In this document: one piece after another, positions 1-64,000 of the stretch
Numbering within the stretch: the stretch's first letter is position 1
How the letters are laid out: every line of letters starts with the position of its first letter
Source: Bacteroidota bacterium
Lineage (GTDB): Bacteria > Bacteroidota > Ignavibacteria > Kapaibacteriales > Kapaibacteriaceae
Reading direction: 5' to 3'
NCBI GenBank assembly: GCA_041170435.1
Contig: JBEAYU010000045.1
Coordinates: 7,975-71,974 of the forward strand
DNA: 64,000 nt
The notes under the pieces: generated by a model
Database searches by the model: none
What the model was told of the DNA's origin: nothing
The model's input: the letters and a program-made list of their open reading frames with translations, nothing else
Position numbers and translations under genes: made by a program

Positions 1-1
1 T

Positions 2-2578
2 CCGAAGGGACGTGTTGAACATCCCATCGTACGATTCTTGCGACAGTTCCATGCGCCCCTTGTCTATATCCTGATCGCCAGTGGCGTAGTGACGGCGATC
101 ATTGGAGGCATCACCGATACCTCCGTGATCTTTGGCGTGGTGCTGCTCAACGCAATCATCGGATTCGTGCAGGAGGGCAAGGCCATCTCGTCGTTGGCGC
201 GTCTGGCCAACTCTGTGGTAGGAACTGCCACGGTCGTGCGAGGGGGCGTGCGCATGCGCCTGCCGATGGAGGAGCTCGTACCGGGCGACCTCATCGTGCT
301 GGAAAGTGGCGATCGAGTGCCGGCGGATCTGCGCCTGGTGTGGGTGAAGGACCTGGCCATTGCCGAGTCAGCCCTGACCGGTGAAAGCGTCCCATCAGAG
401 AAGCAGTCGTCACCCGTTGATGCGGCGAGCGTACTTGCCGACCGTGCTTCGATGGCCTATGCCTCAACAGTGGTTACACGCGGCGCGGGAATGGGGCTGG
501 TGGTGTCCACGGGAAAGTCCACAGAGGTCGGCACGATCTCAACCTTGCTCAACGAAGCCCCCTCACTACAGACGCCGCTGACGCAGCAGATCGCACGATT
601 CAGCAATGTGCTGTTGGTGGCGATCCTGCTGCTTGCCGCCGGCACCTTTGCCGTGGGGGTCATGCGTGGCGAACGTCCGGTGGACATGGTCATGGCTGCT
701 GTTGCCCTGTCCGTTGGGGCAATTCCCGAGGGACTTCCCGCTGCGGTCACCATCATTCTGGCCATCGGCGTCAACCGCATGGCGCGTCGCAGAGCCATCG
801 TACGAAGTCTTCCGGTTGTGGAGACGCTTGGTTCGACCACGGTGATCTGCAGTGACAAGACGGGCACGCTGACGGAGAATCAGATGACCGTGGTAGCCAT
901 CACCACGGCATCGGCAGAGTACATCGTGCAGGGGACGGGATACCGACCTGAGGGAGACATCCTACGTCGAAGCAGCGCTGATGCATCTTCTCCCGTGCAC
1001 GTGGGGCATGATGTTGCGCTGCATGAGACGCTGCGCGCCGGCGTGCTGTGTTCCACAGCATCGGTCCGCCAAGTTGATGGCTATTGGCAGGCCTTGGGAG
1101 ACCCCACCGAAGCAGCCCTCGTGGTTGCCGGGATGAAGGCAGGGCTTCATCGTGACGTCGAGCAGGAGCTCATGCCGTTGGCCGACGTTGTGCCGTTCTC
1201 GAGCGATGCGCAGTACATGGCCACACTTCATCACACGCAACCATCGGGTTCGCGCATCTACATGAAGGGGGCTTTGGAGGCGCTGTTGCCTCGATGCACG
1301 AAGATGCTCACGCGGTCCGGATCCCATGAGCCCCTTGACATGCAGTCCATCACGGGTCACGTCGAAACCATGAGTGCCGAGGGCTTGCGCGTGCTGGCCT
1401 GTGCCATGAAGGACGTGGATGGACGCCTTGAGGAGATCACGTCCGACGTCCTGTCGGGTGACTTTGTACTGACGGGTATCGTGGGGATGGTCGATCCGCC
1501 TCGCCCCGAGGTACGCGCATCCATTGCCGAGTGTCATCGCGCCGGTGTGGGCGTGAAGATGATCACGGGAGATCATGCCATCACTGCCGTTGCCATTGCT
1601 CGTGATCTTGGCATCGTCGAAGTAAGTGGCCATCCCCGCGAATACGTCAAGACAGGACGTGATCTCGAACAGCTCAGTGACGAGCAGTTGGAAGATGCAG
1701 CCGAGCGCTACTCCGTCTTTGCGCGTGTGACGGCCGAGCAGAAGCTGCGTCTTGTACATGCACTTCAGCGAAGGGGGCATGTGGTTGCCATGACGGGTGA
1801 CGGAGTCAATGACGCTCCGGCACTTCGCACTGCAAACGTGGGCATTGCCATGGGGGGCACGGGCACGGACGTTGCCAAGGATGCGTCGGACATCGTGCTG
1901 ACGGATGACAACTTCACCACCATCGTTGCGGCGGTTGAGGAAGGTCGGACGGTGTTCGAAAACCTCATGAAGTTTATCGTGTGGACCATTCCAACCAATG
2001 CTGCCGAGGGCTTGGTGATCCTTGTGGCGGTGGCCCTGGGCGTTGCTTTGCCGATCCTTCCCATCCACATCTTGTGGATCAATATGACCACGGCGGTGAT
2101 CCTTGGGTTGCCACTGGCCTTTGAGCCAACGCCCCATGATGTGATGGAGCGACGTCCACGTCGCATGAGTGATCCGTTGTTTTCGCGGGACATTCTCATG
2201 CGGACCGGACTTGTCGTGCTGCTGATGCTTTCGTCCGGCTTCGGCATCTACTTCTGGGAGCTCAGTTCGGGAAGCACCCTTGTCGAAGCCCAGACCGCAG
2301 CCGCTGCCGTCTTCGTGGTCATTCAGACGTTCTACCTTTTCAACTGCCGCACGCTTGTGGGCCCGGCCAGACATCCGATCACGTCCAACATGACCGTGAT
2401 CTACGGTGCGGCTCTCATGGCCGTGCTTCAGCTGGCCTTCACATACGTGCCGTTCTTCAACGATGTGTTCCGCACCGCCCCCTTACCGCTCACCTCATGG
2501 ATGTACATCCTTGCCTGCGGCCTGGCCTCGTATGTGATCGTTTCGATCGAGAAGACGGTGAGGTGGCGATATAGCTAA
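2..2578 (+). CDS. P-type cation-transporting ATPase (type II, Ca2+/Mg2+-like); 5' end lies outside the window
   Basis: The frame is open from the window edge; the listed M at 38 is an internal TTG within PKGRVEHPIVRFLRQFHAPL. Motifs present: TGES, phosphorylation site CSDKTGTLT, hinge MTGDGVNDAPAL. Multiple TM helices. Confidence 0.9.
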   Translation, partial: PKGRVEHPIVRFLRQFHAPLVYILIASGVVTAIIGGITDTSVIFGVVLLNAIIGFVQEGKAISSLARLANSVVGTATVVRGGVRMRLPMEELVPGDLIVLESGDRVPADLRLVWVKDLAIAESALTGESVPSEKQSSPVDAASVLADRASMAYASTVVTRGAGMGLVVSTGKSTEVGTISTLLNEAPSLQTPLTQQIARFSNVLLVAILLLAAGTFAVGVMRGERPVDMVMAAVALSVGAIPEGLPAAVTIILAIGVNRMARRRAIVRSLPVVETLGSTTVICSDKTGTLTENQMTVVAITTASAEYIVQGTGYRPEGDILRRSSADASSPVHVGHDVALHETLRAGVLCSTASVRQVDGYWQALGDPTEAALVVAGMKAGLHRDVEQELMPLADVVPFSSDAQYMATLHHTQPSGSRIYMKGALEALLPRCTKMLTRSGSHEPLDMQSITGHVETMSAEGLRVLACAMKDVDGRLEEITSDVLSGDFVLTGIVGMVDPPRPEVRASIAECHRAGVGVKMITGDHAITAVAIARDLGIVEVSGHPREYVKTGRDLEQLSDEQLEDAAERYSVFARVTAEQKLRLVHALQRRGHVVAMTGDGVNDAPALRTANVGIAMGGTGTDVAKDASDIVLTDDNFTTIVAAVEEGRTVFENLMKFIVWTIPTNAAEGLVILVAVALGVALPILPIHILWINMTTAVILGLPLAFEPTPHDVMERRPRRMSDPLFSRDILMRTGLVVLLMLSSGFGIYFWELSSGSTLVEAQTAAAAVFVVIQTFYLFNCRTLVGPARHPITSNMTVIYGAALMAVLQLAFTYVPFFNDVFRTAPLPLTSWMYILACGLASYVIVSIEKTVRWRYS

Positions 2579-2638
2579 GAAGCCCTGACATATAGCTAAC
2601 TTGCATAACGTCACGTTTTTCTGTTCAGGAGCACGAAG

Positions 2639-2911
2639 ATGATAGTGATCAATATGCACGAAGCAAAGACCACATTGTCGCAGCTTGTTGAGATGGCCTT
2701 GCACGGGGAAACAGTCATCATTGCGCGACGCGGCGTGCCCGCGGTTCGCTTGGAGCCAGTATCTGATAGCGATTCACAGCGCCCTATCGGGCTTGGTGCT
2801 TCCATATCAGCAGCTGGCGATACCGGTCACGAACTACTGTCGGCCACGAATCCTGATGTGTATCAGGAAAGCACGACCGATCCACTTGACCGGCCTCGCC
2901 GCAAGGCATGA
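2639..2911 (+). CDS. Type II antitoxin, Phd/YefM-like
   Basis: N-terminus MIVINMHEAKTTLSQLVEMALHGETVIIARRGVPAVRLEPV is typical of prevent-host-death antitoxins. AGGAG lies 7-8 nt upstream. 4-nt ATGA overlap with the downstream PIN gene. Confidence 0.75.
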   Translation: MIVINMHEAKTTLSQLVEMALHGETVIIARRGVPAVRLEPVSDSDSQRPIGLGASISAAGDTGHELLSATNPDVYQESTTDPLDRPRRKA

Positions 2912-3303
2912 GTATGCGCATTCTGCTCGACACGCATGCTCTACTCTGGTACGATGCCGAACCGGACAGGCTCAGTGCGATCAGTCGCGAGATAATCCAA
3001 CAGAGAGACACGATCGTCCTCTGTTCCGCGGCATCGATCTATGAGCTATGGCAGAAGGCCATGAAACCGAAATCGCCAATCCGACCTGAACATGTCGAGT
3101 CAGTGCTTCGGCATATTCCCGTGTATGGCTTTACACTCCTTCCGATCGAAGTCAACCATGCAGCAGATGCGGCAGTTCTCAAATGGTCAAATCGTGACCC
3201 CTTTGATCGAATCATCGCAGCCCAAGCGATCGCCGAGAATTGTGCCATCATCACGTGCGATTCGGCATTCAAGAGCCTGAAGCAGGTGGAGATACTCTGG
3301 TGA
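2908..3303 (+). CDS. vapC: Type II toxin, VapC family (PIN domain)
   Basis: ILLDTHALLWY N-terminal acidic PIN signature, about 130 aa, overlaps the antitoxin stop. Its TGA stop lies inside the first heptamer of the downstream repeat array. Confidence 0.8.
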   Translation: MSMRILLDTHALLWYDAEPDRLSAISREIIQQRDTIVLCSAASIYELWQKAMKPKSPIRPEHVESVLRHIPVYGFTLLPIEVNHAADAAVLKWSNRDPFDRIIAAQAIAENCAIITCDSAFKSLKQVEILW

Positions 3304-3339
3304 CAGGTTACAGGTGACGGGTTACAGGTGACGGGTTAC
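3298..3339. repeat. Six tandem heptamers GGTKACR (alternating GGTTACA / GGTGACG)
   Basis: Direct reading: ggtgaca ggttaca ggtgacg ggttaca ggtgacg ggttaca. The vapC TGA stop (3301-3303) is embedded in unit 1. Confidence 0.95.
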
Positions 3340-3351
3340 AGGCGTGCAATC

Positions 3352-3776
3352 GTCATTCCCGCGAAAGCGGGAATCCATACATTATAGTAGGGGCGAGACG
3401 CAGTCTCGGCCGATGGTTTGCGCACAACGCCTGACGCGTCATGCTGCATAATTGCCCAGGGCTTTAGCCCTGGGAAAATAGGGGAGCCCCCTTCTACTAA
3501 TCATTTTCAAATCAATTCGATTCTATCTCTTATCCCAGGGCTTCAGCCATGGGAAAATAGAGCAAGAATGATTTGTTTGTGCTGGAATTGAAAGGGGGCT
3601 TGCCCCTCTTTCCCATGGCTGAAGCCATGGGAAGTTATGCGTTAAGATGGATCCCGGCCTGCGCCGGGATGACGGGGGTGCGCGATGAAGATGGATCCCG
3701 GCCTGCGCCGGGATGATGGTGATGGGTGCGGCCGAGAACAATGATGAATGCGGGCGAGACTGCGTCTCGCCCCTAC
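3352..3776. repeat. Repeat cluster A: at least 8 REP-like hairpin elements of several related families
   Basis: Hairpins read directly:
- 3352-3378: gtcattCCCGCGaaagCGCGGGaat-type (attcccgc gaaa gcgggaat)
- 3387-3411 and 3752-3776: GTAG-ggggcgagac...gtctcgcccc-CTAC
- 3455-3474, 3534-3553 and 3612-3631: cccaKggc-loop-gccMtggg
- 3647-3673 and 3691-3717: atggatCCCGGCctgcGCCGGGatga
No credible ORF. Confidence 0.9.
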
Positions 3777-4159
3777 TCCGACTCCGCCGTTGTTTCGTTC
3801 GCTTCATCCTCTGCGAATACGGAATCCAGATCGAAGCCCAGATTGCTCATCATACCTGGATGATGAAGTGGGTTGCGGCATCTTGATCGGTGAACGAGCC
3901 CGTGGAATCGGCTCCCATCATCGGCCTTGATGGCTGTGACGTATTCACAGCCTTCGACGATGAGGATCTTCTCGAAATCGGCTTCTACTCGAAGTTGGCC
4001 TAACTCCTGGGTAGTCCCGTTGTTCTTCTCGTCGGTAGCGTCCGACTTATCCAAAATGCTGATCAAAAGGATAACAATGAGGAATGCTGTGGCTCCAAGA
4101 AAGGAACCAGCAAAGCTCCAGAGTATAATTCTATTGCGTGCACGAAAGCGTCCGGTCAT
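3773..4159 (-). CDS. Hypothetical small membrane-anchored protein
   Basis: 128-aa ORF with one N-terminal TM helix (ILWSFAGSFLGATAFLIVILLISIL). No recognisable domain. Its 3' end abuts the GTAG hairpin at 3752-3776. Confidence 0.35.
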   Translation of the reverse strand: MTGRFRARNRIILWSFAGSFLGATAFLIVILLISILDKSDATDEKNNGTTQELGQLRVEADFEKILIVEGCEYVTAIKADDGSRFHGLVHRSRCRNPLHHPGMMSNLGFDLDSVFAEDEANETTAESE

Positions 4160-4239
4160 CGTGTTTCTGTTTGGTTTTGGGTGACAAGGTACGTTGATGC
4201 TTAAGTCATTACGTTGCGGATATCGAGGAGATTCAACGC

Positions 4240-4875
4240 CTATGATTTATGGCCTCGGTAGATCTTCTCGGCGTCGATGCGCTTGTGCACATTGAGCTTT
4301 GAGTAAATTCCTCGAACGTGCGAACGAACGGTGTCTAGACTCATAAACAGAATGTCAGCGATCTCTTTGTATTGTTTGCGGTCAGCCAAGAGTGCTAGGA
4401 CGTCGCGCTCTCGATCTGTCAATGTATCAAGGGATGTCGGACGTGGCAGGCTGGCCATGTAGTCCATAATGATCCGAGCGACGTTGCTTGTAAGTGGAGC
4501 GCCCCCTGAGTGAATCTCCTCAATTGCCTTTAGCAAACGCACTCTTGGCGTTGTTTTCAAGAGGTACCCACGTGCGCCTGCCAATATTGCTGACCGGATA
4601 TGATCATCGTCATCAAAATTGGTGAGCATGAGGATCTGGCCGGGTAGGTCTAACTCGCGAAGTCGCTCAATAGCTGTAATGCCCGATATTCCTGGAAGGC
4701 CTATATCGATGAGGAAGACATTGATAGCGTTAAGGTTGGGGCTGGCGAGAAGCTCTTCGCCGGTCTCAAAAACATCGAGGCACGAGAATCGTACGTCGGA
4801 GTTAAGCCGCTTGGATAGTCCCACTCTCAGAACAGGATCATCCTCGACGATTGCCAAACGAATAGTGTTAGACAT
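4240..4875 (-). CDS. Response regulator, NarL/FixJ (LuxR-type HTH) family
   Basis: REC domain (LAIVEDDP...FLIDIGLPGISG) plus C-terminal LuxR HTH (LTDRERDVLALLADRKQYKEIADILFMSLDTVRSHVRGIYSKL). Directly downstream of the kinase. Confidence 0.9.
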   Translation of the reverse strand: MSNTIRLAIVEDDPVLRVGLSKRLNSDVRFSCLDVFETGEELLASPNLNAINVFLIDIGLPGISGITAIERLRELDLPGQILMLTNFDDDDHIRSAILAGARGYLLKTTPRVRLLKAIEEIHSGGAPLTSNVARIIMDYMASLPRPTSLDTLTDRERDVLALLADRKQYKEIADILFMSLDTVRSHVRGIYSKLNVHKRIDAEKIYRGHKS

Positions 4876-4931
4876 ATGCGGTCTCGAATTGAATCAAATG
4901 GTATGCAATGAATGTTGCGTGGTTCTTCTGC

Positions 4932-7679
4932 TTACGATTTCGACTGGTTGCCCAACGGTACTACGAGAACAATTCTTGTACCTCTGTTTGATGATGATAG
5001 CTCTACGTGGCCACCGATCTCCATCATCCGTTCACGAATATTCAGCAGTCCAGATCCGCGGTGGGAGCGAGACGGATCGAAGCCAATGCCGTTATCGCGC
5101 AGCTCAACTCTAAGTGCATCATGAGTATCGCGGACGAACATTGATACTGAGCTCGCCTGACTGTGTCGGACAATGTTCGTTGCTATCTCTTTAGTGCTCA
5201 ACACGATGTTCCTCATTACTATGGCATCAATGAGATGTTCTTTCGATAGAAGCTCGTCATAGTTGAATGAGATGCCTTTATCAGCCATCAGATCGGCAAC
5301 CTTACCTTGTATATATCCGATCGTTGCCGCCAAGCGATCATCGTTGGACTTCATCACCCAGACAATTGAGCGAACAGAGTCAATGACCTGCTGTGCTGTG
5401 TCAGCAATAGAACGAATGGACTCATTGTCTTGATCTGCGGCAGCGTTCTCTGCCATGATCACGATCTTGGCTAGCCCCGTGCCGACATCGTCATGAAGAT
5501 CGCGGGCTATGCGAACGCGCTCCTCATGCACGTGATGCTCTGCTTCGTGTCTACGTTTATCGCGTTCGGTAGTTACTCTCGTGGCGACGAACCAAATTCC
5601 GGTTGCACTTGAGAGCAAGGTGGCCAGATAAAACCACCATGACTGCCAAAATCGTTTGGGTATTGTGAAGGTCGCTATAGCGGCATTACCGTATGAGCCA
5701 CCAACATATGAGGCCTGAACGATCAGGGTGTACGTTCCCGGTGCAAGTGTCGATAACACAATCTCTGGCGAGGTGGTCTCATATCGGACGGTGTCTGAAC
5801 CAATGAGCGTGCAGCGGTAGGTGACTGATAGCGCGCTTGAAAGGGCAATTGCGCGGGCAGTGTAACGTACTCCATCAGAGTTACTTGACGACGAATCAAG
5901 AACTACCGCTGGTGGAGGAGGATTGACAATGTCCCGCGATCTAAAGATGTTCATACCGTTGATCCCGCCGAAAGCAAATGACTGTGGACCGATTCGGTGG
6001 TGAGACCAGCTGTTGAATTCGAGACTTTGTGCCCCTTGAGATTGGGTGATTTGACGTCGCACTATATTGGAAGAAAGATCCCAGAGGATTATGCCTGCAT
6101 TGGTCGGAATAACAAGTTCTGAATCACCGACCTTATATGCCGCATAGGTGGTATTGTTCGGTAGGCCAGATCGAGAGTCGACAACACGCTCTCGCCCTGT
6201 TTGCAAGTCGATACAACGAACACCACCACCCCACGTCGAAACGTAGGCCCTGCCTTTATGCACTTCGATCGACCGAATGATGTCGATATTGGGTTTCTGG
6301 CATTGGGCATCTGGACACACGATCTTTGTCAGTGATCCACCGAGTTGTCCGCGGTACAAACCAAACTCCGTGCCGACTAGATAGTCGCCATCTTCGATTC
6401 TTGTAATCGCGCTAACAGAAATGCGTTTGTCGTTTGGAATGGGGCTCGCCGGTACAGGGAACCACTCGCTATTGAGGGAACGCAGGTTTACGCGAGCAAT
6501 ACCATCGTCAGTTCCAACCAGCACGTGGTCCTTTCCATCAGGGGCTATGCATGAAACAGCTTTACGAAGGGGGTGGCGCACTCTGTCATAGGTAAGCCAT
6601 TGTATAGACGATGACCCTTTACGCATGAAACCCAAACCGTTCTGTTCGGACCCAATCCATAGTCGACCATTACCATCGACATGCAGAGCCCGTGCTGCTC
6701 CTATGCGGACATAATCATTCGCCCACGATGCTACCATTCGACTGGTGCGAAGAACGGTATCTGTTTGGAGTATACCGGTTCGCAACCCGATATAAAGATT
6801 GCCAGCCCCATCCGAACAAAGCCCTCGAATGAAATTGTCTTGGATACGCTCAATACGACGCGTCGGCTGAAGAATGGGAAGGAGGTGGCAGTAGGGGTCA
6901 TAATGGCAAAGCCCGCCACCGTGCGTCCCTATCCACATTGTGCCGATGTTGTCTTCGTAGAGAAATCGGATGATGTTGCTACTGATAGACGCGGGGTCCA
7001 TGGGGTCGTGGTTGAGGCGCTGGGTTACGTGCATTGAATCGATGATGACAACACCTCCGCCATTCAGTCCGACCCACATACGTCCATGTGCATCCTCACA
7101 TAATGCCCAGACATCGTTGCATGGCAAACGTCGTGTGCTCTGCTCCCTCGTTGAATAGCGATATGTAGTGCGGGCGTGTGGGTCGGTAACAGATAAGCCA
7201 CTCGATACCGATGCTGTCCAGAGTCTTCCACTCCGATCTACGTACGCTACGTTCACATTGCCATTGTGGATCTGTTGTAAACTCGGCGAATTCAGTCGCC
7301 TAGGAGCAAAGACTGTCGTACGTCGCCACGTGTTGGTTAGCGCATCAAAGCGACATAGGCCATTCGGAGTACGCGCATAGACGAGGGAGTCAGCTCCGAG
7401 AAACAAATCGGAGACATTGCTGCCTGCTATCGATGTCGAGTCACCAGGACGGTGACGATAGACGACCATGTTACGCCCATCAAATCGTCCGAGTCCATCC
7501 TGCGTGCCGACCCAGATATAACCTCTGGCATCTTGCGCTATCTGATTCACGTATGACTGCGGCAGGCCTTCGCTAGAGCCAATTCGACGAAAACGATACT
7601 CCTGCCCACTGGAAAAGGCCGGTGCACACATTGCAAGTATAATCGCAACAACAGGAATCATCGCTAGAGTTATTGACAT
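4932..7679 (-). CDS. Sensor histidine kinase with periplasmic two-component-regulator propeller repeats and Y_Y_Y-like domain
   Basis: Signal peptide, repeated beta-propeller blades (GxxWVGT/WIGT motifs), one TM. HisKA_3 H-box ERVRIARDLHDDVG. HATPase_c (DNGIGFD...GSGLLNIRERM). Confidence 0.9.
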   Translation of the reverse strand: MSITLAMIPVVAIILAMCAPAFSSGQEYRFRRIGSSEGLPQSYVNQIAQDARGYIWVGTQDGLGRFDGRNMVVYRHRPGDSTSIAGSNVSDLFLGADSLVYARTPNGLCRFDALTNTWRRTTVFAPRRLNSPSLQQIHNGNVNVAYVDRSGRLWTASVSSGLSVTDPHARTTYRYSTREQSTRRLPCNDVWALCEDAHGRMWVGLNGGGVVIIDSMHVTQRLNHDPMDPASISSNIIRFLYEDNIGTMWIGTHGGGLCHYDPYCHLLPILQPTRRIERIQDNFIRGLCSDGAGNLYIGLRTGILQTDTVLRTSRMVASWANDYVRIGAARALHVDGNGRLWIGSEQNGLGFMRKGSSSIQWLTYDRVRHPLRKAVSCIAPDGKDHVLVGTDDGIARVNLRSLNSEWFPVPASPIPNDKRISVSAITRIEDGDYLVGTEFGLYRGQLGGSLTKIVCPDAQCQKPNIDIIRSIEVHKGRAYVSTWGGGVRCIDLQTGRERVVDSRSGLPNNTTYAAYKVGDSELVIPTNAGIILWDLSSNIVRRQITQSQGAQSLEFNSWSHHRIGPQSFAFGGINGMNIFRSRDIVNPPPPAVVLDSSSSNSDGVRYTARAIALSSALSVTYRCTLIGSDTVRYETTSPEIVLSTLAPGTYTLIVQASYVGGSYGNAAIATFTIPKRFWQSWWFYLATLLSSATGIWFVATRVTTERDKRRHEAEHHVHEERVRIARDLHDDVGTGLAKIVIMAENAAADQDNESIRSIADTAQQVIDSVRSIVWVMKSNDDRLAATIGYIQGKVADLMADKGISFNYDELLSKEHLIDAIVMRNIVLSTKEIATNIVRHSQASSVSMFVRDTHDALRVELRDNGIGFDPSRSHRGSGLLNIRERMMEIGGHVELSSSNRGTRIVLVVPLGNQSKS

Positions 7680-7862
7680 GAAATCATGCTAGTACAGCCG
7701 CGCATTTGCGGTCGAACATCGTGATGGCAGATCAATGTGCAATCGTATTAGCATACATATCACATTTCTTACAAATGGGGTATCTGATAGCTTGCAATCC
7801 ACACAACAAGTAGGGTGTGAGAGTAATACGCTGACTAAAAACCAACACAAGGACGGAAACAT

Positions 7863-9656
7863 ATGAATCGTCGTGTACAGTTGTTGCAACTAGGTAGTAT
7901 CATCTTACTCGTTGTGTTCTTTTGTGTGACAGCAGTATCGCTATCAGCTCGCGAATCAGATGTCGCCTCGAGGTATTGCATCGTGATGCCAACTAAAGAA
8001 CAGCACGTCTTCTCTGGGCTGAAGCGTGTAGTTGTGCCATTTACGGTTGTTAACGACGACGACGAGTTTCTTCGAAACGTCAAGGTTCATGTTGAGCCAA
8101 CTATTGCTACAGCAACCGTACACGCCCTTGAATCACATAGCCCCCTTGAAGGCGAGAGTCTGCAAATCCGAAGATATGAGGTGTGGATAGAGGGCGCTAT
8201 TGCTTTGAGTGATACATCAACTGACTACAGGCTCGCGATCACAGGCGTCAACGGAACGACATCACCTTGCACTGATACTGATAACACGCATTTGGTGAGA
8301 GTGTATCCGGCAGAGCTGAAAAACCGGTCAGTCATAGAAGCGATACTGGCCCGTATGGTGTACATAGGACGTCCATTAAGGCTAAGGCCAGAGCCGAATG
8401 CGAGAATGATCATCCCGTGGAGTCAATTCGAAGGAACATTCATTCTGCATTCCAAAGACAGCATCAGCGTGCTAACACAGCAGGGTTTGACTCCCACAGT
8501 CCCCTGCATCTCCTCCAACATCGATAGTGTCAACTTCAAAACGGAATGGATCTATGCTCCTGATCATACATCCTATGTTGAGAAGTTGCTACTGTTTCAA
8601 CAAACGAGTTCCGAGGCTAGACAGCAATCTCCGGATGTTATATCAGCCAATACTTCGCACTTCTGGGATTCTCGACGACACCGACTCATACTGTCGGGAA
8701 TCATAGTTAATCCTCCACGAAGAGACTGTGGAATCACCGCAGATGAAAAGGACTTGCTTTTGGAAGTCCAGACAGATTGGTATAGTGGTAACGGCTTTCG
8801 TTTGTTGGCAACACTCGAAAGAGAAGGCGAGCTGACCTATAGAGTAGTGCTAAATGTTCTGCCGGATTCGGCAACTATGGCGCTAGCAAACAGAAAGCAC
8901 ATAAAGTATCGAGGTGCAGATGTTGCCGTTACCTTGACGTGCACGTACAATGGCGCCTCAGAAACTGAGCAGATAAGAGGAATAGTGCCTGAATTCGCCG
9001 TCGAGTCTATTGACAGAGACCGGGAGTCAGGGAGCTGGAGAGCGCGTCTGCAAAAACAATTCAATCTGCCTAATGGCGATATATCTGTGTACCGCATGTC
9101 TCAGCAGTCAAATGACAGCCTGAACGCGTTGCTTCATCCGAGGCCAACTCTAAAACCAGCAATAATCAATGCTGTGTCGAAACTGTTGGGATCCAATGTA
9201 GTCGGATCACCCGAGTACCAGGAGATCGGTTACATCCTTAGTCGTGGTGTTACGTCCATTCAAAAAGTGATTGACAAAATGGACGAGGAAGGTGTGTTTG
9301 ACGAAAGCGTCTTAAAGTCGAAAGAGTTCGCAGATTTTGTTGGTTACATGATTGATGATCATCTATATAAGTCGAGAGAGTGGGCGCGAGAGTCGTATAT
9401 CATCGTGAATCAGAAACGAAAGTCATCGGGCAAGAACGAAGAGTCTATCGTAGGACTGTTCAGTGCATATCAAACGACAACATTGCCTAATGCATTCTAC
9501 GTGTCAGACATCAAGCGCTGCATTATTAACGCCAGCACGTTGGATCTCCTCGACGGAACGAAGATTAACCCTAACACAAAAACGCTGAAGCAGTATCTCG
9601 CAAGACTGATTGAGAGTGGATCAGCTGTCGATGTGACCGCAGAGGCGAAGCAGTAG
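7863..9656 (+). CDS. Hypothetical exported protein (597 aa), no recognisable domain
   Basis: Long ORF with an N-terminal hydrophobic signal/anchor (LGSIILLVVFFCVTAVSLSA). Lower-GC codon usage. Divergent from the kinase across a 183-bp spacer. Confidence 0.7.
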   Translation: MNRRVQLLQLGSIILLVVFFCVTAVSLSARESDVASRYCIVMPTKEQHVFSGLKRVVVPFTVVNDDDEFLRNVKVHVEPTIATATVHALESHSPLEGESLQIRRYEVWIEGAIALSDTSTDYRLAITGVNGTTSPCTDTDNTHLVRVYPAELKNRSVIEAILARMVYIGRPLRLRPEPNARMIIPWSQFEGTFILHSKDSISVLTQQGLTPTVPCISSNIDSVNFKTEWIYAPDHTSYVEKLLLFQQTSSEARQQSPDVISANTSHFWDSRRHRLILSGIIVNPPRRDCGITADEKDLLLEVQTDWYSGNGFRLLATLEREGELTYRVVLNVLPDSATMALANRKHIKYRGADVAVTLTCTYNGASETEQIRGIVPEFAVESIDRDRESGSWRARLQKQFNLPNGDISVYRMSQQSNDSLNALLHPRPTLKPAIINAVSKLLGSNVVGSPEYQEIGYILSRGVTSIQKVIDKMDEEGVFDESVLKSKEFADFVGYMIDDHLYKSREWARESYIIVNQKRKSSGKNEESIVGLFSAYQTTTLPNAFYVSDIKRCIINASTLDLLDGTKINPNTKTLKQYLARLIESGSAVDVTAEAKQ

Positions 9657-9739
9657 GTTGAACACTCAGCATTTGCAAGAATGATTGCGTACTCCGGCAA
9701 AAAACACCCTCATTTCAATTGTATCAAAGGAGCTTCACT

Positions 9740-9910
9740 ATGCCACCATGCGTTGAATGTCATTACCCGTATGCCACATCGTCGAAGTGCAAGAATTGCG
9801 GGTGCACAAATCCGATGGGCAAGGAGGAAAAAGAAGGATGTCTAAGTACAATTCTTGGATGGCTGTTTGCTGCTGCAATCGTGTACGGTGTCATTAGGTA
9901 CTTTAGTTAG
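9740..9910 (+). CDS. Small zinc-ribbon protein with C-terminal TM helix
   Basis: MPPCVECHYPYATSSKCKNCGC gives a CxxC...CxxC pattern, followed by a TM helix (ILGWLFAAAIVYGVI). AAGGAG lies 7 nt upstream of the ATG at 9740. The listed TTG start at 9719 is less likely. Confidence 0.55.
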   Translation: MPPCVECHYPYATSSKCKNCGCTNPMGKEEKEGCLSTILGWLFAAAIVYGVIRYFS

Positions 9911-10103
9911 AATAGTCGTCAGTCTGATACTGCGCGTGTTCGATGCTTCGGCTAATGATCAATCAGTTAACGTGCTAGTGTCGAATGATATGCCGATCGC
10001 ATGTCGCATTAGAGAATGAAAACAAGCAGCCTCGCAAAGCAATACTGAACAGAAAATCAACCAAACATCAACCGTAACTTAACACTTGTTAGAGGAGTGA
10101 AAA

Positions 10104-10544
10104 ATGAAGTCATACAACCTGACCTGGACAGCAACCGTGGTTTGTGCGTTTATGCTATTCATGACATCTCATATGCTAGCTCAGAGCGTGCGCGTTAAGA
10201 ATCGTAATGGTGAAGCTGTTGTGTATGTCGACGGTTCTACGCTTCGCGAACGAAATCGTAACGGGGAAGCTTTGTACTATCTCGATGGTCAAACTATCCG
10301 ACAACGCAATCGAAATGGCGAGGCAGTGTATTACATCGACGGTAACGTCGTGAAAGAACGAAACCGTAATGGTCAAGCGCTGTTTTACTTTGACGAAATG
10401 ACGATTAGGACGCAATCCAGAAACGGAGAAGCACTTTACTTTATTGATGGCAATACATTGCGCTATAAGAATCGAAACGGAGAAGCTGCCTACTACTTTG
10501 ATGGGCTGCCAGAAAAGTGGGTTATAGCATGCCTTATGCGCTGA
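10104..10544 (+). CDS. Secreted protein made of six 18-residue tandem repeats (RNRNGEALYYxDGxTxRx)
   Basis: Signal peptide ending MLAQS. Six NG-EA-YY-DG repeats. The DNA copies have diverged mostly at synonymous sites. GGAG lies upstream of the ATG. Confidence 0.75.
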   Translation: MKSYNLTWTATVVCAFMLFMTSHMLAQSVRVKNRNGEAVVYVDGSTLRERNRNGEALYYLDGQTIRQRNRNGEAVYYIDGNVVKERNRNGQALFYFDEMTIRTQSRNGEALYFIDGNTLRYKNRNGEAAYYFDGLPEKWVIACLMR

Positions 10545-10598
10545 TATTGCCTAGATTCTTTTAGAGGGCATAGTTGCAACCTTCCTATCAAAGTCATC

Positions 10599-11297
10599 AT
10601 GAAAGCACTGTCGGCACATCGACCGATTCATAAGATTGAAGCAACATTCTCCAGGGTAAGGCCGTCTCATGCAAAGAGACACGCCATTTTCGCGAATCGT
10701 TCGCAGTCAATACATAACTTTATCCTCAAGGCTATCATAAAAACGACGCAATTGGTAAGAAGTATTCATCTTGTAGTTGTCTTGGTGCTGTTCGTGATCA
10801 TTGTCATCGATTATCCAGCACTAGCGTTCGCCGGAAGAGACACGATCGAAGTGTCATACGCGAAGACGCCTGATATCTCTGTCGCTGGTGTCTATATGGA
10901 CGTGACACAGAAGATAGCTTTCGACGAACATCGCCAAATCTCTTTTCTTAAGACAAACGATCTGGCATTGTACAAGAAGTTCAAGGATGCTATCGATACC
11001 GTGGCGTTGCGGCGCACCGACCCCAATGAGATTGTCGCAATAGTGCGTAGGCACGGAGGCTCGCCCTACGAATTGCAGTACGTGAGGCTTGCATTGACTA
11101 TCATGACAGACAGGTTAGAGCGATTCAGGACGCCGTACAGAGTTAAAATGGTAATTGATGAGCATGGATTCCTTGAGCACCTCGAATGCAGAGGATTTAT
11201 GCTTCTTTCAGATGGATTCGTTCTGAAGAAGCCCTTCCTAGATCTATACAAAGTGCATCGGTCCCACCTCGAAAAGTTCGAGCCTGTCGAGCGGTAG
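10599..11297 (+). CDS. Hypothetical membrane-anchored protein (232 aa)
   Basis: ORF with one TM helix (IHLVVVLVLFVIIVIDYPALAFA). No recognisable domain. Start codon uncertain. Confidence 0.5.
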   Translation: MKALSAHRPIHKIEATFSRVRPSHAKRHAIFANRSQSIHNFILKAIIKTTQLVRSIHLVVVLVLFVIIVIDYPALAFAGRDTIEVSYAKTPDISVAGVYMDVTQKIAFDEHRQISFLKTNDLALYKKFKDAIDTVALRRTDPNEIVAIVRRHGGSPYELQYVRLALTIMTDRLERFRTPYRVKMVIDEHGFLEHLECRGFMLLSDGFVLKKPFLDLYKVHRSHLEKFEPVER

Positions 11298-11393
11298 ATC
11301 TATCTTCCCGTATTGTACGTCACCCTAGCAGAAGCCAATAGCACAGCTTTGCACAGTGCTTTATCGAGGCCAACCGAATTGATGTTCGCCGGG

Positions 11394-11636
11394 CGTCATC
11401 CCGAGGAGGCCCGAACCGAAACCCAGAGCGAAGCGAAAGGGCAGTGAGGGGCGACGAGGGACCTCGCGATGAAGATGGATCCCGGCCTGCGCCGGGATGA
11501 CGGGGGTGCGCGATGAAGATGGATCCCGGCTTGCCCCCTCATTCCCATGGCTGAAGCCATGGGCAATTGTGCATTGAGATGGATCCCGGCCTGCGCCCTC
11601 GCTTCGCTCGGCGCTTCGGCCTAGGGATGATGGAGA
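11394..11636. repeat. Repeat cluster B: nested MITE-like palindromic composite
   Basis: The outer imperfect inverted arms are tcatcccgaggaggcccgaa...gagcgaagcgaaagggc (11394-11444) and gccctcgcttcgctc...ttcggcctagggatga (11592-11636). They enclose atggatcccggcctgcgccgggatgac (11475-11501), truncated copies at 11518-11530 and 11578-11600, and cccatggctgaagccatggg (11544-11563). Confidence 0.85.
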
Positions 11637-11640
11637 GTCA

Positions 11641-12240
11641 CTACTCCGGCGTCGTTCCATCCCAGAGGATGAAGCGCAGGGTGGAGCGGCGGGGGTCGCC
11701 GAGGAGGGGGAAGCGGGAGTTATCGCGCTTGCCCATGTCGAGGTCATCGTGTTCATCCTTCCAGTCGCCGACGATCTTCTTGGCCTCTAAGCGCCACTGT
11801 TCGATCTTGTCTTGGTTGGCATCGAAAAGTTCACGGAGTTTTGTCCGAGAACGCTTGGCAATGGGTTTCACCTGCTCGACAATGCGCTTGTATTCATCGC
11901 GGTGCTTGCTGCGCAGATCCTTGAGACGATCCCGAAGTTCGGCGCGACCACCGCGCTCGAAGTTGGATTTGAGTGACTGCATGTCCTTACGTACGTCGTT
12001 GCGAAGGCGCTTGGCATCGGCACGCAGCCTTGTGAGTGTGGCCATATCCTCACGAGAGAGGGAGGCGTCGTACTCGGTGTGCATGCGGCTGACGGTTGGC
12101 AGGACCTCGCGCTCGTACCATGAGCGGAGGTCGGAGCGGAGTTCCTTGACGGCCTCACGGCGCTTCGAGCGCTGGTCCTGCGCGTTGGACGTTGCAGCGA
12201 GAGCTATTGAGGCCAGAACGATCAAGAGGATGCGTGTCAT
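11641..12240 (-). CDS. Hypothetical secreted, highly charged helical protein
   Basis: Signal peptide MTRILLIVLASIALAATSNAQ followed by Lys/Arg/Glu-rich, helix-prone sequence. Preferred over the overlapping + strand ORF 11567-12343, which is Arg/Ser-rich low complexity. Confidence 0.55.
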   Translation of the reverse strand: MTRILLIVLASIALAATSNAQDQRSKRREAVKELRSDLRSWYEREVLPTVSRMHTEYDASLSREDMATLTRLRADAKRLRNDVRKDMQSLKSNFERGGRAELRDRLKDLRSKHRDEYKRIVEQVKPIAKRSRTKLRELFDANQDKIEQWRLEAKKIVGDWKDEHDDLDMGKRDNSRFPLLGDPRRSTLRFILWDGTTPE

Positions 12241-12300
12241 GTGTCTTTCTCCATGGTGTGAACAGGGCGCAAGACCCCGATCGCCAGCGAATGGTTTAAG

Positions 12301-13011
12301 CTATTCCGACTCGTATGCTCGCTTGCGGGCAAGACGCGCCTGACGTCGGCGGGGAAAGTCGTTGTCACGCATGCGACGCTGGAGGATGATCAGCACCTCC
12401 GTCAGTGACCGATACGTGTGGTGCGGGATGCCCTCCTCCGTGCACGATGCCGCAAGCGTCCCCTTGGCAAACACCACGTCAGCATAGCGCACCGCACAGG
12501 CGTCCGACAAGCCATCGCCCACGTAGATCACCACGTCATCGTCGCCGATCGCCGACAAGATCACGTTGCGCTTGCAGGAAGCACAAAAGCACGAGCAGGA
12601 TTCGCTCGCACCAGGAAATGCCGGCTTCCACGAGCCCCCTTCATACGAAAGCGTATTGCTCGCAATGGGGATTGCAGCGTCGCCAAGTTCACGTTTGAGC
12701 AGGGGGCGGATATAGACGTCGAACCCGTCGCTGACCACGGTGGCGGGGATGTTGTTCTCTCGACTCCATGCGAGTAAAGGGGCGAGTCCGGCATCGATTT
12801 CCTGACGCTGGACAAACTCTTCCATGGCTTCGGGAGTTGCCTCGGGACGGAAGCTGCCGATGGCGCGGCGGTAGTACTCGGCAACGGTGAATTCTCCGGC
12901 CAAGAGTTCGTCGTGCAAGATGTCGAATGACCCGAACGTGCCGACGAGTTTATCGCCAACATCTCCGATGCTGATCGTTCCGTCGAAGTCGAGAAACAGG
13001 TGCAGACGCAT
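12301..13011 (-). CDS. HAD-IB family phosphatase (MtnX / phosphoserine-phosphatase-like)
   Basis: The N-terminal motif FLDFDGTIS carries the nucleophile DxD. Also present: a Cys cluster (CSCFCASCKRN) and a C-terminal YVGDGLSD motif. Confidence 0.75.
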   Translation of the reverse strand: MRLHLFLDFDGTISIGDVGDKLVGTFGSFDILHDELLAGEFTVAEYYRRAIGSFRPEATPEAMEEFVQRQEIDAGLAPLLAWSRENNIPATVVSDGFDVYIRPLLKRELGDAAIPIASNTLSYEGGSWKPAFPGASESCSCFCASCKRNVILSAIGDDDVVIYVGDGLSDACAVRYADVVFAKGTLAASCTEEGIPHHTYRSLTEVLIILQRRMRDNDFPRRRQARLARKRAYESE

Positions 13012-13014
13012 GCG

Positions 13015-13884
13015 TCAGGATTGGTACACGTAGAAGCCCCGTCCGGCTGACTTTCCGGACCAACCGGCGCGCATCATCTGCTTGAGCAGCACGCACGGAC
13101 GATACCGCTCTTGCTCGTACTCGCGCCGCAGTCCATCCAGGATCAGCGTGATGACGCCAATGCCGATCTCGTCGGCCCAGGCCAGAAGCCCCTTCGGATA
13201 GTTCACGCCGAGCATCATGGCCTTGTCGATGTCTTCCGGTGTGGCAAGCCCCTCCATCACGGCAAAGGCGGCCTCGTTGATGAGCATCGCAAGGACGCGC
13301 ATCTGCACCAGGGCGACGCGGTCCTGAACCAGCTCAATGGTGAACCCGAGACGTCGCAGAAGCAACGAGGCCTGCTCGATGTGATAGGACTCGGTGTTCA
13401 GTCCGGCCGACATGTCCATGGTCGGGAGGGTTGACATGACGCTTGGCGCCAAGCCCACCCCAACGATGCGGCGGGCGGTGTTGGTCAAGAGGCCAAGCTC
13501 GGTCGCCGTGGTGGTGAGTGCACTCACGATGACGGTAGCTGCCGGGTTGACTGATGCCGCGACATCGACGGCCATGCGGTGATCGGAATGCGACGAGATC
13601 GACAGGTCAACAATGTGGGTGAAGGCGCTGACGTGCTCCCGAAGATCCCAGATCACTGCGTCAGCGAAGTCTCCATACTCGTCAGAGTTGAAGTCGCTCA
13701 TTGATGGTAACGCCGGCTCGAGCTCTGACCCAATCTCGAACTCGTCAATCGAATCGATTGCCGGAAGGATTGAGAATCGGACGCCGGAGCGCTTCATGAT
13801 CGCCGCAAACTCCAGTACGAAGTCGAGGTCACCCGTCAACAAGACTTGCACGGAGTCTGCGTCGTGAATGTCGTATACGTTCAT
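13015..13884 (-). CDS. 3-hydroxyacyl-CoA dehydrogenase family protein (apparently degenerate active site)
   Basis: The C-terminal domain is clear (LINEAAFAVMEGLATPEDIDKAMMLGVNYPKGLLAWADEIG...GRGFYVY). Start moved to the ATG at 13884 to avoid overlapping cdsA. The N-terminal Rossmann glycine motif is not recognisable. Confidence 0.7.
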   Translation of the reverse strand: MNVYDIHDADSVQVLLTGDLDFVLEFAAIMKRSGVRFSILPAIDSIDEFEIGSELEPALPSMSDFNSDEYGDFADAVIWDLREHVSAFTHIVDLSISSHSDHRMAVDVAASVNPAATVIVSALTTTATELGLLTNTARRIVGVGLAPSVMSTLPTMDMSAGLNTESYHIEQASLLLRRLGFTIELVQDRVALVQMRVLAMLINEAAFAVMEGLATPEDIDKAMMLGVNYPKGLLAWADEIGIGVITLILDGLRREYEQERYRPCVLLKQMMRAGWSGKSAGRGFYVYQS

Positions 13885-13912
13885 CGCCCACGAAACTACG
13901 TAGCTTCGCACT

Positions 13913-14794
13913 ATGACGAACCTCACAAAACGCATCGCCGTGGCCGCCGTAGGCATACCGCTGGCCGTCGGCGTCGTCTATCTGGGCGGCTGGTTCTTCA
14001 CGGCCGCAATCACGCTTATCGCCCTGCAAGCTCTTCGAGAGTTCTATCACCTTGCCGAGTCCAAGCACGCCAGCCCGAATAAAAACGTTGGCCTTGTGTG
14101 GCTGTTGATTCTTTTGCTCGAAGTTGGTCTACACACGATCGGCGAAGGGGGATGGGGCATCTTTGGCGTGACATCCGTGGTAAGCCTACTGATGATGGTC
14201 GGCACCATTCTGACGTTGTCTTTCGAGTTGTTCCGCGCTCGTGAGAACGCCATTCTTAACACGTCTCTGACGGCCTTTGGCGTGCTGTATATCGGTCTGT
14301 GCATGGCGCCGCTGATCGTGCTCAGGAATGTTGACCAGATTGATTTGCAGGGGTCATGGGGCGATACAGGAGCGGCCCTTGTTCTTACGCTCTTTGTATC
14401 GGTGTGGCTTGCTGACACCGGTGCGTACTTCGTCGGCCTCTCCTTCGGCAAGCACAAGCTCTTCCCGCGCGTAAGTCCAAAGAAATCCTGGGAGGGCGCC
14501 ATCGGAGGGTTGGTATCCTCGACGCTAGCCTTCTGGGGAATGAGTTCGTGGTTGCTTCCCAATGTTTCGCCGATCACAGCGATCATCTGCGGCATTGCGA
14601 TCGGCATCGTCGGCCCTATTGGAGATCTCGCCGAATCACTGTTGAAACGTGACGCCGTCGTGAAGGATTCGAGTGGGATTCTTCCGGGCCACGGTGGTTT
14701 GTTTGATCGTTTTGACTCGATGCTCTTTGCTGCCCCGGTAGTGTTCATCATACTCTATGCTACTCAGATCATGAACACCCTCGGAGTTCGCTAG
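13913..14794 (+). CDS. cdsA: Phosphatidate cytidylyltransferase
   Basis: CTP_transf_1 signature SPKKSWEGAIGG...GDLAESLLKRDAVVKDSSGILPGHGGLFDRFDS. Polytopic membrane protein. Confidence 0.9.
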   Translation: MTNLTKRIAVAAVGIPLAVGVVYLGGWFFTAAITLIALQALREFYHLAESKHASPNKNVGLVWLLILLLEVGLHTIGEGGWGIFGVTSVVSLLMMVGTILTLSFELFRARENAILNTSLTAFGVLYIGLCMAPLIVLRNVDQIDLQGSWGDTGAALVLTLFVSVWLADTGAYFVGLSFGKHKLFPRVSPKKSWEGAIGGLVSSTLAFWGMSSWLLPNVSPITAIICGIAIGIVGPIGDLAESLLKRDAVVKDSSGILPGHGGLFDRFDSMLFAAPVVFIILYATQIMNTLGVR

Positions 14795-15732
14795 TGTCGG
14801 GCCATCATCATGAGCATGGTCATGATCATCACCATCATGGCCACCACCACGGGCATATCCATGAGCATTCGGACATTCGCCCCCTTCGCATTGCCGTAAC
14901 ACTCACCTCGGTGGTCTTTATCGCGCAGGTTGTCGGGGGCTTTCTCTCGGGTAGCCTCGCGCTGCTATCGGATGCGGGGCATGTGCTCGTCGACCTTGCA
15001 TCGCTACTCATTGCCTTCTTCGGGTTGCGCTTTGCCGCCAAGGCAAGGGGCGAGCATGATGTGCGCTATACGTTTGGGTTGCGCCGCGTGGAGATCCTGG
15101 CAGCACTCACAAACGGATTCTTGCTGATCGGCATCTGCATCTACATCGTCATTGAAGCGGTCAAGCGCATGGTAGGGCATGGTCACAGCCACGTCGACTC
15201 AGACCTGATGCTCTGGGTGGCCGTCGTTGGCTTTGTGGCCAACGCGATCAGCGCCATCTACCTGCACAAGTCCGAGCACATTACCACGCGCAGCGCATAT
15301 CTGCACGTGATGACGGACCTGATGTCGAGTCTTGGTGTGATCATCGCCGCTGTTGTGATCGAACTCACGGGCTGGGAGTTGATCGACCCGATCATTTCGA
15401 TCGCGATCGCCGTGATGATCACCCGCGGAGCCATTCGTGTGATCCGTCAAGCAGGGGTGATCCTTATGGAATCAGCCCCCTCGCAGATCTCTCCCGTCGA
15501 ACTTCGTGAGCGCGTCAGCTCCTTGCCCGGCATTGTCGATGTTCATGATGTCCATGTTTGGCAACTCGGCATGAACGAGTTCACGGCATCGTTGCACGTT
15601 GTCAGCGACGATCCTGCTGACGATGTGATCACACGTGTACGGCAGATGCTGAGCTCTACCTATGGTCTGTCTCACGTTACTGTTCAGGTGGAATCAACGG
15701 CGGCCGAGAGGGGAGAATGCGGCGCATGCTAA
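14794..15732 (+). CDS. Cation diffusion facilitator (CzcD/ZitB-like) metal efflux transporter
   Basis: His-rich N-terminus (HHHEHGHDHHHHGHHHGH), six TM helices, HVLVDLAS and HVMTDLMSS metal-site motifs, C-terminal cytoplasmic domain. Confidence 0.88.
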   Translation: MSGHHHEHGHDHHHHGHHHGHIHEHSDIRPLRIAVTLTSVVFIAQVVGGFLSGSLALLSDAGHVLVDLASLLIAFFGLRFAAKARGEHDVRYTFGLRRVEILAALTNGFLLIGICIYIVIEAVKRMVGHGHSHVDSDLMLWVAVVGFVANAISAIYLHKSEHITTRSAYLHVMTDLMSSLGVIIAAVVIELTGWELIDPIISIAIAVMITRGAIRVIRQAGVILMESAPSQISPVELRERVSSLPGIVDVHDVHVWQLGMNEFTASLHVVSDDPADDVITRVRQMLSSTYGLSHVTVQVESTAAERGECGAC

Positions 15733-16268
15733 CAACCGCTCGAGTTGACCCGTGGCTGCGGGCTTTCGTTGGCACGACATTCGTTGCTGCCGTGGTGCAG
15801 CTGATTCTCTCCAATGGCGATACGTTCACTGCGCGCCCCTTTGAGAGAATCTTCTCCAGCGTCGGTGTTGCAAGCGTGTATGCGTGCTACATGGCCGGAC
15901 GCTATTTCGGCACCAACAAGGCTAAGGCTGCACAGGGGGTATTCCTCTTCTGCGGGCTTTTCGCGTTGCTGCTCTCCGGCGCTCGCATGGCCGACACGGC
16001 GCTCGCCGAGTACTTGGTCTCAGCCCAGATCCTCGTACACGTAGCCTTGTCTATGATGTTCATCGGTATCAACGCCGGACTCAGCGGAGCTCTGGCCATG
16101 AATATCCTGCGCGTGCGCTCAGGACGTCGCAGCGGCATCCTCGAGATCCTCTCCGGCATCTCTGTTTCGCTGATGATGCTCTCGGTCCTCTTCCCGTGGC
16201 CGCATGAGATCCATGCTCCCGCCTGCGCCTTGATAACGGCTGTCTTTCAGCTCCTCGCACGACGATAA
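15717..16268 (+). CDS. Hypothetical polytopic membrane protein
   Basis: 183-aa ORF with about 5 predicted TM helices. 16-nt overlap with the CDF gene. No recognisable domain. Confidence 0.5.
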   Translation: MRRMLTTARVDPWLRAFVGTTFVAAVVQLILSNGDTFTARPFERIFSSVGVASVYACYMAGRYFGTNKAKAAQGVFLFCGLFALLLSGARMADTALAEYLVSAQILVHVALSMMFIGINAGLSGALAMNILRVRSGRRSGILEILSGISVSLMMLSVLFPWPHEIHAPACALITAVFQLLARR

Positions 16269-16280
16269 GGGGGCGCCTTT

Positions 16281-16306
16281 GTCATTCCCGCGAACGCGGG
16301 AATCCA
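16281..16306. repeat. REP-like hairpin (gtcattcccgcgaacgcgggaatcca)
   Basis: Same family as 3352-3378 and 21796-21822. Confidence 0.9.
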
Positions 16307-16328
16307 CACAACCGTATCTTCATCGCGC

Positions 16329-16513
16329 ATGGATCCCCGCTTTCGCGGGGATGACGAGGATGGATCCCCGCTTTCGCGGGGAAGACGAGGATGGATCCCC
16401 GCTTTCGCGGGGATGACGAGGATGGATCCCCGCTTTCGCGGGGATGACGAGGATGGATCCCCGCTTTCGCAGGGATGACGAGGATGGATCCCCGCTTTCG
16501 CAGGGATGACGAT
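16329..16513. repeat. Six contiguous 31-bp tandem units, each a hairpin (atggatCCCCGCtttcGCGGGGatgacgagg)
   Basis: Units start at 16329, 16360, 16391, 16422, 16453 and 16484. Units 5-6 share a stem mismatch (gcaggg) and unit 2 has gaagac. There are no spacers between units. Confidence 0.95.
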
Positions 16514-16517
16514 TGTA

Positions 16518-16552
16518 CCTGTAACCTGTAACCTGTAACCTGTAACCTGACC
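16518..16552. repeat. Heptamer array (CCTGTAA x4 plus CCTGACC) ending at the ATG of the next gene
   Basis: Direct reading. It is the reverse complement of the GGTTACA unit at 3298-3339. The ATG at 16553 follows immediately. Confidence 0.95.
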
Positions 16553-16882
16553 ATGTCCTACTACAACCCCACCGACCTGCCCAAGTTTGGCAACATCAGT
16601 CAGTACCAGCCGGAGCTGGCTGCGAAGTTCTTTGAATGGTATGGCGCCGTGTTTGAAGAGGGGGCGCTGACGCAGCGGGAGAAGTCGCTGATCGCTTTGG
16701 CCGTTGCACATGCGGTGCAGTGTCCGTATTGCATCGACGCCTACACGACGGACAGCTTGCAGAAGGGGTCGACGGAGCAGATGATGATGGAGGCAGTGCA
16801 TGTGGCTGCAGCCATCCGCGGTGGAGCGTCGATGGTGCACGCCGTGCAGATGATGAACAAGGTCAACGAAGTGTCGATGTAG
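16553..16882 (+). CDS. AhpD-like / carboxymuconolactone decarboxylase family protein (arsenosugar-biosynthesis-associated peroxidase-like type)
   Basis: REKSLIALAVAHAVQCPYCIDAYT carries the CxxC of the AhpD fold. About 109 aa. Lies immediately upstream of an ArsS-type radical SAM gene, as I recall for this family. Confidence 0.75.
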   Translation: MSYYNPTDLPKFGNISQYQPELAAKFFEWYGAVFEEGALTQREKSLIALAVAHAVQCPYCIDAYTTDSLQKGSTEQMMMEAVHVAAAIRGGASMVHAVQMMNKVNEVSM

Positions 16883-16894
16883 GCCCCCTGACCC

Positions 16895-17938
16895 ATGGCA
16901 CTGGCAACAACGAGTCTTCAGAAACGGGGCGCGGCGCTGGCCGACGCTGACGAGCAGCTGCGCGTTCTGCGAGGCGGCAATGCGACGTCGTTTGCTGAGG
17001 CATTGCGTCCACACGGACTCATGCCCCTGCGTCCGCGCTCGCTTACCACGCTCCAGGTGAACGTGGGAAAGATGTGTAATCAGGCGTGTAAGCATTGTCA
17101 TGTTGATGCCGGACCCGACCGGCAAGAGATCATGACGCGTGAGACGATGCAGATGTGTCTTGACGCGGTCGATCGTCTCGGTACGCAGATCGTCGATCTC
17201 ACCGGCGGTGCCCCGGAGATGAATCCGGACTTCCGATGGTTCGTCGAAGAACTTACGCGTCGGGATGTGAAAGTGATGGTGCGTTGCAACCTGACGATCA
17301 TCGTGGCGAATCCGAAGTACAACGATCTGCCGCAGTTCTTTGCCACGCACCGCGTGCATGTGGTGTCGTCGCTGCCCTTCTATGACGCAAGCCATACCGA
17401 CCGACAGCGGGGAGGGGGCGTGTTTGAGGACTCCATCATGGCGCTGCGCATGCTCAATGATGCGGGCTACGGTAAGGATGGAACGGGGCTGGTGATCGAC
17501 CTCGTGTACAATCCGCTTGGTGCGCTGCTGCCCGGTCCGCAAGCATCGCTGGAGAAGGAATTCAAACGTCAGCTCCTGACGAATCATAACGTTGTATTCA
17601 ATGCTTTGCACTGCATCACCAACATGCCGATCTCGCGCTTCCTTGAGTTTCTGGTGAACTCGGGCAACTACGAGCGCTACATGAGCACACTGGTAACTTC
17701 CTTCAATCCGGTTGCTGCTGAGAATGTGATGTGCCGTGATATGATCTCGGTAGGATGGGACGGCCAGGTGTATGACTGCGACTTCAATCAGATGCTGGAT
17801 CTTGCGGTTGCAAGCCCCCTTCGACATATCTCCGACGTGTCCGCTGAAGCGCTGATGGGTCGTGCAATAGTCATCGACCGTCACTGCTTTGGATGCACGG
17901 CCGGATCCGGCTCCTCGTGCGGAGGGCAGACCGCATGA
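16895..17938 (+). CDS. arsS: Radical SAM / Cys-rich domain protein, ArsS type (Cys rather than Sec form)
   Basis: CNQACKHC gives the CxxxCxxC cluster. The C-terminal CFGCTAGSGSSCGGQ tail is characteristic of this family. The position reported as Sec in some homologues is TGC (Cys) here. Confidence 0.8.
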   Translation: MALATTSLQKRGAALADADEQLRVLRGGNATSFAEALRPHGLMPLRPRSLTTLQVNVGKMCNQACKHCHVDAGPDRQEIMTRETMQMCLDAVDRLGTQIVDLTGGAPEMNPDFRWFVEELTRRDVKVMVRCNLTIIVANPKYNDLPQFFATHRVHVVSSLPFYDASHTDRQRGGGVFEDSIMALRMLNDAGYGKDGTGLVIDLVYNPLGALLPGPQASLEKEFKRQLLTNHNVVFNALHCITNMPISRFLEFLVNSGNYERYMSTLVTSFNPVAAENVMCRDMISVGWDGQVYDCDFNQMLDLAVASPLRHISDVSAEALMGRAIVIDRHCFGCTAGSGSSCGGQTA

Positions 17939-18504
17939 GCATCCACCGCTGCGGCTGGTGCATGAAGGACGAGCTCTACATGCGCTACCACGATGAGGAA
18001 TGGGGCTCACCATTGCACGATGATCAGATGCTGTTCGAGTTTCTGATACTGGAGACCATGCAGGCGGGATTGAGCTGGCATACAATCCTGAAGAAGCGTG
18101 AGAACTTTCGTGCCGCCTATCACCACTTCGATGTCGAGCGCGTTGCACGCTTTGGTGAACGGGAAATCGAGGAGCTTCTTCTCGATGCCGGCATCATCCG
18201 AAACCGCGCGAAGATCGAAGCGTCTGTGCGCAATGCCCGTGAGTTCATCCGCGTTCAGGAGGAATTCGGGTCATTCGATTCATACATCTGGGGCTTTGTG
18301 GATGGACGCCCCATCGTCAACACCTGGAACGAACTTTCGCAGCTGCCGGCGTCGACACCGCTGAGTGATCGTGTGAGCAAGGAACTCAAGCATCGAGGAT
18401 TTGGGTTTGTCGGAACAACTGTGGTCTATGCGCATATGCAGGCCACGGGAATGGTCAACGACCATCTTGTGTCGTGTTTCCGTCATGCAGAGCTTTGTTC
18501 ATGA
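17935..18504 (+). CDS. tag: DNA-3-methyladenine glycosylase I
   Basis: RCGWC...YHDEEWGSPLHDDQMLFEFLILETMQAGLSWHTILKKRENFR matches Tag strongly. Start taken at the ATG at 17935, giving an ATGA overlap with the arsS stop. Confidence 0.9.
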   Translation: MSIHRCGWCMKDELYMRYHDEEWGSPLHDDQMLFEFLILETMQAGLSWHTILKKRENFRAAYHHFDVERVARFGEREIEELLLDAGIIRNRAKIEASVRNAREFIRVQEEFGSFDSYIWGFVDGRPIVNTWNELSQLPASTPLSDRVSKELKHRGFGFVGTTVVYAHMQATGMVNDHLVSCFRHAELCS

Positions 18505-18938
18505 TCAACGTTCTCCTCGTCATCGCCGGCATCATCGGTATGGAGCTGTTCGTCGTCCTCTTTCACCGATACGTCATGCACGGCCTATTGTGGCGCATTC
18601 ACTCGACGCATCATAACCCGACTAAGCACCCGCTGGAGTTGAACGATGTGTTCGTAGGCTTCTTCATGAGCATCGCCTTTGGTCTCATGATATGGGGCTT
18701 CCCCGACGGTGCTCCGTTTCTGCTTGGCGTTGGCGTGGCGATCTACGGCACGGCGTACTTCATCATGCACGACATGGTCATCCACAAGAGGTTTCTGCGT
18801 CAGCCCCTTCCAAAGAATCGCTACCTGCAGGCCGTGTATCGCATGCACATGGCACATCACCGTCATGTGAGCAATGACACGGGCGAGGCCTACGGGATGT
18901 TCTTCGTGACGCCATCATACTGGCGCAAGGGCTCGTAG
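18501..18938 (+). CDS. crtZ: Beta-carotene hydroxylase-like (CrtZ / fatty acid hydroxylase superfamily)
   Basis: His boxes HRYVMHG, HSTHH, HDMVIHKRF and MAHHRH. Four TM helices. ATGA overlap with the tag stop. Confidence 0.75.
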   Translation: MINVLLVIAGIIGMELFVVLFHRYVMHGLLWRIHSTHHNPTKHPLELNDVFVGFFMSIAFGLMIWGFPDGAPFLLGVGVAIYGTAYFIMHDMVIHKRFLRQPLPKNRYLQAVYRMHMAHHRHVSNDTGEAYGMFFVTPSYWRKGS

Positions 18939-18940
18939 AC

Positions 18941-19594
18941 GTGTCGATCGGCACGCTGGTACTCGTCATCTGCAAGGCCCCGCGCAAGGGACACGTCAAG
19001 ACGCGTCTTGCGGCAACGGTTGGTGACGATGCAGCGTATCTGATGTACTCGGCCATGATGGCCCACGTGTTCAGCGAGCTTGCCCGCACCACCGTCGAGG
19101 TGCTGCCCGTCGTTGACGGACCCCGCGAACTTGTTCAGGCAGGAACCATTGAGCCCCTTGTCCAGCGAGGTGACAACCTTGGAGAGCGCATCATCAATGC
19201 ACTCGTCGATGCTCCTGCATCTGAGCGGGTGATGGTCATCGGCACGGACATGCCGTTCATTGATGCTGACCTTATCGCATCGGCGGAGTCAGCTCTCGCC
19301 GTGGCCGACGTTGTCATCGGTCCATGTGTCGATGGCGGCTACTACCTCATCGGAATGAAGACGCGTCATCCGGAGATCTTCCGCGATGTCGATTGGAGCA
19401 CCGAGCGCGTATTCGAGCAAACCATGCAGCGGTGCTCTGCTAAGGGGCTCACGGTCCACACACTCGATATCCAACGCGACGTTGACACGATCGAAGATGT
19501 AAAGGGGCTTGTAGCAACGCAGGTTAGGCACAAGGGGATCATCACACAGCTAAGGGCGTTTGCATATGCAGATGGTGATGACGGATTCGCATGA
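18941..19594 (+). CDS. DUF2064 / rSAM-selenodomain-associated transferase 1 (CofC-like nucleotidyltransferase fold)
   Basis: N-terminal VLVICKAPRKGHVKTRLA motif, GTDMPF and GPCVDGGYYLIG motifs. GTG start 2 nt after the crtZ stop. Confidence 0.7.
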   Translation: MSIGTLVLVICKAPRKGHVKTRLAATVGDDAAYLMYSAMMAHVFSELARTTVEVLPVVDGPRELVQAGTIEPLVQRGDNLGERIINALVDAPASERVMVIGTDMPFIDADLIASAESALAVADVVIGPCVDGGYYLIGMKTRHPEIFRDVDWSTERVFEQTMQRCSAKGLTVHTLDIQRDVDTIEDVKGLVATQVRHKGIITQLRAFAYADGDDGFA

Positions 19595-19635
19595 TCCCTT
19601 TCCATTCGTCGGGCAATTCTTCGTAACATCGGGCC

Positions 19636-20448
19636 ATGGAACTCAATCAGATACATTTAGGTAACGCTCTGGAGTTGGTCAATGAACTCGAGCCGGATAG
19701 TATTGATCTGATCGTTTGTGACGGTCCGTACGGGGTGACGCAGAATGAATGGGATCGAATTGGCGACATCCAGACATACAACCTCAATTTGCTGAGGATC
19801 TTCTCACGCGTACTGAAGCCAGGTGGTGCGCTCTATCTGTTCGGCAAGGATGATTGCATCGATTTTATCGACTACCGACCGTACCTCACGCTGAATCGAC
19901 GCATCGTCTGGTATCAGCCGAGTCGACTGGCGCAAGGGCGAATGAACTACACGAACAACTACGATATCATTGCCTACTTCTCGAAGGGCAAGGCCAAGAC
20001 CTACAACCTTGATGACATACGCGTGCCGCAGCTTGTGGAACTCGAACATCGGCTTCGGTGCGAACGTGTTCCTTCAGTCTTGAATGGGCAGTACGGTAAG
20101 ACGCGATTCAATGATCTTGGGAAAAATCCTGGTGATGTATGGGGTGATATCAAGCAGCTGACCTATAAGTCAAAGGAACTGCTTAGACGTGATCTTCTGA
20201 ATACCATTCAGAAACCAGAGCGACTGCTGGAACGTATTGTCCGCGCGAGTTCCAACGAAGGTGATGTTGTGCTGGATCCTTTCTCCGGCGTGGGTACAAC
20301 CTGGGCCGTGTGCGCAAGATTGAATCGCAATTTTATAGGGTTCGAGATCAATCCGCAGTTCATTGAGATATCACGTAAACGACTTGAATCATCATTAGTG
20401 GATACCGAATATGGCCTCTTCTCGGAAAACCCTCGTTCTGAGGTTTAA
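19636..20448 (+). CDS. Type II DNA methyltransferase (beta-class N6A/N4C)
   Basis: Catalytic-motif region DLIVCDGPYGV lies N-terminal and the AdoMet motif VLDPFSGVGTT is C-terminal (beta permutation). The gene is visibly AT-richer than its neighbours. Confidence 0.85.
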   Translation: MELNQIHLGNALELVNELEPDSIDLIVCDGPYGVTQNEWDRIGDIQTYNLNLLRIFSRVLKPGGALYLFGKDDCIDFIDYRPYLTLNRRIVWYQPSRLAQGRMNYTNNYDIIAYFSKGKAKTYNLDDIRVPQLVELEHRLRCERVPSVLNGQYGKTRFNDLGKNPGDVWGDIKQLTYKSKELLRRDLLNTIQKPERLLERIVRASSNEGDVVLDPFSGVGTTWAVCARLNRNFIGFEINPQFIEISRKRLESSLVDTEYGLFSENPRSEV

Positions 20449-20929
20449 TCGCAAAATCGCCAAGCGTATTATTCGTGCCGCCCAGCATCTCTATAGTGAT
20501 GGCCTAGCCCACGGCATCCGGAACATCTTTCAACCGGGCCTTATCAAGGAGATCATTATCGCGGACATTCTTGGTCACCGCGTGATCTCCAACAAACGAT
20601 TGCCGGACGCATGCAGCGCTACTGATGAAAGTGTGTTCTACGAGTACCTGACTTGTGAAGAGGGAGGCTCCTGGCAGATCGATAGGATGTTTTCAAAGCC
20701 CCTGGAGAAGCGCAGGACATCGCTCGACCGAATCCTTCGTAACGAGAAGCTCTATCTCGTGTCATTCAAACGCGACTCGCTGGATGTTTCTGTCATCTTC
20801 GAGGTCGATCCACAAGTCGCCGCTAAGGAAGCCGAGCGACAACTCAATGCAAGCAGTAATGAGATATCGCACATCTCTTTCTCTCAAAGCTGGACAAAGG
20901 TAAACGGAACCGTGGTGTGGACGAAATGA
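20411..20929 (+). CDS. Putative type II restriction endonuclease, PvuII-like
   Basis: 172 aa; overlaps the MTase by 38 nt. By-eye similarity to my recollection of R.PvuII: HGIRNIFQ vs HGINDIFQ, G-x-x-V...DA block, IFEVDPQ vs IYRLEPK. The Lys of the E-x-K motif is not evident. Confidence 0.5.
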   Translation: MASSRKTLVLRFNRKIAKRIIRAAQHLYSDGLAHGIRNIFQPGLIKEIIIADILGHRVISNKRLPDACSATDESVFYEYLTCEEGGSWQIDRMFSKPLEKRRTSLDRILRNEKLYLVSFKRDSLDVSVIFEVDPQVAAKEAERQLNASSNEISHISFSQSWTKVNGTVVWTK

Positions 20930-20968
20930 CATGATGTGGCCTTCCGTCAAGGTTGGTAGATTCACCAT

Positions 20969-22264
20969 ATGCACATCCTCATCATCGGTAACGGCATTGC
21001 CGGAGCAACGCTCGCACGCAGGCTACGAGAGCTGGGGCGAGGCGATGAGCCACTGGTGACGCTGATCTCCGATGAAGCCCCTTATCACTTCTCGCGTCCG
21101 GCTATGATGTACATCTCCACCGGACAGCTCAGGTACGAGCATACGAAGTCATACCCGGATGGGTCGTGGGATGACCTCGGCATCAAACGCATGCAGGGTC
21201 GGGTAGAGCGCATCGATGCCGAAGCGCAGAGGGTGCACATGAGCGATGGCACGACGCTCGAGGCCGATGTGATCGTCATTGCCACGGGATCGAAGCCAAA
21301 CATTCCGGCTGGACTCAACACCACGCTCCGTGGCGTGCATACCTACACGCGCTTGGAGGACGTGGCTGCGCTTGATGAATCCTTGAAGGGGGCTCTCCAC
21401 GGCGTGGTCATTGGTGGCGGTCTCATCGGTGTAGAAGCTGCCGAGATCGTGTCCACGCACATGCACAAGCGAGCGGGGAGCACTATCACGTGTGTGGTTC
21501 GCGAAGACGGATTCTATGCCAATGTGCTGCCAAGTGAGGAATCGCAGATCATCACCGAGCATTTGCGGCAGCACGGCATCAGCGTGCGGGTTTCCTCAAC
21601 GGTGGTATCCATCGACGATCAGGATGGTGATGGTCGCGTTGATCATGTGACGTTCAGCGATGGCTCCGTGATCCCGGCCAACGTGGTCGTTGTGGCCACT
21701 GGAGTGGTTCCGCGAACGGAGCTTGCCAAGGAGGCGGGAATTGCGTGCGGCGAAGGTATTGTCGTTGACGATCGATTTCGGACGAGTCATACGAAGTCAT
21801 TCCCGCAAGAGCGGGAATCCATTATCTACGCCATCGGCGACTGTGCTCAGCTGCCATGGGGTGTGCGGCCGACGTGGTATGCCGGACGCATGCATGCAGA
21901 GCATTTGGCCCACATTCTCGCAGGACATGACGAGCCGTTTCGCGATCCCATCGATTATAACAGCGCGAGGTTCTTTGATCTTGACTGGTCTACCTATGGC
22001 CACGTGCCCGCTGACGCGAGCGCAGTCAATAGCATTCTTCTCGTGGATACCGATGGCCAACGTTGTGTGCGAATCGTTCATGATGCCCACAGGTGCGTCA
22101 TCGGTATCCATGCGATTGGTCTGCGTTTGCATCAGACCGCGTGTGAGCAATGGATCGCGCAGCGCCAGCCCCTTGACGAAGCACTCAAAGAGTTGAATGC
22201 GGTGATGTTCAATGCTGAGTTTGTGCCGGCATTCGTTTCGGCATTTAGAGGAGAGGCGCAGTGA
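20969..22264 (+). CDS. FAD-dependent pyridine nucleotide-disulfide oxidoreductase family protein
   Basis: N-terminal ILIIGNGIAGA dinucleotide fold, second Rossmann VVIGGGLIGVEAA, C-terminal IYAIGDCA motif. Confidence 0.85.
   Translation: MHILIIGNGIAGATLARRLRELGRGDEPLVTLISDEAPYHFSRPAMMYISTGQLRYEHTKSYPDGSWDDLGIKRMQGRVERIDAEAQRVHMSDGTTLEADVIVIATGSKPNIPAGLNTTLRGVHTYTRLEDVAALDESLKGALHGVVIGGGLIGVEAAEIVSTHMHKRAGSTITCVVREDGFYANVLPSEESQIITEHLRQHGISVRVSSTVVSIDDQDGDGRVDHVTFSDGSVIPANVVVVATGVVPRTELAKEAGIACGEGIVVDDRFRTSHTKSFPQERESIIYAIGDCAQLPWGVRPTWYAGRMHAEHLAHILAGHDEPFRDPIDYNSARFFDLDWSTYGHVPADASAVNSILLVDTDGQRCVRIVHDAHRCVIGIHAIGLRLHQTACEQWIAQRQPLDEALKELNAVMFNAEFVPAFVSAFRGEAQ
21796..21822. repeat. REP-like hairpin copy (gtcattcccgcaagagcgggaatccat) inside the oxidoreductase CDS, in frame
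   Basis: Same element as 3352-3378 and 16281-16306. It translates as SFPQERESI, immediately before the conserved IYAIGD motif. Confidence 0.85.
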
Positions 22265-23370
22265 CAGGTATGCAGCATCCGGTGCAGATCATCCTTCCGA
22301 AGGGGGCTGGGCGGTCTGCGACGATGACGAGCTCGTTAGAGCAGCGTCCATGGCTGCGCTATATGCTGGCCGCTTTGATGACCGGCTTCTACGTCTGTGT
22401 TTACTGGTTCCCATCTGTGCTCGATCCGTTGACGCGATCCGCTGATTGCCTGTCACAAGCACTGCGACAACGTCCGGCCGATGTATGGTTTGTGTACGGT
22501 ACCATCTACACGATTGCCGTGGTTCTCTTTGGCATACGATCACTTCTGCGAAACGGTCACGAGCGATACCACCGCTACCGAATCCTGGTGCTCATGTTTG
22601 TGCAGTGCATTGCGGCGTATCTCATTCCCGCCATGCTTGTGCGCAGCGGAAGGGGCGAGTTCTACTTCTCCTACTTCTGGCCGCTCAAGCCCGAGTATCT
22701 CTTCCCATCATCCGTTACGACGATGATGTCGAGTCACGACGCTCTCATGACCTTTGCTGCTTGGTGGAGCATCATCCTGTTGGTTCTTGCCACGCCCCTT
22801 CTCACCTACTTCTATGGCAAGCGTTGGTACTGCTCGTGGGTTTGCGGCTGTGGAGCACTAGCCGAGACGGTCGGTGATGACCTTCGACACCTGAGTAGCA
22901 CGTCGAAGGACAGCTGGACGCTTGAGCGGTGGACCATCTATCCGGTCTTGGGAATCATCGCGATCATCACGATCCTGCTCTGGCAACAGCATGTTGATCC
23001 AAGTCCACAACTGTCGGGCGTTGTCAGCCATGCCAACCGCATCTACGGCTTTGTCATCGGCGGACTCTTCTCCGGCGTCATCGGCGTGGGCTTCTACCCG
23101 ATCTTCGGTGCCCGTATCTGGTGTCGCTTCGGATGTCCCATGGCCGCCATCCTGGGCATCCTTCAGAAGTACGCCTCTCGCTTCCGCATCGAGGTCAACC
23201 CCGGACAATGCATCTCCTGCGGCAACTGCAGCACCTACTGCGAGATGGGTATCGATGTGCGTTCCTACGCCGAAAGGGGCGAAACCATCAAGCGCGCCTC
23301 CTGCGTCGGCTGCGGCGTGTGCTCCAGCGTATGCCCCAGAGGAGTGTTGAGAGTGACGAGTGACGAGTGA
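22261..23370 (+). CDS. Polytopic membrane 4Fe-4S ferredoxin-type protein (NapH/MauN-like)
   Basis: Cys clusters CSWVCGCG, CRFGCP, CISCGNCSTYC and CVGCGVCSSVCP. Several TM helices. GTGA overlap with the upstream oxidoreductase. The stop lies within the heptamer array. Confidence 0.8.
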   Translation: MTGMQHPVQIILPKGAGRSATMTSSLEQRPWLRYMLAALMTGFYVCVYWFPSVLDPLTRSADCLSQALRQRPADVWFVYGTIYTIAVVLFGIRSLLRNGHERYHRYRILVLMFVQCIAAYLIPAMLVRSGRGEFYFSYFWPLKPEYLFPSSVTTMMSSHDALMTFAAWWSIILLVLATPLLTYFYGKRWYCSWVCGCGALAETVGDDLRHLSSTSKDSWTLERWTIYPVLGIIAIITILLWQQHVDPSPQLSGVVSHANRIYGFVIGGLFSGVIGVGFYPIFGARIWCRFGCPMAAILGILQKYASRFRIEVNPGQCISCGNCSTYCEMGIDVRSYAERGETIKRASCVGCGVCSSVCPRGVLRVTSDE

Positions 23371-23420
23371 CGAGTGACAAGTGACGAGTGACGAGTGACA
23401 AGTGACGAGTGACGAGTTAC
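23353..23420. repeat. Heptamer array (GTGACGA/GTGACAA), 9 units plus a partial
   Basis: Direct reading. The TGA stop of the 4Fe-4S gene (23368-23370) is inside unit 3. Confidence 0.95.
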
Positions 23421-23421
23421 T

Positions 23422-23817
23422 TCAGCCCTTACGCGCTGTTTGAATTGCGGCGACCAGCATTCGTCGGACATTAAGGGCTGTTGCCATAATCCCCTCCAGT
23501 TCTTTCGCGTCAACGAGAGGTGGCTCAGTGGTCAAGACGCCAAGCCAGTAGTACATCTCTCCCAGTTCCTTTTCGGCAATCTTAAGCTTGTGGACAAAGT
23601 CCTTCTTCGATTCGGCGAACTGCGCCTCTCGAATGTTTGCCCCAATCGAAGTTCCAGCCTTCAGCAACTGAGTTAAGACCGAGTGCTCAAGGGTAACTCC
23701 ACGGTTAAGCCTTCGACACAGAGTCCAGATCATTCGCGATAGAACAACGGAATCGTGTGACAGCGGTCCCTTGTCCCGTGATGGTAAGATGATGTCTGTT
23801 GTATTCACAAACATCAT
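23422..23817 (-). CDS. Four-helix-bundle protein (23S rRNA intervening-sequence protein / Avd-like family)
   Basis: QLLKAGTSIGANIREAQFAESKKDFVHKLKIAEKELGEMYYWLGVL matches the family signature (SIGANIxEg, F..KL.IA.KE..ET.YWL). ATG at 23817 preferred over the TTG at 23835. Confidence 0.85.
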   Translation of the reverse strand: MMFVNTTDIILPSRDKGPLSHDSVVLSRMIWTLCRRLNRGVTLEHSVLTQLLKAGTSIGANIREAQFAESKKDFVHKLKIAEKELGEMYYWLGVLTTEPPLVDAKELEGIMATALNVRRMLVAAIQTARKG

Positions 23818-23843
23818 AGAGCATTTAGGCAGCAAAACGTGAC

Positions 23844-23983
23844 GTCACTCGTCACTGGTCACTGGTCACTCGTCACTCGTCACTGGTCACTCGTCACTTG
23901 TCACTCGTCACTTGTCACTTGTCACTTGTCACTCGTCACTCGTCACTCGTCACTTGTCACTCGTCACTTGTCACTTGTGACTC
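23844..23983. repeat. Heptamer array (GTCACTC/GTCACTT/GTCACTG), 20 units; reverse complement of the 23353-23420 array
   Basis: Direct reading, unit by unit. A palindrome GTGACGTCAC at 23839-23848 forms the inner junction. The POT gene stop (23988-23990) lies just outside. Confidence 0.95.
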
Positions 23984-23987
23984 GTCC

Positions 23988-25373
23988 CTACCTCTCGCCG
24001 CCCAACATCGCGCCGAGCTTCTTGCGTGGTAGCAGGAACATGGCTACGGCCAGAAGGCTCATGCCGACCATGATGCCGAAGTAGCTTTGGTTACCCATGC
24101 GGTCATAATACGAGCCGATGAAACCGGCCAAGTAGTTGCCGAAGAAGCTCGACAGGTACCAGATACCCATGAACATGCTGACCATGCGGACGGGGGCGAC
24201 CTTTGAGACCATGGCCTGGCCGATAGGGGAGAGGTAGAGCTCGCCGATCGTGAACAGGAACACCACACTGGTGACCCATATCAGATTGAGTTTCTGTCCG
24301 TCCTCGGCCATGCCGGCAACGGCGATCATGACCAGATACGCAATGGCCATAAACACGCAGCCGATGGCCATCTTCACAACTGTCGATGGTTCAGACTTGC
24401 TGCTGCGCTGCCACGCCCAAAAGCGATTCAGCAAGGGGGCAAGCAGCACTATGAAAAATGGGTTGAGCGACTGAAACCACGAAGAAGGAACATCAATCCC
24501 AAGGATCGACCAGCTCGTTTTCTCGTCGGCCCATACCTGCAAGGTGTTGCCCTGCTGCTCGTACACACCCCAAAACAAGATGTTCACAAAGCACAAGTAT
24601 CCGATCACGATCAGGGGGCGAACCCAGCCCTGATCGACATTTGCATGTTCGGTTGTTGGCATTGCAGAGCGCTGACCCTGCTTGGGAAGATGCTTGGTGC
24701 CCATCCAGTATATGAACGTGCCAACAAGCATGCCAACGCCGGCAGCTCCAAATCCCCAGTGCCAGCCCCATGTCTGCCCAAGTGTTCCGCAGACGAGAGG
24801 TGAGAAGAAGGCACCGAGGTTCACGCCCATGTAATAGATCGTATAGGCACTGTCGATGCGCTGATCGCCCGGCTCATACAGCGTGCCCACCTGCGCACCG
24901 AGGTTCGGCTTGAACATGCCGTTGCCCATGATCAGAAACAGAAGCGCCAGAAGAAACATCGACTCAAACGCCATCATGAAGTGACCGATGGCCATGAAGA
25001 TCGCACCGAGATACACTGCATTGGTTTTGCCAAGGTGCCGGTCGGCTAGCCATCCGCCAATGAACGGAGTGAAGTAGACAAATCCCGTGTAGAGACCGTA
25101 GATCTGCGACGAAACGCCGATGACCGATAGGGGGCCGAACAGACTTGTCAGCATGTTGGTCAGCGCCGTGTACCCAAGGACATTGCCGGAGATCTGCGGG
25201 TCAAGCAAGAGATACTTCGTCATATACAGCACCAACAGTGCGCGCATGCCGTAGTAGCTGAAGCGTTCCCACATCTCGGTCAGGAACAGGTATGACAGAC
25301 CGATCGGGTGACCAAGAAACTCCTTCGTTGACGCCGCCATGCTCGCCCCTTGCTGATGAAGTAAAGTGTCCAA
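23988..25373 (-). CDS. Proton-dependent oligopeptide transporter (POT/PTR2, DtpT-like)
   Basis: GHPIGLSYLFLTEMWERFSYYGMRALLVLYM signature. About 12-14 TM helices. The start could be the second Met (25340). Confidence 0.9.
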   Translation of the reverse strand: MDTLLHQQGASMAASTKEFLGHPIGLSYLFLTEMWERFSYYGMRALLVLYMTKYLLLDPQISGNVLGYTALTNMLTSLFGPLSVIGVSSQIYGLYTGFVYFTPFIGGWLADRHLGKTNAVYLGAIFMAIGHFMMAFESMFLLALLFLIMGNGMFKPNLGAQVGTLYEPGDQRIDSAYTIYYMGVNLGAFFSPLVCGTLGQTWGWHWGFGAAGVGMLVGTFIYWMGTKHLPKQGQRSAMPTTEHANVDQGWVRPLIVIGYLCFVNILFWGVYEQQGNTLQVWADEKTSWSILGIDVPSSWFQSLNPFFIVLLAPLLNRFWAWQRSSKSEPSTVVKMAIGCVFMAIAYLVMIAVAGMAEDGQKLNLIWVTSVVFLFTIGELYLSPIGQAMVSKVAPVRMVSMFMGIWYLSSFFGNYLAGFIGSYYDRMGNQSYFGIMVGMSLLAVAMFLLPRKKLGAMLGGER

Positions 25374-25481
25374 CTCGTGCTGCCTCCATTGGCATCGGTC
25401 GCAAGATATTCCATTGCACGGGACTGTTGCGACATCTATTTTGTGGAACCATATTCAGACCATTATCAGTCCGGCTGCATC

Positions 25482-25772
25482 ATGAAAGATCTTGAGAACA
25501 TCAAGCCAATTAGTTACTTCAAGGCTAATGCGGCTGAAATGCTGGATGCACTCCGCGAGACCGGTGTGCCGTATGTGATCACCCAGAATGGAGAGGCCGC
25601 TGCTGTGCTTGTTGACTCACGTGAGTACTCCAAGATGCAGCGTGCCATTGAGCTGCTCCGTCTCATTCAGATGGGTGAGATGGACATTGCACGCGGTAAG
25701 ATCATGGGCGTCGATCAGGCCCGAGCATCAATCACGAAGGCACGACGGAAACGAGCTGATGCCTCCGCATGA
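25482..25772 (+). CDS. Type II antitoxin, Phd/YefM family
   Basis: MKDLENIKPISYFKANAAEMLDALRETGVPYVITQNGEAAAVLV. Start at the internal ATG at 25482. ATGA overlap with the toxin gene. Confidence 0.8.
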   Translation: MKDLENIKPISYFKANAAEMLDALRETGVPYVITQNGEAAAVLVDSREYSKMQRAIELLRLIQMGEMDIARGKIMGVDQARASITKARRKRADASA

Positions 25773-26095
25773 AGCAGTTCACGGTTGCTCTTACGGACGG
25801 CGGCGTGCAGGACCTCACGGCCATCGACGAATGGGTGTCCTCGTCGAAGGGGCCTCATCCCGCCGAACGGCTCGTCGATGCCCTTCTCGATCGTATCGAT
25901 GCCCTAGCACGGCTTCCGAACCGTGGCTCTGCGCTTCCCGAGTTCCACGGTCTGGTCTATCCGGACTACCGCCAGGTTGTCTGCCGCGGCTACCGCATCA
26001 TATACCGTATCGATCGTGAGACGGTGTACGTGCTTGCCGTCATCCATCAGAGGAGAGATATAGCAAGTGCGATGCTGAGCAGGTTGCAGGAGTAG
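25769..26095 (+). CDS. Type II toxin, RelE/ParE family
   Basis: 108 aa. C-terminal YRIIYRIDRETVYVLAVIHQRRD is typical of ParE/RelE toxins. Coupled to the upstream antitoxin. Confidence 0.8.
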   Translation: MKQFTVALTDGGVQDLTAIDEWVSSSKGPHPAERLVDALLDRIDALARLPNRGSALPEFHGLVYPDYRQVVCRGYRIIYRIDRETVYVLAVIHQRRDIASAMLSRLQE

Positions 26096-26098
26096 TAC

Positions 26099-26114
26099 CT
26101 CCGTAACTCCGTAA
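26099..26114. repeat. Two tandem octamers CTCCGTAA immediately after the toxin stop
   Basis: Direct reading. The reverse complement (TTACGGAG) contains GTTACGG-like units related to the GTKACRR heptamers. Each unit carries a TAA. Confidence 0.7.
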
Positions 26115-26123
26115 CTTTGAGTC

Positions 26124-28040
26124 ATGATCAACATCACCTTACCGAATGGCGATGTGCGCCAGTACCCTGTCGGGACGACTGGGATGGACATCGCCAAGAG
26201 CATCTCCGACGGGCTTGCGCGCGTGGCGGTCGGCATCTTCGTGAACGAGAAACCCTATGACCTGTCACGTCCGATCGAGATGGACGCGTCAATTCGGATT
26301 GTCACGTTCGAGCAGGAAGAGGGCAAGGAGATCTTCTGGCACTCCACGGCTCACCTGATGGCTGAGGCTTTGGAGGCGATGTATCCGGGTGTGAAGTTTG
26401 GCATCGGACCACCGATCGAGCAGGGTTTCTACTATGACGTCGATCTGCCGGGCGATGCTAAGCTCAGTGTTGATGATCTCCCGAAGATCGAAGCCAAGAT
26501 GTCTGAACTCGTCAAGCGCGACGTGCCGTATGAGCGCGTGGAGATGACCTGGGATGATGCCGTTGCCTATTTCAGAGAAAAGGGTGACGAGTACAAATTG
26601 GAACTTCTCGAGGGACTCAAGGACTCCGAGATCACGTTCTACCGTCAAGGTGCGTTCACGGACCTGTGCCGCGGCACGCACGTACCCTCGACCGGACATA
26701 TCAAGTATCCCAAGCTCCTTAGCGTGGCCGGTGCCTACTGGCGCGGCGATTCCGACCGTAAGCAGCTCACGCGCATCTACGGCATCTCCTTCCCCAAGAA
26801 GGCACAGCTGGATGAATTCCTCACGCTCCGTGAGGAGGCCGAGCGACGTGACCATCGTAAACTCGGCAAGGAACTTGAACTCTACATGATCACACCGATG
26901 GTGGGAGGGGGCTTGCCGGTATGGCTCCCGAACGGCACCACTTTGCGACGCAGACTCGAAGCATTCCTTCGCGACGAGCAGATCCGCCGCGGTTACCAAG
27001 AAGTGATCACGCCACACATCGGCAACCTGGAGCTGTACAAGACCAGTGGACACTACCCGTACTATGCCGACTCGCAGTACGATCCAATCACGGTGGAAGA
27101 CGAACAGTATCTGCTCAAGCCGATGAACTGTCCGCATCACCATCAGATCTACGCCAACAAGCCGCGTTCATACCGTGATCTTCCGTTGCGGTTCTCGGAG
27201 TTCGGAACGGTATATCGCTACGAACAGTCGGGCGAGCTCAATGGGCTCTCTCGCGTGCGCGGCTTTACGCAGGACGATGCACATATCTACTGCACGCACG
27301 ATCAACTCAAGGACGAGATCAAGAACGTTGTTGAGCTGACGCAGCACGTGTTCCGCACCTTTGGCATGGACGTTTCAACGCGACTGTCCTTCCGTGATGA
27401 TAACGCCTCTAAGTATGGTGGTGATCTCGAGTTCTGGGAGCGCTCGGAGCGTGAGCTCAAAGAAGTTGCCGACGAAATGGGTCTTGAGTACTTCATCGGA
27501 CTCGGTGAAGCGGCATTCTACGGTCCAAAGATCGACTTCATCGTGCGGGACGCAATCGGCCGTAAGTGGCAGCTGGGCACCGTGCAGGTTGACTACGTGA
27601 TGCCCGAGCGGTTCAAGCTTGAGTACGTTGGTGCAGATAACCAGAAGCACCGTCCGGTGATCGTCCACCGAGCCCCCTTCGGCTCGATGGAGCGCTTCAT
27701 CTCGATTCTCATCGAACATTATGCGGGCAACTTCCCGTTCTGGATCGCGCCGACGCAGGTGAGTATCCTGCCCATTGCCGATGCACATCACACGTTTGCT
27801 CAGGATCTGGCAGCAGAGTTCGAGGCTATGGGGCTACGCGTTCATTGCGACCTGCGCAACGAGAAGATCAACCGCAAGGTGGCCGAGAGCGAGCAGAAGA
27901 AGATCCCGTATGCACTGGTGATCGGCTCCAAGGAGATCGAGAACGACGCCGTCGCCGTGCGCGTGCATGGTCAGGGTGATAAGGGGCAAATGAAGGTCGC
28001 TGACGTCAAGGGGCTCTTCACCGAGTTGAACAAGCCCTGA
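26124..28040 (+). CDS. thrS: Threonine--tRNA ligase
   Basis: TGS domain, second additional domain (HSTAHLMAEA), class II core (FRDEQIRRGY..., HRAPFGSMERF), anticodon-binding domain. 638 aa. Confidence 0.97.
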   Translation: MINITLPNGDVRQYPVGTTGMDIAKSISDGLARVAVGIFVNEKPYDLSRPIEMDASIRIVTFEQEEGKEIFWHSTAHLMAEALEAMYPGVKFGIGPPIEQGFYYDVDLPGDAKLSVDDLPKIEAKMSELVKRDVPYERVEMTWDDAVAYFREKGDEYKLELLEGLKDSEITFYRQGAFTDLCRGTHVPSTGHIKYPKLLSVAGAYWRGDSDRKQLTRIYGISFPKKAQLDEFLTLREEAERRDHRKLGKELELYMITPMVGGGLPVWLPNGTTLRRRLEAFLRDEQIRRGYQEVITPHIGNLELYKTSGHYPYYADSQYDPITVEDEQYLLKPMNCPHHHQIYANKPRSYRDLPLRFSEFGTVYRYEQSGELNGLSRVRGFTQDDAHIYCTHDQLKDEIKNVVELTQHVFRTFGMDVSTRLSFRDDNASKYGGDLEFWERSERELKEVADEMGLEYFIGLGEAAFYGPKIDFIVRDAIGRKWQLGTVQVDYVMPERFKLEYVGADNQKHRPVIVHRAPFGSMERFISILIEHYAGNFPFWIAPTQVSILPIADAHHTFAQDLAAEFEAMGLRVHCDLRNEKINRKVAESEQKKIPYALVIGSKEIENDAVAVRVHGQGDKGQMKVADVKGLFTELNKP

Positions 28041-28049
28041 TATCCAGCC

Positions 28050-29081
28050 ATGATGACGCTGACATCGACGCAGTGGATCATGGTGGTGACGATGCTTGCC
28101 GCAAGCATCGTTCTTGCTTGGGTACTTCGGCAGATCATCAGTAGCATCATCAGGCGGGCCGTGCGACGCGTGCTGCGCTCGGAGCCGAATGCGGGCCTCG
28201 TCCGATCGGTCGCGCGAAGTCTTGCCCTCATGATCGTGGCGGAGGCTGACAGTGTGCTTCTGCCGATGCTCGTTCTGGCTGATACGGTCACCGCGCGTGT
28301 TTCTACGACGCTGGACGCGCTTGCCATAGCATTTTTGTCCATTGCGATCTACCGGTTTGTCGATCTCGTTTGTGCTCGTGCCGTGCTCCATCTCATGCGC
28401 GCACGAACAGATGGACACGAGATCGCCGAGACGCTCGCCCCCTTGGTGGCCTCCACGATAAAGGTTCTCGTGGCTGTTGTGGGCGTCATGACTGTGCTCG
28501 GTTTTCTTGGGGTGAACGTTGCGGCCATCATCACCGGTCTGTCCATCGGAGGCGCTGCCTTGGCACTTGCCTCGCAGGACACGGTGAAGAACCTCTTCGG
28601 TTCTCTTGTGATCATCACGGATCGTCCGTTCGTTGTCGGGGATTGGATCTCTACGCCGGGAGCTGAGGGTGTTGTGCGAGAGATCGGATTTCGTAGCACA
28701 CGCATTGTCACGTCCACCGGTAGTCTCATCACGCTTTCAAATGGAAAACTCGCCGACGCGACGATCGACAACATTGGCATCAAGAAACGTCACCAGCTCA
28801 GCACTTCGATCACACTTGACGCTTCGTCATCCAGGACCGGCATCGCATCATTCATCGAGCGCGTCACGGACCATCTTCTGCAGAGTGTGGACGTGATGCA
28901 AGATGAGCCCATGAATGTGACCATTCGTGAGATCTCGCCGACGGGCATTGTCGTGAACATCATGTTTCACGTGCGTGCATCGCGTCAGCCTGAAGCGGCT
29001 GGCATCCTCCATCGGCTTCACCTTGTGATGCTTGCAAGTGCAGACGAGGCTTCGGTCACCCTTGCCAAAACAACGTCATGA
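28050..29081 (+). CDS. Mechanosensitive ion channel (MscS family)
   Basis: TM helices followed by [17 protein letters not shown], the MscS beta-domain signature. Confidence 0.85.
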
Positions 29082-29431
29082 CAACCAAAGAACACCTCGC
29101 CAAAAAGGCCACTGAGCGTGGACTCGGCACGCATGCACGACATATCTTCCTGTGCGCCACACCCACCAAGCCCAAGTGCTGTGCACCCGAGAAGGGATCC
29201 GAAAGCTGGGATTATCTCAAGCATCGACTCAAGGAGCTGGGCATGGACGACAGTGGTGGCGTGTATCGCACAAAGGCCGACTGTTTGCGTGTATGCCTGA
29301 AGGGACCCATTGCAGTGGTCCACCCAGACAACGTCTGGTATCACTCCTGCACGCCAAAGGTTTTGGAGCGCATCATTCAGGAGCACCTCATCGGTGGAAC
29401 ACCGGTCGAAGAGTATCGACTAAAGGCCTAA
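29078..29431 (+). CDS. Thioredoxin-like [2Fe-2S] ferredoxin family protein
   Basis: [14 protein letters not shown]...[20 protein letters not shown] gives the Cys pattern of (2Fe-2S) ferredoxin-domain proteins. ATGA overlap with the mscS-like stop. Confidence 0.7.
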
Positions 29432-29433
29432 GG

Positions 29434-30096
29434 TCAGGGGGCCTTGAGCAGTTGCACAACATGGATGTGCACGGCAATGTAGGCCAATGCCAGCGGCGTT
29501 ATCAGGCCGATGCGCGAAACGGAGGTGCGTACGCGCGACACCATGTGTGGGGGAATGAATCGGAAGGAGAAAAACGCACTACGGATGCCATGGTGTAGAT
29601 GAGATGCAAGAGCCACCATGCAGACAACATAGAAGAGCGTGTACCATGGCGAAGCAAACGCTTCGTGTGCCATCTTGTACAGATCTGCCGGAGCCCCTTC
29701 AGCGGCAAAGCGATTTGGGATGAAGAACCGGTCGAGGTGGACCACAAGAAAAATCAGGATGACGATGCCGGTCCATCCAACCAGATGCGTTGACACGCTC
29801 TGCTGGGGCCGCTTTGTGGGATGTTGCTGCATGAAGCGACGGTGTTGACGTCGCATGTACAGCCCCAAGCCTATGTGTAGCGCAAAGAGCGCGAACAATG
29901 CCACTTCGGCAATGCGGATGGCCAATGCGTGCCCCATGGTCTCGGTGAACCATCTGTATGGCGCTGGATCGGAAAGCAGCAGAAGGCTGTTGCCAAGGAC
30001 GTGTTCAACGCAGAAGACAAGCAGGAGCATGCCGGTACTGGCTTCGACCATCTTGCGTCCGCGGACCGTGGCAAGCCCCTTGAGAGCCGACAACAT
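29434..30096 (-). CDS. Succinate dehydrogenase/fumarate reductase cytochrome b subunit-like protein (b558 family), orphan
   Basis: Five TM helices with conserved His positions (RGRKMVEASTG...EHVLGN, ALHIGLG, VVHLDRF, SHLHHGIRSAF). Start moved to Met at 30096 to remove overlap. No sdhA/sdhB adjacent. Confidence 0.5.
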   Translation of the reverse strand: MLSALKGLATVRGRKMVEASTGMLLLVFCVEHVLGNSLLLLSDPAPYRWFTETMGHALAIRIAEVALFALFALHIGLGLYMRRQHRRFMQQHPTKRPQQSVSTHLVGWTGIVILIFLVVHLDRFFIPNRFAAEGAPADLYKMAHEAFASPWYTLFYVVCMVALASHLHHGIRSAFFSFRFIPPHMVSRVRTSVSRIGLITPLALAYIAVHIHVVQLLKAP

Positions 30097-30100
30097 GCCG

Positions 30101-30418
30101 TTAGCGCTCCGTTGACCAGATGCGCTCGGAGACGCTCCGCGTGGCGACCACACGATCGCCGAAAATCCGTGTATGATCGGCCATCAGGGCTGGTGCGAAC
30201 TCAGTGCGGTAGCGCGTGAGCTTGTCCTGACTCTCGCACGTATAGCGCACGCGAAACGTGGTGTGACCATCCGTTGAGGGATCGGTAAGACGATGCAGCT
30301 CGGAGCTGACGAGCATGCCGGTGTTAACGACGTCATCAATGTGATGGGACGTCATGTACTCCAACCACTGCTCGACCAGATCGTCTGGTACGATGACTTC
30401 GACCTGATAGATGATCAT
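30101..30418 (-). CDS. DUF4286 family protein
   Basis: MIIYQVEVIVPDDLVEQWLEYMTSHHIDDVVNTG matches my recollection of DUF4286 proteins. 105 aa. Confidence 0.65.
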   Translation of the reverse strand: MIIYQVEVIVPDDLVEQWLEYMTSHHIDDVVNTGMLVSSELHRLTDPSTDGHTTFRVRYTCESQDKLTRYRTEFAPALMADHTRIFGDRVVATRSVSERIWSTER

Positions 30419-31749
30419 GCTCGGGAAGGGGCTGGAGGTGGTAGTGTTCGTTTGAGAATGATCGCGCCAACGACGGCAGAGAGAGCCGAACCGGCAAGGA
30501 CGCTAAGCTTTGCCATGTCCAGATGCTGTGGTTGGATAAAGGCAAGGTTCGCCACAAAGAGTGCCATCGTAAAGCCGATGCCGCAGAGCAGCGAAACGCC
30601 ATACATCTGCACCATGGTGACCCCAGCAGGAAGACGCGTAAGCCCCATGCGCACCGATAGCCACACCGAACCGGTGATGCCGATCTGCTTGCCAAGGAAC
30701 AAGCCGAGGGCTATTCCGAGGCCTACCGGACTGGTAAGACCGGCAAGCATTGATGGTGAGATCACCACGCCGGCATTGACCAGCGCGAACAATGGCATGA
30801 TGCCAAATGACACGACCTTGCTGAGTCCATGCTCGATGCGATGCAATGGTGTTTGCACGTGTTCACACATCTCTTCGAGCGCGTGTACGGCATCGAGTTG
30901 TTTACCCTCGTCTTCATCGGTCTGCGTTCGACGACTGATCTGCTCGATCAGATCACGCGAGCGAGTGAAGAACGAAATGCGGTCGATACGAGAATGCGCC
31001 GGAATGCACATTGCCAGGGCGACGCCGGCAATGGTGGCGTGGATGCCACTGGCAAGTACCACAAGCCAAAGAGCAAAGCCCAGGAGCCCGTAGAACCATA
31101 GCGAGTGGATGCCAAGGCGATTTCCCCCGTAGAGCACCACCACAATGAGCAACGCCAGCAGGAGCATCGGAATGTTGAGGGCTGCCGTGTAGAAGATCGC
31201 GATCACAAGGACGGCCAGCAGATCGTCGACGATGGCCAGAGCGGCAAGAAAGACCCTCAAACCGGTCGGAATTCTGTCACCCAACAGCGCCAGTACGCCC
31301 AGAGCAAAGGCGATATCGGTTGCCACCGGAACCCCCCAGCCCCGTGCCGCATCCGAACCAGCATTGAAAAGGAGGTAGGTGACGGCCGGCCCTACCATGC
31401 CAAAGACGGCGGCGATCATCGGAAGAAGGGCCTTCTGGCGAGAAGAGAGTTCGCCCACTAAGAGTTCGCGCTTGATCTCGAGTCCGACGACCAAGAAGAA
31501 GAGCACCATGAGGCCGTCGTTGACGAAGTGTGCAAGAGAGAACGACAGGTCCAACGGACCGAGCACGAACCGTACTGGCTGATGCAGAAAAGCCTCGTAG
31601 CTGCTGTGCCAAGGGGAGTTGGTCCAAAGCAGTGCCAGGGCCGTTACCGCCAGGATGGTGATCCCGGTGGAGGTCGTTCGCTGCACAAACTCGGCGAATG
31701 AACTCTGCACTGCCGTCGAGAGGCGCTGGAAGCGTGTTGCTGGAGTCAT
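30415..31749 (-). CDS. nhaA: Na+/H+ antiporter NhaA
   Basis: LSFSLAHFVNDGLMVLFFLVVGLEIKRELLVGELS and ATDIAFALGVLALLG signatures. Confidence 0.92.
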   Translation of the reverse strand: MTPATRFQRLSTAVQSSFAEFVQRTTSTGITILAVTALALLWTNSPWHSSYEAFLHQPVRFVLGPLDLSFSLAHFVNDGLMVLFFLVVGLEIKRELLVGELSSRQKALLPMIAAVFGMVGPAVTYLLFNAGSDAARGWGVPVATDIAFALGVLALLGDRIPTGLRVFLAALAIVDDLLAVLVIAIFYTAALNIPMLLLALLIVVVLYGGNRLGIHSLWFYGLLGFALWLVVLASGIHATIAGVALAMCIPAHSRIDRISFFTRSRDLIEQISRRTQTDEDEGKQLDAVHALEEMCEHVQTPLHRIEHGLSKVVSFGIMPLFALVNAGVVISPSMLAGLTSPVGLGIALGLFLGKQIGITGSVWLSVRMGLTRLPAGVTMVQMYGVSLLCGIGFTMALFVANLAFIQPQHLDMAKLSVLAGSALSAVVGAIILKRTLPPPAPSRA

Positions 31750-32612
31750 GTTCGTACGATCGACTCACAATACTGACGGTAACTTGAGTTCGGCAGCTGT
31801 GCCACACTCGCCAGGAACTCCTCCGTCGAAAGAAAGCCTTGCTGCAGTGCAACCTCTTCAGGACATCCGATCTTGAGGCCCTGACGCTTTTCAATCGCGT
31901 GAATGAAGGTGCTTGCATCAAGCAAACTCTCAGGCGTTCCGGTATCAAGCCATGCCACGCCCCTTCCGATCATCTCCACGTTCAGTGCGCCACGTTCAAG
32001 GTAGATGCGGTGCACGTCTGTGATCTCGAGCTCGCCACGTTTTCCCGGTTGAAGATTGGCGGCTATCTCGACAACATCGTTGTTGTACACGTAGAGTCCA
32101 GGAATGGCCAGATTCGACTTCGGCTTGGCCGGTTTTTCCTCGATCGAAAGGACCTTGCCGCCCGGCCCCATTTCCACTACTCCGTAACGCTCCGGGTCCG
32201 TCACCGGATACCCGAAGACCGTTGCCCCGGCATTGTTGGCGATGGCACGGCGGTAGAAGTCGAGCTTGCCATAGAAGATGTTGTCGCCCAGGATCAGCGA
32301 TACCGAGTCGCGGCCAACAAACTCGCGTCCAACTCGAAAGGCATCGGCAAGCCCCCTCGGAGCATCCTGAACCACGTACTGCAGGGAGATACCGTAGCGA
32401 GAACCGTCCCCGAGAAGTCTCTCAAAGGTTGGCGTGTCCTGCGGCGTCGAGATCACCAGAATGTCACGTATCCCGGCCATCATCAACGTCGATAGCGGGT
32501 AGAAGATCATCGGTTTGTCATACACCGGCTGCAGCTGCTTCGAAAAGGCAGCCGTCAGGGGGTAGAGACGCGATCCGCTACCGCCTGCGAGGATTATTCC
32601 GCGAGTTGTCAT
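31746..32612 (-). CDS. rfbA: Glucose-1-phosphate thymidylyltransferase
   Basis: GIILAGGSGSRLYPLT, YDKPMIYYPLS-like and LGDNIFYG motifs. 288 aa. Confidence 0.93.
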   Translation of the reverse strand: MTTRGIILAGGSGSRLYPLTAAFSKQLQPVYDKPMIFYPLSTLMMAGIRDILVISTPQDTPTFERLLGDGSRYGISLQYVVQDAPRGLADAFRVGREFVGRDSVSLILGDNIFYGKLDFYRRAIANNAGATVFGYPVTDPERYGVVEMGPGGKVLSIEEKPAKPKSNLAIPGLYVYNNDVVEIAANLQPGKRGELEITDVHRIYLERGALNVEMIGRGVAWLDTGTPESLLDASTFIHAIEKRQGLKIGCPEEVALQQGFLSTEEFLASVAQLPNSSYRQYCESIVRT

Positions 32613-32677
32613 GCGGCGAAGTTACGGCCCATGGGTGCCACGTCGAAGTGGCCTGACACGTGCAGTGGGGAAGGGGG

Positions 32678-33385
32678 CTAGTCGTTGTCCCGTTCGTGAA
32701 TCGCCTTGATGACGTCCACGCCGTCTTCGTTGACTGCGCGGTGACGGACGAGTTTGGCTTCGGACAGGAAGATGACGTTCTCGGCGATGTTCGTCGCGTG
32801 ATCTGCCATGCGCTCGAGGTTATACAATCCAACCAGGACGATGGCGCCGTCAGGAACCAGAGAACTATCCTCCTTCATGATCTCGATCAGTTCGGCCCGG
32901 ATCACGTCATAGAGGTGGTCAACGTTCGAGTCCGATGGAAGGATATGCGCGGCAAGTTCGGGGTCATTGTTGATGAATGCATCAAGACTCGACTTCAACA
33001 TCGTGTACGCAGCATTGGCGATACGATGAAGATCGATCTGATTGGCCAGCTTCACGGCATCGGGCGATTCGATCACGATCGAGGCCACGTTCGTTGCCAT
33101 ATCTCCGATACGCTCGAGTTCGTTGTTGATCTTGATGGCGGCCAGGAGAAGACGTAGATCGGTTGCCACCGGCTGGTTGAGAGCGAAGATGCGCTGACAT
33201 TGCTTGTCGATCTTGAGGTCGAGTTTATCGACCTTGTCATCGCGCTCCACAACGATCCGTGCAAGCTCTTGGTTGCCTTCGCGCAATGAGCGCAGGGCGA
33301 ATTCGACCTGCTCCTCGACCAGTGATCCCATGCGGATCAGGCGCGTGCGGAGTTTGTCGAGATCTTCTTCAAATGTTCTATTCAT
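32678..33385 (-). CDS. phoU: Phosphate signalling complex protein PhoU
   Basis: Two PhoU repeats (ERIGDMATNVA / ERMADHATNIAE). Last gene of the pst operon. Confidence 0.93.
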   Translation of the reverse strand: MNRTFEEDLDKLRTRLIRMGSLVEEQVEFALRSLREGNQELARIVVERDDKVDKLDLKIDKQCQRIFALNQPVATDLRLLLAAIKINNELERIGDMATNVASIVIESPDAVKLANQIDLHRIANAAYTMLKSSLDAFINNDPELAAHILPSDSNVDHLYDVIRAELIEIMKEDSSLVPDGAIVLVGLYNLERMADHATNIAENVIFLSEAKLVRHRAVNEDGVDVIKAIHERDND

Positions 33386-33389
33386 GGGC

Positions 33390-34157
33390 TTATCCGAAAC
33401 GACCGGTGATGTAGTCTTCGGTCTCCTTCTTTGAAGGGCTGGTAAAGATCGACCTTGTGCGATCGAACTCGATCAGTGAACCCATCAAGAAGAAGCCGGT
33501 GAAATCCGAAACACGTGCGGCCTGTTGCATGTTGTGTGTCACAAGCACGATCGTGTAGGCATCTTTCAATTCCGTGATCAACTCTTCGACCTTTCCCGTC
33601 GAGATCGGGTCGAGTGCCGAGCACGGTTCATCCATCAAGAGAATGTCCGGGTTGATAGCAATTGCGCGTGCTATACAGAGTCGCTGCTGCTGTCCTCCGG
33701 AGAGTCCGAGCGCCGAGTGATGAAGTCGATCCTTTACCTCATCCCAGAGCGCCGACCTTCTAAGGCACGATTCGACGATCGAGTCGAGATCTGATTTTGA
33801 AGGGCGCTCGTTAAGCGTCAGACCATATGTAATGTTCTCGTAGATCGATTTCGGAAAGGGGATGGACTTCTGGAACACCATGCCTATGCGGCGCCGAAGG
33901 GTCACAACGTCCACATCCTTGGAATAGACATCGATTCCATCCACCACCATGTGACCGTCGGTCCTCGTCCCGTCGATGAGATCGTTCATCCGATTGATCG
34001 AGCGCAGAAACGTGGACTTCCCACATCCCGACGGCCCGATGAAGGCCGTTACCCGACGCTCGGGAATGCCGATCGTGATGCTGTGCAGCGCTTGCTTCGA
34101 CCCGTAGTAAAAGCTAAAGTCGTGCGCTTCGATCTTAAGAGGTAGGTCTTTTGCCAT
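33390..34157 (-). CDS. pstB: Phosphate ABC transporter ATP-binding protein
   Basis: Walker [10 protein letters not shown], signature LSGGQQQRL, Walker B ILLMDEP. PstB-specific N-terminus. Confidence 0.96.
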
Positions 34158-34170
34158 GGAAGGGGGCTCC

Positions 34171-35082
34171 TTATCGCTTCCGCAAACGGGAGCGAATGAG
34201 AATGGCCGTTAGATTCAGAAGGAATGTCAGCCCAAGTAGCACCAACGTTGTGGCATACTGCAGAGGCAGCGTCAGGTCAACATCAGGGGACTGCGTTGAG
34301 AGCACAAACAGGTGGTATCCCAGGTGCATGAACTTTTCGGTGACGGCTGATGGGATAGACTCAGCGCTGTAGGTGACGCCCACGAACAGGATCGCAGCTA
34401 CCTCGCCGGCCCCTCGCCCAACGGCGAGGATCGAACCGGTGAGGATGCCCGTCACGGCGTTGGGAATGACAACCTTTGTGATCGTCTGCCAGCGTGTTGC
34501 GCCAAGTGCCAAAGAGGCTTCGCGCAGATCGCGTGGGACGGCACGGAGAGCTTCCTCGACCGCAACGATCACCACCGGGAGGGTTAGAACAGCTAGCGTG
34601 GCCGACGACCACAAGAGCGATCCGTCACCCAGCGATGAGGTGCCAAACCAACTGTCGATTCCGTTGCCCATGAACTGGATGAAGAAGCCGACGCCGAAAA
34701 GGCCAAAGACGATCGACGGAACACCGGCCAGGGTGTTGACGGCAAAGCGCACCGATCGGGCGAACCACGAGTCCTGCTTGGCAAACTCTGTCAGATAAAT
34801 GGCTGTAGCCGTGCCAACCGGAACACCCAGCATCGTCATCAGCAATACCAGCAAGGTCGTGCCGGCCAGCGCCGGCCAGATGCCACCCTCGGTGTTGTTG
34901 TTGCGCGGGAATTCGCTCAAGAACGACCACGTGACACCGTCGCCCCCGTTTGCGATGAACGACCCAACCATGCCGAGAATGATGCCCAATACCGCCACGG
35001 CTGCAGTCAACGCAATCGTCACGGCAAAGAATCCGATCAGTCGCTTTGGTAGCGGCATGGATGATGAGGACGTCTGCATCAT
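34171..35082 (-). CDS. pstA: Phosphate ABC transporter permease PstA
   Basis: EAA loop [15 protein letters not shown]. Six TM helices. Operon position. Confidence 0.92.
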
Positions 35083-36287
35083 TGCCCTTGGAACTTCTTG
35101 ATGAGGCGCTTCTTAACGTACAGCTCCGTCACCGCGTTAAGGCTGAACGAAAACACAAACAGGATCACGCCCATGAAGAAGAGCACACCGTAGTGCTCCG
35201 ATCCCCAGACGACCTCGCCCATCTCACTTCCGATCGTGGCGGCAACTGTGCGTGCCGGCTCAAGGGGAGAAAGACTCGACAAGGGGGCGTTCCCTGTTGC
35301 CATGATGGCGATCATCGTCTCTCCGAACGCTCGTCCGATGCCAAGAAGGACGGCGGCGAAAACGCCGGGCGCTGCCGCCGGAAGCATCACGCGATAGGCG
35401 GTCTGCCACTCGGTGGATCCAAGCGCGAGTGAGGCTTCCCGGAGTGACTTTGGCACGGCACTGAGTGCATCTTCGGCGATGGAAAACACGATCGGAATCA
35501 CGGCCAACGAAAGTCCGATACCACCAACGACAGCGTTGAGACGGTACTGACCGCCGGTGAGGTCCTGAATGAAGCTTGCCACGGTGACCAAGCAAAAGAA
35601 GCCGATAACGACCGACGGGAAGCCGGCTAGGAGTTCGATGGCGGGCTTGACGATTTCACGCACACGTCGGCGTGCAAAGAAGGCAACATAGAGTGCCGCC
35701 AAAATGCCCAGTGGTGCACCGATGATGATGGCGATGACCGTGGTCTTAGCGGTACCGATAAGAAGAGGAGCGAGACCAAACTTGGGAACCTCTCCCACCG
35801 GTTGCCAGGAGTCTCCGGATAACTTCGACAGGACGCTTCGCTGGGCAACAGTGTCGACTGGTTCAGCTGCGGCTTCAACGTCATCAATATCATCCGGGAG
35901 AAGCCCCGTATCAGGATTGTAGATCTCCGGATACTTTGGATTCTTTGACGCGTAGATGAACTGGCCCGGTGCTCCGGGCTCTCCCTGCGGCTCCACCGAG
36001 GCGGGTTCCTCAGCGTCCGGGTTGTAGACCTCGGGTTCGGCCGACGTCGACCCTGACGATCCTCCGGGATCATACGACTCGGGAACCAGCTCTCCGGAAG
36101 GGGATGATGACGATGTCGATTCCGCCGTGGTGGCAGAGGTGCTCACGAACAACGTGGCCGCCTCTCGCATCACGAAAAGAAGGATCAGGAAAATGACAAT
36201 GATCGAGGCGGATGCGACGAGGCGAATGGACCATTCCATGATCCACTCGCCCGGTCGTTTGCGTGTTTGTTGAAACGGATTCGGCAC
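35079..36287 (-). CDS. pstC: Phosphate ABC transporter permease PstC with an expanded low-complexity first loop
   Basis: EAA loop [21 protein letters not shown]. An extra Ser/Pro/Glu-rich loop of about 130 aa follows TM1. Confidence 0.9.
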   Translation of the reverse strand: MPNPFQQTRKRPGEWIMEWSIRLVASASIIVIFLILLFVMREAATLFVSTSATTAESTSSSSPSGELVPESYDPGGSSGSTSAEPEVYNPDAEEPASVEPQGEPGAPGQFIYASKNPKYPEIYNPDTGLLPDDIDDVEAAAEPVDTVAQRSVLSKLSGDSWQPVGEVPKFGLAPLLIGTAKTTVIAIIIGAPLGILAALYVAFFARRRVREIVKPAIELLAGFPSVVIGFFCLVTVASFIQDLTGGQYRLNAVVGGIGLSLAVIPIVFSIAEDALSAVPKSLREASLALGSTEWQTAYRVMLPAAAPGVFAAVLLGIGRAFGETMIAIMATGNAPLSSLSPLEPARTVAATIGSEMGEVVWGSEHYGVLFFMGVILFVFSFSLNAVTELYVKKRLIKKFQGQ

Positions 36288-36295
36288 TCAACCCT

Positions 36296-37138
36296 TTACT
36301 TCTTCTTGATCGGATAGTAGCCGACCTCGGAGACGACTTTTTGACCTGAGGCCGAAATTACCCAGTCGATGAATTTCTTGACGCTTCCTTCTGGTTTACG
36401 ATTCAGATAAAAGTAGAGGAATCGCGAAATAGGATACTCTCCGGAATGGATCGTGGCAACCGTTGCCATGATTGCCTTGGCAGATGCATCCTTGGCGATC
36501 GGGACGGCCTTCACGTTCTTGGCATATGCTGCGCCACCGAATCCGATGCCGTTCGGATCCTTTGAGATGGCGTTGATCAGGGCAGCCGTTCCGGCCATGT
36601 GCTGCGCATTGGCAGCGAAATCCTGCTTGTTCAGCACGTGCTCTTTGAAGAATTCATACGTGCCGGAGTTGTTCTCGCGTGAGTACAACAAGATCGGTTT
36701 GTTTGGTCCGCCAACATCCTTCCAGTTCTTGATCTTGCCGGTGAAGATGTCCTTGACCTGTGCCATTGTGAGTTGTTTGACGGAGTTACTCTTGTGCACA
36801 TAGATGGCCAACCCGTCCATGGCGACGCGAATCTCAAGCCCCTTATAGCCGTACTTCTTCTCAAGTTGGGCTACCTCATCCTTCTTGATCGGTCGGGAGG
36901 ATGAGCAGATGTCGGTTGTCCCATTAATCAACGCTGCGATGCCTGTGCCGGAACCACCACCGGTGACCTGGAACTCCGTGGCCTTCTTATCAGGATACAT
37001 CTCCGTCCAGCGCTGAACAAGTATCACCATGGTGTCCGACCCCTTGATCGTTACCAGGTCCTTGGGCATTGCCCACGCCACGAAGCTCAGAATCAGAAGT
37101 GCTGCGGTGAAGGGGGCGAGTTGGCGAAAGTATTTCAT
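36296..37138 (-). CDS. pstS: Phosphate ABC transporter substrate-binding protein PstS
   Basis: Start at Met 37138 (MKYFRQLAPFTAALLILSFVAWA signal). IKGSDTMV...VTGGGSGTGIAALINGTTDICSSSR signature. The listed ORF extension to 37471 is upstream read-through. Confidence 0.93.
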   Translation of the reverse strand: MKYFRQLAPFTAALLILSFVAWAMPKDLVTIKGSDTMVILVQRWTEMYPDKKATEFQVTGGGSGTGIAALINGTTDICSSSRPIKKDEVAQLEKKYGYKGLEIRVAMDGLAIYVHKSNSVKQLTMAQVKDIFTGKIKNWKDVGGPNKPILLYSRENNSGTYEFFKEHVLNKQDFAANAQHMAGTAALINAISKDPNGIGFGGAAYAKNVKAVPIAKDASAKAIMATVATIHSGEYPISRFLYFYLNRKPEGSVKKFIDWVISASGQKVVSEVGYYPIKKK

Positions 37139-37242
37139 GCGTGTTGATGTTGATAGTGAACAGAACGACTTCAAAATTGAGGAGGAAGATTCGTGAGCGA
37201 GCCACGAAGCATCAATGTTACCCGATGGTAACATCGGGCACC

Positions 37243-38487
37243 TTAGATGCCGAGCTCGACGTTGAAACGTCCGTAATAGATGGTCTCGAGAGCATTGTTG
37301 CGGTTGTATTGCATCGTGCGGGTCGTACCCAGCTCGAAGTTGGCCTTTACACGGTGACGATTGAAGTAGTACCCCACGACCGCAGCGATGTTTGTTTGCT
37401 TGGTGTAATCCGAAAGCCCTGCAAGCTGTGAACCGGCGTCGACCACGGCATAGCGAGCAGCCACATTCCACATCGACGGGAATACATATGATGCCTGTGC
37501 CATGTAACCGGTACCAACGAAGATCGCCGATGCCTCCCGGCGCGTCGTATCCCGATATGTTACCGGGTTGTCCGAAGTGCGTTGGGCATACTCAGTGTAG
37601 ATCGACAAGCCGCTGTACTTGAAAAGAGCGTCAGCATACGCCACATTCGAGGAGCGCTGTGCGAACAGCGCCCGACCCAGCGTGCCGCGCGTCTTTGTCT
37701 GACGGTCGTTCCGCTGGTATGAAAAACCTACACTCAGCTTTGGTGACTGTTCACGAAGGATATCGCCTTCGAAGTAGTCGCCCCCTCCGGTGAAGGCTCC
37801 AAATGGCAAAACTTCAATGCGGCCCGTGTAGGCAAGCCCGCCGCCCGGGATCACCGGCTGGTTGCGACCATCACCCGAGGAGATCGCCGCACGAAGATTG
37901 ACCACCACATCGCCCGTGATGGGACGCCAGAAGCCCTGGAATCCGAAGTCACGGTCGAGATTGAAGGCGCCATTGACGATCGATCGATCAGGTATCTCTA
38001 GATCGGCCGAGGAGACCACACGCTGGCGGTTGCCAGGTAGCTTGGTCTGGCCAAATCCGATTTGCAGGTCGCGGGAGAAATTCCAGAACACCATAGCGTC
38101 GCGGATGATGTTCGGGAACTGCGTGTCGTTCCAGTCCATGTCTGAGCGAGAGAACGACAGCTGGAGATTGAATGTCAGCCTTGGATCGACCAGCGTCCCA
38201 CCGAATCTCATGCGGAGTCGGCGTGTGACCATATCCGTCGAACCAGCAGACAGGTCCAGATCATCGTCCTCACCCATGGTCTTGGTGGTATAGGTGGCCC
38301 AGTTCTGCATGCGAAAGCGCATGGTTACGCGTGTGGCACTGTCGGCCGATTGAAAGATCACGCCGTCAGAATTGAAATCGAAACTGCCAGTCGACTGCGT
38401 GGAGGCCTGTGCCCACGAGCGTTCAGCGGCGCCAGACAGCCCCAAAAGCAGAATGATGATCGAAACGATTGAGTTGCAAACCTTCAC
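37243..38487 (-). CDS. Outer-membrane phosphate-selective porin (OprO/OprP-like)
   Basis: Signal peptide, alternating beta-strand pattern, C-terminal aromatic-rich strands. First gene upstream of pstS. Confidence 0.75.
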   Translation of the reverse strand: MKVCNSIVSIIILLLGLSGAAERSWAQASTQSTGSFDFNSDGVIFQSADSATRVTMRFRMQNWATYTTKTMGEDDDLDLSAGSTDMVTRRLRMRFGGTLVDPRLTFNLQLSFSRSDMDWNDTQFPNIIRDAMVFWNFSRDLQIGFGQTKLPGNRQRVVSSADLEIPDRSIVNGAFNLDRDFGFQGFWRPITGDVVVNLRAAISSGDGRNQPVIPGGGLAYTGRIEVLPFGAFTGGGDYFEGDILREQSPKLSVGFSYQRNDRQTKTRGTLGRALFAQRSSNVAYADALFKYSGLSIYTEYAQRTSDNPVTYRDTTRREASAIFVGTGYMAQASYVFPSMWNVAARYAVVDAGSQLAGLSDYTKQTNIAAVVGYYFNRHRVKANFELGTTRTMQYNRNNALETIYYGRFNVELGI

Positions 38488-38539
38488 ACGACCCCCGTGT
38501 TAATGGTGTTTTATGAAATTGTTTCGGCGCAAACCTATC

Positions 38540-38589
38540 GTAACACTTGCGTAACAGTAGGTTACCATTCGGTAACATTGACCGTAACG
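38540..38589. promoter_or_regulatory. Five GTAACA-like hexamers with about 11-bp phasing (candidate Pho-box array)
   Basis: GTAACA at 38540, 38551 and 38572; GTTACC at 38561; GTAACG at 38584. They lie 53-102 nt upstream of the porin-pst operon start and 56-105 nt upstream of pfkA. Confidence 0.4.
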
Positions 38590-38644
38590 TCCGTACTTCT
38601 CCTCCGCCGAGGCAATCGGCTGTCGCCCCGTATCTTCGCAGTCG

Positions 38645-39604
38645 ATGAAACGAATTGCTCTTTTTACCAGCGGGGGTGATGCTCCCGGAATGAACGCCCA
38701 TATTCGGGCGGTCGAACGTGTCGGCGAAAAGCGTGGCGTTGAGGTTGTCGGCATCATCGGAGGATACTCAGGAATGATCGCCGGTCATTTCGAGACGCTC
38801 GACAGGATCAGAACGGCAAACATCATTGATCGCGGCGGAACAATTTTGAAGACATCACGCTGCGAGGACTTTCTTAGTGTCGAAGGTCGATCCCAGGCGA
38901 TCGATCAGCTTCGCCGTCACGGAATTGAAGGAGTCATCGCATGTGGCGGTGACGGGACGTTTCACGGCGCACATGCACTCTGGACGGAGCATGGCATTCC
39001 GATCGTCGGGACGCCGGGAACGATTGACAACGACCTGGCCGGGACGGACTTTACGATAGGATATGACACGGCCATCAACACGGCGGCTCAGGCGATCGAC
39101 AAGATCCGCGATACCGCCGACTCTCATGGCCGGCTCTTCTTCATCGAAGTGATGGGGCGGCATGCCGGTTTCATCGCCATGGATGTTGGCATCGCCTGCG
39201 GTGCAGAGTACATTGCCGTACCGGAAACGATGACAGACATTGATGAGCTGTACCGACGGATCATTTCGCAGGGACGTGAGCGCCGCACGGTTGTGATCGT
39301 TGGCGAGGGCGACGAACTGGGCGGAGCGATGGGCATCAGCAAGGCGATAGAGGAGCGATATGGCATTCCGTCGAAGGTCTCGATCCTTGGACACATTCAG
39401 CGAGGGGGCTCTCCTACGGTTCGTGATCGTGTATTGGCCTCGAGGCTCGGGGCTGCCGCGGTGGATGCATTGCTCGGCGGACGCACTGACGTGATGATCG
39501 GTGAAGTTGCCGGTTCGGTGCGAATGGTGCCGCTGGAAGAAACCTGGACAACGCGCAAGCCCGTACCGGGATATCTCAAGGAACTTTCGACGATACTGAT
39601 ATGA
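38645..39604 (+). CDS. pfkA: ATP-dependent 6-phosphofructokinase
   Basis: IALFTSGGDAPGMNA, GGDGT, PGTIDNDL, MGRHAGF and HIQRGGSPT motifs. Confidence 0.95.
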   Translation: MKRIALFTSGGDAPGMNAHIRAVERVGEKRGVEVVGIIGGYSGMIAGHFETLDRIRTANIIDRGGTILKTSRCEDFLSVEGRSQAIDQLRRHGIEGVIACGGDGTFHGAHALWTEHGIPIVGTPGTIDNDLAGTDFTIGYDTAINTAAQAIDKIRDTADSHGRLFFIEVMGRHAGFIAMDVGIACGAEYIAVPETMTDIDELYRRIISQGRERRTVVIVGEGDELGGAMGISKAIEERYGIPSKVSILGHIQRGGSPTVRDRVLASRLGAAAVDALLGGRTDVMIGEVAGSVRMVPLEETWTTRKPVPGYLKELSTILI

Positions 39605-39879
39605 ACGTACCATTTCTCAGTGTGCTGCAGGTCTTTCAAGTCGAGGGACTGGTGGCCCTTGGCAAGATGATGCATCCTGCCACAGGCGAGATCGCAAAGA
39701 ATGAAGACTATGCGCGATATGTGATCGGCGTTCTTGACACGCTCCGTCAAAAGACCGCGGGCAATCGCGATGCTGAGGAAGACCGCTTCCTTGAGCAGAC
39801 ATTGTCGCTGCTTAAGCTCAACTTTGTTGAGGTGTTCGGCAACCCCGATGCCCCTTCCTCGAAGGATCAACTTGCATGA
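39601..39879 (+). CDS. DUF1844 domain protein
   Basis: LVALGKMMHPATGEI...ARYVIGVLDTLRQKTAGN pattern. ATGA overlaps on both sides (pfkA and nadK). Confidence 0.65.
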   Translation: MNVPFLSVLQVFQVEGLVALGKMMHPATGEIAKNEDYARYVIGVLDTLRQKTAGNRDAEEDRFLEQTLSLLKLNFVEVFGNPDAPSSKDQLA

Positions 39880-40745
39880 TGCGCCAGCTGGCCATCATGG
39901 CATATACCGGCCGGCCGGATGCCGTCCATGGAGTATCCGTAGCAATCGAACGGTTTCGGGCCGAGGGAATCGACGTCATCATCAGTCCGAGTATGGCACA
40001 GGCACTCAGGGCTGAGATCTCTGCCAAATGCATGGTCCGCGAACCTGATGAGTTCCGGAAGTTGGCCGACATGGTCATGACCTTTGGTGGGGATGGGACG
40101 TTGCTGGCGGCGGCACGCACCATGATGGGTACCGACGTCCCGATCATGGGAGTGAACGTGGGTAAGCTGGGCTTCCTTGCCGAGTTCGCAATGTCCGAGC
40201 TTGAAGATGCCATCCAGCGCGTTTTGTCAGGTGCATATCGGATCGTTGATCGTACCACGCTTGAGGTGAGGTTCGGTGCGGTGTCGAGCTTTGCCTTGAA
40301 TGAGGTTCTCGTTGAGAGATCATCAAAGGCGAAGATGATCGCGGTCAAAGCATGGGTTGATGATCATCATGTGGCTGATTATCGAGCCGATGGTGTGATC
40401 GTGGCAACACCGACGGGATCGACAGCGTATTCACTGGCAGCGGGAGGGCCGATCATTGCGCCCTCCACCAGTTCTCTATGCATAACGCCGATCGCACCGC
40501 ATACGCTCACGCTGCGCCCCTTGATCATTGATGATTCATCGGAGATTAGACTACAGCTCCTGTCCGATGCCGCCCCTGGCCAAGTGGTTGCCGATGGTCA
40601 GATCCTCGGAGTGATTGGTCCTGACCAGACGATCCACGTTCGGAAGAGTTCGCATCTGGTGAAGCTCGTCAAGCGAGTCGATAGCACGTATTATGACCTG
40701 CTTCGGCAAAAGTTGCTCTGGTCGGTCGATCCGGCAACAAAGTAG
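39876..40745 (+). CDS. nadK: NAD kinase
   Basis: GGDGTLL motif, NEV...R, TPTGSTAYSLAAGGPI signature. Confidence 0.93.
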   Translation: MMRQLAIMAYTGRPDAVHGVSVAIERFRAEGIDVIISPSMAQALRAEISAKCMVREPDEFRKLADMVMTFGGDGTLLAAARTMMGTDVPIMGVNVGKLGFLAEFAMSELEDAIQRVLSGAYRIVDRTTLEVRFGAVSSFALNEVLVERSSKAKMIAVKAWVDDHHVADYRADGVIVATPTGSTAYSLAAGGPIIAPSTSSLCITPIAPHTLTLRPLIIDDSSEIRLQLLSDAAPGQVVADGQILGVIGPDQTIHVRKSSHLVKLVKRVDSTYYDLLRQKLLWSVDPATK

Positions 40746-40759
40746 GTCAGGGCAATCTC

Positions 40760-42124
40760 GTGCTCAAGCGCGAACTGTCGCTCTTTCAGGCCACGGCGAT
40801 CAACATGATCGATATGGTCGGCATCGGCCCCTTTGTAACGGCAGCTCTGGTGGCTGCAACCATGGGCTCTGCACCGCTGGCCCTACTTGCGTGGAGTGTT
40901 GGCTTCGTCATCTGCTTGGTCGATGCCAGTGTCTGGAGTGAGCTTGGGGCGCGGATGCCGGAGGCAGGTGGTTCGTACGTCTTCCTGCGAGAATCCTACG
41001 GTCGCGACCGATGGGGCAGGCTGATGTCATTTCTGTTCGTGTGGCAAACGACGTTCCAAGCACCATTGGTGGTGGCCTCCGCATCCATCGGCTTTATGAA
41101 GTATGCGACCTACCTGGTGGGTCCGGTTGACCAGACGATCAGTCGTCTCTGTTCGGCAGCTCTCATCGTTGTCGTCACCTATCTGCTGTATCGACGCATT
41201 GGCGACGTTGGTAAGATCTCGGTCGCACTCTGGTTCTGCGTCATCGCAACGTTCATGTGGATCATCGGTTCCGGGATCATGTTCGGTGACGTGTCAAAGG
41301 CCTTCTCCGGTGCTCTCACAACGACGGATCCGCACATGTCTGTTTGGGCCGCACTCGGAATTGCGAGCATCCCCACCATGTATTCGTTTTTGGGCTACTA
41401 CAATGTCTGCCACCTCGGAGCGGAGGTCCGCTCACCGGAACGGACAATTCCGAGGAGTATGTATCTGTCGATCCTGGGCATCGGGATCCTCTACCTGTCG
41501 TATCAGATCTCTCTCTTCAGCATTCTTCCCGTGTCAGAAGTCGCGAGCTCTGACTTTGTGGTGAGCCTCTACATCGATCGGCTCTATGGGCCGACCGCAG
41601 CTCAGATCATGACGGGGCTCGTGCTCGTGGTAGCTGTCTCCTCACTTTTCAGCCTGATGCTTGGGTATTCGCGGATTCCCTTCGCGGCTGCCCGTGATGG
41701 GATCTTCTTTCGGGTCTTCGAGCGGCTCCACCCAACTGAGCACTTCCCGCATGTTTCGCTGTTGGTGCTTGCCGGCATCGGCATCGGTTTTTGTCTGACG
41801 CTGACGCTGGACGATGCCATCAAGTCGATCATCACCATGCGTGTGTTCACGCAGTTCATTGCCCAGGCGGTAGGACTGTTCATCATACGCTCTCGCTATG
41901 GTGCATCGTCGATGCCATGGCGAATGTGGCTCTATCCCTTGCCGGCACTCCTGGCCGTGTGTGCCTGGGTCTGGGTGTTTATGAGTGCTACACCGCAGAA
42001 GCAACAGGTTGGTATCATTGCGCCGATCGTCGGCCTGATCGCCTTTGTGCTCCTTGCCAAATTCCGCGGTACCTGGCCGTTTTATGTCTCTACAGGTACG
42101 AGTTCATCAGGGGGCCAGGCATGA
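40760..42124 (+). CDS. APC superfamily amino acid permease
   Basis: 12 TM helices. N-terminal LSLFQATAINMIDMVGIGPF. GTG start. Confidence 0.85.
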   Translation: MLKRELSLFQATAINMIDMVGIGPFVTAALVAATMGSAPLALLAWSVGFVICLVDASVWSELGARMPEAGGSYVFLRESYGRDRWGRLMSFLFVWQTTFQAPLVVASASIGFMKYATYLVGPVDQTISRLCSAALIVVVTYLLYRRIGDVGKISVALWFCVIATFMWIIGSGIMFGDVSKAFSGALTTTDPHMSVWAALGIASIPTMYSFLGYYNVCHLGAEVRSPERTIPRSMYLSILGIGILYLSYQISLFSILPVSEVASSDFVVSLYIDRLYGPTAAQIMTGLVLVVAVSSLFSLMLGYSRIPFAAARDGIFFRVFERLHPTEHFPHVSLLVLAGIGIGFCLTLTLDDAIKSIITMRVFTQFIAQAVGLFIIRSRYGASSMPWRMWLYPLPALLAVCAWVWVFMSATPQKQQVGIIAPIVGLIAFVLLAKFRGTWPFYVSTGTSSSGGQA

Positions 42125-43725
42125 CGAATCAGCAGATCGGAGGAACGATCGTAGATGTCCACGCACGGCGCATGTATCCGGGCGTCATCACGATCGAGAA
42201 CGGGCGAATCACCGATATCAGTGAAGTTGGGCAAGCCCCCTCGACGCATTTCATTGTCCCGGGCTTTGTAGATGCCCATGTCCACATTGAGTCGTCGATG
42301 CTCATCCCATCCGAGTTTGCCAGGCTGGCCGTTGCGCATGGCACGGTTGCCACCGTGAGTGACCCGCATGAGATCGCGAATGTCTGTGGAGTGGAGGGCG
42401 TGCGGTACATGCTCGACAATGCCTTGCGTGTTCCCTTCACCTTCGCCTTTGGTGCCCCGTCATGCGTACCGGCAACATCCTTTGAAACAGCCGGGGCTCG
42501 TCTGACGGCAGAAGACATTCGGGTGTTGTTCGAAGATGATCGCGTTCGCTATCTGAGCGAGATGATGAACTGGCCCGGTGTGCTCAATCAGGACCCAGAC
42601 GTGATGGAGAAGCTCGCCATCGCTCGAACGTGTGGACGTGTCATTGATGGTCACGCTCCGGGCCTTCGGAAGGATGATGCTCGGAGGTATGCTGAGCATG
42701 GCATCAGCACGGATCACGAGTGCTTTACTCTTGAGGAGGCACTCGATAAGATCGACTGCGGAATGAAGATTCTCATTCGTGAAGGCTCAGCAGCCCGGAA
42801 CTATGATGCCTTGCATCCGTTGATCGGCTCACACCCTGGACGCGTGATGTTCTGCTCTGATGATATGCATCCTGACTCGTTGGTGCTGGGTCATGTCGAT
42901 CGACTGGTGCGACGGTCACTCGAGCTTGGATACGACCTGTACGACGTGCTGCGCTGCGCCAGCGTCAATCCCGTTGACCACTATGGTATTGATGTTGGTC
43001 TCTTGCGCATGGGAGATCGGGCTGACTTGGTCGTCATCGAGGATATTGATTCGTTCGTCGTTCGCGAAACATGGATTGCCGGCACCTGTGTCGCTCGAGG
43101 CGGCATTTCCATGATACCTCATCAGTCAGAGATGCCAATCAACCAGTTTGGCATCTCGCCCATCACTGAGTCAATGATAGGGGGCGCGGCAGATGGCTCG
43201 ACGGTGCGCGTGATCGTTGCACATGACGGTCAGCTCGTGACAACGGAGGAACATGCCGTGCTTCCTGCCAACGATGTTCTGAAGCTTGTTGTTGTGAATC
43301 GATACGCCGATGCACCGGTTGCTGTTGCCTACGTTCGCTCGTTCGGGCTTGTTACCGGCGCGTTGGCAAGCTCCGTCGCACACGATTCACACAACATCAT
43401 CGCGGTCGGCCGAACCGATGCAGACATTGTTTGTGCCGTCAATGCCATCGTCGAGGCTCGCGGTGGGATCAGCGTAGCACATGATGGTGCTGCACATGTT
43501 CTGAAACTCCCCGTGGCTGGACTCATGAGTAACGCCGATGGCTATGAGGTTGCGCAGAGGTACACAGAGCTCGACGCGATGGCCAAGAGTCTTGGTTCGC
43601 CACTGCGAGCCCCCTTCATGACGCTTTCGTTCATGGCTCTGTTGGTGATTCCACAACTCAAGCTCAGCGACAAGGGGCTTTTTGACGGCGAGAAGTTCAC
43701 CTTTACGAGTGTGGTCGTCTCGTAG
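42121..43725 (+). CDS. ade: Adenine deaminase
   Basis: Start at the ATG at 42121 (ATGA overlap with the permease stop). PGFVDAHVHIESSM amidohydrolase metal site, SDPHEIANV, CSDD...HP motifs. Confidence 0.9.
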   Translation: MTNQQIGGTIVDVHARRMYPGVITIENGRITDISEVGQAPSTHFIVPGFVDAHVHIESSMLIPSEFARLAVAHGTVATVSDPHEIANVCGVEGVRYMLDNALRVPFTFAFGAPSCVPATSFETAGARLTAEDIRVLFEDDRVRYLSEMMNWPGVLNQDPDVMEKLAIARTCGRVIDGHAPGLRKDDARRYAEHGISTDHECFTLEEALDKIDCGMKILIREGSAARNYDALHPLIGSHPGRVMFCSDDMHPDSLVLGHVDRLVRRSLELGYDLYDVLRCASVNPVDHYGIDVGLLRMGDRADLVVIEDIDSFVVRETWIAGTCVARGGISMIPHQSEMPINQFGISPITESMIGGAADGSTVRVIVAHDGQLVTTEEHAVLPANDVLKLVVVNRYADAPVAVAYVRSFGLVTGALASSVAHDSHNIIAVGRTDADIVCAVNAIVEARGGISVAHDGAAHVLKLPVAGLMSNADGYEVAQRYTELDAMAKSLGSPLRAPFMTLSFMALLVIPQLKLSDKGLFDGEKFTFTSVVVS

Positions 43726-43734
43726 ATTTGCCCT

Positions 43735-44619
43735 ATGACCATGCTGTACCGGCAGCCCATATTTCCGATCGATTCCTCCGTGCTTCGTCTGATTCAGTTC
43801 GCGTTGCACGAGGATATTGGTACGGGCGACATCACAAGTGATTGTTGCATTCCTCATACGGCTCGAGCTGCTGCACGATTCATCGTCAAGGAACAGGGCA
43901 TCATCTGTGGCTTGCCGGTCCTTCCGATCATCTTCCGACAGCTTTCCGACGATGTGAATATTGACATCCTTGTCGAAGAGGGCAGCATCTGCAGTCCCGG
44001 CACCGTTGTGGCCAGGATTGAGGGTCCGGCCCAAGTGTTGCTGACCGGTGAACGAACGGCCCTGAACTTCATCCAAAGAATGAGCGGGGTTGCCACCAAA
44101 ACCCGCACGTATGTTGACAGGATAGAAGGGACCAGCGCGCAGATACTTGATACCCGAAAGACAATTCCCGGCTGGCGCCTAATCGATAAGTACGCGACGG
44201 TCATTGGCGGAGCACGGAATCATCGATTTGGTCTCTACGACATGGTCATGCTGAAAGACAACCACATCGCTGCATGCGGGGGCATACGCAATGCCGTAGA
44301 ACGTGTGATCTCGGAGCTTCGGTCCCACAAGGCCATTCGAATCGAGGTCGAAGCCCAGTCACTGGAAGATGTGGCCGAGGTTCTGCAGTGTTCGGGGGTT
44401 CACAGAGTCATGTTCGACAATTTCACCCCTGATCTGGTGGCCAAGGGCGTTCGCATGGTTGCCCACCAGCTTGAAACCGAGGCAAGTGGCAATATCACGC
44501 TGACGAATTTGCGTGAGTACGCTCAGACTGGTGTGGACTTTATCAGCGTCGGCGCGATCACACACAGTGCTGTGGCGCTTGACATCTCCATGAAATTCAT
44601 TTTGCCCCGTTCGATTTAA
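43735..44619 (+). CDS. nadC: Nicotinate-nucleotide pyrophosphorylase (carboxylating)
   Basis: GERTALNFIQRMSGVAT, DTRKTIPGWR, LKDNHI and SGNITL motifs. Confidence 0.93.
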   Translation: MTMLYRQPIFPIDSSVLRLIQFALHEDIGTGDITSDCCIPHTARAAARFIVKEQGIICGLPVLPIIFRQLSDDVNIDILVEEGSICSPGTVVARIEGPAQVLLTGERTALNFIQRMSGVATKTRTYVDRIEGTSAQILDTRKTIPGWRLIDKYATVIGGARNHRFGLYDMVMLKDNHIAACGGIRNAVERVISELRSHKAIRIEVEAQSLEDVAEVLQCSGVHRVMFDNFTPDLVAKGVRMVAHQLETEASGNITLTNLREYAQTGVDFISVGAITHSAVALDISMKFILPRSI

Positions 44620-44941
44620 CTCCGCGTCTTGGCTTTGCCGCGCTCACTGCTACTGCTGGCTTCGGCATTGTCGGAGAGATCTTCTTTGCCGAGCCATCCT
44701 TCGGACCTGTAACGTCGAAGAGAGATGGCAGGGGGCCTTCCAGCACGTACGAACGACGTCCGATCTCATACTTGATCGGCAGGTCGAGACCATTGATCAT
44801 GTAGTCGAAATCGCGGGCAACAGTGCGTTGACTGACGTCTAGGAGACGCGCCATGTGGCCGGCGGTGACGCGCTGGCCGTTGGTGAGGTGCTGGAGGATG
44901 ACCCGTATGCGGATCAGCATGGGGCGTGACATGGACTTCAT
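44597..44941 (-). CDS. Small HTH (HTH_11/DeoR-N-like) DNA-binding protein
   Basis: RIRVILQHLTNGQRVTAGHMARLLDVSQRTVARDFDYM is a winged-helix motif. Start uncertain (Met 44941 or 44932). Downstream of rpoN. The 3' end converges on nadC with a 23-nt overlap. Confidence 0.55.
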   Translation of the reverse strand: MKSMSRPMLIRIRVILQHLTNGQRVTAGHMARLLDVSQRTVARDFDYMINGLDLPIKYEIGRRSYVLEGPLPSLFDVTGPKDGSAKKISPTMPKPAVAVSAAKPRRGVKSNGAK

Positions 44942-45110
44942 ATGGACAACGAACAACGACGATAGAATCATTCAATGCTACGACGCTCAATATGTCAAAG
45001 ACTGTCATAGTGTGCCAATTGGCCCATAAATCATCACGAAGGGTACGTTCGCAGGATGGAACCAGCTCTATTCTTCGTGGGATGTCACTGTACCTACGTG
45101 ACCGAAGGGG

Positions 45111-46748
45111 TCACAATTCTTTGCGAAGACGGGCAACGGGTATGCGAAGTTGCTCGCGATACTTTGCCACGGTGCGACGAGCAACATTGAACCCAAGCTT
45201 CTTGAGGTCCTTGCAGATCTTTTCGTCGCTCAATGGCTTGCTCTTCGACTCAGCATCGATCAGCTCCTTGATCTTCTGCTTGATGACGCGTGTGGAGACC
45301 TCTTCACCGTCATCTGTGGTCAGAGATTCACTGAAGAAGTACTTCAGCTCGAACGTTCCAAACGAGGTCAGCACGTACTTGGCATTGACGATGCGGCAAA
45401 CGGTCGAGATATCCAGCCCCGTGATCTCAGATACATCTCGGTAGATAAGGGGCTTAAGGTGTTCCGGTCCCCTGCGGAAGAACTCCTGCTGAAGGCCAAC
45501 GATGGACGTCATGACGCGCAACATGGTGTTCTTCCGCTGGCGCAGTGCCTGCATGAGGAACTTAGCATCCTCGTACTTTTTGCGCAGAAACTCCCTTGTT
45601 TCCCGATTGAACTTCAGAAACCGGGCCTCTTTTTTCAATCGCTCATAGGCCGTGCTCACCCGCAGGGTCGGTAGTCGAGAGTCATTGACGGTGATCAGAA
45701 AATCCGTCCCGTCTTCAGTGAGTTCCACCGTAAAGTCCGGTACAACGGTGTTCATCTCGGCTGAGATCGTGCCCCCACCTGGCCGGGGCGTTAGGTGACG
45801 GATTACATCAAGAGCTTCACGTAGGTAGGATGCGGTCACATCGAGCTGCCGTTCGATGACGTGATAGTGCTTCATCGCAAACGGTTCGTATGCCTTAGTA
45901 AGAACCAACAGCGCCAGCTTCTGTGCGGCGTTGGGCCGTTCGATGCAGCGGAGTTGTGAGACCAGACACTCCTGAACGGTACGTGACGCGATGCCCGGTG
46001 GGTCGAGGGATTGTACTTTCTTGAGGACGCTCTCGGCCTGTTCCATCGTCAGCGGCACGGTGAGGCGGTCAATCCCTTCGATCAGATCACGTTGGTAAAG
46101 CGCAACACGAACGCCGCGTTCGATCTGATGGAGGGCAAGATTGTGCTCGCTGAATCGGTTGTTCGTCTCTTCGAGAAGCTCATCCAAGGGTCGTCGCAAG
46201 TACCCGTCGTCATCGATACTTCCGATGATATACTGGCCGAACTCGTGTTCCTCGGCAGTCAACGGCATATACCGCAGTTGCTCTAGGAGATCTTCTTCAA
46301 CGGTCGGTTCGGTGCCGATCTGGAAACGATAGTCTTCTTCGTCGTCCTCTGCCGGTCCTGCATCGCCCCCTGAGGCAGACGCGTCATCTCCAAGCAGGAG
46401 CTTCTGGAACTCGAATGCCTCGGACATATCGAACTCCTGCTGATCAAGCGGCGTCTGAGACACATCGTCGATGGATGCTCCCTCGGGACGAAGGGCTGAC
46501 ATTTCGGGCGCCGGCGCCGCGTATGCGGTGGATTCAGCTGAGCCTTCGCCGTCTCCCGTCACACGATCAGCTTCCTCAGGGGTGACCTCGTTTTCGGAGG
46601 CCTCCTCGAGCATAGGATTGTTTTCGAGTTCGATGCGGACATGCTGCTCAAGCTGCAAGAGGGGCAGCTGTAGCATCTTGAGGTACTGGATCTGCTGCGG
46701 AGTCAGTGACTGCTGCAGTCCCGTCTGGAGGTTGAGACCCACCTTCAT
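45111..46748 (-). CDS. rpoN: RNA polymerase sigma-54 factor
   Basis: Gln/Leu-rich region I (LQQSLTPQQIQYLKMLQLPLLQLEQ), acidic region II, core-binding domain, and the C-terminal RpoN box ARRTVAKYRE. Confidence 0.95.
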   Translation of the reverse strand: MKVGLNLQTGLQQSLTPQQIQYLKMLQLPLLQLEQHVRIELENNPMLEEASENEVTPEEADRVTGDGEGSAESTAYAAPAPEMSALRPEGASIDDVSQTPLDQQEFDMSEAFEFQKLLLGDDASASGGDAGPAEDDEEDYRFQIGTEPTVEEDLLEQLRYMPLTAEEHEFGQYIIGSIDDDGYLRRPLDELLEETNNRFSEHNLALHQIERGVRVALYQRDLIEGIDRLTVPLTMEQAESVLKKVQSLDPPGIASRTVQECLVSQLRCIERPNAAQKLALLVLTKAYEPFAMKHYHVIERQLDVTASYLREALDVIRHLTPRPGGGTISAEMNTVVPDFTVELTEDGTDFLITVNDSRLPTLRVSTAYERLKKEARFLKFNRETREFLRKKYEDAKFLMQALRQRKNTMLRVMTSIVGLQQEFFRRGPEHLKPLIYRDVSEITGLDISTVCRIVNAKYVLTSFGTFELKYFFSESLTTDDGEEVSTRVIKQKIKELIDAESKSKPLSDEKICKDLKKLGFNVARRTVAKYREQLRIPVARLRKEL

Positions 46749-47317
46749 GCGTCACCTCCGTCTTGACCTTTGGCGGCGGCAACGATGCGCTTGTAGAGGT
46801 CCTCACCGTATGCTCGTACAAGCGCTTCACGCAGTGACTCAACCAAGGGCAGGCCGAGTTCAGCGCCAAGTGCTCTTCCAGGTTCGCATTCGTCGATCTT
46901 CTCGTAGTGCAAGTACGGCCCACCGAAGTTTGCAACGCGAATAGGGAAGAGGTGGCAGGAAAGGGGCTTGCGGAACGACGATGTGCCGCTCAACCACGCG
47001 CGCTCAAGTGCGCACTTGGCTACGTCGCTCTCATAGTACACGAAGACGCAATCCGCCTCATCAAGGCATGCCACAGAAAGGTCGCCAGGGGAACCCTCAA
47101 CAGGGTCGTTCTCTTCAAGCCACGCCCGCGACCGGTCCGGCAAAAACTCTAGTGAAGTTGAGATCGCTGCTCTGAGTGGTTCGACTTCACCCTCCAGAAG
47201 AGGTGCTCCGGCCCCACCTTTCATGGTGCAACAGGCCCCCTTGCACTGCCGCAGATCGCAGGCGAAGGATGCACCGAGAACCTGTTCTTGAATCAGAAGA
47301 TGGTCGAGCAGAATCAT
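46745..47317 (-). CDS. DUF3109 family protein
   Basis: CDLRQCKGACCTMKGGAGAPLLEGE Cys motif. ATGA overlap with the rpoN start. Confidence 0.65.
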   Translation of the reverse strand: MILLDHLLIQEQVLGASFACDLRQCKGACCTMKGGAGAPLLEGEVEPLRAAISTSLEFLPDRSRAWLEENDPVEGSPGDLSVACLDEADCVFVYYESDVAKCALERAWLSGTSSFRKPLSCHLFPIRVANFGGPYLHYEKIDECEPGRALGAELGLPLVESLREALVRAYGEDLYKRIVAAAKGQDGGDA

Positions 47318-47361
47318 GCTTCCGAAAATTTAGCACGATTCTTGCTAGGAATAATCCACAG

Positions 47362-49587
47362 CTACGCGCGGGCCCGCAAACGCAGGGAGTTTGACACGAC
47401 GGTCACCGAGCTCATGGCCATGGCAAAAGCAGCGTACATCGGGGTGAGCTGCAATCCGAGTAGGGGAATGAGCGCGCCTGCAGCCAGAGGGATGCCAAGG
47501 ACGTTGTAGATGAAAGCCAGAACGAAGTTTTGGCGAATGATCTTCATGGTTGCCGCCGAAACGTGCAGTGCCTCGATGATGGATCGAAGGTCGTTCCGCA
47601 TGAGCGTGAGATCCGCCGACGTTTTTGCGATGTCAGTGGCTGATCCGACGGCGACGCCAACATCGGCCTGGGCCAGACACGGAGCGTCATTGATCCCATC
47701 CCCCACCATGGCAACCACTGAGCCCCTTTTCTGCAGCAAAGCGATGGCATCTCGTTTTCCGTCGGGATCGACGGAATGAACGACGTCTGTGATGCCGAGG
47801 CGTCCGGCGATGGACAACGCCGCCTCTTTCCGGTCGCCGGTGAGCATGACGATGCGGAGGCCACTCAAGCGTAGCGCGTTGATGACCTCGGTCGACTCCG
47901 GGCGCAGTTCATCGGCGATACCAATTGCAACGCATACAACACCGTCGATGCTGACAAAGACCGAAGTCAGGCCCGCCGAGGCATCCGCATCAGCGGCATC
48001 TTGTAGTTGCTGAGGAATCAGCAGCAGCGACTCGCTCATGAGGCCGCTGCTGCCGATGCGGACGCGGCTACCGCTGACGCTTCCGGTTGTGCCGCGCCCG
48101 GGAATGGTCCGCACATCGGTCGTATCGAACAGTTCAGCTCCGGCAGTGTTGCACCATTCTCGTACGGCTCGTGCTAGGGGGTGCTCCGATCGGTGTTCGA
48201 GGCTGTTGGCGAGCGAGACCACGTGATGGCGATCCAAGCGTGGATGGTCGATCTGCGTCCATCGTTGCACACGCGGCTGCCCCATCGTGAGTGTTCCGGT
48301 CTTGTCGAGAACGATGGTATCGACCGAATCTAGGCGTTCCAGGCTGGCAGCATTGGCAAACAGAATGCCCCGCCTGGCAGCAGCGCCGGTTCCGGCAATG
48401 ATGGCCGTTGGCGTGGCAAGGCCAAGTGCACAAGGACAGGCGATCACGAGCACCGACACCGCAAGCATCAGTGGACGCCCGGTGGCACCTGCCTGTGGAT
48501 CTGCCAGAAGCCAAACAACATAGGTCGCTATAGCGGCAACAACGACGATCGGCACAAAGACGCCGCTGATCCTGTCTGCCATCCGCTGAATAGGAGCCTT
48601 GCTCGACTGTGCGGATTCCACTGAGCGAATGATGCCGGCAAGTACCGTATCGGCGCCGACTGCCGTGGCTCTGACTGTGAAGGAGCCTAGAGTGTTGAGG
48701 GACCCGCCAATGACAGGGTCATTGACGCCGCGCTCAACGGGAATGCTCTCCCCGGTGAGCATCGATTCATCGATGGCCGATGACCCAGTGATGATGATAC
48801 CGTCGACGGGAATCTGTTCACCAGGGCGAACGACGAAGACATCGCCAACGAGAACTTCCGATGCGCTGACGACCTGCTCGCGACCGTCTCGAATGATCGA
48901 GGCATGTTGGACGTGGTGTCTGAGTAGGGATGCGAGCGTGTCTGCCGTACGTTGCTTGGCTCTGGACTCCAGCCACTTGCCCAGTAGTACCAATGCAATG
49001 ATCGTGGTGGTCGAGTCGTAGTACGCGCCTGCATGCGCGTGTTCCGCAAACTGCTCCGGTATGAACGTCATCAGAACGCTTATGACGAATGCCGATCCCG
49101 TACCAAGGGTCACCAGCGTATCCATAGTAGCTCTTCCGTGACGTGCGGCAATGAATGCGCCACGAAAGAACATCCGTCCGGACCAAAGAACGGGAAGTGT
49201 CAGCACCAGAAGGATCTCGTTGACGTGCGCAAATCCAAGGCCAGTCATGGCCGACATTGCAATGAGCACAACGGCAGCGCTAAAGGGGGCTGCAATGAGA
49301 AGTGATTGACGATACTCGTGAGCAGGAGCTTCCAGACGCCTGATGAACTCAGTGTCATCTGTCCTGCTGTGCTGACCATACACTGCCTCAACTGCATACC
49401 CGGCCGAGACCACGGCATCGCGGAGGGTTTGGTCATCTACGTTGTCACTTATCTCAACAGTTGCACTGTTCGTGACGAGGTTTACCGACGCCGATGCAAC
49501 ACCCTGCACCTTCAATAATCCCTGTTCAACGGCCGAGACACAGGCCGAGCAGTGCATGCCGGCGATATCGATGATCCGGGTTGTCAC
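47362..49587 (-). CDS. copA: Copper-translocating P1B-type ATPase
   Basis: N-terminal HMA domain [13 protein letters not shown] motif ([12 protein letters not shown]), [18 protein letters not shown] start directly adjacent to the msrA stop. Confidence 0.92.
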
Positions 49588-50265
49588 TTAACGTGCATCG
49601 GAACGGAGTCGATCTTTGAACTGCTTTTTGAACTTCTCAACCTTTGGTCTGACAACGAAGGCGCAATATGGCTGAGCGCCATTCTGCTCGTAGTAGTTCT
49701 GATGATACTCCTCGGCCTTGTAGAACGTCGTCGCCGGCGTGATCTCCGTCACGATCGGGTCGCTCCATGTGCCCGACGCAGTGAGCTGCTGAACATACTC
49801 TCTGCTGATTGCTGCTTGCTCGTCGCTGTGCGTATAAATGGCGCTTCTGTACTGTGTACCGACATCGTTACCCTGTCGATTAAGCGTCGTAGGGTCATGA
49901 GAGGCAAAGAAGATCTGCAGAATGTCTGCGAACGAAATCACCGCTGGATTAAACGTCACCCTGCATACCTCCGCATGGCCCGTGGTGCCCTCACAGACCT
50001 GCTTGTAGGTGGGGTTGGGAACGGATCCTCCGGTGTAGCCACTCTCGACGGCAATGACGCCTTCGACCAGTTCGAAGACGGCTTCGACACACCAGAAACA
50101 GCCGCCGCCAAGGGTGGCGACCTCACGATGTTGCGATGAATCCATATGAGCTGAGGATGATGAGTGAAAGGAAGGAGGCTGTTGACGCGCCTCGACGCAT
50201 CCTGCCGCGGCAAGGACGGCGCAGAGGATCATGAAAATCTGTGTTCGAAGAGTCTGATGGCTCAT
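49588..50265 (-). CDS. msrA: Peptide-methionine (S)-S-oxide reductase MsrA with lipoprotein-type signal peptide
   Basis: GGGCFWCVEAVF catalytic motif. N-terminal FMILCAVLAAAGC resembles a lipobox. Confidence 0.9.
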   Translation of the reverse strand: MSHQTLRTQIFMILCAVLAAAGCVEARQQPPSFHSSSSAHMDSSQHREVATLGGGCFWCVEAVFELVEGVIAVESGYTGGSVPNPTYKQVCEGTTGHAEVCRVTFNPAVISFADILQIFFASHDPTTLNRQGNDVGTQYRSAIYTHSDEQAAISREYVQQLTASGTWSDPIVTEITPATTFYKAEEYHQNYYEQNGAQPYCAFVVRPKVEKFKKQFKDRLRSDAR

Positions 50266-50451
50266 GTAGCTGATCGTGCGATGCTGAATCCAAGAAATGC
50301 CATGAGTATCCCACCCAGGAATGTGAAAGCGGAATAGGTTGCGAGTGACAGCACCGCATGACGTTCCAACATGGCTGTTGTTTCACAGCGAACGCCGAAT
50401 TCGTTGTGAAACCGCCGCAAACTACGCCGCCAGGCAAATATCTTTGCCGTC

Positions 50452-52908
50452 ATGAAAACATCCGTCACTCTGGTTGCGATCTTCGTTTGCGCCGCCATGC
50501 TGCGTGCACAGGCCCCTTTTATTCATACCAACACCATGGTCGATGCACCGGGATCCGAGCCACGTGAGCATCCACTGGATGTGGAGCGCATGACGCTCCG
50601 CGTGCGCTTCGATCCGCCAAAGGGGATCGTCTACGGAGCCGTCACACATGTGTTCAGGGTCCTTCAGCCCGTGGTTGACTCCGTTGAGTTTGATGCGATC
50701 CGAATCCGTGTGTCATCTGCAAAGCTCGGATCACGAACGATCAGGTATCGATCCACCGATACGTCAGTTATCGCCTACTTCTCGCCAGCGTTGACCTGGG
50801 ACGTGTATGACTCGCTGACCTTCGTGTACGAAGCGATCCCACGGAAAGGTATCTACTTCATCGGGTGGAACGACCCGTCCAATCGGATGCGAAAGCAGAT
50901 TTGGACGCAGGGACAGGGCATCGATAATCGTCACTGGATCCCGATGTATGACGAGATGAACGACAAGATGATCACCGAGACGATCACCACCTTTGACGGT
51001 GAATACGAGGTGCTCTCGAATGGTACCAGGCTTGGGGTGGCAAAAAATGTCGATGGTAGCAAGACCTGGCACTACACCATGACGCGGCCGCATGCTTCCT
51101 ATCTGTTGATGCTTGCCATCGGGAAATACACCATCACTGAGAAACGATCTGCAAGCGGCGTTCCGATCAGACTGTACTCCTATCCCGAGCATCCTGAACG
51201 CATCGATCCAACGTACATGTACAGCGTTGAGTCGATGGACTTTCTCGAGAAAGAGATCGGCGTCCCGTATCCATGGGAATCGTACAGTCAGGTGCCAGTG
51301 GCCGACTACATCTTTGGTGCGATGGAGAATACCACGGCAACGATCTTCGGTGACTTTTCACAAACGGATCGACGCAGCTGGCTCGATCGCTCGTACGTCA
51401 ACACAAACGTCCATGAACTTACTCACCAGTGGTTTGGAGACCTGGTCACGGCACGCAGCAATAAGTCGGTATGGCTTCAAGAGAGCTTTGCCACCTTCTA
51501 CCCCCATCTGTTCATTCGAAACACCCCGGCGCTCGGAGGTGAAGATGGCTATCAGTGGAGCAGACGTGGGATGCACCGCAGCGCTCTAAGTGCAGCGGAG
51601 TCAGACCGCCTGCCGATCGTGCACCCATCGCCGGGTTCGGCGCGGATCTACCCCAAGGGCGCTAGCGTGCTGGACATGATGGCCTACGTTTTCGGCGATT
51701 CGGCCCTGCGTAGGGTGATTCGCCACTACACGCTGCGGCACATGTATCAGAACGTGGAGACCAATGATCTCTACCAGTCTTTCCAGGACACGCTTGGTGT
51801 GGCCCCGGAGAGGTTCTTCGATCAGTGGCTCTACAAAGGTGGCGAGCCCCATTACCGTGTGAGTCATTCCCCCGGAAGTACGCTGATCGATGGATCATTG
51901 ACGCCGTGTACGATCGTCACCATTGATCAGATCCATCAGACGGACGCGCTGACAGGTCTCTTCCAAATGCCGATCACTCTGGAAGTGTACTATGCCGATG
52001 GGACCAGTCGACGTGTCAGAACAGATGTTTCGAAGCAGAGCACAACGGTCGCGGTTCCCAACGCAGGCAATCAACAAGTTCTATTCGTTCTGTTCGACCC
52101 TGGCTCGTATATCCTGAAGAAGGTCACGTTCAATAAATCATGGGACGAACGCCGCGAGCAGCTGGCACGGGCCAAGAACATGATCGATAGATACGACGCT
52201 CTTGAGTCGATGCGCGGTGACATCGATCGCAATGACGAACGAGTACGGATTCTTTCGGATGTCATGTCCAAGGAGACGTTCCATGCCATGCGGTCCGAAG
52301 CCGTCATGCAAGCAGTGGAAATGGCATCCAACGGCACAAAGACAGCATGGAAGATCGTCGAAAAGGGGCTTGCGGACCCACACGTCGAGGTGCGGAAGTC
52401 TGCCATCAACTCGATGACCGAGGTTCCAAGGGAATTGCGGGATGACGTCGAAGCCCTGCTGGCCGATTCATCGTATGCGGTCATTCAGACTGCCTTGGCC
52501 AAGTTGGCGCGGTCATTCCCCGCCGATGTCAGGCGGATCGTCTCGAAGGTCGCAGATGTCCGCGGAGCTCATGAGCGTGTTCGTATCGCCCGGCTTGAAC
52601 TCGAAGCCGAAGGGGGCTCGTCATCTGCCCTTGATGAACTTGCCGATCTTTCCGGTCCTGGATGGGAGTTCATCACCCGGCAAAACGCGATGGCCGCAAT
52701 TCGGCGCCTCGGAATGGTCACTCCGGCGGCGGCTGCCAACATGATCTCCGCCGTGCTTGGAACGAACAACCGACTGAGCGCAACGGCCAGTGGCATCGTC
52801 ACCGCCCTTTGCGAGCAGCCACGCCTGAAGGCCATTTTCCGTCAAGCCGTTGATCTGCAACAACTTGGACCACATCAGAAGAGTCTTCTAGCGCCTATTC
52901 TGCGCTAA
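50452..52908 (+). CDS. M1 family metallopeptidase (aminopeptidase N-like) with C-terminal HEAT-like repeats
   Basis: Signal peptide, GAMENT exopeptidase motif, HELTHQWFGDLVT...WLQESFA zinc site. Confidence 0.9.
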   Translation: MKTSVTLVAIFVCAAMLRAQAPFIHTNTMVDAPGSEPREHPLDVERMTLRVRFDPPKGIVYGAVTHVFRVLQPVVDSVEFDAIRIRVSSAKLGSRTIRYRSTDTSVIAYFSPALTWDVYDSLTFVYEAIPRKGIYFIGWNDPSNRMRKQIWTQGQGIDNRHWIPMYDEMNDKMITETITTFDGEYEVLSNGTRLGVAKNVDGSKTWHYTMTRPHASYLLMLAIGKYTITEKRSASGVPIRLYSYPEHPERIDPTYMYSVESMDFLEKEIGVPYPWESYSQVPVADYIFGAMENTTATIFGDFSQTDRRSWLDRSYVNTNVHELTHQWFGDLVTARSNKSVWLQESFATFYPHLFIRNTPALGGEDGYQWSRRGMHRSALSAAESDRLPIVHPSPGSARIYPKGASVLDMMAYVFGDSALRRVIRHYTLRHMYQNVETNDLYQSFQDTLGVAPERFFDQWLYKGGEPHYRVSHSPGSTLIDGSLTPCTIVTIDQIHQTDALTGLFQMPITLEVYYADGTSRRVRTDVSKQSTTVAVPNAGNQQVLFVLFDPGSYILKKVTFNKSWDERREQLARAKNMIDRYDALESMRGDIDRNDERVRILSDVMSKETFHAMRSEAVMQAVEMASNGTKTAWKIVEKGLADPHVEVRKSAINSMTEVPRELRDDVEALLADSSYAVIQTALAKLARSFPADVRRIVSKVADVRGAHERVRIARLELEAEGGSSSALDELADLSGPGWEFITRQNAMAAIRRLGMVTPAAAANMISAVLGTNNRLSATASGIVTALCEQPRLKAIFRQAVDLQQLGPHQKSLLAPILR

Positions 52909-52918
52909 ATTGAGAAAA

Positions 52919-52934
52919 TTGGTTCGGTTCTTGC
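52919..52934 (+). promoter_or_regulatory. Candidate sigma-54 promoter (TGGttcGgttcTTGCt)
   Basis: GG and GC elements at the canonical spacing of TGGCACG-N4-TTGCW. About 170 nt upstream of the Ig-repeat gene. rpoN is present in the window. Confidence 0.3.
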
Positions 52935-53103
52935 TTCGTACAACAGTCAGCTTTTGATTCAGCCACTGAAATGTGGTTGTTTCGGATGTCGACGTTGTCT
53001 ATTTTCGGCGGTCGTATGCCCGACGTAGGTCGAGGTGTGCGGCGTTCCTGTAACCACGATGAAGAACATGATTCGAAATACTCATTCAACTCCAGGAGGA
53101 GCT

Positions 53104-54867
53104 ATGCTTCGTGCCAAAACCACGTTTGTCGCCTTGCTTGCGGCAATGATCTTCGGAGGTGTATCGATGATCGCACAACCGGCGGTCTCGATCGTTTCCA
53201 ACCCCGCAAGCGCCTACGTTTGCTTTGGTGACTCGTACAATCTTGTCTGCATTGCCAACACACCGGCGACAGCTCGCACCACGTATCAGTGGTTCCGCGA
53301 CGGCGTCATCCTGAATGGACGCACCGGCAACTTCATGACGTTGAATGTTTCTGACTACTCCAGCGGTGGTGTGTATTCATGTTCGGTCACGGCAGACGAT
53401 ACCACCGGAAACTCTGGTTCAACAACAGTGTCCTCGGAGGGTGCGACGGTTATCGTTGTCCGTCCAACACAGATCACAAGTCATCCGGCTTCCGCTTCGG
53501 CAGCCAAGGGCGGAACGGTGATGATGTCGGTCGGAGTAGAAGCTGTGGGCGGTCCTCAGGACTTTGTTCCAGGTTATCAGTGGATGAAGCGCACGTGGAA
53601 TGCCACAACGCTCACATATGACGATACCCCGATCAATGATAATGGCCGCATCTATGGCTCACAGTCGTCGATTCTGACGGTGACAGACGTCCGTGAGTCG
53701 GACACGACAGGTCTCTATGTCTGCGAAGTAACAGGCTTCTGCAAGGGGGCTATCAAGTCGCGTGTTGCTCGCGTCTTCATGCCGGCCGTTACCGTGTCGA
53801 ACATGACACCAAATCTTTGCCAAGGTGGTTCGCTTTCTCTTTCGTGCGACAACAATGTGACGTCGCTTCCAGAGGGATCAGCCAGCTGCCAGTGGTACAA
53901 GGGTAGCGCCAAGCTCACTAACGGCAACGGTGTTGCCGGCGCAAATGCCAATGTTCTTTCGATTGCGAACGTAACACCTGCAGCTGCCGGTGAGTATTCA
54001 TGCGTTGTCACGTACGGTTCGACGAACCTGCGTGTTTCTTCGAACCCTGTGACCGTCAACGTTGGTACGGCACCAACGATCGTTCGTAGCCCAGAGACAA
54101 CAACGGCATGCGAAGGTCAGGTAATGACAATGTCGGCTGTTGCTACCGGCGAAGGCCTGAAGTTCCAGTGGATGAAGGGATCAGAGGTTCTTGCTGGTGA
54201 GACCGGTGCCACACTTTCAAAGGTCGTTACGACGGACGACGCAGGATTCTACAGCGTCGTAGTCAGCAACATGTGCGGTGACAAGACGTCGCGCATTGCC
54301 GAGTTGAACGTTGAGCCACTTCCGGTCATCGAGTCGCAGCCAAATGACGTAGCGTTCACTGAAGGCGCCCCGATCAGCTTCACAGTGATGGCCAAGGGCC
54401 GCAACATCTATCAGTACCAGTGGTACCTCAATGGTGTTGCCATTGATGGTGCGACCAAGCAGACATATACAGTCGCCAGCGCAAAGCGCAGCGATGAAGG
54501 CCAGTACTATTGCGAGCTGACCAATCTGTGTGGAGCGGTAAAGTCACGTGTGGCGACAGCATCAGCCGTCATGGGCGTATCAGATGACGTCGTGTCGGGC
54601 GGATATGTCATGAGCATCGCACGTCCGAATCCAACGACAGATGTTGCTACGATCACGTACACTCTTCCTGTCAGCGAAATGGTCCGCGTTGTCATCTCCG
54701 ACCTCACCGGACGTGAGCTGGGCACGATCAGCAACGAGATGGTCGCAGCCGGCACGAACACCGTGTCGTTCAGCGCTGCTGAGCGCAACCTGACACCTGG
54801 TGTGTACAGCGTCACGCTGTCAGCCGGTACGTTCACGGCAACACAGCAAGTGGTCGTGGTCAAGTAA
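53104..54867 (+). CDS. Secreted protein with about five Ig-like (I-set) domains and a C-terminal T9SS sorting domain
   Basis: AGGAGG lies upstream of the ATG at 53104, followed by a signal peptide. Recurrent G-x-Y-x-C-x-V motifs (GVYSCSV, GLYVCEV, GEYSCVV, GQYYCEL). The C-terminal ~80 aa resemble a Por secretion tail (ARPNPTTDVATITYTL...GVYSVTL). Confidence 0.85.
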   Translation: MLRAKTTFVALLAAMIFGGVSMIAQPAVSIVSNPASAYVCFGDSYNLVCIANTPATARTTYQWFRDGVILNGRTGNFMTLNVSDYSSGGVYSCSVTADDTTGNSGSTTVSSEGATVIVVRPTQITSHPASASAAKGGTVMMSVGVEAVGGPQDFVPGYQWMKRTWNATTLTYDDTPINDNGRIYGSQSSILTVTDVRESDTTGLYVCEVTGFCKGAIKSRVARVFMPAVTVSNMTPNLCQGGSLSLSCDNNVTSLPEGSASCQWYKGSAKLTNGNGVAGANANVLSIANVTPAAAGEYSCVVTYGSTNLRVSSNPVTVNVGTAPTIVRSPETTTACEGQVMTMSAVATGEGLKFQWMKGSEVLAGETGATLSKVVTTDDAGFYSVVVSNMCGDKTSRIAELNVEPLPVIESQPNDVAFTEGAPISFTVMAKGRNIYQYQWYLNGVAIDGATKQTYTVASAKRSDEGQYYCELTNLCGAVKSRVATASAVMGVSDDVVSGGYVMSIARPNPTTDVATITYTLPVSEMVRVVISDLTGRELGTISNEMVAAGTNTVSFSAAERNLTPGVYSVTLSAGTFTATQQVVVVK

Positions 54868-54897
54868 AAACGTCGAATCAACACCTATCACACAAGA

Positions 54898-54936
54898 ACG
54901 GCGGCAGGGATTTTTCCCTGCCGCCGTTTCTTGTTT
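54898..54936. terminator. Bidirectional Rho-independent terminator
   Basis: 12-bp GC-rich stem acggcggcaggg / ccctgccgccgt, loop attttt, followed by ttcttgttt. Lies between convergent genes. Confidence 0.8.
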
Positions 54937-54954
54937 ACACGATGAGTTTGCGCC

Positions 54955-55554
54955 TTACCGCAGATCGATCACTTCCCATCCTTTGGGTATGCTGAATTGG
55001 AACAATGACGCGGAGGTCGATGCGTTGGACCTGAATTTCGTGATGGTATATGAGATACGTGACGGCCCGGAAGTGATGCTGACCTTCGTGACATTCAGCG
55101 ATGCATCGAGTGTAACGTCGACCGATGAAACGTTGGCTATCACGGCGTTGGGCGCTGGTGCTTCGAGCCTGAGAATGGTCGATGCAGCCGTGCTCTGAAC
55201 CACCTGTGAGCGGTACACAGACATGATCTCAAAGAAGACTCGCTCAAGCGACACGTCTGTGGAAAGGGGCTTGTACTGGTTGATCACAACGCTGTGGGTG
55301 ATCGCGTCTGCATTCCAGACCGTCGTACCGTTGCAAACGATCGTCCGGTCTCCAGCCACAATCCGGTATCGCCCTCCGCGGCGAGCGGTGATGGTGCCTT
55401 TGAGCCCATCGGAATTCGCAAAGTTCATCTTGATCGATGACAGGGAACGGTACTTGGCATGAAAGGCCTCAAGAGCGTCCCTGTTCGATCGTGCTGGAAT
55501 GGCCAGCGCACAAAGAATGAGGCCGGTCGATATGAGTCGTGGGCGAGAGATCAT
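54955..55554 (-). CDS. LolA-like outer-membrane lipoprotein carrier family protein
   Basis: Signal peptide. Pattern FHAKYRSLSSIKMNF...GTITARRGGRYRI...TIVCNGTTVWN is typical of LolA-fold proteins. Confidence 0.6.
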   Translation of the reverse strand: MISRPRLISTGLILCALAIPARSNRDALEAFHAKYRSLSSIKMNFANSDGLKGTITARRGGRYRIVAGDRTIVCNGTTVWNADAITHSVVINQYKPLSTDVSLERVFFEIMSVYRSQVVQSTAASTILRLEAPAPNAVIANVSSVDVTLDASLNVTKVSITSGPSRISYTITKFRSNASTSASLFQFSIPKGWEVIDLR

Positions 55555-55563
55555 GAGAGCCTG

Positions 55564-56364
55564 TTAGCGAGGTGAAGAAATGCGCGCACCGATCGGACCA
55601 CGTAGTCCCGAGTAACCGGTAAGTTCCGCGTCGATCGAACCAATGGGGATCTTCGTGCTCACCTTGATGGGAATTCGGCGATCATCGTCGCTGAGCCATA
55701 GCAAGAGTTTCCCTTCGAACTTGAAGAGACTTCCGGACTTTATCACCGGCTCGACGACAACACAGCGGAACGTGCCTGCCTCCACTTCGATGGTCTGTCG
55801 GCCAAGGATCTTTATGGCCAGATCATGCGTCTCGCGATCGAAGAAATTCTGCAGGTAGATGACCTCCCCGCGTTTGTATTTCGACAGATCAAGAGCACGA
55901 ATGTAATAGAATGCCGAGACGATGTCGTGCACAAACACCGGTATAGGGAATGTTCCCTCGGTTGTAGAGGCGAGTTTCGTCACATGATCGAACGTTGCCG
56001 AGAAATCCTTTTGGAAGCCCCCTTCACGAATACTCTGTTCGAATTTCCACGGAAAGATCCCATCTACGTCAACCAATGTGCGGTATCGATCACGGACACG
56101 GTAGAGAAAGTCGAGGGACTTGAGGGAAGCGACCTCGAAGCGAATGTCGTAGCAGGGCCGTCCGGCGACCATGACAGGCTGCTTGCCAATGACGAAGTAA
56201 GCGGTACCAGCTTTGATGAACTTGTAACCCACGCTGTACTCGAGACGCTCGCCAAGGCCGAATGCTTCGTTGGCGATGTGCCGTAGCGGTGGCCGGTCAT
56301 CATCGGCACGCAACAGGAGGACGGTTGTTGCGAAGAGCAAAGCGATGTGAAGGGGGCGAAACAT
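55564..56364 (-). CDS. DUF3108 domain protein
   Basis: Start at Met 56364 (MFRPLHIALLFATTVLLL signal). GERLEYSVGYKFIKAGTAYF pattern. The listed ORF extension to 56571 runs antisense through the tRNA. Confidence 0.7.
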   Translation of the reverse strand: MFRPLHIALLFATTVLLLRADDDRPPLRHIANEAFGLGERLEYSVGYKFIKAGTAYFVIGKQPVMVAGRPCYDIRFEVASLKSLDFLYRVRDRYRTLVDVDGIFPWKFEQSIREGGFQKDFSATFDHVTKLASTTEGTFPIPVFVHDIVSAFYYIRALDLSKYKRGEVIYLQNFFDRETHDLAIKILGRQTIEVEAGTFRCVVVEPVIKSGSLFKFEGKLLLWLSDDDRRIPIKVSTKIPIGSIDAELTGYSGLRGPIGARISSPR

Positions 56365-56465
56365 ACCCCTGCCGAGACGTCCGGCAGAAAACCATCGTGT
56401 GAGAGATTGCCTGAATCGACGCGTCCGAACGTCGATACGATGCCGTGAGAAGGGAGAGAAGGAAG

Positions 56466-56538
<73 letters not shown>

Positions 56539-56554
56539 GACGTGGGAAGTCTGA

Positions 56555-57310
56555 TCAGTTGAAAAGTCCAACGAAGATGCCGATCTGTGCGCTCAGGCCA
56601 CTGATGCCGATGGACGACGGGACATTGAGCGAGGATCCATGGAGGTTTGCCGTCCAGTCCGATGTCGACACAGGTACCGTATATGCTGTCTGGACACGAA
56701 GATTCAAGAATGGCGTCACGGCGTATTCGACCGAGAGTCGAGGCTGCAAGCACAGTGAGCTCTGCTCGAGAAACACCTGCGAGGTCATTGATGAATCGCT
56801 ATCCCAGTTAAACGGTCCACTCGTTGTAGATGACGTGATGGTCGAATAACCCCATGTGAGTCCTACACCGGGGATGATCGCGAGCTTTGCCGCCGGAACG
56901 ATGGCGTAATCGAAATGTAGCGATCGCGTTGAGATCGAATAATCAAGGCTTCTCTTCATGCCCCCTCCGGTGCTGATGAGGTCCTTCACCGATCCAACCG
57001 ATCCGGAGAGCCAGGAAAAGCCGAGTCGAAGATTTGGAACGACACCGATGGCAGCAAAGAACTCGGCTCCGGCAAGAATGAATGGAGACGATAACTCGTC
57101 GAGTTCCATCCTTGTGGCTTTTGCGTTCAGTGCCGTGACGTCTGGCGTGAAGAGCGAAAATGCGGGGCCGATGCCGATCGACGAATAGGCGACGGTCTCT
57201 TCCGGCAGTGGCTCTTCGTCGAAGTTCAGTTCATTGAGTCTGTCATCCTGCGCGGTGGCGCCGACAACGCTCAACAAGGCTATAAGAATGAGTGCAAATG
57301 GCCGAAACAT
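56555..57310 (-). CDS. Putative outer-membrane beta-barrel protein
   Basis: Start at Met 57310 (MFRPFALILIALLSVVGATAQ signal). Alternating hydrophobic beta-strand pattern. The C-terminus ends GLFN. Confidence 0.55.
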   Translation of the reverse strand: MFRPFALILIALLSVVGATAQDDRLNELNFDEEPLPEETVAYSSIGIGPAFSLFTPDVTALNAKATRMELDELSSPFILAGAEFFAAIGVVPNLRLGFSWLSGSVGSVKDLISTGGGMKRSLDYSISTRSLHFDYAIVPAAKLAIIPGVGLTWGYSTITSSTTSGPFNWDSDSSMTSQVFLEQSSLCLQPRLSVEYAVTPFLNLRVQTAYTVPVSTSDWTANLHGSSLNVPSSIGISGLSAQIGIFVGLFN

Positions 57311-57368
57311 GTCGTGAACTCCAGAATAGGTTGACTGCGAAGATACGGGGCTCCGTAGTTTCGCCGCC

Positions 57369-58460
57369 ATGAGGATCGTTGCAGTCATCATGGCAGGTGG
57401 ACTTGGCATACGACTTTGGCCACGCAGTACGGAGCGGAAGCCGAAGCAGTTCGTTCATGCTATCGGTGAAGGGACGCTGATCCAGAATACTGTTGCCCGA
57501 TTGCAGCCTCTTGTGGATGCTGTGGACGTGTACGTTGTGACCACGGCTGACCTGCGGCATCACATTCACGATCAACTTCCAATGGTCGGTGCCGACAGGA
57601 TCATCAGCGAACCGTTCGGACGCAACACGGGCCCGGCAATCGCACTCTCTGCAATGACGGTCCAGGAACGTCTCGGTGACGATGTCGTGATGGTCATTCT
57701 CCCGAGTGACCATGTCATTAACAACATTCGTGAGTTCCAGGTCGTTGTCGACATGGCATGCACAGCTGCCGTTGCACTCGATTGCATCATGACCATTGGA
57801 GTGATGCCTACTCGTCCCGAAACAGGTTATGGATACATCCAGGTTGGCGAGCCTATCGAGAGTGAGAACCCGGTGCTCCGTGATCACGTCAAGCGCGTCT
57901 CGAGTTTCGCCGAGAAGCCCGACATGGCAACGGCCCAGCGGTTCATCGATGCAGGCGGCTTCGTGTGGAACTCCGGCATCGTCGTTGGCACCGCTCGAGC
58001 CATCACTCGCGCCGTCGACGAGTACATGCCGGATCACGCGCCGCTCTTTCATCAGTGGCAACGCCGCGGCCAAGGGGCTGATCATGACATCCTTCTCGAG
58101 TCCCTGTATCGGCAGATGCGCTCCGTCTCCTTCGACGTGGCAGTGCTTGAACGCGACCCAACGATTGGTGTTGTTGAGGGGGCGTTCGGTTGGAGTGACC
58201 TTGGTACGTGGGACGAGCTGTACCGCATGTCGCTGAAGGATGGGAAGAACAACGTCATTGAGGGCAATGTCACCTCTGTGCGGACGACAAATTGTCTGAT
58301 CTCTGCAGGATCGGGTCGACTCGTTGGCGCCGTGGACGTCGACAATCTCATCATCGTCGAAACTGATCAGTCCGTCTTGGTCTGTAGGCGCGGACAGGCA
58401 GAAAACGTGCGAGACCTCGTTGAGCATCTTCGACGTCGGCAAATGTCCAAGCATTTCTAG
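57369..58460 (+). CDS. Mannose-1-phosphate guanylyltransferase (nucleotidyltransferase domain type)
   Basis: VIMAGGLGIRLWPRSTERKPKQF, EPFGRNTGPAI, FAEKPD and WNSGI motifs. The 468-aa antisense ORF is a shadow. Confidence 0.88.
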   Translation: MRIVAVIMAGGLGIRLWPRSTERKPKQFVHAIGEGTLIQNTVARLQPLVDAVDVYVVTTADLRHHIHDQLPMVGADRIISEPFGRNTGPAIALSAMTVQERLGDDVVMVILPSDHVINNIREFQVVVDMACTAAVALDCIMTIGVMPTRPETGYGYIQVGEPIESENPVLRDHVKRVSSFAEKPDMATAQRFIDAGGFVWNSGIVVGTARAITRAVDEYMPDHAPLFHQWQRRGQGADHDILLESLYRQMRSVSFDVAVLERDPTIGVVEGAFGWSDLGTWDELYRMSLKDGKNNVIEGNVTSVRTTNCLISAGSGRLVGAVDVDNLIIVETDQSVLVCRRGQAENVRDLVEHLRRRQMSKHF

Positions 58461-58490
58461 CCCCCTGTCGTGTCGAGGTCGATCCACCAT

Positions 58491-59288
58491 ATGGTGCTGG
58501 TTGTTGTGGTTGTGTTGGCAACCGTGTCGGTGGTCGCTCAGCAGCAGCCCCTTGCCGACTCGTCGGCTCGGGTACTCCGTGACGTCCGGCGCCAGATCGA
58601 ACGTGATCGCCGCTCGTCCGATAGTCTTCGCTCGCTTTGGGAACGTCAATGGCGATTGAGCGACAGTTTGCGTGTCGAGTCAATGCTGTTTCGAATGCGA
58701 AGCGACTCTCTGCGCCGCGCCGTGACGCAATCCGAGCGGCGCGAACTGGAGATGCTTCAGGCATTGTCTGCGCCAGATACCGCACCGGCGCGTGACACTG
58801 TGGGGAGCGTCCCGGAACAATCGACTCCGTTCAATGCTGACTCAGTGCTTGACCAAGTGGAGCGCGTTGGCGCGGCGATCCGCCGCAATCGTTCGGGAAA
58901 GGTGAGCGCCGGCCGCACGTTAAGTGATACGATCACGCAGTTGGTGATGATCTCTGAGCCGGATACCGGGACGGCATCGTACTACGCAGAGGCCTTTCAT
59001 GGCCGCCGAACCTCAAGCGGTGAGATTTTCGACATGCACGATCGCACCTGCGCTCATAGGTGGTTGCCGTTCAACACTCATCTGCTGGTGACGAACCTAG
59101 CAAATGGACGCAAGGTTGTGGTGCGAGTCACCGATCGTGGTCCGTGGAAGAAAACTCGGATCATCGATTTATCGAAGAAAGCTGCCGTCGACCTCGACAT
59201 GATACGTGCCGGCACGGCACGAGTCAGCATTCAGGTGGTAAAGCAGCAGAGTGCTCCCACCGAGGCCGACGCAGACGGGGACCGGTGA
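58491..59288 (+). CDS. rlpA: Septal ring lytic transglycosylase RlpA family protein (DPBB domain)
   Basis: GTASYYAEAFHGRRTSSGEIFDMHDRTCAHRWLPFNTHLLVTNLANGRKVVVRVTDRGP. Signal peptide begins at the ATG at 58491 (alternative GTG at 58470). Confidence 0.85.
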   Translation: MVLVVVVVLATVSVVAQQQPLADSSARVLRDVRRQIERDRRSSDSLRSLWERQWRLSDSLRVESMLFRMRSDSLRRAVTQSERRELEMLQALSAPDTAPARDTVGSVPEQSTPFNADSVLDQVERVGAAIRRNRSGKVSAGRTLSDTITQLVMISEPDTGTASYYAEAFHGRRTSSGEIFDMHDRTCAHRWLPFNTHLLVTNLANGRKVVVRVTDRGPWKKTRIIDLSKKAAVDLDMIRAGTARVSIQVVKQQSAPTEADADGDR

Positions 59289-59332
59289 GGTTGCTGTTCA
59301 TTTAGGGTCATCATGGATGACCAAACGATGAA

Positions 59333-60424
59333 TCAGCAGAAGGGGATCTTGACTACTTCCGCGGGGAATGTTGTTCCCCGAGCCGCGATCTCGATCGTGG
59401 TACCCGGCGCAGACAATGCAGTGGGAACATATCCAAGTCCGATTCCCACGCCAAGCGACGGCGACTGATTTCCACTGGTCACGGTACCTACCGTCTGACC
59501 ATTGTCGGTGATTGCGTAGCCGTTGCGAGGGATGAGCTTTTCCGTGAGCATCTTGAATCCCACAAGCTTGCGCTGCGGTCCCTGTTCCTTCACGGCTGCG
59601 ATGACATCACTGCCATTGAAGGGGCCCTTGGCCAGCTTGGTGATCCAGCCAAGACCTGCCTCAATGGGGTTGGTCTCATCGGTAATGTCATTTCCGTAGA
59701 GGCAGTATCCCTTTTCGAGGCGCAACGTATCGCGGGCTCCCAGTCCGATCCACGCGATGCCACATTCACGACCGGCCTCAAACAGGGCCCCCACCACAGT
59801 CGCGGCCACGGACTCATCACCGGTAAAGTAGAGTTCGAAACCGATCTCTCCCGTGTAACCAGTGCGCGAGAGGATCATCGGGACTCCGGCCAGTGTACCC
59901 TCGGCAAAGCCGTAATAGGGAATCACGGATAGGTCGGTCGTGGTGAGCTTCTGAAGCGTTTCGATGCTCTTTGGGCCTTGCACAGCAAGCAGGCTGTAGT
60001 CATCACTGCGATCGACCAATGTCACGTTCGTGACGTCTGCCGCCTGCTGACTGATCCAGGCCCAGTCTTTTTCGATGTTCGCTCCGTTGACGACCAGCAT
60101 GTATGAGTTCTCCGCCAGCATGTATACGAGCAGATCGTCAACCAGCCCACCATTCGGCCGGGGCAGGGCCGAATACTGAGCCTTACCCGGTGTAAGCTTC
60201 GAAGCGTCATTGACGGTGATCTTCTGGATCAGTGCCAGTGAATCAGGCCCTGACACGAAGAACTCGCCCATGTGCGACACATCGAAGATGCCCACGGCAT
60301 TGCGCACGAGCTTGTGCTCGGCAATGATCCCCGTCGGGTACTGAATGGGCATTTCGAATCCTGCAAACGATACCATTTTGGCACCGGCGGCAAGGTGGAG
60401 CGCATGGAACTTCGTGGTCTTCAT
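59333..60424 (-). CDS. gcvT: Glycine cleavage system aminomethyltransferase
   Basis: FAGFEMPIQY, FDVSHMGEF, GYTGEIGFEL and ARDTLRLE motifs. 363 aa. Confidence 0.95.
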   Translation of the reverse strand: MKTTKFHALHLAAGAKMVSFAGFEMPIQYPTGIIAEHKLVRNAVGIFDVSHMGEFFVSGPDSLALIQKITVNDASKLTPGKAQYSALPRPNGGLVDDLLVYMLAENSYMLVVNGANIEKDWAWISQQAADVTNVTLVDRSDDYSLLAVQGPKSIETLQKLTTTDLSVIPYYGFAEGTLAGVPMILSRTGYTGEIGFELYFTGDESVAATVVGALFEAGRECGIAWIGLGARDTLRLEKGYCLYGNDITDETNPIEAGLGWITKLAKGPFNGSDVIAAVKEQGPQRKLVGFKMLTEKLIPRNGYAITDNGQTVGTVTSGNQSPSLGVGIGLGYVPTALSAPGTTIEIAARGTTFPAEVVKIPFC

Positions 60425-60484
60425 GTCGTACCTTCGTAAAGAGAGTTGCGAATATAACCAGTCACAGCACCAGGGAGTTTCAGC

Positions 60485-61804
60485 ATGACCTCGCGTCGAT
60501 CGATGTTACGCTCGTTAGCGGCACTAGGGCCGACCGCACTGTTCGCCTCCGAGTCGCTTGCTGCGGTAACGCAGTGGCTGCCGACGGCATCACCTCATGT
60601 CCCCGCATCCGTGGTCGCTGAGGACGAGGATTTCTGGTCTACCGTGCAACAGGCATTCGATGTTGACAGGTCGATCATCAACCTCAATAACGGCGGAGTG
60701 TCCCCGTCGCCCCGTACCGTTCAGGCTGCCTTTCGGCGGTATACGGACCAGGCAAACAACATGCCCGCCTATGAGATGTGGCGCCACCAAGAGCCGCAGG
60801 TCGAGTCCATTCGCGAAGGCTTGGCAGACATTTTCGCCGTCAGCCCCGAAGAGATCGCCATAACACGCAATGCCAGCGAGGCCCTCGAAACACTCCAACT
60901 CGGAATGCCTCTTGAACGGGGCGATGAAGTATTGACCACGACGCATGATTATCCGAGGATGCTCACGACGTGGGAGCAGCGAGCCCGCCGCGATGGGATT
61001 GTGATCAAGAAGGTGGGTTTCCCGACGCCGCTGAAGCGACGCCAAGATTTTGTCGATGCGATCGAAGCCGGTATCACGGACCGCACAAAGGTCATCCACA
61101 TCTCCCACGTCGTCTTTCTCACCGGTCAGATCTTGCCTGTTCGTGACGTATGCCGCCTGGCAGCTCGCCGGAACATCCGTTGTATCGTCGATGGAGCGCA
61201 TTCGTTTGCCCACTTTCCGTTCACCCAGAAGGATCTCGAGTGCGAGTACTTCGGGACGTCCTTGCACAAGTGGTTCCTTGGTCCGATCGGCACAGGGATG
61301 CTGTACGTCAAGAAGGAGCGCATCGCCGATGTGTGGCCTCTGATGGCGGCACCCAAAGACATGGATGCCAACATCAGGAAGTTTGAGGAGATTGGAACGC
61401 ATCCGGCGGCCATGCATAACGCACTGATAGAATCGATCGCATTCCATCGTGCCATGGGGGTGGAACGCAAGGCCGCCCGTCTGCGCCATCTTCATACCGT
61501 ATGGACCGATCAGCTGGGGAAGTTCGACAACGTCCGCTTTCTCACCGATATCGCGGACGACGAGAATCAATGCGGACTTCGCTTGGTGCACATCGAAGGG
61601 ACGGATCCCGGCAAGGTGTCTTCCTACCTTCTCGAAAAGCATAGGATCTTTACCGTATCGATCGGTCACGAAGATTTCAAGGGGCTTCGGGTTGCCCCTT
61701 CAGTGTACACAACGGTCGACGAGATGATGCGGTTTTCCAAGGCCATGAGCATGATCGCCCGTGGCGAGGCCGGATCTGCCGTGTCAGTTGATGTGAAGGG
61801 CTGA
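60485..61804 (+). CDS. Class V aminotransferase-fold PLP enzyme with Tat-type signal
   Basis: Twin-arginine N-terminus TSRRSMLRSLAALG. Class V fold with the SLHKW Lys motif. Confidence 0.8.
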   Translation: MTSRRSMLRSLAALGPTALFASESLAAVTQWLPTASPHVPASVVAEDEDFWSTVQQAFDVDRSIINLNNGGVSPSPRTVQAAFRRYTDQANNMPAYEMWRHQEPQVESIREGLADIFAVSPEEIAITRNASEALETLQLGMPLERGDEVLTTTHDYPRMLTTWEQRARRDGIVIKKVGFPTPLKRRQDFVDAIEAGITDRTKVIHISHVVFLTGQILPVRDVCRLAARRNIRCIVDGAHSFAHFPFTQKDLECEYFGTSLHKWFLGPIGTGMLYVKKERIADVWPLMAAPKDMDANIRKFEEIGTHPAAMHNALIESIAFHRAMGVERKAARLRHLHTVWTDQLGKFDNVRFLTDIADDENQCGLRLVHIEGTDPGKVSSYLLEKHRIFTVSIGHEDFKGLRVAPSVYTTVDEMMRFSKAMSMIARGEAGSAVSVDVKG

Positions 61805-62260
61805 CAATCCGCGGGTCGTATCGCCAATGTCCGCAAACGGTGGCGGGCTGTTGGGGCGGAAAACTTCGTCAAGCTCATCCTCAAGCGTGCGCGTCTCGTG
61901 AAACCGGTCCTGGTCGCGCACGAAGCTCGCCATGATCTCCAGGTGCCATGGTGGTAGCAGTGTTACGTGCACGGCCTCGTCCCACTCGAACGAGCGAAGG
62001 TGAGCCCCCTGACTGCGAAGGGTGCGCCGAAGATCCTCCAGTACCTCCCCGATGAAGTCTGGAATGCTCGCCTCCTCATTCACGGAAAGCAGAATGTGCA
62101 CATGGTCCTCGCGGGTGTGCACTGCAGCCGAGCGCAGTTTGTGCCGTTGTGCCGTCCGGTCGACCGTCTGCTCTAAGAGGTGGTGAATGCCGCGGGGAAT
62201 CATGAGTCCCTCTCCGGGAATGATGATCAGGTGAAGCCCCAGCCCTTTATATGCTTGCAT
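61784..62260 (-). CDS. IS200/IS605 Y1-transposase-like (RAYT-like) protein with Phe at the expected catalytic Tyr position
   Basis: HUH motif in EDHVHILLSV. The C-terminal helix reads SFVRDQDRFHE where the family has YIxNQxxHH. Start at Met 62260 is assumed. 21-nt convergent overlap with the aminotransferase. Confidence 0.5.
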   Translation of the reverse strand: MQAYKGLGLHLIIIPGEGLMIPRGIHHLLEQTVDRTAQRHKLRSAAVHTREDHVHILLSVNEEASIPDFIGEVLEDLRRTLRSQGAHLRSFEWDEAVHVTLLPPWHLEIMASFVRDQDRFHETRTLEDELDEVFRPNSPPPFADIGDTTRGLSALHIN

Positions 62261-62455
62261 TGTGGTGCCCAAGTTGAACGTGAGAGAAAGTTGGTTTGCA
62301 TCCACTTCGTGTTTCTTCGGTGGCAGAACGTGACATGAGCCGTCAAGCCGGGCCAACATCCGTGACATCTGGGCGTCGTAAATTGCCGCTCCGAGGACGC
62401 CCAGTCGGTGCGCACGGGTAGTTCCACTTCACAACAGCGATAGAGGCCCCTTACT

Positions 62456-62782
62456 ATGCTCGGTATGTTGCGTTCACTTCTTGGCGGCTCGAACGACGAG
62501 CTGCTGCAGGCCCTGCGGCAGGGAGCACTTATCATCGACGTCCGAACACGTGCTGAATACCAGGGTGGGCACGTGGCAGGATCGAAGAACATTCCTCTCA
62601 ACGAGGTCCCTGCGGCGCTTGAGAAGCATCCCAAGGCAACGCCCATCGTCTTTTGCTGCGCCTCTGGTGGCCGCAGCGGTCAAGCAACGTCATTCGCCGC
62701 TTCGAAGGGGTATACCGCAATCAATGGTGGTCCGTGGACGACCGTGAATAAGGCAGTTTCCGATATTCAACAAGGACAATGA
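62456..62782 (+). CDS. Rhodanese-like domain protein (cytoplasmic)
   Basis: IIDVRTRAEYQGGHVAGSKNIP and active-site loop CASGGRS. Confidence 0.85.
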   Translation: MLGMLRSLLGGSNDELLQALRQGALIIDVRTRAEYQGGHVAGSKNIPLNEVPAALEKHPKATPIVFCCASGGRSGQATSFAASKGYTAINGGPWTTVNKAVSDIQQGQ

Positions 62783-63192
62783 ACATGACCAGGATCGCCA
62801 TCGCTCTCGTGTTTCTCTCAACGACGTTTTCATGTACGATGAATGCCCAGCAGGTTAAGGACGTCGACGTCAAAGCTGCCAAGGCCATGATCGACAAGGG
62901 TGGCGTGACCATTCTTGATGTTCGCACTCCCGCTGAATACCAGGCCGGCCATATCGCTGAATCGGTCTTGGCCAACTACAACGATCCGGCATTCGAGACC
63001 ATGATCGCCAAGATCGATAAGAACAAGCCTGTTCTGGTGTATTGCGCAGCCGGTGGCCGCAGTTCCAGAGCAGCCAAGCTGATGTCCGAGAAGGGCTGGA
63101 AGAACGTCAGCAACATGCTTGGCGGTATGGGAGCATGGGGTAAGGCCGGCTATGTGGTGGAAATTTACGAAGAGGGTAAGGGTAAGAAGTAA
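62779..63192 (+). CDS. Rhodanese-like domain protein with signal peptide
   Basis: Signal peptide. ILDVRTPAEYQAGHI and active-site loop CAAGGRS. ATGA overlap with the preceding paralogue. Confidence 0.85.
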   Translation: MNMTRIAIALVFLSTTFSCTMNAQQVKDVDVKAAKAMIDKGGVTILDVRTPAEYQAGHIAESVLANYNDPAFETMIAKIDKNKPVLVYCAAGGRSSRAAKLMSEKGWKNVSNMLGGMGAWGKAGYVVEIYEEGKGKK

Positions 63193-63201
63193 CCAGCATC
63201 A

Positions 63202-64000
63202 ATGTTAACGCTAACACTGAAGCCGCGTGAGGAGAGACGCCTTCGCGACGGTCACCTGTGGGCCTATCGTGATGAGCTGGTGCATGCGCCCGATGCTGTG
63301 CCTGGCGAGCTCGTGCGCCTTGTGGCCCATGACGGATCGTCGCTCGGATCTGGCCTGTACAATCCGCTTTCGAAGATTGCCGTGCGCCTGTTAGGGGGCG
63401 AGGTAGAGACACTTGACACGCATTTTTTCGTTCGTCGTTTCCAGACGTCCCTGCAGCTACGACGTCGGATGCTCCCGAACGAAGAGTCCTATCGTCTCGT
63501 CTTCGGCGAGGCGGATTTGCTCAGCGGGCTGATCGTTGATGTATACGGACAGTACGCAGCGCTGCAAATGCTCTCAGCAGGGATGGATCGTGCCAAGCCC
63601 CGTGTCATCGAAGCGCTCCTGCAGGTGTTGCCAGATCTCAAGGGTATCATTGAGAAGAACACAGCCCAGACCCGCAAGAAGGAGGGTCTCGAACTTGTCG
63701 ATGCCGTCGTCTGGGGTGAGATTCCTGAGCGGGTGCATGTTCGAGAGAACGGTCTTGCCTTGGAGATCGATCTTCTTGGCGGCCAGAAGACAGGTTACTT
63801 TCTTGATCAAAAGATCAACCGCCGCGTGGTGGGGTCACTCTCGGCCGGCCGTAGCGTCTTGGATTGCTTTTGCAATGTCGGCGGCTTTGCTCTCAACGCC
63901 GCTGCCGGGGGAGCTCGACTGGCGCTTGGGGTTGATTCTTCGGTGACGGCCATCGAGGGGGCTCGACGGCATGCCGAGATCAATGGCCTCGAGAACTGCA
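63202..64000 (+). CDS. rlmI: Class I SAM-dependent rRNA methyltransferase (RlmI-like, PUA plus MTase); 3' end outside the window
   Basis: Not in the ORF track because it has no stop in the window. I translated frame 1 from the ATG at 63202: MLTLTLKPREERRLRDGHLWAYRDE...GQKTGYFLDQ...VLDCFCNVGGFAL. Confidence 0.85.
   Translation, partial: MLTLTLKPREERRLRDGHLWAYRDELVHAPDAVPGELVRLVAHDGSSLGSGLYNPLSKIAVRLLGGEVETLDTHFFVRRFQTSLQLRRRMLPNEESYRLVFGEADLLSGLIVDVYGQYAALQMLSAGMDRAKPRVIEALLQVLPDLKGIIEKNTAQTRKKEGLELVDAVVWGEIPERVHVRENGLALEIDLLGGQKTGYFLDQKINRRVVGSLSAGRSVLDCFCNVGGFALNAAAGGARLALGVDSSVTAIEGARRHAEINGLENC

What the first reader, a model, noticed from the sequence alone, without database searches (positions are those of the whole stretch)
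21796..21822. REP-like hairpin element inserted in frame inside the FAD-oxidoreductase gene, just before its conserved IYAIGD motif
**The insert.** The 27-bp element gtcattcccgcaagagcgggaatccat belongs to the same family as the intergenic copies at 3352-3378 and 16281-16306. It lies within the CDS 20969-22264 and is translated as SFPQERESI.

**Comparison with the family.** As I recall it, the motif is ...RTS-(2 to 4 residues)-IYAIGD. Here it reads RTSHTKSFPQERESIIYAIGD, so the protein carries about 9 extra residues that correspond to the element. The length is a multiple of three and the frame remains open. The loop sequence (caagag versus gaaa/gaac) differs from the intergenic copies.

**Interpretation.** This appears to be an insertion of a palindromic repeat into a surface loop next to the FAD-binding motif that the protein tolerates.
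Basis: partly seen in the sequence, partly recalled or inferred. Interest (0 to 1): 0.6.

Follow-up and report, generated by a model that had tools for sequence, protein, structure and literature searches.

The report
Hairpin repeat translated inside enzyme gene

Summary
Observation and first-reader interpretation are both confirmed.

**The element.** Window 21796-21822 is a copy of a dispersed 26-28 bp repeat, consensus cGTCATYCCCGC-GAAA-GCGGGRATCCAt. The genome holds about 119 copies; chance predicts none.

**The insertion.**
- It lies in frame in a Pyr_redox_2 FAD oxidoreductase gene, as residues 277-285 (SFPQERESI).
- Nine orthologues at 74-92% identity carry it at the same codon. Two of them have the exact canonical 26-mer.
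- All syntenic orthologues at or below 57% identity, and solved structures, lack exactly these 9 residues.
- Removing the 27 bp rejoins an Asn codon and gives RTSHTN-IYAIGD, the family consensus.

**State of the gene.** It stays under purifying selection (dN/dS 0.15-0.3; dS about 1 across the carriers). The insert is the only internal low-confidence segment of an otherwise confident AlphaFold model.

**Other in-frame copies.** Two more were found, in a YfhO-like gene and a DUF2520-like gene.

**Classification.** The repeat fits the published CGTC-1 REP family, which includes Neisseria dRS3 and Rickettsia RPE-6. Intragenic copies of that family are known, and it has no known transposase; none was identified here either.

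**Verdict.** New member of a known kind, modest interest. One loose end remains: synonymous sites in the inserts are more conserved than the surrounding gene (combined p about 0.01).

The parts
21796..21822 (+). The 27-bp in-frame copy of the CGTC-1-type REP: GTC, stem arm 21799-21806, loop AAGA 21807-21810, stem arm 21811-21818, tail CCA 21819-21821, then T. It encodes residues 277-285 (SFPQERESI) and splits an ancestral AAT/AAC Asn codon.
20969..22264 (+). Host gene: a 431-aa FAD/NAD(P) oxidoreductase (Pyr_redox_2, ferredoxin-reductase-like fold). It is intact and under purifying selection.
22261..23370 (+). Downstream NapH/MauN-like membrane 4Fe-4S ferredoxin gene. It is syntenic with the oxidoreductase in all relatives, which shows that the insert-less genes are true orthologues.
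3352..3377 (+). Intergenic canonical copy, GTCATTCCCGCGAAAGCGGGAATCCA.
16281..16306 (+). Intergenic copy with loop GAAC (1 mismatch).
16330..16510 (-). Head-to-tail array of six copies of the ATCCCCGC/GCGGGGAT subfamily, period 31.
3648..3673 (-). Copy of the third subfamily, GTCATCCCGGCGCAGGCCGGGATCCA (C45:11622-11647).
11476..11501 (-). Copy of the third subfamily (C45:19450-19475).

Best explanation
One unit of a small palindromic repeat of the CGTC-1 REP type (tag CGTC, 8-bp stem ATTCCCGC/GCGGGAAT, 4-nt loop, tail CCA) was copied into the FAD oxidoreductase gene. This happened in an ancestor of a small clade of Candidatus Kapaibacterium.

**How the frame survived.** The inserted piece is 27 bp. 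It split an Asn codon (AA|T) in the turn between the 'RTS' strand and the 'IYAIGD' FAD-binding strand. Because 27 is a multiple of three and this frame of the element has no stop, the protein gained a 9-residue hydrophilic loop, originally SFPRKRESI.

**What happened since.** The loop lies in a position that is a short surface turn in all relatives, so the enzyme tolerated it. The gene has stayed under purifying selection, while the insert drifted: peptide changes accumulated and a synonymous change broke the stem in several lineages.

**Shown:** family membership, exact site, presence only in a clade, age, intact and selected host gene, and other in-frame copies.

**Inferred:** the way the element was copied (no transposase identified), and that the loop is functionally neutral.
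For: **Family and significance:**

**Same 27-bp insert at the same codon in 9 orthologues.**
- G001 and P0003 carry the exact canonical 26-mer.
- There is a 9-column gap in all homologues at or below 57% identity and in PDB 3lxd_A.
- Orthology is backed by the conserved NapH-like neighbour.

**Empty site.** Excising the 27 bp gives AAT/AAC = Asn and RTSHTN-IYAIGD. This matches the commonest family pattern, xPN-IYAIGD.

**Link to repeat-rich genomes.** Carriers sit in such genomes: G000 73, G001 16, G003 44 and G023 154 strict copies. Genomes with insert-less orthologues have 0-2.

**Selection.**
- Gene dN/dS is 0.15-0.30, with dS about 1.0 between the deepest carriers.
- Insert pN/pS is about 0.61 against 0.28 gene-wide.
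- The synonymous change CGG>CGA breaks the stem in 5 of 9 sequences.

**Structure.** AlphaFold mean pLDDT is 88.9, and the only internal segment below 50 is residues 277-282. The fold matches ferredoxin reductases.

**Distribution.** Only about 3 of 119 copies lie inside real genes, all in frame.

**Literature.** Intragenic CGTC and GTAG REPs and RPEs are described in PMC3733652 and PMC10969869.
Against: - No empty-site allele exists among close relatives. The nearest insert-less orthologue is only 57% identical, so the 'before' state is inferred.
- The exact 27-bp boundaries are chosen from the genomic consensus. A window shifted by one base would also restore a frame.
- Synonymous divergence inside the insert is lower than expected for an old neutral passenger: pS 0.168 against 0.557, the lowest 2.6% of windows. 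The YfhO-like insert shows the same.
- No enzyme that could move the element was found.
- Surface exposure rests on a predicted model, not on coordinates examined next to FAD.
Confidence: 0.85

Rival explanations
1. The insert is not a passive fossil. Its nucleotide sequence is kept, either because the element still works as a DNA or RNA site inside the gene (a protein-binding or recombination site, an mRNA hairpin) or because the 9-residue loop has been put to use, for example in contact with the NapH-like partner.
For: - Between the two deep carrier clades the insert's pS is 0.168 against a gene mean of 0.557. Only 2 of 47 non-overlapping windows are as low, and the flanking windows are about 0.5.
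- The YfhO-like insert has pS 0 against 0.45. The combined p is about 0.013.
- The stem is perfect in the window copy, at -12.8 kcal/mol.
Against: - The commonest synonymous change (CGG>CGA) breaks the stem in 5 of 9 lineages without compensation.
- The peptide varies at 6 of 9 positions, and pN/pS is higher than in the rest of the gene.
- The sample is small: 9 and 2 sequences, 8-9 codons.
Confidence: 0.12
2. The insert is kept close to the canonical repeat by gene conversion from the more than 100 genomic copies, or it arose by repeated insertion at a preferred site in separate lineages, rather than from one old event followed by drift.
For: - Synonymous divergence in the insert is low.
- G023's insert carries loop GAAT, a loop type abundant among G023's own genomic copies but not in G000.
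- CGG/CGA is polymorphic in both deep clades.
Against: - Position, length and orientation are identical in all 9 carriers.
- The window copy has a loop (AAGA) found in no other genomic copy.
- The YfhO-like insert shares a derived CGA>CAA change between G000 and G003, as expected from common descent.
- Tracts of 26 bp are very short for homologous conversion (established knowledge).
Confidence: 0.1
3. The resemblance to the repeat is coincidental, or the repeat family derives from this gene segment and the extra loop is an ordinary lineage-specific indel.
For: None beyond the short length of the element.
Against: - The match is 24/26, and 26/26 in two orthologues, with 0.00 matches expected by chance.
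- The family occurs in other families of the order, in genomes with no close orthologue of this gene (G029, G039).
- It also occurs in Neisseria (PMC7593972, PMC3733652).
Confidence: 0.01

Closest known systems
CGTC-1 family of tagged REPs (Di Nocera, De Gregorio, Rocco 2013, BMC Genomics 14:522, PMC3733652)
   Same: - It has the unpaired CGTC head, an 8-bp stem beginning with A-T pairs, a 4-nt loop and a CCA tail.
- The family was reported in Chlorobi and Bacteroidetes among five phyla.
- Intragenic, translated copies were reported in several species.
- No dedicated transposase is known, and none was identified here.
   Different: - Here neighbouring units are mostly head-to-tail arrays (40 pairs) or have their CCA tails facing (8). 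None have their CGTC heads facing. The paper reports HH dimers as predominant and HT as negligible.
- The intragenic copy has AGTC instead of CGTC at the junction.
- The host taxon (Kapaibacterium) and host gene are new.
Rickettsia palindromic elements (RPE; Ogata et al. 2000, as summarised in PMC10969869). RPE-6 equals CGTC-1 according to PMC3733652.
   Same: A selfish palindromic repeat is inserted in frame in an unrelated metabolic gene. It adds a peptide segment at a position compatible with the fold, and it is shared by related species.
   Different: - The classic RPE-1 is about 100-150 bp and adds 30-50 residues. This one is a single 27-bp unit adding 9.
- Only about 3 of 119 copies are intragenic here, whereas dozens are in R. 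conorii.
- The host is free-living, not an obligate intracellular bacterium.
Neisseria dRS3 repeats of NIME arrays (ATTCCC-N8-GGGAAT; PMC1797815)
   Same: - The 20-bp core matches the dRS3 consensus exactly.
- A gonococcal copy upstream of pilE reads GTCATTCCCGCGAAAGCGGGAATCTA, 25 of 26 identical (PMC7593972).
- Copies are clustered in arrays.
   Different: - Array spacers here are 3-13 bp, not RS elements of 50-150 bp.
- No IS110/Piv-type recombinase gene was found in this draft genome.
- There is no evidence of prophage integration.
GTAG REPs with RAYT transposases (REPtrons)
   Same: Both are short GC-rich extragenic hairpins in many copies. A Y1 (IS200-like) transposase in this genome is bracketed by inverted arms that include one unit of the repeat.
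   Different: - There is no GTAG head.
- The transposase's orthologues in G001, G016 and G023 are flanked only by a different hairpin, CCCCGGGCC-AA-GGCCCGGGG.
- The protein scores 26.6 bits against NCBIfam REP_Tyr_transpos, whose cut-off is 80.

Membership tests
CGTC-1 REP (PMC3733652) | Unpaired 5' tag CGTC (variants TGTC, CCTC) | tested here: met
   The consensus of 97 genomic copies is c-GTCAT.... The intragenic copy itself reads AGTC at the junction.
CGTC-1 REP (PMC3733652) | 8-bp stem with complementary A/T in the first and second positions | tested here: met
   The stem is ATTCCCGC / GCGGGAAT, perfect in the window copy.
CGTC-1 REP (PMC3733652) | 4-nt loop | tested here: met
   The loop is GAAA, GAAC, GGAA or GAAG in genomic copies and AAGA in the gene.
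CGTC-1 REP (PMC3733652) | Short unpaired tail fitting CCA | tested here: met
   ...GGGAAT-CCA appears in nearly all copies.
CGTC-1 REP (PMC3733652) | Units mostly arranged as HH dimers, with HT negligible | tested here: not met
   Of neighbours within 60 bp, 40 have the same orientation, 8 have tails facing and 0 have heads facing. This is a typical feature in the paper, not a strict definition.
CGTC-1 REP (PMC3733652) | No transposase gene flanked by the units | tested here: inconclusive
   One Y1 transposase (C21:383-757) has a unit in each 121-bp inverted arm, but its orthologues do not. No DEDD/IS110 or DUF559 gene was found. The genome is a draft of 93 contigs.
Neisseria dRS3 / NIME | 20-bp inverted repeat ATTCCC-N8-GGGAAT | tested here: met
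   There are 36 exact ATTCCCGC-N4-GCGGGAAT sites. The consensus is taken from PMC1797815.
Neisseria dRS3 / NIME | dRS3 units flank RS elements of about 50-150 bp | tested here: not met
   Array periods are 29-39 bp, which leaves spacers of 3-13 bp.
Intragenic palindromic repeat of the RPE kind | Repeat unit inside a real gene, frame kept, absent from orthologues | tested here: met
Intragenic palindromic repeat of the RPE kind | Insert lies at a surface position compatible with the fold | tested here: inconclusive
   The insert has low pLDDT in a confident model, and there is a gap in solved homologues. Coordinates were not inspected, and there is no experimental structure.
REP/RAYT (REPtron) | GTAG head and a cognate RAYT flanked by the same REP | tested here: not met
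   There is no GTAG head. The RAYT model scores 26.6 against a cut-off of 80. Orthologues are flanked by another hairpin.
Pyr_redox_2 FAD/NAD(P) oxidoreductase (host gene) | Pfam domain over the cut-off, two dinucleotide-binding motifs and the GD motif | tested here: met
   PF07992 scores 168 bits against a cut-off of 26.1. GNGIAG, GGGLIG and AIGD are invariant in A1. Foldseek TM is about 0.8 to ferredoxin reductases.

The most novel reading that the evidence does not exclude
CGTC-1 (dRS3-type) repeats that land inside genes do not simply decay. Their nucleotide sequence is held near the family consensus over dS of about 1, either by conversion from the genomic pool or because the unit remains a working DNA/RNA site. 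Together with the head-to-tail arrays seen here, this would point to an active, still unidentified maintenance or copying mechanism for a repeat family shared by Neisseria, Rickettsia and Kapabacteria that has no known transposase.
Probability: 0.15. Interest if true: 0.55.

Novelty: new member of a known kind. Interest (0 to 1): 0.33.

Why it matters
This is a clean, datable example of how selfish hairpin repeats add loops to enzymes.

- The boundaries can be read to the base.
- The ancestral codon can be reconstructed.
- The insert has survived for roughly one synonymous substitution per site, next to a cofactor-binding motif.

It extends intragenic CGTC-1 REPs to a free-living, uncultured Bacteroidota-related lineage (Kapaibacterium). 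It also gives three natural test cases for loop tolerance.

The wider open question is how CGTC REPs are copied, given that no transposase is known for them. This work does not answer it, but it sharpens it in two ways. The only Y1 transposase next to the units turns out to have a different cognate hairpin. The inserts also show unexplained conservation at synonymous sites.

Tried and rejected
1. **RAYT as mobiliser.**
 - A Y1 transposase at G000:C21:383-757 has 121-bp inverted arms that each contain one unit.
 - Its orthologues in G001, G016 and G023 are flanked only by the hairpin CCCCGGGCC-AA-GGCCCGGGG, with compensatory changes in G023.
 - It therefore most likely sits inside a pair of units by accident. 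Rejected as the cognate enzyme.
2. **IS110/Piv-type recombinase** (the enzyme that targets dRS3 in Neisseria): no PF01548 match in the genome.
3. **DUF559 nuclease** (a lead from earlier notes of this scan): no match.
4. **More carrier sequences from metagenome contigs:** the scan returned only one insert-less relative at 54% identity. DNA for P0006 was not retrievable.
5. **Other stop-free frames spanning repeat copies:** about 60 frames of at least 150 codons looked like non-coding or antisense translations and were discarded by eye. Pfam was not run on them.
6. **Literature search by the translated peptides** (SFPRKRES, IPAKAGI, SRFRGND and others): nothing found. The DNA string found only a gonococcal construct sequence.
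7. **Exceptional overall nucleotide conservation of the insert:** not supported. It falls at the 20th percentile of 26-nt windows. Only the synonymous-site measure stands out.

Full report
**1. The observation.**

Window 21796-21821 reads GTCATTCCCGCAAGAGCGGGAATCCA.
- The exact canonical form GTCATTCCCGCGAAAGCGGGAATCCA lies at 3352-3377.
- A one-mismatch copy lies at 16281-16306.
- Six head-to-tail copies of a GGGGA variant lie at 16330-16510 on the minus strand.
- That makes nine matches with up to 3 mismatches in the window, against 0.00 expected from shuffles.

The window is G000:C45:7975-71974 of a 2.48-Mb, 93-contig genome.
- The genome holds 36 exact ATTCCCGC-N4-GCGGGAAT sites, against 0 for the control pattern.
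- About 119 copies lie within 4 mismatches. They fall into three subfamilies whose stems differ by paired substitutions: ATTCCCGC, ATCCCCGC and ATCCCGGC.
- The consensus with flanks is c-GTCAT[T/C]CCCGC-GAAA-GCGGG[A/G]ATCCA-t.
- The gene copy differs from canonical only in the loop (AAGA for GAAA). It folds as an 8-bp stem and 4-nt loop at -12.8 kcal/mol, z = -5.3.

**2. The host gene.**

ORF 20969-22264 encodes a 431-aa Pyr_redox_2 protein (E = 4e-49). Its predicted fold matches ferredoxin, putidaredoxin and rubredoxin reductases, with TM about 0.8.

It is followed, with a 4-bp overlap, by a NapH/MauN-like membrane 4Fe-4S protein. This gene pair is conserved in every relative examined, with or without the insert, so the compared genes are positional orthologues.

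Record titles place the relatives in Candidatus Kapaibacterium (Kapabacteria). These are freshwater metagenome-assembled genomes.

**3. It is an insertion.**

In alignment A1 the nine closest homologues (74-92% identical) all have nine extra residues between RTSxxK and IYAIGD. Every homologue at or below 57% identity has a nine-column gap there. The same gap appears against the solved structure 3lxd_A.

At the DNA level nine carriers have the element at the same codon, in the same orientation and with the same length:

| Sequence(s) | State of the 26-mer |
|---|---|
| G001, P0003 | exact canonical |
| G003, P0002 | 1 change |
| G000 (this window), G023, P0008 | 2 changes |
| P0001 | 3 changes |
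| P0004 | 4 changes |

The genomic consensus usually continues with T after CCA, so the inserted piece is most simply the 27 bp GTCAT...ATCCAT. Taking it out joins AA to T (or to C in G001 and G003), giving an Asn codon and the sequence RTSHTN-IYAIGD. Asn is the commonest residue at that position in the wider family, as in xPN-IYAIGD. A window shifted by one base would also keep the frame, so this reconstruction is favoured, not proven.

**4. Link to the repeat pool.**

| Group | Genomes (strict copies of the repeat) |
|---|---|
| Carriers | G000 (73), G001 (16), G003 (44), G023 (154) |
| Insert-less orthologues | G004 (1), G014 (2), G010 (0), G015 (2) |

The repeat also occurs in other families of the order (G029, G039), whose genomes gave no close orthologue of this gene. 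The family therefore does not derive from this gene.

**5. Age and selection.**
- Whole-gene dN/dS is 0.15-0.30.
- dS is about 1.0 between the G000/G001 group and the G003/G023 group, so the insertion is old and the gene has remained functional.
- The insert's peptide varies: SFPRKRESI, SFPQERESI, SFLRERESI, SLPRERESI, SSPRERESI, SIPRKRESI, SFPRMRKSI and SFPRKRESN.
- Insert pN/pS is about 0.61, against 0.28 for the gene.
- A synonymous CGG>CGA change breaks the stem in five of nine sequences without compensation. The hairpin is therefore not being preserved inside the gene.

**6. Structure.**

The AlphaFold model built on A1 has mean pLDDT 88.9 and pTM 0.85. Apart from the C-terminal tail, the only segment with pLDDT below 50 is residues 277-282, inside the insert (277-285). 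It is flanked by the strand that carries the GD motif. Solved homologues have only a short turn here. The loop is therefore read as a floppy surface extension. This is an inference, because coordinates were not inspected.

**7. Other in-frame copies.**

Of about 119 copies, about three lie inside credible genes, and all three keep the frame.
- **YfhO-like membrane protein, G000:C43:1897-1922.** A 30-bp insert (NPSFPQKRES) is shared with G003 (NPSFPQQRES), including the derived CGA>CAA change. It is absent from seven other orthologues.
- **DUF2520-like Rossmann protein, G000:C24:2669-2694.** One and a half units of the third subfamily encode VIPAQAVIPAQAGIH in the loop after the GxGxxG helix. 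They are absent from the 78%-identical G003 orthologue.

The rarity of intragenic copies in a genome that is mostly coding suggests that most such insertions are removed by selection.

**8. What family it is.**

The element fits the published definition of CGTC-1 REPs (PMC3733652): an unpaired CGTC head, an 8-bp stem starting with A-T pairs, a 4-nt loop and a CCA tail.

That paper makes four relevant statements.
- CGTC-1 corresponds to Neisseria dRS3 and to Rickettsia conorii RPE-6.
- CGTC REPs occur in Chlorobi and Bacteroidetes, among other phyla.
- Intragenic translated copies occur in several species.
- CGTC REPs lack a dedicated transposase.

The core also matches the dRS3 consensus ATTCCC-N8-GGGAAT (PMC1797815). 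A gonococcal copy upstream of pilE is 25 of 26 identical (PMC7593972). In-frame insertion of palindromic repeats is the classic RPE phenomenon (PMC10969869).

One difference from the published picture is the arrangement. Here 40 neighbouring pairs are head-to-tail, 8 have their tails facing and none have their heads facing.

**9. Who moves it.**

The genome has three Y1 (IS200-like) transposase matches.
- The one at C21:383-757 is bracketed by 121-bp inverted arms, 91% matched, each containing one unit.
- Its orthologues in G001, G016 and G023 are flanked only by another hairpin, CCCCGGGCC-AA-GGCCCGGGG, which shows compensatory changes in G023.
- It scores 89 bits on the IS200 model and 26.6 (cut-off 80) on the RAYT model.
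- I read this as a transposase unit sitting between two CGTC-1 units, not as their mobiliser.

No IS110-type or DUF559 gene was found. The copying mechanism remains unknown, as in the literature.

**10. A loose end.**
- Between the two deep carrier clades the nine insert codons have pS 0.168, against a gene mean of 0.557. That is the lowest 2.6% of windows, and the flanking windows are about 0.5.
- In the YfhO-like gene the insert has pS 0 against 0.45, which 6.6% of windows match.
- Combined by Fisher's method, p is about 0.013.
- G023's insert also carries the loop type (GAAT) that is common among G023's own copies.

Three readings are possible: conversion from the genomic pool, a sequence-level role, or chance. 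The data are too few to decide.

**11. Verdict.**

The thing is an old, tolerated, in-frame insertion of one CGTC-1 REP unit into a surface turn of an FAD oxidoreductase. It is a new instance, in a new lineage and gene, of a known kind of event.

Noticed in passing
G000:C24:2588-3364 (own genome, outside the window); L031, L034, L036: The loop after the GxGxxG helix of a DUF2520-like Rossmann protein is a hot spot for translated repeat DNA. This genome has 1.5 REP units there (VIPAQAVIPAQAGIH). G001, G006 and G013 have in-frame inserts made of 7-bp tandem arrays (TELRNDG..., TDYGLRS..., TKYEGTGVPGYKG), and G013 also has a decayed REP (IPAETGIQ).
   Followed up: partly
G000:C43:1897-1922 (own genome, outside the window); L044: There is a second shared in-frame REP insertion, 30 bp encoding NPSFPQKRES, near the C-terminus of a YfhO-like membrane protein. 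It is present in G003 and absent in seven other orthologues.
   Followed up: yes
window 21796-21822 and G000:C43:1897-1922: Synonymous sites inside the two shared REP inserts are much more conserved than in the rest of each gene (pS 0.168 vs 0.557, and 0 vs 0.45). This holds even though the stem is broken in several lineages.
   Followed up: partly
G000:C21:175-926 (own genome); L059, L060, L061: A Y1 (IS200-like) transposase has 121-bp inverted arms. Its conserved flanking hairpin in four species is CCCCGGGCC-AA-GGCCCGGGG (CCCACGGCC..GGCCGTGGG in G023, a compensatory variant). This looks like a REPtron-like unit of a different repeat family.
   Followed up: partly
window 16330-16510; G000:C52:55648-56139; G000:C40:83427-83642: The REP units form long head-to-tail arrays with periods of 31, 39 and 38 bp. 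One locus has up to 12 units. The published survey of CGTC REPs calls this arrangement negligible.
   Followed up: partly
P0008 / L057: This homologue looks chimeric. Its first 340 residues or so, including the insert, resemble the carrier clade. Its C-terminal 85 residues or so resemble the insert-less P0010/P0016 clade. It may be a natural recombinant or an assembly chimera.
   Followed up: no
L002 (G001) versus L036 and L049: G001 is the nearest relative for the oxidoreductase/NapH-like pair (88% and 95% aa). It is distant for the YfhO-like (52%) and DUF2520-like (65%) genes, where G003 is nearest. The cause may be transfer of the locus, or paralogues.
   Followed up: no
window 19636-20929: An N6/N4 DNA methyltransferase gene and an overlapping 172-aa ORF with no Pfam hit lie directly upstream of the oxidoreductase. 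Some relatives have them and others lack them (L052-L056), as expected of a small mobile restriction-modification cassette.
   Followed up: no
window 61784-62368 (-): This ORF is a weak IS200-like match: 23 bits on NCBIfam, and 30 bits on Pfam Y1_Tnp. No REP units of the CGTC-1 family lie near it.
   Followed up: partly

Follow-up and report, generated by a model that had tools for sequence, protein, structure and literature searches.

A gene of the S23p family that lies between two inverted arrays of tandem heptanucleotides, in the spacer separating two convergent protein-coding genes, appears to form one unit with these arrays, a unit that is inherited and relocated as a whole and that can flip. 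As read from the sequences compared, the association of gene and arrays spans at least five phyla, with units that differ. S23p ORFs can also be found in the intervening sequences (IVSs) of the 23S rRNA genes of Leptospira, Coxiella burnetii, Brucella and Xanthomonas, where insertion takes place in helix 9, 25 or 45. The reading favored here, to which we give about an even chance, is that the spacer is a free-standing counterpart of such an IVS, namely a functional S23p gene carried between inverted heptamer arrays and relocated together with them. As a unit outside rRNA, the gene with its inverted arrays is seemingly undescribed; full-text search found no literature tying the S23p family to flanking heptamer arrays, except for the Coxiella IVS.

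The locus is part of a 64-kb stretch of DNA, analyzed over its whole length and referred to below as the window. The spacer between the Fer4 and POT genes measures 617 bp and has the three-part layout given in the original prediction, i.e., an array, a gene on the minus strand and a second array, the coordinates of which were checked on the sequence (Table 1). The left array is made of nine perfect GTGACRA units (23353-23415) followed by a degenerate tenth, GTTACTT (23416-23422). A repeat search pairs two 73-nt arms, 23352-23424 with 23840-23912, at 92% complementarity. The two arrays had been called an exact reverse complement family: their inverse relation stands, but not its exactness, as GTCACTG units and one mutated unit of the right array have no counterpart in the left arm. 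The palindrome announced at the inner junction, GTGACGTCAC, is indeed present at 23839-23848, in a hairpin that is the sole terminator-like site within 23200-24200, and the motif GTCACGTTT at this junction is kept in all the Kapabacteria cassettes read. Single copies of GTGACRA outside both arrays number 14 in 64 kb and are never tandem. Shorter heptamer or octamer arrays can be found elsewhere in the window (3299-3342, 16517-16549 and 26095-26116), with no S23p gene there. Neither arrays nor cassette match any Rfam family, whether the region is searched at E <= 1 or, together with 14 related loci, the whole window at gathering score; in agreement with the original prediction, Rfam detects no rRNA gene in the 64-kb window, where only one tRNA is present (56466-56538).

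Table 1. Features of the Fer4/POT spacer in the window, and neighbors of the cassette in the Kapabacteria loci
Feature	Coordinates	Strand	Remarks
Membrane 4Fe-4S (polyferredoxin/NapH-like) host gene (Fer4)	22261..23370	+	ORF list; Pfam Fer4 families
Left arm	23353..23422	+	9 GTGACRA + degenerate GTTACTT; downstream of cassette gene; TRF 23351-23417, 9.6 copies, score 120
Cassette gene, 131-aa four-helix-bundle S23p / 23S_rRNA_IVP	23422..23817	-	PF05635, TIGR02436
Inner junction hairpin GTGACG-AGTGA-CGTCAC, then GTTTTG	23839..23855	-	contains GTGACGTCAC; 21 nt ahead of ATG
Right arm	23843..23986	+	YGTCACT units (AGTGACR on gene strand); upstream of cassette gene; TRF 23843-23986, 20.6 copies, score 211
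POT/PTR2 transporter host gene	23988..25373	-	ORF list; Pfam PTR2 E 2.9e-57
Cassette in window, L084, L209, L210			Fer4/POT junction
Cassette in L001/L002			E2 acyltransferase on one side, D-Tyr deacylase on other
Cassette in L003			arginase on one side, ABC-F ATPase on other
Cassette in L005			adjoins tRNA-Leu
Cassette in L211			adjoins PEPCK

Regarding the cassette gene itself, an in-frame TTG at 23835 upstream of the ATG would extend the ORF to 23422-23835 and the product to 137 aa; the ATG at 23817, which yields 131 aa, is the start that homologues use, and P0001, a protein 100% identical to the product, begins there. The assignment to the family, which comprises 15,103 clusters at 50% identity under the names S23p or "four helix bundle protein", is given by Pfam PF05635 (E 7.8e-15, 55.4 bits vs. 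a cut-off of 33.8), by NCBIfam TIGR02436 (E 4e-20, 72 bits vs. a cut-off of 24) and by a profile match to PDB 2RLD (E 6e-34). The AlphaFold model (pLDDT 88) has four long helices, and Foldseek ranks 2RLD first (TM 0.72/0.91), then 2GSC (0.7/0.83), then the Avd structures 4DWL and 8UB7 (0.6-0.7); in sequence, the protein is 33% identical to 2RLD, a standalone S23p, and 15-18% identical to Avd. The family context named at the outset, 23S IVS and Avd, was therefore right. Comparison with copies in other genomic contexts yields a dN/dS of 0.10-0.15, and purifying selection is thus acting on the gene as judged from this ratio of about 0.1. No paralogue was found within the window by tblastn, no catalytic motif was recognized in this small helical bundle and, according to Pfam, the gene contains no transposase domain. 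A diversity-generating retroelement (DGR) was considered and rejected because no reverse transcriptase domain is present among the 12 flanking ORFs scanned with Pfam, as the original prediction also had it; no TR/VR-like long direct repeat occurs around the gene, and no site-specific recombinase was found among the scanned neighbor genes.

Both host genes end in or next to an array. The Fer4 gene terminates, as foreseen, on the TGA of left-array unit 3 (23368-23370), and its last residues (VTSDE) together with this stop are encoded by the array; its orthologues have a common core up to ...GVLR, followed by array-encoded tails that vary with the local unit. The POT stop codon (23988-23990) lies 2 nt from the right array. 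TGA occurs in all three frames of each arm, when the left one is read from the Fer4 side and the right one from the POT side. Read-through transcription into the cassette is likely to come from the POT gene, which lies directly upstream of the cassette gene on the same strand; no sigma-70-like promoter was found in the 25 nt between the right array and the ATG, the consensus used being perhaps ill-suited to this phylum. The predicted minimum-free-energy RNA fold (ΔG -288 kcal/mol, z = -8.8) pairs both arms in one long stem; the stem enclosing the gene that had been suggested is thereby reproduced in silico, and the complementary arms can, according to this model, form a stem of ~75 bp around the ORF.

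Copies from Kapabacteria MAGs and metagenomes, 57-100% identical, occur in five unrelated genomic contexts (Table 1), and all of them have (AGTGACN)n on the upstream side and (NGTCACT)n on the downstream side. Inverted flanks around orthologues or paralogues, for which the original prediction had proposed to search, are thus found in these five contexts, and in other phyla with units of their own. Across genomes the unit next to the gene is AGTGACN throughout, in contrast with the differing units of the other arrays found at syntenic sites. In L211 and L005 the upstream neighbor is divergent and the upstream array short or degenerate, from which it follows that read-through cannot be the sole source of expression. 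At the Fer4/POT junction of near-identical strains, alignment of the assemblies shows the inter-arm segment in both orientations: between L084 and the window, Fer4 and its array align in plus orientation and the inner segment in minus, at 97.7%; L210 has the other flipped junction and L209 the orientation of the window. The samples from which L084, L209 and L210 derive are ERZ27272069, SRR33648758 and ERZ27292242. The assemblies that show the flipped state are short-read metagenome assemblies, L210 carrying adapter and fold-back sequence, and part of this evidence could be an assembly artifact. The left array also varies in copy number among near-identical strains, from 5 units in L209 to about 10 in L084.

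The mechanism, whether RNA processing, protein binding or recombination, is inferred. If the cassette is a free-standing counterpart of a 23S IVS, then, having no evident promoter, it would probably depend for its transcription on read-through from POT, which is co-oriented, or, when flipped, from Fer4. The arms would pair in the transcript and RNase III would cut the duplex, as in the IVSs of Coxiella, Leptospira and Salmonella; the ORF-bearing loop would thus be freed and detached from the host mRNA. The cassette would flip when one inverted arm recombines with the other, and elsewhere in the genome arrays with its unit could provide homology for its relocation. More speculatively, the ring protein, putatively pentameric, may act in cis by binding the repeats or the stem, much as Avd does with a stem-loop next to its gene. 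The original prediction knew of no described mechanism; a precedent exists in the Coxiella 23S IVS, in which heptamers precede the ORF and RNase III cuts the terminal stem (PMC4990558).

Inverted arrays of period 7 or 8, with lineage-specific units, also accompany distant relatives from Cyanobacteria, Bacteroidota, Spirochaetota and Clostridia. When 79 family genes were compared with 137 control genes from the same loci, any flanking array was found at 35/79 vs. 9/137 (p = 7e-11), a matched inverted pair at 12/79 vs. 0/137 (p = 3e-6) and a flank complementarity score >= 20 at 15 family genes vs. no control. The density of TRF arrays is about 1 per kb near the gene vs. 0.09 per kb elsewhere, and flanking arrays are present in 8/8 of the finished isolate replicons examined, pNPUN02 of Nostoc punctiforme among them. 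Chance co-occurrence with genome-wide repeats is ruled out by the control-gene comparison together with the finished replicons, and a metagenomic artifact as the origin of the arrays themselves by isolate replicons, including that of N. punctiforme PCC 73102. The upstream neighbor is co-oriented with the family gene at 44 of 63 loci (by ORF), as are nearby upstream tRNAs in 36 cases out of 37. In the tRNA-linked class from Clostridia, which speaks against the favored reading, both arms are located upstream of the gene, and the gene has its own TTGAAA-17-TATAAT promoter. A conserved partner gene in Clostridia, where the next ORF often overlaps the stop (ATGA), was rejected, these ORFs being mutually unrelated.

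Arrays can also be found without the gene. At the Fer4/POT junction, more distant relatives have gene-less inverted heptamer hairpins of other units, GATGACC in L088 and GGTGTGA in L086, while L085 has GTGACRA and then a Fic gene; GTGACRA arrays are common in metagenomes, and none of the 80 array-seeded loci there has an adjoining S23p gene. The arrays thus belong to a wider intergenic class and are not just cassette ends, and the inverted arms at this junction can persist and be maintained without the gene. The suggestion that the arrays mark the boundary of a mobile unit is accordingly supported by the flanks recurring at five sites, but weakened by the gene-less arrays of L085, L086 and L088. 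It could even be that the inverted hairpins are ordinary host intergenic elements (3'-end stabilizers, bidirectional terminators or STRR-like repeats) and that the gene landed in a loop. The hairpins of L088 and L086, which fold well on both strands, the empty metagenome loci, the arrays abutting gene ends throughout the 135 kb of Kapabacteria sequence examined, and the PIN and ParE toxin and Fic genes that likewise end at arrays in the window and its relatives all agree with such a passenger gene. This is nevertheless very improbable, considering that the gene keeps AGTGACN where local arrays use other units, that the inner junction GTCACGTTT is conserved and travels with it, that the arrays are devoid of the U-tract typical of intrinsic terminators, that the layout recurs across phyla with unrelated units, and that enrichment relative to the remaining genes of those loci is more than 10-fold, the inverted pairs numbering 12 vs. 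0.

The heptamers could alternatively be binding sites, on RNA or DNA, for the ring-shaped protein of the cassette, in a TRAP- or iteron-like manner, serving autoregulation or a nucleoprotein complex at both ends, in which case complementarity would be a by-product and the stem unneeded. The lineage-specific units follow the protein lineage, arrays outside Kapabacteria are usually 3-6 units long and S23p forms a homopentameric toroid (PMC4990558); for Avd, the sole characterized relative, the nucleic acid bound is encoded next to the gene. Some layouts also point in this direction: in Clostridia class II, conserved TGAAATC/GATTTCA units are interleaved with unrelated hairpins and cannot make one continuous stem, and L215, L216 and L214 have direct-orientation arrays on both sides, or three arrays. 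A test of wobble (G·U) asymmetry, which also weighs against the favored reading, gave no sense-strand RNA signature and no sign of selection on the arms as a sense-strand RNA stem, the sense duplex being the stabler at 3/18 loci and the antisense duplex at 10/18, with the antisense favored by 10 kcal/mol for the arms of the window. However, arrays in Kapabacteria can run to 20 units or more with a freely variable copy number, the gene-less arrays of other units in the same genomes would each require a binder of their own, and array-seeded loci almost never have the gene, so that we regard such binding as possible but rather doubtful as an explanation.

Arrays are far more numerous than genes, as would be expected if the S23p protein, alone or, like Avd, assisting a polymerase or reverse transcriptase, created, spread or homogenized them in the manner of RAYT and REP, the gene then standing between copies of what its protein makes. 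Dolichospermum plasmid pAfl69 has ten arrays of the flanking unit, all clustered less than 6 kb from the gene, and none in the other ~28 kb examined; in L057, a discrete ~34-nt block has seven copies in 6.3 kb; in the MAG GCA_018882895 (L085), the flank unit is present at two further sites; and genome-specific units at syntenic Kapabacteria sites suggest turnover or homogenization. Such an activity would nonetheless have to come from a small helical bundle with no recognized catalytic motif and no reverse transcriptase among the 12 flanking ORFs scanned. Moreover, the non-cassette arrays of two MAGs have units unlike the gene-flanking ones, and pNPUN02 of N. punctiforme has, beside the arrays flanking the gene, a single other and unrelated heptamer array in 40 kb, none further of the same unit. 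We consider this origin of the arrays unlikely. Equally little likelihood is attached to a broader proposal, in which standalone S23p/PF05635 ring proteins would be trans-acting partners of STRR-type arrays, each recognizing its own heptamer, and would, unaided or together with a polymerase as Avd with a reverse transcriptase, start new arrays, maintain them or move them. If this were true, the gene with inverted arrays would be the autonomous form of a widespread transposase-less mobile element, and gene-less arrays and hairpins its non-autonomous derivatives.

We know of no function for the S23p family apart from Avd and, to our knowledge, tandem heptanucleotide repeats have had no explanation since STRRs were described in cyanobacteria; the link between gene and arrays across phyla, together with the rRNA IVS, offers a testable handle on both. 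The cassette inserts cleanly at gene boundaries, including inside defense or metabolic operons and behind tRNAs. In practice, annotation is affected by host genes gaining array-encoded tails and stop codons, and metagenome assembly by segments that flip between inverted arrays; the link also bears on screens that flag the S23p family as CRISPR-associated.

Among known systems, REP/RAYT similarly associates a single small gene with inverted short repeats that are far commoner elsewhere without the gene. Unlike RAYT, the cassette gene is not an HUH/Y1 transposase, its repeats are non-palindromic tandem heptamers and not palindromes of ~20-40 nt, and the other arrays of one genome often differ in unit; the gene is flanked by the dispersed repeat of its genome in Dolichospermum and GCA_018882895, but not in two other MAGs or pNPUN02. 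As in invertons, a segment between inverted repeats is seen both ways round in close strains (from independent assemblies), but no recombinase was seen nearby, there is no evident promoter inside the segment, and the element is symmetric, so that the gene comes to lie behind a co-oriented host gene whichever way it is turned. The TAACTGA repeats of Beggiatoaceae and the cyanobacterial STRRs are intergenic tandem heptanucleotide arrays abutting gene boundaries (MacGregor, 2015, PMC4679880), which the present arrays resemble in being tandem heptanucleotides, mostly intergenic, at gene boundaries, in Cyanobacteria and Bacteroidetes; in contrast, those are described as direct repeats mostly upstream of starts, with no mention of inverted pairs or a link with S23p (PMC4679880).

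Avd, which shares the fold of the cassette protein, binds a stem-loop in RNA encoded next to the Avd gene, and the DGR RNA has a long-range duplex between TR-flanking sequences (bioRxiv 10.1101/2023.10.23.563531); unlike in DGRs, no reverse transcriptase or TR/VR pair is found near the cassette, the protein of which is closer in sequence to standalone S23p. In the Coxiella IVS, two to three copies of GACAGAT, varying in number among strains, precede the S23p start, RNase III cleaves at the first repeat, the terminal stem has 28 bp and the ORF is reported as decaying and untranslated (PMC4990558). The cassette differs from 23S IVSs in lying between two protein-coding genes, outside rRNA, in having long tandem arrays as arms (70 and 144 nt vs. 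a 28-bp stem) and in occurring in both orientations, and from the decaying Coxiella ORF in being under purifying selection. What it shares with them is an S23p-family protein encoded in the loop, complementary stem-forming termini and an ORF in the sense of the host transcript and, with the Coxiella IVS in particular, tandem heptamers of strain-variable copy number.

The original prediction placed a minus-strand four-helix-bundle gene between two inverted heptamer arrays, at the junction of the convergent genes for a 4Fe-4S protein (Fer4) and a POT transporter; coordinates, TRF and Pfam agree on this layout, and Fer4 indeed terminates on an array codon. A repeat search of the window gives arms of 73 nt each that are 92% complementary, and beyond the two arrays the heptamer occurs as scattered single copies only. 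As had also been predicted, neither an rRNA gene (in the window) nor a reverse transcriptase (among the 12 flanking ORFs scanned) was found, and the window holds no paralogue of the cassette gene. The nearest named relatives of several window genes are "Candidatus Kapabacteria/Kapaibacterium" MAGs.

Cassette, host genes and other array-related features of the window
Feature	Position	Strand	Description
Left array	23353-23415		nine perfect GTGACRA units and a degenerate tenth; TRF 9.6 copies, score 120
Right array	23843-23986		20.6 reverse-complement heptamer units; TRF score 211
Cassette gene	23422-23817	minus	131 aa from the ATG used in homologues; PF05635 (E 7.8e-15), TIGR02436
Fer4 gene	22261-23370		stop is the TGA of left-array unit 3
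POT gene stop codon	23988-23990		2 nt away from the right array
(GGTGACR/GGTTACA)x6	3299-3342		begins on the stop codon of the gene for a PIN-domain toxin (2908-3303); no S23p gene
(ACCTGTA)x4.7	16517-16549		ends 4 nt upstream of the ATG at 16553; no S23p gene
(GTAACTCC)x2.8	26095-26116		between ParE toxin stop (gene 25769-26095) and ThrRS start (26124); no S23p gene
Phd/ParE module	25377-26095		between POT and ThrRS
DNA methylase and 172-aa ORF	19636-20929		upstream of an oxidoreductase gene; missing in L086 and L088
31-bp tandem repeat x5.9	16329-16512		around the palindrome CCCCGCTTTCGCGGGG
GTCATTCCCGCGAAAGCGGGAATCC, dispersed copies	including 3352-3378, 16281-16306		REP-like palindrome of ATTCCC-N8-GGGAAT type

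The same junction can be followed in loci from other genomes and metagenomes. In L084, whose Fer4 protein is 95% identical to that of the window, the cassette is inverted: Fer4 with its array matches the window in plus orientation, the inner segment (97.7%) in minus orientation. The opposite flipped junction is seen in L210, where the gene's 3' end is followed by seven units and the 3' end of POT, and L209 has the orientation of the window with just five units on the Fer4 side. Compared with the window, these loci indicate an inversion of what lies between the arms and a number of array units that varies among near-identical strains; the flipped state comes from short-read assemblies, though their k-mer is longer than the decisive junctions. 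L210 is a public metagenome contig that opens with Nextera adapter sequence (1-40) and continues as a fold-back, in which the POT 3' end and its reversed copy enclose array, gene and array, illustrating how inverted arrays can mislead short-read assemblers.

Protein copies at 57-100% identity occupy five unrelated genomic contexts in Kapabacteria, namely Fer4/POT (window, L084, L209, L210), E2 acyltransferase/D-Tyr deacylase (L001, L002), arginase/ABC-F ATPase (L003), and sites adjoining tRNA-Leu (L005) or PEPCK (L211). All have (AGTGACN)n upstream (degenerate in L211) and (NGTCACT)n downstream, and GTCACGTTT is conserved as their inner junction; gene and arrays appear to move as one. At other intergenic sites of the same MAGs the arrays are often built of other units (GGTGTGA, GATGACC, TGGGGAC, GGAATGAC), while the unit adjoining the gene remains AGTGACN. 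Between cassette-gene copies of different contexts dN/dS is 0.10-0.15, and the protein is therefore functional.

The original prediction implied that family genes elsewhere carry the same inverted flanks, which holds for the five Kapabacteria contexts and, with other units, in other lineages. In a sample of 80 relatives (34-84% identity, one genome per species), a tandem array of period 6-9 lies in a 220-nt flank of 35/79 family genes vs 9/137 other genes of the same loci (p = 7e-11); a matched inverted array pair was found for 12/79 vs 0/137 (p = 3e-6), and a flank complementarity score >=20 for 15/79 vs 0/137. With TRF as detector, 50/81 loci have a period-7/8 array <=300 nt from the family gene, and the density of such arrays near it is >10x that elsewhere in the 81 loci. 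Units, read directly from the sequences, vary between lineages although the arms are complementary in each: GCAATTC/GAATTGC in Nostoc, GTAATTC/GAATTAC in Dolichospermum, AATTAAC/GTTAATT in Bacteroidales and Prevotella, AGTGAAG/CTTCACT in Oscillospiraceae, TATGAAN/NTTCATA in Nemorincola, and the 8-mers GATTTGAW/WTCAAATC in Chitinophagales. Arrays accompany the family gene in all eight finished isolate replicons examined (two Nostoc, Dolichospermum, Anabaena, Planktothrix, Gloeocapsa, Treponema, Bernardetia), which rules out an assembly artefact as their source; on pNPUN02 of N. punctiforme PCC 73102 both arrays abut the gene, and 40 kb contain one other, unrelated heptamer array. The association is very probably real, and the array-flanked layout appears to be a property of the protein family, which comprises 15,103 clusters at 50% identity. 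The gene of L040 (Faecousia sp., 366-729) is flanked by a ~90-nt direct repeat (terminator hairpin and following sequence) instead of inverted arrays, which looks like a long target duplication.

Arrays at the Fer4/POT junction without the gene, which the original prediction took to speak against a cassette, do exist in distant relatives; near-identical strains keep the cassette, flipped or as in the window, so that the outcome of this test is mixed. L088 has (GATGACC)3, a 12-nt loop and (GGTCATY)4 within a 47-nt spacer, L086 an outer GGTGTGA/TCACACC pair, and L085 a retained GTGACRA array with a Fic gene behind it. Reciprocally, among 80 metagenome loci seeded with the GTGACRA array, none has an adjacent cassette-family gene, one encodes a family gene ~2 kb from the array, and about a dozen have a close inverted partner array without the gene. 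Both results argue for arrays as a broader class of element, a small minority of which carry the gene, yet with the gene strongly tied to arrays.

Arrays occupy the whole space up to neighbouring gene boundaries, and host genes often terminate within the first units (Fer4 in the window, L003, L010, L014). The stops face inward: on the strand entered from the host gene, 11 of 14 unit families have them in all three frames, expected of random heptamers 26-46% of the time and possible since neither 7 nor 8, the array periods, is divisible by 3. At the syntenic site upstream of ThrRS, L085 has CGTCACT x18 and L086 TGGGGAC x13 with CACACCT x6. In some strains array-bearing intergenic sites of these genomes harbour further accessory genes, among them the Fic-domain gene at the Fer4/POT junction of L085 (2906-4303 of that locus) and, in the window, the Phd/ParE module and the DNA methylase with its 172-aa ORF. 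Arrays may mark hot spots of gain and loss of small genes. Hairpins (CCCCGGGCCAAGGCCCGGGG) related to the REP-like palindrome break up arrays in L001, L002 and L085.

Regarding mechanism, a long stem enclosing the gene had been suggested, and folding of the gene-sense RNA (23340-23995) predicts that the arrays pair as a single ~75-bp stem around the ORF (ΔG -288 kcal/mol, z = -8.8). In the Coxiella 23S rRNA intervening sequence (IVS), the loop closed by a terminal stem of 28 bp contains an S23p ORF, immediately before whose start come GACAGAT heptamers, two or three depending on the strain, and RNase III cleaves at the first repeat; Leptospira and Salmonella IVSs are likewise RNase III substrates (PMC4990558). 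The upstream array ends only 25 nt before the cassette ATG, a scan of this interval found no promoter-like site, and the gene is co-oriented with its upstream gene in the window and most loci; in 36/81 loci a co-oriented tRNA, of many identities, precedes the family gene by 137-578 nt. From the fold, the Coxiella precedent, the missing promoter and the co-orientation we infer that the cassette would be transcribed by read-through, its arms pairing in the transcript and RNase III processing the duplex, although this specific IVS-like mechanism is held at an even chance or somewhat less. Selection for a sense-strand RNA stem should leave mismatches favouring G·U on that strand; no such signature was found in the arms, the sense duplex being more stable in 3/18 loci and the antisense in 10/18. 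Arm complementarity is clearly maintained, across three different units at a single junction and >10 unit families overall, whether at the level of RNA, DNA or symmetric protein sites.

Several observations support the alternative that the heptamers are candidate binding sites of a ring-shaped cassette protein: Avd, the accessory protein of diversity-generating retroelements (DGRs), binds an RNA stem-loop beside its own gene; arrays outside Kapabacteria usually have 3-6 units, S23p being a pentamer; and the class II units of Clostridia (below) are conserved though unable to form one continuous stem. The confident structure model of the cassette protein (pLDDT 88) matches, in Foldseek order, BT_0352 (2RLD), Xcc0516 (2GSC) and then DGR Avd (4DWL, 8UB7); the protein is a standalone S23p-type member. 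A DGR component was rejected, no reverse transcriptase having been found among the 12 flanking ORFs scanned.

In Clostridia/Oscillospiraceae (L007-L079) the tRNA-to-gene interval comes in two stereotyped forms. Class I opens with a terminator and (YTTCACT)x3-4, after which the terminator's 3' half is repeated ahead of (AGTRAWA)x4, a hairpin, a TTGAAA-17-TATAAT promoter and the family gene; in class II, small hairpins are interspersed among TGAAATC units, and GATTTCA units follow as the mirror set. This suggests alternative, attenuator-like pairings. The family-gene stop overlaps the next start (ATGA) in L007, L009, L018, L030, L031, L035, L061, L062 and L067; the overlapping ORFs are mutually unrelated (GNAT acetyltransferases, a Cys-rich 109-aa protein, a membrane protein, a HAD-like protein), hence a constant gene ahead of variable cargo.

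In Dolichospermum L057 (1133-5739) a ~34-nt block, (AATTACG)x4.7, has seven copies in 6.3 kb, most within long helicase/methyltransferase ORFs with the frame kept (NYELRITNYEL). Plasmid pAfl69 (L212, 18068-24452) has ten same-unit arrays <=6 kb from the family gene; the rest of the sequence examined (~28 kb) has none. Dolichospermum arrays of 4.7, 7.7 and 10.7 units preserve the frame; one of 5.7 units lies where an annotated CDS is split near 21280, possibly through a heptamer-driven frameshift or through phase variation. The cyanobacterial gene often lies within defence operons (L215, Anabaena cylindrica pANACY.01; L217, Gloeocapsa; L216, Planktothrix; L212), inserted between cas2/cas1, DUF1156 protein/Swt1-HEPN protein or helicase/methyltransferase genes. 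Such insertion may explain why "23S rRNA IVP" appears among CRISPR-adaptation-associated proteins in a figure legend of Altae-Tran et al. 2023 (PMC10910872).

Among known systems, the cassette most resembles the rRNA IVS in its working but lacks the residence in an rRNA gene that defines it. REP/RAYT elements are similar in layout and differ in gene and repeat type, while STRR and TAACTGA repeats are like the cassette arrays, their descriptions being silent on an S23p-family gene. In full-text literature searches only the Coxiella paper (PMC4990558) links S23p to heptameric repeats. The family-wide association of gene and arrays thus appears undescribed so far, and the cassette is therefore classed as a free-standing, array-armed, invertible IVS-type cassette.
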